Positions 1-24,734 of a DNA stretch of 24,734 bases are shown piece by piece (the first letter of the stretch is position 1; every line of letters begins with the position of its first letter). Origin of the DNA: a virus (lineage: Duplodnaviria > Caudoviricetes); IMG/VR virus record IMGVR_UViG_3300026085_000010, positions 1-24,734 of that record; one strand, written 5' to 3'. The translations under genes and the position numbers were made by a program. The notes beneath the pieces are model-generated. The model made no database searches. It was not told where the DNA came from and was given only the letters and a program-made list of their open reading frames with translations.

Positions 1-23
1 GTTGAATATAAAGGTAAACATTA

Positions 24-551
24 ATGAAAATAAAAAAAGATAGTCATTTAAGAGATAGTATGTTTTGGTACATTGTTATTGTTGCCACAATATATTTTGG
101 TATGTTAATATGGGGTGTTGCCAGAGCAGACAACCACGACTTATCAGGTAAAACATATCCTATTCCAAAAGTAGAAACAAATTTAATTACAGATAAAACT
201 GGTGATAAAGTTTATAAGATTTTAGATAAGATAGAAAAGGCAGAAACAGATAATTCTGTTTATCACAAAAAGATAGTAGAACTTGACCCTAAAAATACTG
301 GAGGTCAATATTGTTTTGTTAAAGTTATAATAAAACAAAAGGGTGATACTATTATGAAAGAAGAAGTTTTAGAGTGTGCAGATGGTAGAAAAAAGTTTGA
401 TGGACCTACCTATTGGCAACTCTTCGCAGATTTCTACTATGCCGATGTATCTACACCAGAGTATTGTAGGTATTATAGTAGACCAAAACACGTCTTTAAA
501 TCGTTCGGAAAGACGTGTCTTAAAAAGAACGGTGAATGGGAGGTACAATGA
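24..551 (+). CDS. Hypothetical exported/membrane-anchored protein (175 aa)
   Basis: ORF with SD-like AAGGT upstream, N-terminal hydrophobic segment (MFWYIVIVATIYFGMLIWGVARA) and four Cys; stop overlaps next ATG (ATGA). Confidence 0.75.
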   Translation: MKIKKDSHLRDSMFWYIVIVATIYFGMLIWGVARADNHDLSGKTYPIPKVETNLITDKTGDKVYKILDKIEKAETDNSVYHKKIVELDPKNTGGQYCFVKVIIKQKGDTIMKEEVLECADGRKKFDGPTYWQLFADFYYADVSTPEYCRYYSRPKHVFKSFGKTCLKKNGEWEVQ

Positions 552-691
552 TAAGAAATATCATTATTCTATGTCTTCTTTCAGTCATAGTCCTAGATTT
601 ATCTATGGCAGAGTCATTAGGTTATCTACAATCTGGACTTGACTTTTTGAAGGAAACCCTATATGATATAGAGAGGAGTGTGAAAAAGTAA
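548..691 (+). CDS. Small hydrophobic protein (47 aa, MIRNIIILCLLSVIVLDLSMAESLGYLQSGLDFLKETLYDIERSVKK), not in ORF track
   Basis: Read manually. GGAGG SD upstream, ATGA overlap with the previous gene and TAATG overlap with the next. Confidence 0.7.
   Translation: MIRNIIILCLLSVIVLDLSMAESLGYLQSGLDFLKETLYDIERSVKK
639..667 (+). promoter_or_regulatory. Sigma70-type early promoter
   Basis: TTGACT (639-644), 17 nt, TATGAT (662-667), then SD AGGAG before the ATG at 691. Confidence 0.65.
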
Positions 692-1320
692 TGAAAAACT
701 ATATCAAAATTGTGGGTATAATTGCAATGTCAGTATTACTGGCTAATTGTTCTACTCACTACAACATTAAATCTGAAAAAGGTAAAGTGTTGAATAAAGT
801 GCCAAACTGGTATATGGCAGACTATTCTGAAAGAAAAGCCTGTGATACTGCGAGATTTGGTAAGGGCAAAGATAAGTTATGTATCTTTGGAGTTGGTACT
901 GCTGTTTCACCTGATCTAAACTTGGCTATTGAAAAGGCAAAGATGATTGCCAAAGCGGAAATGGCTGATATTATAAAAGGTGAAATGAACAAAGAGTCTA
1001 AACAGTTTATTACCGAGTTAGGTAAGACACATACAAAGACTATTGTATCAGAAGTGGAATCAACAATCGTAAACGTAATCAAAGACACACCAGTTAGAGG
1101 TTATGAAATCTTTGAACAGGATGTTACAATGACTAATCAAAAGTATTATAGAGCTTGGGTTGGTTTAAGATTACCTTTAGGCGAATACAATAAGATGTAT
1201 AATTTCACAATATCAGAAGCAGTTGACGCTTACAATCTAAAAGAGAAAGCACAAATTGCTTACGATAAATTGATGTCTAAAAAAGAGGAAAAAACTACAG
1301 ATGGAAATAATAGTTTATAG
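691..1320 (+). CDS. Lipoprotein, LPP20-like
   Basis: Lipobox LLANC; the VPNWY...GVGTAVSPDLNLAIEKAKMIAKAEMA pattern resembles LPP20-family lipoproteins. Confidence 0.65.
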   Translation: MKNYIKIVGIIAMSVLLANCSTHYNIKSEKGKVLNKVPNWYMADYSERKACDTARFGKGKDKLCIFGVGTAVSPDLNLAIEKAKMIAKAEMADIIKGEMNKESKQFITELGKTHTKTIVSEVESTIVNVIKDTPVRGYEIFEQDVTMTNQKYYRAWVGLRLPLGEYNKMYNFTISEAVDAYNLKEKAQIAYDKLMSKKEEKTTDGNNSL

Positions 1321-1564
1321 TAAACTAAACTGTGGTTACTGTGTTAAGGCCAAGACCTTACTAAAGAACCTTGGCCTTAACTTTACAGAGAAGAAGTTAG
1401 AAGAATTTTCAAGTGTTGACGCACTATTAGAAGATATTGGTAAAAAGGTTAGATCAATGCCTCAAATAAAAATTGATGGTGAACTAATTGGCGGTTATAA
1501 TCAATTAGTAGAATATTTTGAAAAACAAGGAAAGGTAAACTTTAAGGGTGATCTCATTGACTAA
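1301..1564 (+). CDS. Glutaredoxin (NrdC/NrdH-like)
   Basis: YSKLNCGYCVKAK active site, SMPQI cis-Pro motif, IGGY motif. Confidence 0.93.
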   Translation: MEIIVYSKLNCGYCVKAKTLLKNLGLNFTEKKLEEFSSVDALLEDIGKKVRSMPQIKIDGELIGGYNQLVEYFEKQGKVNFKGDLID

Positions 1565-2036
1565 AGATAAAGATGAAAATATAGTTTTGTTTCCACTTAA
1601 TAAAATTGTTAATCCTGGTAAAGTAGGAAATAGACAAAATAGTAATGAGATAGCATTACAACAAACTAAAAAATTTGTTGAGACTGCAGTTGACGATATT
1701 GCAATGAACTTATTAAAAGCATTTGTTGATCTAGCTATAAAGTCAGAGAAACATACGTTTACAAAAGACTTGGCGTTGTTAATAGATTGTTTAAGAGGTT
1801 TAATTTATAGAGATTTTGGTGTCGCTCATCCAGCTCAAAAGTTATCAGATAAAATGGTAGCATTGAGAGTAAATAGAAACGGTACTACAACAGCAAAACT
1901 TAATTATGGTGCTGTGTTACCTACGGTACAAAGAGCAGAGAAACCTTTGTCCAATGAAATGAAAGAAGAGTTAAAAGATTTACAGGATGGCGGTGGTATA
2001 TTTAAAGGTGATGATTTACCAGATGACACCAAGTAA
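1557..2036 (+). CDS. Hypothetical protein
   Basis: Long ORF; start is TTG 1557 or GTG 1548; no recognisable motif. Confidence 0.7.
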   Translation: MTKDKDENIVLFPLNKIVNPGKVGNRQNSNEIALQQTKKFVETAVDDIAMNLLKAFVDLAIKSEKHTFTKDLALLIDCLRGLIYRDFGVAHPAQKLSDKMVALRVNRNGTTTAKLNYGAVLPTVQRAEKPLSNEMKEELKDLQDGGGIFKGDDLPDDTK

Positions 2037-2099
2037 CAAAATTCCCAATGGAATCGCCTTAACAGGTAGTAAAATAGTTATTGAAAAGGAGAATATATA

Positions 2100-2495
2100 A
2101 TGTTAAATTATATTAAATCATTGTTCGTAAAAGACGAACTTGTAACTGTTGGAACTAGAAAGAAAGCAGTTGCTGAAACTAGAGGAAGAAAAACTTTATC
2201 TAAAAAACAAAAAGTTTTAAATCTTCTTCAAAAAGGTGAGAAAGTTGCGTGGACTACTTTAAGAAGTAGATTCGACTTAACTTCTCCTAGAGCTATGGTA
2301 GATACTTTAAGAGCTGAAGGCTATATGGTCTATGGTTTAAAAGGTAGAAACGATAGAACTTACTACAGAATTGGAACTCCAACTAGAGCGATTATCGCTG
2401 CTGGAATCCAAAAATTGTATGGCACTCCATACAAATATGACAACCACGTTGTCAGAGTAAAGAAGTCGGATTTAAATCCGATTGATGCTCAGTAA
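2100..2495 (+). CDS. Basic winged-helix-like nucleic-acid-binding protein
   Basis: Strong SD AAGGAG; KKQKVLNLLQKGE...LRSRFDLTSPRAMVDTLRAEGYMVY resembles a winged HTH. Confidence 0.6.
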   Translation: MLNYIKSLFVKDELVTVGTRKKAVAETRGRKTLSKKQKVLNLLQKGEKVAWTTLRSRFDLTSPRAMVDTLRAEGYMVYGLKGRNDRTYYRIGTPTRAIIAAGIQKLYGTPYKYDNHVVRVKKSDLNPIDAQ

Positions 2496-2506
2496 TCACG
2501 GTAAAG

Positions 2507-2534
2507 GTGGGCGCTACGGCGCCCACTGATTTTC
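2507..2534 (+). terminator. Intrinsic terminator or stabilising hairpin with C(UACG)G tetraloop
   Basis: GTGGGCGC-TACG-GCGCCCAC (2507-2526) followed by TGATTTT; UNCG tetraloops are typical of T4-like intergenic hairpins. Confidence 0.75.
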
Positions 2535-2536
2535 AT

Positions 2537-3355
2537 ATGATTGATAAACTTCTTATAGACCACATAGACAAATATAGTAAAGACACAGATGTTGCTGTAT
2601 TATTATCTGGTGGGGTAGATAGTTTATCTGTCGCATTCGCAGCAAAGAGATTAGGTAAAAGAATAACTGCATATAGTTTTTATTTAAAAGGCAATATGAG
2701 TTATGACGCAAAGAAAGCCGCAGAAGTCGCTGTTAGAGAGAATTGGAAATTAAAACTAATTCCAATACCTTTAGATACATTAGAAAAAGATTTTATAAGA
2801 TTAGCCAAAGATATAGAATGTCAAAAGAAAACTCATTTTGAATGTTGTTTTCCATTTTTACATATCTATCCAAAGATAGAAGAGGAAGAAGTTTTAAGTG
2901 GTTGGGCAGCAGATGGTTACTATGGTATAAGTAAGAAAGCAATTTTACATTATACAAAAGGAAAATCAAAAGAAAAGTTTGATGAGTTTAGAAAGAATTA
3001 TTTTGATGTTAACAATAGAGCAGGTTATAATTGGCATCATAGAATAGCAATACAACATAATAAAAATTTTATAACACCATACTTGGATGAGAAAGTTACA
3101 AAATTCTTTTGGGAAAAAGATTGGTACGAGTTAAATCAACCATTTCAAAAACACCACGTTGTTACAGCGTTTGAAGAGTTTAAGAAATACAAATTTAAGA
3201 AACATATAAATTTACAACTAGGTTCTGGAATTGACAAACACTTTGAAACATTAATAGATAATAAAAGAATAAACTTAAAAAATAGATTGAGAGTAATGGA
3301 TATATGCAGAGATTGGGCAAAGGCGTGTCAAAGCGTAGCAACACTACCAGTATAA
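2537..3355 (+). CDS. Asparagine-synthase-like PP-loop amide ligase (synthetase domain only)
   Basis: VAVLLSGGVDS PP-loop; VLSGWAADGYYG matches AsnB VLSGEGADELFG; TPYLD matches RxPFLD. ATG 2537 preferred because GTG 2507 lies in the hairpin. Confidence 0.8.
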   Translation: MIDKLLIDHIDKYSKDTDVAVLLSGGVDSLSVAFAAKRLGKRITAYSFYLKGNMSYDAKKAAEVAVRENWKLKLIPIPLDTLEKDFIRLAKDIECQKKTHFECCFPFLHIYPKIEEEEVLSGWAADGYYGISKKAILHYTKGKSKEKFDEFRKNYFDVNNRAGYNWHHRIAIQHNKNFITPYLDEKVTKFFWEKDWYELNQPFQKHHVVTAFEEFKKYKFKKHINLQLGSGIDKHFETLIDNKRINLKNRLRVMDICRDWAKACQSVATLPV

Positions 3356-3477
3356 AGAAATCAGAGTACGAAGATTTAGCAACTTGTATTAGAAGCGATC
3401 AAGTACCTGCTGGTTTAATTGCTGAATATTTTGAAGACAAACCATTTTATAAATGGTATAAGAAAAAATATCTATGA
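3304..3477 (+). CDS. Small hypothetical protein (up to 57 aa; ...EYEDLATCIRSDQVPAGLIAEYFEDKPFYKWYKKKYL), not in ORF track
   Basis: Read manually; fills the gap and ends in an ATGA overlap. Start uncertain (ATG 3304 or GTG 3325). Confidence 0.6.
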   Translation: MQRLGKGVSKRSNTTSIKKSEYEDLATCIRSDQVPAGLIAEYFEDKPFYKWYKKKYL

Positions 3478-3641
3478 CACTTGAATACGGATTGTTATTA
3501 GGTATTATAGGAACTACATTAACGGTAATAGGATTTTTTATTGCGTTATCTGTGGGTGCAAGAATAATAGAAAAAGAAAAAAGACAAAAAGAATTAGAAG
3601 AAAAAGAAAAGGAAAATCCAGTTTACGGATTATTTAAATGA
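3474..3641 (+). CDS. Small single-pass membrane protein (55 aa, MTLEYGLLLGIIGTTLTVIGFFIALSVGARIIEKEKRQKELEEKEKENPVYGLFK)
   Basis: Read manually; ATGA overlaps at both ends; one TM helix plus a charged tail. Confidence 0.7.
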   Translation: MTLEYGLLLGIIGTTLTVIGFFIALSVGARIIEKEKRQKELEEKEKENPVYGLFK

Positions 3642-4483
3642 TACTAGTAGACCTAAATCAAGTTTTAATATCAAACCTTATGGCACAAACCAGAGGTAAG
3701 ACAGATGATCTTAACAAAGATATGATAAGATTAATGGTATTAAATTCTATAAGAGGTTACAATATAAAATTTGGAAATGAGTATGGTAAACAAGTATTGT
3801 GTGCTGATGGAGCAGATCCTTGGAGAAGGACACTATTTCCACACTACAAATATCAAAGACGTAAAGGTAGAGAAGATTCAGATAAGAATTGGGACAACAT
3901 ATTTCAAACTATTGCAGATATAAGAAATGAAATAGCAGATAACTTTCCATACGTAGTATTACACAAAGATGGAATTGAAGCAGATGATATAATTGCTGTT
4001 CTTACAAAAGAACATTATAAAGATGAAAAGATTTTGATAGTTTCTGGTGATAAAGACTTTATACAATTACAAAAATATAAGAATGTAAAACAGTATAGTC
4101 CTATTCAAAAGAAATTTGTAGGGGAAGATTTAGACCCTATAAAATTCTTACACGAACAAGTAATAAAAGGTGATAGATCAGATGGCATACCAAACATATT
4201 AAGTCCAGATGATATATTTGTTACGGGTGAGAAACAAAGACCTATTAATAAGAAACGATTAGAAGAGTGGAGTAATATAAAAGATATACCACTAGGAAGT
4301 GAAACGAGGAAGTATTATAATAGGAATAAAAAATTGATAGACTTGGACTTAATTCCTGGTCTTATATATAATGATATAAAGAATATGTTTATAAAGTATG
4401 AAGTTAAGAACAGGTCGCAACTGTTAGATTACTTCATAAAGAATAAACTAAAGTCGTTGATTGATAAGATTAATGATTTTTGA
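3638..4483 (+). CDS. rnh: T4-type RNase H (5'-3' exonuclease, FEN family)
   Basis: MILVDLNQ, WRR...YK..RRK.R, EADDII, IVSGDKDFIQL, KGDRSDGIPNI motifs. Confidence 0.95.
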   Translation: MILVDLNQVLISNLMAQTRGKTDDLNKDMIRLMVLNSIRGYNIKFGNEYGKQVLCADGADPWRRTLFPHYKYQRRKGREDSDKNWDNIFQTIADIRNEIADNFPYVVLHKDGIEADDIIAVLTKEHYKDEKILIVSGDKDFIQLQKYKNVKQYSPIQKKFVGEDLDPIKFLHEQVIKGDRSDGIPNILSPDDIFVTGEKQRPINKKRLEEWSNIKDIPLGSETRKYYNRNKKLIDLDLIPGLIYNDIKNMFIKYEVKNRSQLLDYFIKNKLKSLIDKINDF

Positions 4484-4505
4484 ACAATATATATTGGAGT
4501 AAATT

Positions 4506-5006
4506 ATGGCACAAAATAACGCATTATCAAAGTCAGCTTTAGCCGCAATGGCAACAAGCACAAGTAGTGCGCCTTTAGTAAGTGAAATCTTTACGAAGAT
4601 AAACAACGCCAAAGACAAACCTAAAAAGATAGAGATACTTAAGCAGAACGATAGTCCTGCGATGAGACAAATTCTTAAAGGTGCTTTTGATCCAAAGATA
4701 CAATGGGATTTACCAGAGGGTGACCCACCGTATATTGCGAATGAAGCTCCTGCGGGAACAGAACATACCTATCTTCTACAAGAAGCCAAAAGATTATGGC
4801 ACTTTGTAGAGGGCGCTGATCCACAATTAAACAAGTTGAAAAAAGAAACTTTGTTTATACAAATGTTGGAAGGTCTTCACCAAGATGAAGCTAAAGTATT
4901 ACTTGCAGTCAAAAATAAAAATTTAAATAAATTTTATAAAGGATTAACTGGCTCTATGGTTATAGAGGCATTTGATTGGACTGACGAGTTTCAAAAAAAG
5001 GCGTAG
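4506..5006 (+). CDS. Conserved T4-like phage hypothetical protein
   Basis: SD GGAG; FDPKIQWDLPEGDPPY and KKETLFIQMLEGLHQDEA match a family I recognise next to rnh in marine T4-like phages. Confidence 0.75.
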   Translation: MAQNNALSKSALAAMATSTSSAPLVSEIFTKINNAKDKPKKIEILKQNDSPAMRQILKGAFDPKIQWDLPEGDPPYIANEAPAGTEHTYLLQEAKRLWHFVEGADPQLNKLKKETLFIQMLEGLHQDEAKVLLAVKNKNLNKFYKGLTGSMVIEAFDWTDEFQKKA

Positions 5007-5017
5007 AATCACTTTAA

Positions 5018-5050
5018 TTTTAGGGGGGATTATTTGTATCCCCCTTAAAA
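5018..5050. terminator. Hairpin, putative terminator
   Basis: TTTTAGGGGGGAT-7 nt-ATCCCCCTTAAAA, 13 bp with one G.U pair, immediately after a stop codon. Confidence 0.65.
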
Positions 5051-5078
5051 ACCCCTTATTTTATTACATTATTAACTA

Positions 5079-5112
5079 TTGACATTTTCACTCAATCCGT
5101 ATAGAATAAATA
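5079..5112 (+). promoter_or_regulatory. Sigma70-type promoter overlapping a late-like box
   Basis: TTGACA (5079-5084), 17 nt, TAGAAT (5102-5107); AATAAATA at 5105-5112. Confidence 0.7.
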
Positions 5113-5135
5113 GTATAGAAAGTGAGAGGTATATT

Positions 5136-5465
5136 ATGAAAAAACTAATGACTATATTAATGTTGGCGACACTTTGGGCCTTTTTAAATATGGGTTTCAA
5201 TTTGGCCAATGCGAATGAGAGAACAGAGGCAACTGTTGGACACGTTATTCAGTCTAAAGCGAATGGTACTAACGTAGATGTCTCTAAATTGTTTGAGCAT
5301 GAAATGGAAAAAATTGCTCACGAATTTGCTCTAAACTCAATTAGTATTATGCAACAATACTTACCATACTTGTTAGAACAAGTTATGGCTGATATGAGAA
5401 TGAAAGCAGATACAAAGTATAAGTGTAAATTACTTAAAGGCGGTACATACGAATGCAAACAGTAA
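5136..5465 (+). CDS. Secreted hypothetical protein (109 aa)
   Basis: SD GAGG before ATG 5136; signal peptide MKKLMTILMLATLWAFLNMGFNLANA. The track's TTG 5079 is the -35 box. Confidence 0.75.
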   Translation: MKKLMTILMLATLWAFLNMGFNLANANERTEATVGHVIQSKANGTNVDVSKLFEHEMEKIAHEFALNSISIMQQYLPYLLEQVMADMRMKADTKYKCKLLKGGTYECKQ

Positions 5466-5614
5466 CTTACATACACGAATTTTTACAGTGGGTGTATCAA
5501 TACATCCCTAAAGATTTGTTAATTATAATTATGGCTGGCCTCACAGTAGGTCTTTGGGAAACTTATAGACAACATAAGAGAGAGAAATGGCAGTCACACA
5601 AAAGAAAAAACTGA
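5453..5614 (+). CDS. Small membrane protein (53 aa, MQTVTYIHEFLQWVYQYIPKDLLIIIMAGLTVGLWETYRQHKREKWQSHKRKN)
   Basis: Read manually; fills the gap; hydrophobic stretch plus basic tail. Confidence 0.6.
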   Translation: MQTVTYIHEFLQWVYQYIPKDLLIIIMAGLTVGLWETYRQHKREKWQSHKRKN

Positions 5615-6000
5615 TGATAAAAAAACGTCTCAAAGAAGATTTATCTTTTAGTAAATCTCTTTATAATACAACCTATAAAGATATTAAACGATACTTTAAG
5701 ATTATCAATGAGGCAGTTTTTGATAACTTGTTATCACCGTTTGCTGATGTTGAGATTAAAGATTTGGCTAGACAGAAATGTATTGGTCAAGTTATAATCC
5801 AAGAGTGGAAAAGAAAAGGTACCAGACAATACAAATTAGAAATGTTACCACAATACAAAACCAAAAAAGAGTTTGTGGATACATTGGCACACGAAATGGT
5901 ACACCTATATCAAATGGCAAATTTAGGTGACACAGGTAATCACAATACCTTGTTTTATAGTTTTAGACCAAAACTAAAACAATTCGGATTATCATTATAA
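5587..6000 (+). CDS. SprT-like zinc metalloprotease
   Basis: F..IN..VFDN.L start, DTLAHEMVHLYQ (HExxH), downstream H...F. Confidence 0.85.
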   Translation: MAVTQKKKLMIKKRLKEDLSFSKSLYNTTYKDIKRYFKIINEAVFDNLLSPFADVEIKDLARQKCIGQVIIQEWKRKGTRQYKLEMLPQYKTKKEFVDTLAHEMVHLYQMANLGDTGNHNTLFYSFRPKLKQFGLSL

Positions 6001-6016
6001 TTTAGAAAGATATATT

Positions 6017-6325
6017 ATGACAGAAGTGAGAAGAAAAGTAAAAGAATTAGATCATTGGTTAAAAGACAAAATTGTAAATTCAATAACTGATGTTTCAAAA
6101 TACCTAGAGTCAAACGATAAAAAACCTCATTTATACTACACAGGAAACTTTCAAAAAGATGTGTTAGATAATTACACAGAGAGACAATCAAATAAAATAT
6201 TTAAGAAGTTTAGGAAATTACAATCTGTTCCTAATGTTATATTTTATCAAAAGAAATCAATTAAGTTTAAAGACGCAGATGGTGATGAGTGGTCTGGTTA
6301 TGATTATTACGTGAGGAAGATATGA
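6017..6325 (+). CDS. Hypothetical protein
   Basis: ORF coupled to the next gene by ATGA. Confidence 0.7.
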   Translation: MTEVRRKVKELDHWLKDKIVNSITDVSKYLESNDKKPHLYYTGNFQKDVLDNYTERQSNKIFKKFRKLQSVPNVIFYQKKSIKFKDADGDEWSGYDYYVRKI

Positions 6326-7095
6326 TTAAAAAATTAGATAAACAAGAAGTTAAGTATCCAGTATGGAAAAAATGGTTATGGAGTATATTTGCTTTAATAG
6401 TAATGTTTGTTGCTGGTTCGTTTTATCCAAATCCATACACCAAACACGTAATCAAAGTAGAAGTAGAATCACACTATACAAATTGGGCAAACAAATTAGG
6501 TTTAAATGAACCACCATTTGCTTATAATAATGATGTACAATTTGTTAAAGCATTAAACAAGTGTATTGATTATATAAATTTTGAAACACCTAGAATGCAA
6601 AGAGTACCTACAGAAATGATTGTTGCTCAAGCCGCATTAGAGTCAGGTTGGGGTACAAGTAGATTTGCGCAAGAAGGAAATAATCTATTTGGTATTAGAA
6701 CGTGGGGCGATCATCCTGGTATGTTACCAATAGGTTTTCCTAAAAATAATCCTTGGCGTGTTAGAATATTTGACACTAAATGCGACAGTGTAAAAGAATA
6801 TGTAAGATTATTAAATGAACATTCAGCATACGAAGACTTTAGAAGTATGAGAACAAAGATGTTAATATTGAATGAACAGTTAGACCCTATTAGATTAATT
6901 ACAACGTTAACAAAATTTTCTACAACTCCAGATTATGCTGATAGAGTTATTACAATAATAGAAAAAATAAGAACGTTTGAAGAAGCTATTGTTACCGACA
7001 AAGGTGTCAATAAGGTTGTCAAAGAAGTACCTAAAAAAGAAGAAAAATCTAACGATACTTTACCAAAGAAAAAACCTGAAGACTTAAATAAATAA
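6322..7095 (+). CDS. Membrane-anchored GH73 glucosaminidase/muramidase (FlgJ/Bax-like)
   Basis: IVAQAALESGWGTSRFA..GNNLFGI and FSTTPDY motifs; N-terminal TM WLWSIFALIVMFVAG. Confidence 0.9.
   Translation: MIKKLDKQEVKYPVWKKWLWSIFALIVMFVAGSFYPNPYTKHVIKVEVESHYTNWANKLGLNEPPFAYNNDVQFVKALNKCIDYINFETPRMQRVPTEMIVAQAALESGWGTSRFAQEGNNLFGIRTWGDHPGMLPIGFPKNNPWRVRIFDTKCDSVKEYVRLLNEHSAYEDFRSMRTKMLILNEQLDPIRLITTLTKFSTTPDYADRVITIIEKIRTFEEAIVTDKGVNKVVKEVPKKEEKSNDTLPKKKPEDLNK
7087..7094 (+). promoter_or_regulatory. T4 late-promoter variant AATAAATA
   Basis: One mismatch to TATAAATA, 5 nt before ATG 7100. Confidence 0.45.
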
Positions 7096-7099
7096 TATT

Positions 7100-8164
7100 A
7101 TGTTTTTAACACTATTAACATTTTTATCAGCAATATCAATATCTTTAATTGCTGCGGGTTATTCTATCATAGGACTAGCAACATTATTTGCTGGTGCTGC
7201 GATGCCTATTATTGCTATGGGTTCAGCACTAGAGATTGGTAAATTAGTAGCGGCCAGTTGGTTATATAACAATTGGGGAAATAGTTTTGTACCAAAAACA
7301 TTAAAGGCATATCTATTTTCTGCTATCATAGTTTTAATATTCATAACATCTATGGGTATCTTTGGTTTCTTATCAAAGGCACACCTAGATCAAGTTAAAC
7401 CAACATCAAGTAACTCAATCAAAATAGAAGTAATAGATAATCAAATTAAACAACAAAATACAATTATCACTAGAGCAGAAAATACATTAGAACAATTAGA
7501 TAGAACTTTAGAGGTATATGTTAAGAACGAGTATGCTACTCGTATGTTAAGAGAACGTAAGAAACAAGAAGCAGAAAGAACAGAATTAAATAACGCAATT
7601 AAGAACGCAACAAATGAGATTGCTAAACTTACAGATGAAAAGGCAAGTTTACAATTAGCACAGGATAAGATTGAAGCAGAGGTTGGTCCAATCAAATATA
7701 TCGCTGAATTGATATATGGTGATGATGCTAAAAGTCATTTTGATGAGGCGGTTAGAATTGTAATCTTAATATTAATATTTGTATTTGACCCATTAGCTGT
7801 ATTATTATTGATTGCGGCTAACATATCTTTAAGAACTATAAGAGAACGTAAAGAAAAGAATAAAAAATTTGATGAGAAGAAGATTAGAGACCAAAACAAA
7901 AAATTATCAGATAAGAATAAAGAGATAGCAGAGAAGTTAAAATCATATACTAGTTTCTTTGAGAAGTTAGGTAAAAGAGATTTAAAGAATAGAGACTATG
8001 AGTCGTTTTTTAAAGAATATAATGCCAAAGATTTAGTAAAATTAGGGCTAGATCCTGATGAAATAAGATTAAAATTGGACCAAATTATGGAATGGAACGA
8101 GGGTCCTTCAAAACCACCATCAAAATACGCAGAAGTAGGGATTGACAAAAAAGACAAAACGTGA
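7100..8164 (+). CDS. Multi-pass membrane protein with a long coiled coil
   Basis: Three N-terminal hydrophobic segments (ALEIGKLVAASWL, TSMGIFGFLSKAH), coiled coil, EVGPIKYIA, then a TM (IFVFDPLAVLLLIAA). Confidence 0.8.
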   Translation: MFLTLLTFLSAISISLIAAGYSIIGLATLFAGAAMPIIAMGSALEIGKLVAASWLYNNWGNSFVPKTLKAYLFSAIIVLIFITSMGIFGFLSKAHLDQVKPTSSNSIKIEVIDNQIKQQNTIITRAENTLEQLDRTLEVYVKNEYATRMLRERKKQEAERTELNNAIKNATNEIAKLTDEKASLQLAQDKIEAEVGPIKYIAELIYGDDAKSHFDEAVRIVILILIFVFDPLAVLLLIAANISLRTIRERKEKNKKFDEKKIRDQNKKLSDKNKEIAEKLKSYTSFFEKLGKRDLKNRDYESFFKEYNAKDLVKLGLDPDEIRLKLDQIMEWNEGPSKPPSKYAEVGIDKKDKT

Positions 8165-8170
8165 TATATT
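8142..8170 (+). promoter_or_regulatory. Sigma70-type early promoter with extended -10
   Basis: TTGACA (8142-8147), 17 nt ending TGA, TATATT (8165-8170). Shares ACGTGATATATTAGAT with the 11050 promoter. Confidence 0.8.
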
Positions 8171-8175
8171 AGATT

Positions 8176-8364
8176 ATGATTATTATGATAACTGAAGAAG
8201 ATTTAAAACGTCTGTATTCCACAGAGAAACAGGAAAAACTAATTAAAGGCGCAGAACAAACATCCTTAAATGCTCAAAGTAATTGGGCAAGAAACTATTG
8301 GTATGGTGTATATAAAACACTATGTAAAAAATGGGGTAGAATGGATTTATTCTTAAAGAACTAA
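8176..8364 (+). CDS. Hypothetical protein
   Basis: Directly after the promoter; TAATG coupling to the next gene; start 8176 or 8185. Confidence 0.65.
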   Translation: MIIMITEEDLKRLYSTEKQEKLIKGAEQTSLNAQSNWARNYWYGVYKTLCKKWGRMDLFLKN

Positions 8365-8591
8365 TGACTGAATTTAGAAATGGTATATATAGAACACTTG
8401 GTACACTTGTAACAACAAGTATTGGTAGAGCGATTGTATATACTATTGGACACATTATTATTGCTATGACTTGTAATAGAATAATTACTGGAGCAGACTG
8501 GCGACTTGCTGGTGTTGACGCTTTAGTAGAACCAATGATAAATGGTGTATGGTATTATGCACTTGATAAAATGTGGAGTACAAAAAAATGA
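8364..8591 (+). CDS. Small membrane protein, DUF2061-like
   Basis: RAIVYTIGHIIIA...ALVEPMINGVWYYALDKMW pattern resembles DUF2061. Confidence 0.65.
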   Translation: MTEFRNGIYRTLGTLVTTSIGRAIVYTIGHIIIAMTCNRIITGADWRLAGVDALVEPMINGVWYYALDKMWSTKK

Positions 8592-9175
8592 ATATATTTT
8601 ACCTAGACAAAGACCCTAAAGTTGCTGCGCAAATGATGTGTGATAAACACGTTGTTAAAATGATTATTGAATCAGCACAAATGTTATCAACAGCTCATAG
8701 ACTAATTGACGGTATAGAATACATAGATAAAACAGCGAATGGTAGAAAAATCAAACGTTGGAAACATCCTAATTCAAATATGGAAACATATTTGTACAAA
8801 GCATCACATACAAAACATCCTAGTACAGTTTGGGTTATGCATACAGCATACAATTATCTTTGGTTATATAAACATATGATTGCACTAGGTGAAGAATATA
8901 CAAGACGATATGGTAAAAATCATTTAACTATTACTAAAATGGCAGATGTATTGAAACTTCCACCACAAAACATTGCTCTAGGTAAGATCGGTACTGATCC
9001 TACTCCAGCGATGCCTGATGAATGTAAGATACCTGGTAACGCAGTTGCTAGTTATCGTAAATACTATGTTATGAAGAAAAGAGAATTTGCCAAATGGAAA
9101 GAACCATCAACACCACCATCTTGGTATGTTGAAGGCTGTAAGCAAATAGATAAAGGAGAAATATATAATGGCTGA
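8588..9175 (+). CDS. Pyrimidine-dimer DNA glycosylase (DenV-like family)
   Basis: MNIFYLD..P..AAQ..CDKHVVKMIIESAQMLSTAH, H..HP...W, PAMPDEC..., YR.YY. ATG 8588 is ATGA-coupled. Confidence 0.8.
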   Translation: MNIFYLDKDPKVAAQMMCDKHVVKMIIESAQMLSTAHRLIDGIEYIDKTANGRKIKRWKHPNSNMETYLYKASHTKHPSTVWVMHTAYNYLWLYKHMIALGEEYTRRYGKNHLTITKMADVLKLPPQNIALGKIGTDPTPAMPDECKIPGNAVASYRKYYVMKKREFAKWKEPSTPPSWYVEGCKQIDKGEIYNG

Positions 9176-9407
9176 ATATAATAGAAAAAATATGATCTCG
9201 GCAATTAAAGACCACGCAAAGGGTCACATAAAAAAGCATTCAATGAATGTAGAAATATATTTAAAGAACGCTATTGGTGTAGGTGAACATCCAGATGTTT
9301 TAGATGCTGTAGAAAAAGAGTTAGAAGTTATTGCAAAGTATGATGACCAAATCAATGTTATTGAAAAATACTTTGAACAAGACCCTCTTAAACCAAACAA
9401 TAATTAA
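9168..9407 (+). CDS. Conserved phage hypothetical protein
   Basis: SD AAGGAG; KH..NVEIYL.N..GVGEHPDV..A.EKEL pattern recognised from marine T4-like phages. Confidence 0.75.
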   Translation: MAEYNRKNMISAIKDHAKGHIKKHSMNVEIYLKNAIGVGEHPDVLDAVEKELEVIAKYDDQINVIEKYFEQDPLKPNNN

Positions 9408-9715
9408 TGCCCATATACACATTTAGGAATAAGAAGACCAAAAAAGAGTGGGACGAAATGATGTCTATTTCAGAAATGGAAACATATTTAGAACACAATC
9501 CACACGTAGAACAGGTCCTTAAAAGTCTAAATATAGTAGGTGGAGTACAAGGCATATCATTTAAATCAGACGGAGGATGGAAAGATAATTTAAGTAGAAT
9601 CGCAGAGGCACATCCGCAATCTCCACTAGCAAGTAGATATGGAAAAAAGACCATAAAACAAGTCAAAACAGAAAACGTATTAAAGAAACACCGAAATAGG
9701 AGTAAAACGAAATGA
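9407..9715 (+). CDS. FmdB-like (degenerate zinc-ribbon) protein
   Basis: MPIYTF start and K.DGGWK..L.RI...HP.S motif; the Cys ligands are absent. Confidence 0.65.
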   Translation: MPIYTFRNKKTKKEWDEMMSISEMETYLEHNPHVEQVLKSLNIVGGVQGISFKSDGGWKDNLSRIAEAHPQSPLASRYGKKTIKQVKTENVLKKHRNRSKTK

Positions 9716-9981
9716 AGAAACTATTAGGAATATTGAGTATAGTATTATTAACAGGATGTAGTGGTCAATTTGCACTAGGTCCTACTTTCACAATAGGAAG
9801 TGTTGAATTAGCTTACGCAGACGTAGCTTTATCACCAAATAAAATCAAAAAGATAAAAAAGGTGCACGAAGATATGATTAAAGTAAGTGTGGAAAAATAT
9901 GAAGAACAATTTGGATTTAATAGTAATACAATAACATTGAATACAGATTGGGATGTTTGGGATTTAGGAGGTTCCATTTAA
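9712..9981 (+). CDS. Small lipoprotein
   Basis: SD AGGAG; lipobox LLTGC. Confidence 0.7.
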   Translation: MKKLLGILSIVLLTGCSGQFALGPTFTIGSVELAYADVALSPNKIKKIKKVHEDMIKVSVEKYEEQFGFNSNTITLNTDWDVWDLGGSI

Positions 9982-10370
9982 TGGCAGATATACCTGATTA
10001 TATGCGAGGGTTTGATTTAGATGATGATTGGGGTTTAACACCTGTATCATCAGCACCTAAACAAGAAACACCTTCCGTAGACCCAAAATTAATAGAAAAC
10101 TCAAATATAGAATTATCAAAAGTTAAGTCAGACGTATCATCAATTAAATCTATGATGAACGAGATAATGCAAATAGTGGCAGAAAAAGATCAAGTCACTA
10201 CACAAATCAATAATGAAGAAGTAAGTAACCGTTTTAAAGAAATTGAAAAGGTTATATTACCATTTTTATATAATCTCTCTAAATCTGACGAACCTTATAT
10301 ACATTGGCCAAATAGAGGTCCAATCATTAAGGCACAAATAGAGAAAATACTTAAATTAACAAGGGGATAA
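9981..10370 (+). CDS. Conserved phage hypothetical protein with coiled coil
   Basis: SD AGGAGG and TAATG coupling favour ATG 9981; C-terminal ILPFL.NL.K....YI.WPNR motif. Confidence 0.75.
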   Translation: MADIPDYMRGFDLDDDWGLTPVSSAPKQETPSVDPKLIENSNIELSKVKSDVSSIKSMMNEIMQIVAEKDQVTTQINNEEVSNRFKEIEKVILPFLYNLSKSDEPYIHWPNRGPIIKAQIEKILKLTRG

Positions 10371-10371
10371 T

Positions 10372-10542
10372 ATGACAGCTAAAAATAGACATAAAGAACT
10401 AAAAAAAGCAGTTAATGAGGCAGAAATAAAAAGAAATAACGATAGATCAAATTCTGCATGGTACGATATGAAAACCCTGAAGAAACTTAAATTAATAGCA
10501 AAGGACAAATTATATGAGATTAAGCAAAAGCTTCACGCTTAG
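10372..10542 (+). CDS. Small basic helical protein, DUF465/YdcH-like (56 aa), not in ORF track
   Basis: Read manually: MTAKNRHKELKKAV...MKTLKKLKLIAKDKLYEI matches the H..L...LKK.KL..KD.I signature; SD-like AAGGGG upstream. Confidence 0.6.
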   Translation: MTAKNRHKELKKAVNEAEIKRNNDRSNSAWYDMKTLKKLKLIAKDKLYEIKQKLHA

Positions 10543-11047
10543 AGAACTTGTAACTAGTCAAACTGCCGAACGTAAAGGGATTAACAACAACCCTAGCGAA
10601 GCGCAGATTGAGTGTTTACAAAGACTATGCGAGAACATACTGCAACCTATAAGAGATCATTATGGCATGCCAGTCGTAGTGAGCAGTGGATTTAGAAGTG
10701 CCGAATTGTGTTTATCAATAGGCTCATCTGTTAATTCACAGCATGCTAAAGGACAGGCGGCTGATTTTGAGATTTTTGGTATCTCTAATCAGGAGTTAGC
10801 ACATTATATTGATAAAAATTTAGATTATGACCAATTGATTTTGGAGTTTTGGAATCCAGAAGATAAGAATAGCGGATGGGTACATTGCTCTTACAAAAAT
10901 CCTGAAGAGAACAGAAAAGAGTTTTTGAGAGCTTATAGAAATGAAAGTGGTAAGACTCAATATGAAAAATACTCTTACATACAATTTGGTGGACAAGAGG
11001 CTACCAAACAGGAAGTAAACGATATGTATGCCGATAAAGGCATTTAG
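10514..11047 (+). CDS. Peptidase M15A (zinc D-Ala-D-Ala peptidase), endolysin candidate
   Basis: LS..FTL.E...S.TA.R.GI.N.P, VSSGFRS, SQHAKGQAADF, DQLILEF, GWVHCS. Confidence 0.92.
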   Translation: MRLSKSFTLRELVTSQTAERKGINNNPSEAQIECLQRLCENILQPIRDHYGMPVVVSSGFRSAELCLSIGSSVNSQHAKGQAADFEIFGISNQELAHYIDKNLDYDQLILEFWNPEDKNSGWVHCSYKNPEENRKEFLRAYRNESGKTQYEKYSYIQFGGQEATKQEVNDMYADKGI

Positions 11048-11049
11048 AC

Positions 11050-11078
11050 TTGACTTTTTGTCAAGTACGTGATATATT
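11050..11078 (+). promoter_or_regulatory. Sigma70-type early promoter with extended -10
   Basis: TTGACT (11050-11055), 17 nt ending TGA, TATATT (11073-11078). Confidence 0.8.
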
Positions 11079-11086
11079 AGATAATT

Positions 11087-11779
11087 ATGGCTAGAAAATT
11101 TAATTTTATTGATTTGAATAAATCATTATTACCAGAGACAAAACGAAAGAAAATAGATGGCTTTCGTTTTTATCAAATAGATGGTAAATCCTATCCGTCT
11201 ATAACTTCAATCTTATCAATTAAAAAGACAGAAGAATTAAAAAAGTGGAGACAATCCATCGGTGAAGATGTTGCGAAGTGGGAAATGGGAAGAGCCGCAA
11301 GACGTGGTACTTCTACACATAAACTAGTTGAACAATATATCAAAGGTGAAACTCCATCGGAAAGAAGTGTATTACCACTTGGTTTATTTAAATTATTAAA
11401 ACCATATGTGGACCAAATAGATAACGTACACTTATTAGAACAAACACTTTATAGTACCAAACTTACAATCGCAGGTCAAGTTGACTGTGTTGCTGAGTAC
11501 AATGGTAAGTTGTCAGTTATTGACTTTAAAACTGCCAACAAATATAGAGAAGAAGGTTGGGTACAAAACTATTTCTTACAAACAACGGCTTATGCTATGA
11601 TGTATGAAGAATTGTTTAAAACTCCAATTGAACAAATTGTTGTATTGATCGCTTCAGAGGATGGTACAGCGCAGACATTTATAAAAAACAAGGCAGATTA
11701 TCAGGAAGAGCTGGGGATTTGCATACAAAACTTTTATAAATATTACGAAGAATTAAACAAAAACAAAGTCAAAAGTTAG
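11087..11779 (+). CDS. PD-(D/E)xK exonuclease of marine T4-like phages
   Basis: YPSITSIL, W...G, RGT..H..VE, AGQVDCVAEYNG.LSVIDFKT, Q.TAYA motifs. Confidence 0.9.
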   Translation: MARKFNFIDLNKSLLPETKRKKIDGFRFYQIDGKSYPSITSILSIKKTEELKKWRQSIGEDVAKWEMGRAARRGTSTHKLVEQYIKGETPSERSVLPLGLFKLLKPYVDQIDNVHLLEQTLYSTKLTIAGQVDCVAEYNGKLSVIDFKTANKYREEGWVQNYFLQTTAYAMMYEELFKTPIEQIVVLIASEDGTAQTFIKNKADYQEELGICIQNFYKYYEELNKNKVKS

Positions 11780-11799
11780 GTACGAAATACACATTTAAG

Positions 11800-11846
11800 A
11801 AGGTGATTTAGATTTTCTACTTGCGACCTTAACAGCTAAAGGAAAA
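11800..11846 (+). promoter_or_regulatory. SAM-II (SAM-alpha)-like riboswitch, translational OFF type
   Basis: P1 AAGGT (11800-04)/ACCTT (11826-30); GATTT (11805-09); TTGC (11821-24); AGCTAAA (11834-40); P2a TTTTCT (11813-18)/GGAAAA (11841-46) next to ATG 11848. L3 is shorter than in the canonical aptamer. Confidence 0.7.
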
Positions 11847-11847
11847 G

Positions 11848-12180
11848 ATGAAAAAGTTAATAATCAGTTTACTGATACTAATAGGGATGAGCTCTCCTGT
11901 AAGAGCTGAATATGACTTATTTTGGAGATATTTACCTGCGATTTGTGGAACCTTTGATGAGGTTCAGCGTTACATTAAAAACAGAGATGGAGATATTACT
12001 GTTTCTAATGTTGGTTTGGGGAGAAGCAGTAGTCATCCAGAGGGTGATGTAGTTTTTATGGTGACAATATATAATAGTGCTGATGGCTCACAGGAAACTG
12101 CTACTGTACAAATACCAGATAACGAAGAAGTTTGTATGGTGTATCACATATTTAATAAAACTGAAGTAAAGGAAAAATGA
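11848..12180 (+). CDS. Small secreted protein with two Cys (110 aa)
   Basis: Signal peptide MKKLIISLLILIGMSSPVRA; PAICG and EEVCMV Cys pair. Confidence 0.75.
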   Translation: MKKLIISLLILIGMSSPVRAEYDLFWRYLPAICGTFDEVQRYIKNRDGDITVSNVGLGRSSSHPEGDVVFMVTIYNSADGSQETATVQIPDNEEVCMVYHIFNKTEVKEK

Positions 12181-12386
12181 AAAAAATAATTATATTAATG
12201 GTTGCTGGTTTACTAGTAACTGCGTGTTCAATTAAAGAACCTAGATTATCTTTTGGTAAAAAATGTACTGTTAAAGATGATAAAGTTGTTTATTCATATG
12301 TATGGTTATATGATAAAAAAGTTGGACTTCCAGCTACTAAAAACGATTGTCAATACATAGCAACTCATATTTTAAACAGACCATAA
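12177..12386 (+). CDS. Small lipoprotein (69 aa)
   Basis: SD AAGGA, ATGA overlap, lipobox LVTAC, two further Cys. Confidence 0.75.
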   Translation: MKKIIILMVAGLLVTACSIKEPRLSFGKKCTVKDDKVVYSYVWLYDKKVGLPATKNDCQYIATHILNRP

Positions 12387-12387
12387 T

Positions 12388-12618
12388 AAATTTAACGTTG
12401 AAGGTTAGATAATAACTAGTGAGGACCTGGGTGCAATACCCAGCCACTCCACCATTATAACAATGAAATTATAGGGGTGGAATAGATTCGACTGCTACTA
12501 AAACTAACTGGAGTTATTTCGCTGACACCGTAATGTCATTTACAAATGCTAACAATTTAGCGATGGCAGCTTAAAGCTGCTGATGGGTTCGCCTGTACCT
12601 AGTAACAGAAACAGGCAC
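12388..12618 (+). ncRNA. ssrA: Circularly permuted (two-piece) tmRNA, alphaproteobacterial type; tag (A)ANNLAMAA
   Basis: Acceptor piece first: GAC-CTGGG-TGCAATA-CCCAG-CCACTCC-ACCA (12424-12454). Then a 19-nt intervening segment, then GGGGTGG-AATAGATTCGAC (12474-12492). The 7-bp acceptor stem has G3.U70. Tag ORF 12548-12574 follows TACAAAT. Outer ends are approximate. Confidence 0.95.
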
Positions 12619-12626
12619 AATCACTC

Positions 12627-12655
12627 TTTACAAATCAAAAAAAATATGATATATT
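12627..12655 (+). promoter_or_regulatory. Sigma70-type promoter for thyX
   Basis: TTTACA (12627-32), 17 nt ending TGA, TATATT (12650-55); ATG follows after 6 nt. Confidence 0.7.
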
Positions 12656-12661
12656 AATAAT

Positions 12662-13288
12662 ATGAATATTGAATTGATAGACAAAATGGGTAGTGATCTA
12701 TCCGTTGTAAATGCGGCAAGAGTTTCATTTTCAAAAATCAAAGATCACTTTGATGATAAGGACGAAAGACTTATCAAGTATCTAGCAACACACAATCATT
12801 GGTCACCATTTGGACACGCAAGTTTACAATTTAGAATTAAAGCGCCTGTCTTTGTGGCTAGACAATTAGTAAAACATCAAGTAGGATTAATTTGGAATGA
12901 AGTCAGTAGAAGATATGTGGATGAAGAGCCACAATTCTATATTCCATTTGCTTGGCGTAAAAAGGCAGAGAATAAAAAACAAGGTAGTAGCGATGAAGAA
13001 ATACCATATGATATAGTTGATTTTGTTAAGAAATGTAAAGAACTATATAACGATATGTTACAAAAGGACATTGCGCCAGAAATGGCGAGAATGGTGTTAC
13101 CTCAAAATATGATGACTGAATGGATATGGTCAGGAACATTATACGCTTTTGCTAGAGTATGTAATTTAAGAAACAAACCAGATGCACAGGTAGAAACCAG
13201 AATGGTTACACACCAAATGCACAAACACTGTCAGGAACATTTTCCAGTCAGTTGGAGGTATTTAACAGATGAACTCAAAGGAGTTTAG
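12662..13288 (+). CDS. thyX: Flavin-dependent thymidylate synthase
   Basis: VNAARVS, HWSPF, APVFVARQLVKHQ...WNEVSRRYV, APEMARMVLPQ, LR....AQ.E.R. Confidence 0.97.
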   Translation: MNIELIDKMGSDLSVVNAARVSFSKIKDHFDDKDERLIKYLATHNHWSPFGHASLQFRIKAPVFVARQLVKHQVGLIWNEVSRRYVDEEPQFYIPFAWRKKAENKKQGSSDEEIPYDIVDFVKKCKELYNDMLQKDIAPEMARMVLPQNMMTEWIWSGTLYAFARVCNLRNKPDAQVETRMVTHQMHKHCQEHFPVSWRYLTDELKGV

Positions 13289-13481
13289 TTTAATTATAGA
13301 AAATTTATGTAAAGATAAAAAATTATCTTACATAGATGGTATTGTTCATTATTGTGAACAAAATAATATAGATACAGGAACAGTTAATAATCTTTTATCT
13401 AAACCATTAAAAGAAAAAATTAAGGTAGAGGCAGAAAGGTTAAACTATTTGCCTAAAACAGCAGGAGTGTTACCAGTTTAA
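13269..13481 (+). CDS. gp33: Late-promoter transcription coactivator gp33
   Basis: FS..IE.......SYID.IVHYCE.N.ID.....L.S..LKEKI..EA..LN.L; lies before gp59. Confidence 0.88.
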   Translation: MNSKEFSLIIENLCKDKKLSYIDGIVHYCEQNNIDTGTVNNLLSKPLKEKIKVEAERLNYLPKTAGVLPV

Positions 13482-13482
13482 T

Positions 13483-14094
13483 ATGTATGGTGGGTTTGAT
13501 GTATATAAAACATATCTTGCTATTAAGTTACACTTTACTAGTGACACTTACGACTATCATAAGTATGAAGGAAAGGTTAATTGTAAATTAGATACGTTTA
13601 CAAAAAGAAACGACAGATATTTCTTTCATAAATTAAGTACGAGGTATAATAAAGATGAGATTACAGACTTCTTCGTTGCAAACTTTATTGACGATGGTAA
13701 AAAATGGATTGGTTCGTTGTTACGAAATGATGGTAGAGACATTTACTTGGATTACAAAAAACGTAAAGAATCATTTACCTACCATTTTAGGGATGATTGC
13801 TTACGGATGCGTGATGACTTTCTTTCTCGTAATATTTCTTTTGATGTGGCTTTTAATGTGGATAATGGACAACATCCTAGAGTCTTACGCTTACTTATCC
13901 AGAGGAGAATTAGTTACCAGACCGCGGTCGTGCTTAATCACTTTCTTAACTTTACTAAAAATTGGGATAAAGAAATTACCGAGAAAGTTGTATGGCCTAA
14001 AATCTCATTTACGCTTACCAGAATAAAACCATTTATAACATTTAACACAACCAAGTCAAAACTAATTATGAAGGAAGTATTTCTAAATGATTAA
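13483..14094 (+). CDS. gp59: Helicase loader gp59
   Basis: FDVYKTYLAIKLHF....YDY.KY.GK......F.KR.D..FF.KL, FFVANF; T4 order 33-59-32. Confidence 0.85.
   Translation: MYGGFDVYKTYLAIKLHFTSDTYDYHKYEGKVNCKLDTFTKRNDRYFFHKLSTRYNKDEITDFFVANFIDDGKKWIGSLLRNDGRDIYLDYKKRKESFTYHFRDDCLRMRDDFLSRNISFDVAFNVDNGQHPRVLRLLIQRRISYQTAVVLNHFLNFTKNWDKEITEKVVWPKISFTLTRIKPFITFNTTKSKLIMKEVFLND
13655..14026 (+). CDS. Candidate overprinted membrane protein in the +1 frame of gp59
   Basis: 123 stop-free codons, one long hydrophobic segment, and gp59 synonymous codons that repeatedly avoid +1 stops. Start uncertain. Confidence 0.45.
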   Translation: MRLQTSSLQTLLTMVKNGLVRCYEMMVETFTWITKNVKNHLPTILGMIAYGCVMTFFLVIFLLMWLLMWIMDNILESYAYLSRGELVTRPRSCLITFLTLLKIGIKKLPRKLYGLKSHLRLPE

Positions 14095-14908
14095 AGCATA
14101 TGTATTAGGTAATGGTGAGAGTAGAAAAGAAGTTGATTTAGATAGACTACGTGCCAAAGGTAAAGTATGGGGTTGTAATGCTTTATATAGAGATTGGACA
14201 CCAGATAATTTAGTTGCCGTAGATCACGGTATAATGCACGAGATATATTGGTCAGGTTACGCTAGATATAATAGATGTTATTTTAGAAAATGGTTTAAAC
14301 ATCCTATTGATGATTTCAATAAAACAATTAACTGTGGTATGAATACAGATAAAGTAAATTATTTGAAGTCATTTAACACAATCAAAGAGAACACACGTAC
14401 AGATAATACAAATTCATTTGTTATACACGGAACACAATTAAATTCTTTAGATAGACTTATACAAAAATATGGAAGAGACAAAAGAAAACTACAACAAATA
14501 AATGACCACGAGTTAACCATATCTTATTGTGATGATGACGATAAATCAGAAAATTTAGATGACCATATGACACCACGTGATTTGGGTTGGGCTGCTGGTC
14601 CAACTGCTATGTATCTTGCGTCAAAGTATGAGGGAGCGAATGAGATATATCTAGTAGGATTTGATTTATATTCTAACACAAATAATATAAACAATATTTA
14701 CAAAGGAACTAAAAATTATGCTCCTGTGACTAACGCAGCTACACCTAGTCAGAATTGGGTAGGTCAAATGGCAATGGTGTTTAAGAAATATCCTAGTATA
14801 ACATATTACAAAGTAAATAAAAATACAGACGATTTAGCAATTAATGATGAGGTACCAGAATGGCGGAACATACCAAACCTGAAATACAAAGTAATAAAAG
14901 ACCTTTAA
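14087..14908 (+). CDS. Putative glycosyltransferase (Maf/DUF115/CstII-like Rossmann fold), paralog 1
   Basis: VLGNGESR, WGCNALYRD..PD.LVAVD, WAAGPTA, IYLVGFD motifs. Confidence 0.6.
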   Translation: MIKAYVLGNGESRKEVDLDRLRAKGKVWGCNALYRDWTPDNLVAVDHGIMHEIYWSGYARYNRCYFRKWFKHPIDDFNKTINCGMNTDKVNYLKSFNTIKENTRTDNTNSFVIHGTQLNSLDRLIQKYGRDKRKLQQINDHELTISYCDDDDKSENLDDHMTPRDLGWAAGPTAMYLASKYEGANEIYLVGFDLYSNTNNINNIYKGTKNYAPVTNAATPSQNWVGQMAMVFKKYPSITYYKVNKNTDDLAINDEVPEWRNIPNLKYKVIKDL

Positions 14909-15048
14909 CAGAGGCTGAAGTTAGAGAAGAATATAAACAATTTAGAAAACTACCAGGTGCTGCTGAATTGTGGCCAGCTAACAATGATAGTTTTTATGAG
15001 TGGTGTTCACAATACTTGGACTATCAACACATAACTAAAAAAAGATAA
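14860..15048 (+). CDS. Small hypothetical protein (62 aa)
   Basis: SD GAGGT before ATG 14860; TAATG coupling to the next gene. Confidence 0.7.
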   Translation: MAEHTKPEIQSNKRPLTEAEVREEYKQFRKLPGAAELWPANNDSFYEWCSQYLDYQHITKKR

Positions 15049-15887
15049 TGAGTAATTTGTTTTTAATTGGTAATGGTGAAAGTCGTAAAGACTTTGACTT
15101 GACAAAGTTAAGAAAGCATGGTAAGATTTATGGATGTAATGCTTTGTATAGAGAATTTACACCTGACGCATTAATATCTGTTGACCACGGTATCATACAC
15201 GAAATATATCATAGTACATACGCTTGGAAGAACCAATGTTATTTTAGAGACTTTGAAAAGATACCTGAAATGCATTATGATCTAATGTTAGCAGGTATGA
15301 CAAGTGATGTCAACAAAGAAGATATAGAGAAGTTAAAACAATTAAAGATTATAAAAGAGAATGATAGACGTGGTTGTAAAGAGTTTGTAATACACGGCTC
15401 TAGGTTAGAAGGATTTGCTACCATAGTTAAAAAGAATAAAGATAGAGAAAAAAGAAATGTAAATGTTGCCACAGTCAATATAAGTTGGTGTAAACCAAAT
15501 GACAAGGCAGTATCTCTTAATGATATTATGAACCCTAAAGATCACGGATGGGCGGCAGGACCAACAAGTGGGTATATTGGATGTAAGGTAGAGAAACCTA
15601 CAGATGTTTATTTAATAGGACACGACATATACTCAAATAGTAATAAGGTCAACAATCTTTATAAGAACACTAAACACTATGTACACGAAAACAACAAAAA
15701 TCCACCACCAGAGAATTGGATTAAACAATGGAACTTATTGATGAAGTGGAATCCCGATAAGACGTTCTATAAAGTAAACATTGCCAATAAGGGTAATGAT
15801 GAAGTCAATAGGATTATACCAGAATTAGACCAACCTAATCTGAAGTATATAACCTATTCCACTATTGACAAAATCTTTGATTTGTGA
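15048..15887 (+). CDS. Putative glycosyltransferase (Maf/DUF115/CstII-like), paralog 2
   Basis: LIGNGESR, YGCNALYRE..PD.LISVD, WAAGPTS, VYLIGHD; co-linear with 14087..14908. Confidence 0.6.
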   Translation: MSNLFLIGNGESRKDFDLTKLRKHGKIYGCNALYREFTPDALISVDHGIIHEIYHSTYAWKNQCYFRDFEKIPEMHYDLMLAGMTSDVNKEDIEKLKQLKIIKENDRRGCKEFVIHGSRLEGFATIVKKNKDREKRNVNVATVNISWCKPNDKAVSLNDIMNPKDHGWAAGPTSGYIGCKVEKPTDVYLIGHDIYSNSNKVNNLYKNTKHYVHENNKNPPPENWIKQWNLLMKWNPDKTFYKVNIANKGNDEVNRIIPELDQPNLKYITYSTIDKIFDL

Positions 15888-15893
15888 TAATAT
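15865..15893 (+). promoter_or_regulatory. Sigma70-type promoter with extended -10
   Basis: TTGACA (15865-70), 17 nt ending TGA, TAATAT (15888-93). Confidence 0.7.
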
Positions 15894-15899
15894 GTACAT

Positions 15900-16061
15900 A
15901 TGTTTGATGGAATAATATATACTATATTAGATAAGATAGTCAACGCTTGTGAAAAGATGAAGAAGTGTTTACAAGAAAGGTCTCTACCTAAAGAATGTAG
16001 AGAAGTCAAAAAGGGCAACTTCAGAAAAAATTATGACAAGTGGAAAAAGTCTTATAAATAA
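15900..16061 (+). CDS. Small hypothetical protein (53 aa, MFDGIIYTILDKIVNACEKMKKCLQERSLPKECREVKKGNFRKNYDKWKKSYK), not in ORF track
   Basis: Read manually; starts 6 nt after the -10 box and fills the gap. Confidence 0.65.
   Translation: MFDGIIYTILDKIVNACEKMKKCLQERSLPKECREVKKGNFRKNYDKWKKSYK
16053..16060 (+). promoter_or_regulatory. T4 late promoter upstream of gp32
   Basis: Exact TATAAATA. Confidence 0.7.
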
Positions 16062-16120
16062 CATTGATACCGAATATACAGGTAACACAAATACAACGAA
16101 TATAAAAATAAGGAGTAAAT

Positions 16121-17011
16121 ATGGATTTTGAAGCATTAAAACAATCCTCAAGTAACTTTGATAAGTTAACAAAAGCGTTAGAAGCATCTAACGTCAATTC
16201 AGAAGAAAAAGACAGTAAATCAAAATACCAAGACGATAGATTTTGGAAACCAGAGTTAGACAAAACTGGTAACGGTTATGCCGTTATTAGATTTTTGCCT
16301 GCGACAGCATCAGAAGATATGCCGTGGCAAAGAGTTTGGTCTCACGCATTCCAAGATGTTGGTGGTTGGTATATTGAAAACTCTCTAACTACACTTGGCC
16401 AAAAAGACCCTGTGTCAGAAGAGAATACAAGATTATGGAACACAGGTGTTGATAGTGATAAAGAGATTGCTAGAAAGAGAAAAAGAAAATTATCTTACTT
16501 CTCAAATATCCTAGTAGTTTCTGATCCTAAACATCCAGAAAACGAAGGTAAGGTTTTCTTATTCAAATTTGGTAAAAAGATATTTGATAAAATCACAGAA
16601 GCAATGCAACCAGCTTTTGATGATGAGAAACCTATTAACCCATTTGACTTTTGGCAAGGCGCTAATTTCAAATTGAAAATTAGAAAAGTTGATGGTTACT
16701 GGAACTATGATAAATCTGAATTTGAAGGTACATCGCAAGTGAAACCTACAGATGAAGAGATCAAAACAATTTGGGGACAACAACATCCTCTTAAACCTTT
16801 CCTGGACCCTAGTAATTTTAAATCCTATGACGAACTTAAAGAGAAACTGAATAGGGTAATTACGGGTGCGAGAAAAACAGAGACCGTGGAGTCAGCAGAC
16901 CTCCCGCCGCAAACTAACGGTTCTGTTAAAAAAGTTAATACTAACTCGGATACTGCTATTGATGATGACGATACGTTGTCTTATTTTAGTAAATTGGCAG
17001 AAGACGAGTAA
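16121..17011 (+). CDS. gp32: Single-stranded DNA-binding protein gp32
   Basis: DDRFWKPELDKTGNGYAVIRFLPA, WYIENSLTT, FGKKIFDKI, GANFKLKIRKV, acidic C-terminus; SD AAGGAG. Confidence 0.97.
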   Translation: MDFEALKQSSSNFDKLTKALEASNVNSEEKDSKSKYQDDRFWKPELDKTGNGYAVIRFLPATASEDMPWQRVWSHAFQDVGGWYIENSLTTLGQKDPVSEENTRLWNTGVDSDKEIARKRKRKLSYFSNILVVSDPKHPENEGKVFLFKFGKKIFDKITEAMQPAFDDEKPINPFDFWQGANFKLKIRKVDGYWNYDKSEFEGTSQVKPTDEEIKTIWGQQHPLKPFLDPSNFKSYDELKEKLNRVITGARKTETVESADLPPQTNGSVKKVNTNSDTAIDDDDTLSYFSKLAEDE

Positions 17012-17037
17012 TTTATCTCTCTCACATTGTTAACTTT

Positions 17038-17070
17038 AAAGGGGTGTCAGAAATGGCACCTCTTTTTTTT
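17038..17070 (+). terminator. Rho-independent terminator
   Basis: AAAGGGGTGTCA-GAAA-TGGCACCTCTTT followed by a T run. Confidence 0.9.
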
Positions 17071-17071
17071 A

Positions 17072-17079
17072 TATAAATA
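17072..17079 (+). promoter_or_regulatory. T4 late promoter
   Basis: Exact TATAAATA, 5 nt before the gp2 ATG. Confidence 0.85.
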
Positions 17080-17084
17080 GTCTT

Positions 17085-17612
17085 ATGGCAATATCAATTT
17101 TAGACCCTTTAGTAGATAAGGCAGGTGGTGTAAAGAGAAGTAGTGACTGGTATAGAAAAACAGTTACAAGTGTTGCTGATAAAGTTACTGCTAGAAGATT
17201 AATGCGTAACGGTAAACTAACTGGTAGACCAAGTATAGGAAGATTAAATTTCTTCATATATGACGCAAAGACAAAGGCGAAACTACCATATTGGGACGCA
17301 TTTCCACTTGTTATACCTATTGAAAGTATACCTGGTGGATTTACTGGTATTAACTTTCATTATCTACCACCATTAGCTAGATTTAGATTATTAGAACAGT
17401 TACAAAGATTTGCGATAAGTAATAGGGTAGAGTCTAGTAATAGATTTGATGTAAGTTGGAATAGAGTAAAAGGTGTAAGATTGATAAAAGGTACAGTTAA
17501 AAGATATTTGTATTCGCATGTGAGAAGTAGTTTTTTAAGAGTTGATTTTGATGAAGCTGCTTTCGCTGTGTATTTACCTGTACAACAATTTAGGAAAGGA
17601 AGTCCATACTAA
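17085..17612 (+). CDS. gp2: DNA end protector gp2
   Basis: F.YDAKTK.KLPYWD.FPLV, GINFHYLPP..R, KRYL..HVRS, A..LP.QQF.K. Confidence 0.9.
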   Translation: MAISILDPLVDKAGGVKRSSDWYRKTVTSVADKVTARRLMRNGKLTGRPSIGRLNFFIYDAKTKAKLPYWDAFPLVIPIESIPGGFTGINFHYLPPLARFRLLEQLQRFAISNRVESSNRFDVSWNRVKGVRLIKGTVKRYLYSHVRSSFLRVDFDEAAFAVYLPVQQFRKGSPY

Positions 17613-18589
17613 TGGCTGTGCTTAGAGGCGGAAAAAGAATTGGTGGAATAGACGTAAGAATTGGTATACCACGTGATAGATCATTGGACAATGTTAATGC
17701 TGATCCAAGATTAAGAAGACAACAAGGTGGTAGTCCAGAAACTACAATGGGTAGATTTCTTGCTATGGTTAACGAGGCGGAAGGATTCGCTAGACAAGGA
17801 AGATATTATGTGGAGTTTTTCTTACCTAAAGGATTTTCAACAGAATTAGATTTTTCTGATAGTGGTGCTGATTTTAGTGATGTCGCATTAGAAAGAAATT
17901 CATCATTTAAATCTGAAACAGAAATGCGTACATACCAACAAGAGAACGCTAGACGTGTTCAAGCATTTTGTAGTAAAATTAGTTTACCTGATAGAACAGT
18001 AGATTTCGCAACTATCAAACACAATGGACCAGAAAGACACCACGTTACTAATTTTAGAAGTGAAGATATTACAGCAACATTTTATTCAGATAAGTTTTTA
18101 AGAGAGAGAACGTATTTTGAGTTATGGCAGAACGCCGCATTTAGTTTAGACTCATTTAATTACAATTATTACAAAAACTATGTCTCTGATATGAGAATAT
18201 ATCAGTTAGGACAATACGAAAGCAGACAAGAAAGAGACGATATTACATATGCTGTCCAATTATTTGATTGTTATCCAGCAAGTATTGGAAGTATAGATTA
18301 TAGTCACCAAGCAAACGGAGTAGTTAGTTTTGATGTTACATTTAAATTTAGATATTGGATTAACTTCTTCATTGACAAAACTGGTGGCATAGAATTAGGC
18401 CGTGCGAATGGTAGAATACCTACTGTTAAAGGTGTCGGTGGATTAGCTGGACTATTGAACAAGTTACCACCAGAGATCAGAAGAGCAGGGCGTGATGTAT
18501 TAGGTGCTTTAAGAAGAAGAGTACCACTCGGTAAAGTAACTGGAGGAAGAGCATTCCCACCATTTAAATTACCACCACTAAATATATAA
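17612..18589 (+). CDS. Baseplate-tail tube initiator gp54-like (tail-tube fold)
   Basis: GFAR..RY.V, FC....LP, ITATFY.D....ER.YFE.WQ, YY..Y...M.I.QL, L.DCYP.SIG..DY, FDVTF.FR.W. Confidence 0.75.
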   Translation: MAVLRGGKRIGGIDVRIGIPRDRSLDNVNADPRLRRQQGGSPETTMGRFLAMVNEAEGFARQGRYYVEFFLPKGFSTELDFSDSGADFSDVALERNSSFKSETEMRTYQQENARRVQAFCSKISLPDRTVDFATIKHNGPERHHVTNFRSEDITATFYSDKFLRERTYFELWQNAAFSLDSFNYNYYKNYVSDMRIYQLGQYESRQERDDITYAVQLFDCYPASIGSIDYSHQANGVVSFDVTFKFRYWINFFIDKTGGIELGRANGRIPTVKGVGGLAGLLNKLPPEIRRAGRDVLGALRRRVPLGKVTGGRAFPPFKLPPLNI

Positions 18590-18611
18590 TATTATATAAT
18601 AAGGAGATATA

Positions 18612-19349
18612 ATGGCATTACCAGTAATTGACACACCTAGATATGAGTTGACATTACCTTCCGAAGAACGAGTAATCCAATTCCGACCATTTTTGGTTAA
18701 AGAGGAAAAGATACTGTTACTTGCATTAGAATCAGGAGAAGAGAAACAAGTTAAACAAGCAACTGTGGACGTAGTTAAAGCGTGTACATTTGATACAGTA
18801 GATGTAGAAAATCTACCTGTGTTTGATTTGGAATATATCTTCTTACAGATACGAAGTAAGTCAGTTGGTGAGGTAGCAAAATTTAGAGTATTGTGTCCAG
18901 ACGACAAACAAACATATGGCGATGTGGAAGTTGATATTTCAAAAGTAAATGTTGAAGTAGATGACACACATACAAACGTTATAACAATAGACGAAAAAAG
19001 AAAACTTGGCGTAGTATTAAAATATCCTACATTGAAAACTGTAGACGCAGGGAAATCACTTATGGACTTCAGTTACAACACTATATTCAGTATAGTTGTA
19101 AACTGTGTAGATCATATATTTGAGGGCGATAAGGTTTATCCAGGAAAAGATAGTACACCAGAAGAGTTACAAAAATTCTTTGAGCAACTACCACAAGGAG
19201 CGTTTGATAAGATCAAACATTTCTTTGAAACTATGCCTAGATTGAGGCACGAAACGGAAGTAAAAAATCCTAAAACAGGAAAAGTCAGTAAAATAACATT
19301 TAACGGCTTAGCGGATTTTTTCGAATCTGCCTCTCCCATAGTTCCCTAG
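18612..19349 (+). CDS. gp26: Baseplate hub assembly protein gp26
   Basis: MALP.I.TPRYEL.LPS, FRPFLVKEEKILL, FDLEYIFLQIRSKSVGE, FFETMP, GL.DFF. Confidence 0.92.
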   Translation: MALPVIDTPRYELTLPSEERVIQFRPFLVKEEKILLLALESGEEKQVKQATVDVVKACTFDTVDVENLPVFDLEYIFLQIRSKSVGEVAKFRVLCPDDKQTYGDVEVDISKVNVEVDDTHTNVITIDEKRKLGVVLKYPTLKTVDAGKSLMDFSYNTIFSIVVNCVDHIFEGDKVYPGKDSTPEELQKFFEQLPQGAFDKIKHFFETMPRLRHETEVKNPKTGKVSKITFNGLADFFESASPIVP

Positions 19350-19437
19350 AGGCTTTCTTTGAGACTAACTTTGCTTTAATGCAACATCACAAATACGCAT
19401 ACAGCGACATAATTCACTTTATGCCGTGGGAACGGGA
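19313..19437 (+). promoter_or_regulatory. Predicted -1 programmed frameshift signal (slippery heptamer plus pseudoknot)
   Basis: G_GAT_TTT / T_TTT_TTC (19313-19322), 6-nt spacer, stem GCCTCT (19329-34)/AGAGGC (19348-53), loop GTTCCC (19341-46) complementary to GGGAAC (19428-33). Confidence 0.75.
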
Positions 19438-19516
19438 TATTTACGTCCAAATGTTAATTAATCACATAAAAGAAGAAAACGAAAGACAAAAGAGAGAAGC
19501 AGAAAGTAGAAAGTAA
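19322..19516 (+). CDS. gp51: gp51-like baseplate hub assembly domain, probably made as a gp26-gp51 frameshift fusion; not in ORF track
   Basis: The -1 frame reads RICLSHSSLEAFFETNFALMQHHKYAYSDIIHFMPWERDIYVQMLINHIKEENERQKREAESRK, with the gp51 NFALMQHHKY and MPWER..Y motifs. First ATG is at 19379, inside the conserved block. Confidence 0.85.
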   Translation, partial: RICLSHSSLEAFFETNFALMQHHKYAYSDIIHFMPWERDIYVQMLINHIKEENERQKREAESRK

Positions 19517-19518
19517 CA

Positions 19519-19526
19519 TATAAATA
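19519..19526 (+). promoter_or_regulatory. T4 late promoter
   Basis: Exact TATAAATA followed by SD AAGGAG. Confidence 0.75.
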
Positions 19527-19544
19527 GATGAAGGAGAGATGTAA

Positions 19545-19844
19545 ATGATAATTAAAAAACTAATAGAGAGTGATTTATGGTATTTAATTAAAACAGAAAT
19601 ACCACAAGTTATGTCTAACTGGCGTATTGTACCAAGAGGTCTAATGGTTGCATACGGCATAGCATTTTATCAAACAGCAACTTGGTTTATGAATTTAGCA
19701 GCACCTAATAATGCTCAAGCAGCGTTTGTATCTGTTATCGTAGGTGCAGGTGCGGCTTGGTTTGGTATATACGTAAATGGTAAACCTAGTCAAATATCTG
19801 ATAAGAAAAAAGAAGATAAACCAATAAGTGAACAAATAGGATAA
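19545..19844 (+). CDS. Small two-TM membrane protein (holin-like topology)
   Basis: WRIVPRGLMVAYGIAFY and QAAFVSVIVGAGAAWFGIYV hydrophobic segments, charged C-terminus. Confidence 0.7.
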   Translation: MIIKKLIESDLWYLIKTEIPQVMSNWRIVPRGLMVAYGIAFYQTATWFMNLAAPNNAQAAFVSVIVGAGAAWFGIYVNGKPSQISDKKKEDKPISEQIG

Positions 19845-19845
19845 T

Positions 19846-21360
19846 ATGGCATTACCTAAAATAGAAGACGTAGAAATCAATTTAGAACAAGAGTCGGTAG
19901 ATAGACTTGGTAAAGCTATATTTGAGAACGCTACATTTCATTTAGAGGACGCAGTTAAAACTGTTATCCCATCTATTCCTAAAATGATAGATGAGTTAAC
20001 AGCACAAATAGAAGACGGTTCAATAAAAGACGTGGGCAAGGCGTTCTCAAAATTAGAAAAGATTGTAGAAGATTTACGTATAGATTTAGGTAGTTACAAT
20101 AAACAATTAGCTGAAGCTGTAGCTCAAAGAGCTGAGATGGAAAGACAATCGCAAGATAAAGTTGATAAGTTAAGAGAACAAGGTGTTATTGCTAGAGTTG
20201 ACAAAGACAGTAAACAAGTAGAGATTTTAACAAAAGAACAAATTAGACAAGAGAAAATTCTTTATAATAATAAACAAAAAGAAATCATCAAATTAGAAAA
20301 AGAAATACAAGATAATAGAAAAACGTTACAAGAACGATATTTTGCTGATGATACAGCTAGACAAGAAGCAAAAGAGAAGTTAGATAAGAAGATAATGGAA
20401 TTAGATGAGAAGAAAATTAAACAACGTGAGAAAGCAGAAGAATTAAATCTAGGTGGTGGTGATACAAATGCTCTCGCACCACAAACTCCTATGTTCATTG
20501 AAATGTTAAAAGAAGGATTTATGGCTCCGTTTGTAGCTGTAAAAGACGCATTCTCACAAGTCAAAGATGCAGTCACTAATACTGTGGATACATTTAAATA
20601 CTTCGGTAGAGGTATAGGAAAAGTATTTACTAATTTAGGAAATGCATTCAAAGGTATAACAAAAGTATTTACTGTGGCTAGAGTATTGATTATGGCTAAA
20701 GTATTAGCAGTAGTCGCAGTGATAGGATTAATTGTCAAAAACTTCACTAAAATAAAAGACTTTTTAGGTAATATGTGGGATTCATTAAAAGAGACTTGGA
20801 ATAACGCAATACAATCAGTTAAAGACTTTTTTAAGAATATGATAAATGGTGCGATACGATTTGTCAATAAGTTTTTACCTAAAGCATTTGAGATACCAGA
20901 AATTGGTGCTGCTGAAGAAGAAAAGAAAAAACAAACAGCAGAACAAATGAAGACAGAAAAAGCAGAAGGTGAAATGGCTGCGGCTGTACCTCAATCTGAA
21001 TTATCTGATTACACAGATAACTCTAGCAAGATTATGGCTCAAAGATCACTAGATGAAGGTAATTTATCTAAAGATAGTATATTCTATGACCAAGTTGCTA
21101 GTGGTGGTAATTTAGGTATAAAATCACAAATAGATACTACTGGTTCATTATATGCAAATAAAAGAGCTGTTGGTGACGCTAGTTTAGCTGAAAACTTTGC
21201 TAAAGTAGAAAGAGAAAGACAATTAACAACTGCACCATCAAGTATTATTGTTCAAAACAATTCTAATTTAAGTACAGCTAGTGGTATGACTGTCGCTGGT
21301 ATGATTAATAATAGACCAGAGAGAACGTTTGAAGCGTTGAATGACTCAACGTACGGTTAG
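19846..21360 (+). CDS. Tape-measure / gp29-like tail protein
   Basis: Long coiled coil, then aromatic-spaced amphipathic repeats (F..VKDAF..., W...K..W....Q..K.FF) and a TM-like stretch; position after gp26/gp51. Confidence 0.6.
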   Translation: MALPKIEDVEINLEQESVDRLGKAIFENATFHLEDAVKTVIPSIPKMIDELTAQIEDGSIKDVGKAFSKLEKIVEDLRIDLGSYNKQLAEAVAQRAEMERQSQDKVDKLREQGVIARVDKDSKQVEILTKEQIRQEKILYNNKQKEIIKLEKEIQDNRKTLQERYFADDTARQEAKEKLDKKIMELDEKKIKQREKAEELNLGGGDTNALAPQTPMFIEMLKEGFMAPFVAVKDAFSQVKDAVTNTVDTFKYFGRGIGKVFTNLGNAFKGITKVFTVARVLIMAKVLAVVAVIGLIVKNFTKIKDFLGNMWDSLKETWNNAIQSVKDFFKNMINGAIRFVNKFLPKAFEIPEIGAAEEEKKKQTAEQMKTEKAEGEMAAAVPQSELSDYTDNSSKIMAQRSLDEGNLSKDSIFYDQVASGGNLGIKSQIDTTGSLYANKRAVGDASLAENFAKVERERQLTTAPSSIIVQNNSNLSTASGMTVAGMINNRPERTFEALNDSTYG

Positions 21361-21797
21361 AACTTTACACCCAATTCTTTTTCAGTTATAATCTTAAACT
21401 CAGCATTATTATCTTCAGCATATTCCATCGCTGCGCCCCATTTCGCTTGATTTTTAATATACTCAAAACTCTCACGCATAAATGCTTTTGTTTTCCTTTT
21501 AGGTGCTTTTGGTTTACTTGTTTGACGTGATGGTTTTACTTCTATGATATATTTCTTATCTTTAGAAGTCTTTACAAGAAAGTCAGGGAAATATCTATGC
21601 CATTTCTTATCAATAGGATTATAATAACGTATTGGTAACTCTTCACTAGCCCATTGTATAATGTCAGGATGTGTGTCGCAGTATACCATAAACCTACGCT
21701 CTAGTAATGAACGATAGATTATGTTGTTTGGATTACCTACATATTTCTTTGGGTTCGTAGGTCTGTATATTCCCTTAAAAGACTTCTTCATTTTCAT
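21357..21797 (-). CDS. gp4: Head completion nuclease gp4 (TnsA-like endonuclease fold)
   Basis: KG.Y.P.NP.KY.G....IIYRS..ER.FM..CD, WASEE..I.Y, HRYFPDF, IEVKP..Q, NQAKW.AA, F.IITE. Start ATG at 21797 or 21791. Confidence 0.93.
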   Translation of the reverse strand: MKMKKSFKGIYRPTNPKKYVGNPNNIIYRSLLERRFMVYCDTHPDIIQWASEELPIRYYNPIDKKWHRYFPDFLVKTSKDKKYIIEVKPSRQTSKPKAPKRKTKAFMRESFEYIKNQAKWGAAMEYAEDNNAEFKIITEKELGVKF

Positions 21798-21819
21798 ATA
21801 AATATTGATAATACTTATA
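21797..21819. promoter_or_regulatory. Pair of oppositely oriented late promoters
   Basis: TATAAATA on + (21797-21804) for gp48; TATAAGTA on - (21812-21819) for gp4. Confidence 0.6.
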
Positions 21820-21829
21820 AAGGATACAA

Positions 21830-22981
21830 ATGGCTTGGACATCAAAAGTAGGGAATTTTATAAAGACTAAACTAGCAACAACTGTAATGAACAAAGTTAC
21901 ATCAGGGTTATCTAATTTCGCTGATGCACAACAAACATCTAAAGTTGCTGCTAAATTGTTGAATAAATCACCACTAGAAATATCAGATACAGCACCACAA
22001 CAACATATGCAAGTTAACCCATATGAATATGGTTCTGTATACTATCCAGAAGAGACAGCGAATTTGGGTGAAGGCCATTACATCATATTTGATATTATCG
22101 GACACAATGAATCAAAATTTAAAAGTCAAACATTTGATAATGGTAGAATAGTCAATAATGATCAGATAGTCGGTGAAGGTTCAGGTATATCCGTTGACAA
22201 GATTAAGAATATCAAAGGTAAAGGAATTGGTAACTCAACAAGATTAAGAGGTGTACAATCTGGTCTTATGAGTAAAATAGGTGGTAATCATACCTATGTA
22301 TCAGATAGTATTATATTATACACTCCAGGCGAAGCTGCTAAATTCAGTTACACAGCTAATTATGATGCGACAGAAACAGGACTTGCTGGTGATTTAGGAA
22401 AAGCGATAGGTGGTATGATTAACAATCCAGGTATTATGGACAAGATAAAAGCTGGTGGTGAAGGTATATCTGGTATTGGAATGGAAATTGGTAAAACAGC
22501 ATTATTTGGTGCGGCTAGTATTATACCAGGATTTGAAAACGCAAGAGCTGTTTATGATAAATCATTAGGACAAGCAAAGAACCCTAATTTAGAGACGATA
22601 TTTACAGGTGTACCATTTAGAGAGTTTAGTTTTCCATTTACATTTGCGCCTAAATCAGAAAGAGAAAAAGACGCAGTACACAAAATTATACAATTGTTTA
22701 GATTTCATATGTTACCAGAACATCAAAACAGTTTCATAGGATATTTTAACACACCATCTGAATTTCAAATAACTTATATGTACAGAGACAGAGTTAACTC
22801 ATACATACCTAAAATTAGTCGTTGCGTACTAAAAGGTTGTAGCATAGATTACGCACCAGATGGTAAATTTCACACATATGTACCTGATGAAAAAGGTGCA
22901 CCACCAGTCATTATAAAAATGAATTTAGACTTTACAGAAACAGAGATAATGACAAAAGAAACAGTAGCACAAGGATTCTAA
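21830..22981 (+). CDS. gp48: Baseplate tail-tube cap gp48
   Basis: I.LY.P, NP.LE.IF.G..FREFSF.F.FAPKS..E...V..II..FR..M.P, P.EF.I.Y, CVL....IDY.P, L.F.E.E. Confidence 0.88.
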   Translation: MAWTSKVGNFIKTKLATTVMNKVTSGLSNFADAQQTSKVAAKLLNKSPLEISDTAPQQHMQVNPYEYGSVYYPEETANLGEGHYIIFDIIGHNESKFKSQTFDNGRIVNNDQIVGEGSGISVDKIKNIKGKGIGNSTRLRGVQSGLMSKIGGNHTYVSDSIILYTPGEAAKFSYTANYDATETGLAGDLGKAIGGMINNPGIMDKIKAGGEGISGIGMEIGKTALFGAASIIPGFENARAVYDKSLGQAKNPNLETIFTGVPFREFSFPFTFAPKSEREKDAVHKIIQLFRFHMLPEHQNSFIGYFNTPSEFQITYMYRDRVNSYIPKISRCVLKGCSIDYAPDGKFHTYVPDEKGAPPVIIKMNLDFTETEIMTKETVAQGF

Positions 22982-22982
22982 T

Positions 22983-23507
22983 ATGTATTTTGAAATGTTC
23001 CCTAAAGGTAAGTACGATATAAAAGGAGACGGTAATAAGAAATTAGTTACTGATCTGTTTAGACGTGTAAAGATTAGAGCGAAGATTAAAGACGAGGCTA
23101 GTCTTATATCAGAATATGTTGTACCACCAGGAGAGACACCAGAATTAACTGCGATGAAACACTTTGGTAATACAGAATTACATTGGGTCATATTATTAAC
23201 GAATGATGTACAAGACAGATATTATGACTGGCCACTATCATACCAAGACTTTGAGAACTATTTAAAAGACAAATATACTTTGCCAGAAGGTATACATCAT
23301 TTTGAAAAAGTACAATCCAGTGGTCCTCAATCATCAATAGATCAATCACATCTGATAGAAGTGACAAGTGATACAGTTGGCGCAGTGAGTGTATCAAATA
23401 GAGAATACGAACAAAGACTACAAGACAAGAAAGCTAGAATCAAACTCATATCACCAACTTATCTACCTATATTATTAGAAGAATTTGAAAGATTAGTGAG
23501 TGTATAA
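22983..23507 (+). CDS. gp53: Baseplate wedge subunit gp53
   Basis: MYF..FP...Y, GETPE..A...FG...LHWVILL.N......DWP, SN.EYE......K..I.L. Confidence 0.9.
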   Translation: MYFEMFPKGKYDIKGDGNKKLVTDLFRRVKIRAKIKDEASLISEYVVPPGETPELTAMKHFGNTELHWVILLTNDVQDRYYDWPLSYQDFENYLKDKYTLPEGIHHFEKVQSSGPQSSIDQSHLIEVTSDTVGAVSVSNREYEQRLQDKKARIKLISPTYLPILLEEFERLVSV

Positions 23508-24734
23508 TGTATAGTCAAATAGATATATCCAAATTAAAACGACCAGGACAATATGCGTTAGGCGATATACAGTTGGTGTCATATTCATCAGCTGATGGTA
23601 GCGCAACACCTAAGCGTGTCAGTATAAAGACGCAAGTATTAGAAATTAATATACAAGAAAGTATTAATCACAAAACACTATCAGGAAGTATTGTCGTTGT
23701 AGATGCGCAGAACATACCTAATCATCTACCATTGACAGGACACGAAAGATTAGAATTTAAATTGTTTACGCCAGGAACAAGTCGTGGATTTGATTTTACA
23801 TCAGAGACTGGTAATCCTATGTACATATACAAGATTGAAGCAAGACAAGGCTTAGGTCCACGTGTACAAACTTATATACTACACTTCTGTTCAAAAGAAA
23901 TGATACGTAATGAATTAAAACGTGTCAATCAATCATTTGACGAGAATATAGACGATATGATATTGAGTATATTACGTACACAATTAGAGAGCAAAAAGAC
24001 TTTCTTTTTAGAACAAACACGTGACGCAAGAAAAATAGTGATGCCTAGAATGAGACCATTTGATTCAATACAATATCTATGTAACGAAGCACAATCAGGT
24101 AAGTTTGAGAGCGCAGGTATGTATTTTTACGAAACAGCGTTAGGATTTCATTTACGTAGTTTAGAGAGTTTATTAGCGATCACAGATGGCAGTGCTAGAC
24201 CTGTTGTTGCTAAATTCGTTGACAAACCAAAGAGTATAAAAGGTGGAACAGGTGAGAATGACATTATCAAAGATATGCAGATTGTTGATGGGTATAGTAT
24301 AGACAGTCAATTTGATACGTTACAGAACTTGCGTAATGGCGTCAATGGAAGTAAGTGTGTCATACACGATGCGCTGTATAAAACGTTTGATGAGTACGAG
24401 TTTGACTATCATAAGTTTTTTGAGAAGAGCTTTCACACAGAACACGATGGAGAAGGTGGCAAGACAAGTACAAAATCTATATTGCCATTGTACAATGACG
24501 GAACTGGACATATTTTAAGTGATTACAAAGACGGCAAAATCTATTATCAATCTACAACTTCTAATATACACAATGACCAAGACAGATTTAACATAGCGGA
24601 CATTATCACAAAAAGAGAGGCGCAAAAGAAAGCGTTTGAAAGTCAGAAAATATCACTACAATGTAGAGGATTTACAGGATTAAGCGCTGGTGACATTATA
24701 TCCTTTGAATTACCTGCGTATGAGCCAGTTGGAA
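23507..24734 (+). CDS. Baseplate hub-like tail protein (gp27-like), truncated by the window end; not in ORF track
   Basis: TAATG coupling; MYSQIDISKLKRPGQY...EINIQESI....LSG.I.VVD..N....LPLTG.E...P..RPFD.I..L...FYET..GF..RSLE; late L.AGD.I.F..P motif; follows gp53. Confidence 0.75.
   Translation, partial: MYSQIDISKLKRPGQYALGDIQLVSYSSADGSATPKRVSIKTQVLEINIQESINHKTLSGSIVVVDAQNIPNHLPLTGHERLEFKLFTPGTSRGFDFTSETGNPMYIYKIEARQGLGPRVQTYILHFCSKEMIRNELKRVNQSFDENIDDMILSILRTQLESKKTFFLEQTRDARKIVMPRMRPFDSIQYLCNEAQSGKFESAGMYFYETALGFHLRSLESLLAITDGSARPVVAKFVDKPKSIKGGTGENDIIKDMQIVDGYSIDSQFDTLQNLRNGVNGSKCVIHDALYKTFDEYEFDYHKFFEKSFHTEHDGEGGKTSTKSILPLYNDGTGHILSDYKDGKIYYQSTTSNIHNDQDRFNIADIITKREAQKKAFESQKISLQCRGFTGLSAGDIISFELPAYEPVG

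What the first reader, a model, noticed from the sequence alone, without database searches (positions are those of the whole stretch)
11800..12180. Phage-borne SAM-II-like riboswitch gating a secreted protein of unknown function
Seen: the 68-nt gap after the exonuclease holds every core element of the SAM-II H-type pseudoknot in order: P1 (AAGGT/ACCTT), GAUUU, UUGC and AGCUAAA. P2a (TTTTCT/GGAAAA) pairs with the AGGA-containing purine run just before ATG 11848. Established: SAM-II and SAM-V are mainly alphaproteobacterial riboswitches that shut off methionine/SAM genes by SD sequestration. Inference: the phage senses host SAM and makes an exported two-Cys protein, and perhaps the coupled lipoprotein, only when SAM is low. 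That suggests an unknown role in sulfur or methyl-donor acquisition, or in timing infection. The regulated gene is not a recognisable met gene. Caveats: L3 is only about 4 nt, and the SD is unusually close to the ATG.
Basis: partly seen in the sequence, partly recalled or inferred. Interest (0 to 1): 0.85.

Follow-up and report, generated by a model that had tools for sequence, protein, structure and literature searches.

The report
Compact SAM riboswitch in ocean phages
A virus that likely infects the ocean bacterium SAR11 carries a conserved, shrunken look-alike of the SAM-II RNA switch, missed by the standard RNA catalogue, which is predicted to block production of a likely secreted, likely late-made protein of unknown job until the host's methyl donor SAM runs low, and so would let the virus time a step of infection by the host's sulfur status.

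Summary
Confirmed. The 47-nt element at 11800-11846 holds every nucleotide of the SAM-II ligand-binding triple helix, but its P1 stem and L3 loop are short, and Rfam misses it. It precedes the same gene in 12 of 80 loci found through the upstream exonuclease alone, although the protein downstream is only about 38% identical. P2a, which covers the ribosome site, shows compensatory changes. The same compact fold occurs in two unrelated groups. In one it lies in tandem with a longer SAM-II-like aptamer, in some copies ahead of SAM synthetase and a DNA methylase: the best sign that the ligand is SAM. A T4-type late promoter lies upstream in 51 of 52 leaders. Relatives without the aptamer have a different, covarying switch that would also hold the gene off early. 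I read it as a SAM-off translational gate timing a late exported protein; sulfur uptake is less likely. Binding is untested, the protein has no known family or fold, and the lipoprotein is absent from 7 of 13 carriers. New variant of a known kind.

The parts
11087..11779 (+). Exonuclease gene (PD-(D/E)XK); its 3' end holds the late promoter
   Evidence: phrog_298 E 2.4e-65; best isolate match Pelagibacter phage Mosig, 65.5%
11735..11742 (+). T4-type late promoter box TATAAATA inside the exonuclease gene; predicted start of a late transcript carrying aptamer and gene X
   Evidence: 5 copies in the window, all on +; present upstream in 51 of 52 distinct leaders against about 0.53 expected from codon use; box as given in PMC3014915
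11800..11846 (+). Compact SAM-II-like H-type pseudoknot aptamer: P1 11800-04/11826-30; L1 11805-09; P2 11821-24/11835-39 with U11837 as predicted SAM-adenine partner; A11840 as predicted amino-acyl contact; P2a 11813-18/11841-46 over the ribosome site; L3 11831-34
   Evidence: sequence; conservation; pairing; published contacts
11848..12180 (+). Gene X: 110 aa, likely cleaved signal peptide (A20), two conserved Cys (C33, C96), alpha/beta domain; phage family of unknown function
   Evidence: alignment; no Pfam or PHROG hit; AlphaFold pLDDT 93; no PDB fold match; orthologue Mosig_00149
12177..12386 (+). Accessory 69-aa predicted lipoprotein Y, overlapping the X stop; not tied to the aptamer
   Evidence: weak LPAM_1 hit below cut-off; present in 6 of 13 motif carriers and 11 of 65 motif-less loci
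12360..12619 (+). Two-piece alphaproteobacterial-type tmRNA downstream on the same strand
   Evidence: RF01849 76 bits and RF04321 77.5 bits; ARAGORN

Best explanation
The 47-nt element is a conserved compact pseudoknot with the SAM-II core, predicted to bind SAM and thereby clamp P2a over the ribosome site of gene X, so that this likely exported, likely late protein would be made only once host SAM has fallen, most likely as a timer for a late envelope step such as lysis or exclusion. Steps: (1) shown: sequence, conservation, covariation, position over the ribosome site, conserved late-promoter box; (2) inferred, about 0.8: the ligand is SAM and binding switches translation off as in metX SAM-II and SAM-V; (3) inferred, about 0.75: X is transcribed late from 11735-11742; (4) inferred, about 0.4: X acts in the periplasm on lysis timing or superinfection exclusion, and SAM, drained by the phage's own SAM-using enzymes in a host that cannot reduce sulfate, serves as the clock. 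In relatives without the aptamer a ribosome-coupled hairpin switch appears to do the same gating job.
For: All six SAM-II base triples tabulated in PMC7583470 can be laid on the window: A11834 with A11826-U11804, G11805 with G11835-C11824, A11806 with C11836-G11823, U11807 with U11837, U11808 with A11838-U11822, U11809 with A11839-U11821. A11840 matches the amino-acyl-binding A of PMC6061858, and the C facing it is also the Rfam SAM_alpha consensus letter. The core is unchanged in 9 of 9 distinct leaders found without an RNA pattern, while window X is a median 38% identical to X of other carriers. The third P2a pair holds in 59 of 59 rows (C-G 44, U-A 14, U-G 1); 21 cells change on both sides against 7.0+-2.1 shuffled; RNAalifold picks the same P2a register unaided. 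Other groups use other P1 pairs. Group C: second SAM-II-like aptamer in 26 of 29 loci, with weak Rfam SAM_V/SAM_alpha hits (best E 0.022); metK motif in 5 of 29 loci; metK then a DNA methylase downstream on the same strand in 2 of 3 group C viral records. Late box in 51 of 52 leaders, and at a different position in the divergent complete genome G004. Motif-less leaders: start regions more structured than controls (median -8.6 vs -3.9 kcal/mol); a covarying upstream complement in 23 of 33, against 0 of 41 aptamer leaders. T4 uses late promoter plus ribosome-site hairpin for lysozyme e (PMC3014915). G004 has 6 radical-SAM hits and an MT-A70 hit among 108 proteins scanned. SAM switches respond to sulfur limitation in Pelagibacter (PMC5069961).
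Against: No binding or expression data. Rfam SAM models do not score it. P1 is weak: 5 pairs here (-3.3 kcal/mol), the fourth pair holds in only 24 of 44 group A leaders, and the top pair is C-A in 2. L3 is 4 nt against about 10 in the consensus, so the pseudoknot may be strained. Within group A alone P1 shows almost no two-sided change; most covariation is between groups, and the number of covarying pairs (4) does not exceed shuffles (113 of 500). Core letters in pattern-found rows were fixed by my patterns. Most relatives do without the aptamer (65 of 80 have neither full nor decayed form). metK follows only a minority of group C copies (5 of 29 loci; none in G007). The late box overlaps conserved Tyr-Lys-Tyr codons and lineages are not independent. 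Nothing links X to lysis except timing and predicted location. The host is inferred from the Mosig match and tmRNA type.
Confidence: 0.62

Rival explanations
1. A SAM-II-derived fold that now binds another ligand, or binds nothing and acts as a fixed ribosome-site hairpin that merely dampens X.
For: Short P1 and L3; nested folding shows only P2a plus two P2 pairs; relatives use plain hairpins; three decayed copies have become plain long hairpins (L033, L066, L072); X is not a sulfur gene.
Against: A plain hairpin would not need GAUUU, U11837 or P1, yet these are unchanged in 9 of 9 unselected leaders and across very divergent exonuclease lineages. Every SAM-contacting position is the canonical letter. 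Group C copies precede metK.
Confidence: 0.17
2. A true SAM-off switch whose target X helps the infected cell take up reduced sulfur or methyl donors.
For: This is the usual logic of SAM switches; Pelagibacter depends on reduced sulfur (PMC5069961); X is likely exported.
Against: X is about 90 aa mature with no binding-protein family or fold match; its look-alike clusters are 100% viral; 79 of 80 loci keep X but only 12 put it under the aptamer, the rest mostly under a SAM-independent switch; a late promoter suits an end-of-cycle job.
Confidence: 0.12
3. A conserved binding site for a phage protein (RegA-like translational operator) or a DNA element that resembles SAM-II by convergence.
For: These phages encode a RegA-type regulator (PF01818 in G004); the element is short and highly conserved in letter.
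Against: Two interleaved stems with compensatory changes and spacers of variable length (9-13 nt); the same fold appears in unrelated phage groups with unrelated genes.
Confidence: 0.06
4. Chance resemblance in an AT-rich spacer.
For: No Rfam hit; core words alone appear in about 4% of shuffled windows.
Against: 1 of 1500 with stems; orthologous conservation.
Confidence: 0.01

Closest known systems
SAM-II riboswitch (Rfam RF00521 SAM_alpha; metX structure PDB 2QWY)
   Same: H-type pseudoknot order; GAUUU, UUGC and GCUAA core; all six listed triples; C before UUGC as in the Rfam consensus; short P2a over the ribosome site as in metX.
   Different: P1 of 3-5 pairs against 6 in the model; L3 of about 4 nt against about 10; below any Rfam score; phage-borne; target is not a methionine or SAM gene; most SAM-II are transcriptional (PMC6061858).
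SAM-V riboswitch (RF01826; metY structure PDB 6FZ0)
   Same: Translational off switch through P2a; 4-pair P1; two adenines shortly before the ascending P2 strand in most group A copies; found in SAR11.
   Different: SAM-V has a longer P2, a P3 hairpin in L3 and a different L1 (alignment seen; structure); all absent here.
Tandem SAM-II/SAM-V before bhmT in Pelagibacter (PMC11508383)
   Same: Group C relatives show a tandem of two SAM-II-type aptamers, the first before a terminator-like hairpin and the second over a ribosome site.
   Different: The window's copy is single; group C lies in unrelated GC-richer elements, some with a terminase small subunit upstream.
T4 genes e, soc, 49 and I-TevI: ribosome-site hairpin plus late promoter (PMC3014915)
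   Same: A late gene kept untranslated early by RNA structure over the ribosome site.
   Different: In T4 the late promoter cuts off the 5' arm. Here it lies upstream of the whole structure, so opening would need a ligand drop (aptamer type) or an upstream competing strand (motif-less type).
Predicted glutamine riboswitch of phages Melnitz and Mosig (PMC9004378)
   Same: Riboswitch proposed in T4-like phages of streamlined marine bacteria, near the tmRNA gene.
   Different: Different class and ligand, placed within ssrA; no SAM class appears in the passages I read.

Membership tests
SAM-II (RF00521) | H-type pseudoknot with P1, L1, P2, L3 in order | tested here: met
   Sequence; pair counts. 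P1 covaries mainly between groups.
SAM-II (RF00521) | Triple-helix nucleotides that contact SAM (U-U-SAM, two U-A-U, G-G-C, A-C-G) and the amino-acyl-binding A | tested here: met
   All map onto 11805-11809, 11821-11824, 11835-11840; unchanged in 9 of 9 unselected leaders
SAM-II (RF00521) | P1 of about 6 pairs and L3 of about 10 nt | tested here: not met
   P1 5 pairs and L3 4 nt in the window; 3-pair P1 in many relatives
SAM-II (RF00521) | Covariance-model score at or above gathering (36 bits) | tested here: not met
   No hit at E<=5 on the window or E<=10 on 121 nt
SAM-II (RF00521) | Upstream of methionine or SAM genes | tested here: not met
   X has no family. Met only for some group C relatives.
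SAM-II (RF00521) | Binds SAM and rejects SAH | not testable with these tools
   Needs in-line probing or ITC
SAM-V (RF01826) | Extended P2 and P3 hairpin in L3 | tested here: not met
   Compared with the alignment and the structure; L3 is 4 nt; no Rfam hit
SAM-V (RF01826) | P2a occludes the ribosome site | tested here: met
   P2a 3' strand 11841-11846 lies 2-7 nt before AUG; third pair kept in 59 of 59 rows; occlusion itself is predicted
SAM-II long loops (RF01726, number recalled) | Long loops | tested here: not met
   Loops are shorter than canonical; no hit in the full Rfam scans
Gene X: PsbP/Mog1/DcrB-like or any solved fold | Significant structural match | tested here: inconclusive
   Best Foldseek E 0.1, TM 0.39-0.52 to PsbP; best VIA Z 6.9 to propeller blades, within the usual background

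The most novel reading that the evidence does not exclude
A miniature, Rfam-invisible SAM-II subclass is shared by at least three unrelated groups of phages and mobile elements, and SAR11 myophages use it as a metabolic clock: the aptamer swaps in and out with a ribosome-coupled hairpin switch in front of one conserved late periplasmic protein, which sets when the sulfur-starved host is lysed or closed to other phages.
Probability: 0.35. Interest if true: 0.88.

Novelty: new variant of a known kind. Interest (0 to 1): 0.72.

Why it matters
A survey of SAR11 myophages reported no riboswitch (PMC7029224) and a later study reported only glutamine ones (PMC9004378). This motif falls below Rfam's models, so such surveys would miss it. 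If it binds SAM, it shows that likely phages of the most abundant ocean bacterium read the host's reduced-sulfur state directly, and it gives a roughly 47-nt natural SAM-II aptamer that tests how little P1 and L3 the fold needs. It also gives a handle on a widespread unannotated phage protein family: two different RNA switches guard the same gene, which marks its timing as important and makes a direct test possible in the cultured Mosig-HTCC1062 system.

Tried and rejected
Rfam scans of the window and of 121 nt: no SAM family; RF00521 on the own record rang nothing, controls included. Direct search of viral contigs with X found one locus matching only residues 1-22; the exonuclease anchor worked instead. 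GTDB scan with the group A pattern: 10 matches, none with the stems or X, read as chance; the pattern required the U-A top pair, so group B and C forms in cells were not tested. I could not reach Pelagibacter genomes directly, so a host source of the compact form is open. A viral scan with other letters before UUGC gave 120 loci, 72 distinct, none convincing; the 12-locus L392 type reads as the end of a coding frame. Alternative P2a registers: -3:+3 fits poorly; -3:+1 fits the first three pairs equally (67 of 67 each) but fails further out and would use up A11840. One search used a mis-registered structure string and is void; one search replaces it. Rows dropped: 82 raw, 69 kept by a stem filter, L266 and L208 removed as chance, 67 counted; 59 of them went into alignment A2, where MAFFT offsets group C's P1 by one column. 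SAM lyase PF23780: no match in 5 records, but controls did not ring. No second aptamer copy in complete genome G004. Sequence and fold searches for X gave no named relative. One RNA run holds a contig over 11775-12254, but it is unstranded and also covers neighbouring genes, so it is not evidence of expression. The careful exonuclease tree did not finish; the quick tree was used.

Full report
Setting. The window is a 24.7-kb virus record, 17% complete by CheckV, with T4-like gene content. The closest cultured phage is Pelagibacter phage Mosig: exonuclease 65.5%, tmRNA-thyX region best of 22 records, and the only isolate with an X homologue at E<=0.01 (41%), in the same place after the exonuclease. 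The tmRNA is of the two-piece alphaproteobacterial type. A SAR11 host is likely but inferred.

Observation. The three core words alone turn up in 4 of 100 shuffles and 57 of 1500 simulated windows; with both stems, in 1 of 1500. Rfam finds no SAM family, even at E<=10 on 121 nt.

Conservation. I fetched the best 80 of 594 viral stretches encoding the exonuclease, using no RNA pattern. 79 of 80 hold a match to the X profile. 12 of 80 have the full motif directly before X, 3 a decayed one, and a model built from the motif finds nothing else in them or in the Mosig stretch (the model includes some of these sequences, so its scores are not independent). The 9 distinct full leaders keep GAUUU, CU(A/G)C-UUGC, ACC and GCUAAAGG unchanged while spacer and L3 vary in length. 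Pattern scans raised this to 44 distinct group A leaders. Of 119 loci from the tighter scan, 97 had X, 5 were X loci cut by the contig end, 7 belonged to two other groups and 10 looked like chance. Window X is a median 38%, at most 45%, identical to X of other carriers. On quick trees the motif is patchy: 10 changes on the exonuclease tree, at least 4 forced by strong branches, including a very divergent exonuclease clade, and 10 on the X tree, at least 6 forced. So it was gained or lost repeatedly. Two close strains differ in the gap by single-base indels at 11796 and 11811, outside the core; no substitution in the gap is listed, but 28 rows were not shown.

Structure. On 59 aligned rows, 90.9% of cells pair and 21 change on both sides against 7.0+-2.1 shuffled, but the number of covarying pairs (4) is not above shuffles (113 of 500), and the core columns were fixed by my patterns. 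The clearest pair is the third of P2a: C-G 44, U-A 14 (11 group C and 3 group A, the window among them), U-G 1. RNAalifold chooses this register unaided. P1 is short: three pairs in nearly all rows, a fourth in 24 of 44 group A rows, and other pairs in groups B and C. Every triple listed for SAM-II in PMC7583470 (passages) can be placed. The SAM-adenine U, the sulfonium U-A-U triple and the amino-acyl A described for SAM-V in PMC6061858 (parts 1-3 of 5) have counterparts at U11837, U11808/U11822 and A11840. The base facing A11840 is C, not A as in the solved structures, but C is the Rfam SAM_alpha consensus, and A and C interchange there among group C second aptamers. SAM-V features (longer P2, P3) are absent (supplement S7 of PMC2704228, part 1 of 8).

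Ligand evidence from other contexts. Group B (4 distinct leaders) lies before a roughly 65-aa ORF in small phages. Group C (29 loci) lies in GC-richer contigs, before a terminator-like hairpin; 26 of 29 have a second, longer SAM-II-like aptamer about 90 nt on, over a ribosome site (two of the three misses are cut short). These second aptamers score weakly with SAM_V and SAM_alpha (best E 0.022 and 0.078, all below gathering; 9 such hits in 12 loci scanned). A metK motif follows in 5 of 29 loci (Pfam S-AdoMet_synt_N E 1.7e-11), and in 2 of 3 viral records metK and then an N6/N4 methylase lie downstream on the same strand. This is the strongest indirect sign that the compact fold senses SAM.

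Timing. TATAAATA lies at 11735-11742 and at four other sites in the window, all on +. It is upstream of X in 51 of 52 distinct leaders and in 42 of 48 distinct aptamer-bearing X genes. It overlaps Tyr-Lys-Tyr codons, where codon use predicts about 0.53, and lineages are related; but complete genome G004 has lost it there and has one further downstream. Motif-less leaders have structured start regions (median -8.6 kcal/mol, n=40, against -3.9 for 282 control ORFs). In 23 of 33 of them the exonuclease tail just after the late box is complementary over 7 or more bases to the hairpin's 5' arm (shuffled mean 2.9, swapped between loci 10.8, maximum 18). The two sides covary in three matched classes (15, 14, 1; 3 unmatched; none crossed), and 0 of 41 aptamer leaders show this. 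My reading is inference: ribosomes on the exonuclease gene hide the competing strand, so the hairpin shuts X on early messages, and the ribosome-free late message opens it. The aptamer replaces this device. T4 guards lysozyme in a similar spirit (PMC3014915, passages). The short ribosome-site spacing is also seen in motif-less leaders, so it is a trait of the gene.

Protein X. 63 cluster representatives at E<=0.001; near-invariant A20 after a hydrophobic stretch, and C33, G66, C96. Export and a disulfide are inferred. There is no Pfam, PHROG or PDB sequence match and look-alike clusters are all viral. The model is confident but matches only uncharacterised phage proteins and nothing solved above background. 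Lipoprotein Y is accessory. G004 has one aptamer copy, 6 radical-SAM hits and an MT-A70 hit among the 108 of 136 ORFs scanned, and no metK. A late, exported, tightly gated protein fits lysis timing or exclusion better than uptake, but this step is a guess at about 0.4.

Literature. PMC7029224 (passages) found no riboswitch in pelagimyophages with Riboswitch Scanner; PMC9004378 (passages) reports glutamine ones. Searches for a phage SAM-II report gave nothing relevant (listings only, except papers named here). PMC10690425 (passages) does not use the word riboswitch; 6 supplementary files had no match, but 3 could not be searched and may list this motif as an unnamed candidate. PMC5069961 (passages) shows SAM-switch genes rise under sulfur limitation. 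PMC11508383 (part 1 of 6) and PMC12379486 (passages) added little. The library lacks most subscription papers. Earlier notes of this scan describe other phage SAM switches but none like this sequence.

Verdict. A real, conserved RNA that works like SAM-II but fails the family's size and score criteria: a new compact variant. SAM sensing about 0.8; full best explanation 0.62; interest 0.72.

Noticed in passing
Leaders of gene X in motif-less loci, e.g. L003, L007, L016, L034, L049, L079: A second, covarying RNA switch: the exonuclease coding tail pairs with the 5' arm of the ribosome-site hairpin (23 of 33 leaders, three matched sequence classes); it would turn X on only on ribosome-free late transcripts.
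   Followed up: partly
L221, L244, L306 and most of L332-L368 (group C): Tandem of a compact and a longer SAM-II-like aptamer with a terminator-like hairpin between them, below Rfam thresholds, ahead of varied genes including metK and a DNA methylase; a terminase small subunit lies upstream in L221.
   Followed up: partly
L230, L257, L289, L307, L333, L334, L339, L344, L348, L361 (group B): The smallest form (3-pair P1) before a roughly 65-aa unknown ORF that runs against the virion genes of small phages; in L333 the ORF starts with ATT and is shortened.
   Followed up: partly
window 11087-13288: The order exonuclease, tmRNA, thyX echoes the Pelagibacter HTCC1062 locus where tmRNA lies between thyX and COG4696 (table in PMC2704228); possible shared origin. 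That COG4696 is a nuclease is recalled, not tested.
   Followed up: no
window 12360-12619: Two-piece tmRNA with tag ANNLAMAA; its predicted 5' flank overlaps the end of lipoprotein Y.
   Followed up: no
L033, L066, L072: Decayed aptamers that have turned into long plain hairpins over the start codon, apparent intermediates of loss.
   Followed up: partly
L219, L338, L354 and related: A very divergent exonuclease sits in the same place before the same aptamer and X, suggesting gene replacement upstream of the cassette.
   Followed up: no
window 6322-7095 and 10514-11047: Two cell-wall hydrolases near X: a glucosaminidase with a hydrophobic N-terminal stretch (PF01832) and an M15 peptidase endolysin; Mosig has a GH108 in place of the latter.
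   Followed up: no
window 2507-3355: Asparagine-synthase/QueC-like HUP-domain protein of unknown role.
   Followed up: no
L354 and L364: One 305-kb contig holds the identical locus twice about 165 kb apart, probably an assembly concatemer.
   Followed up: no
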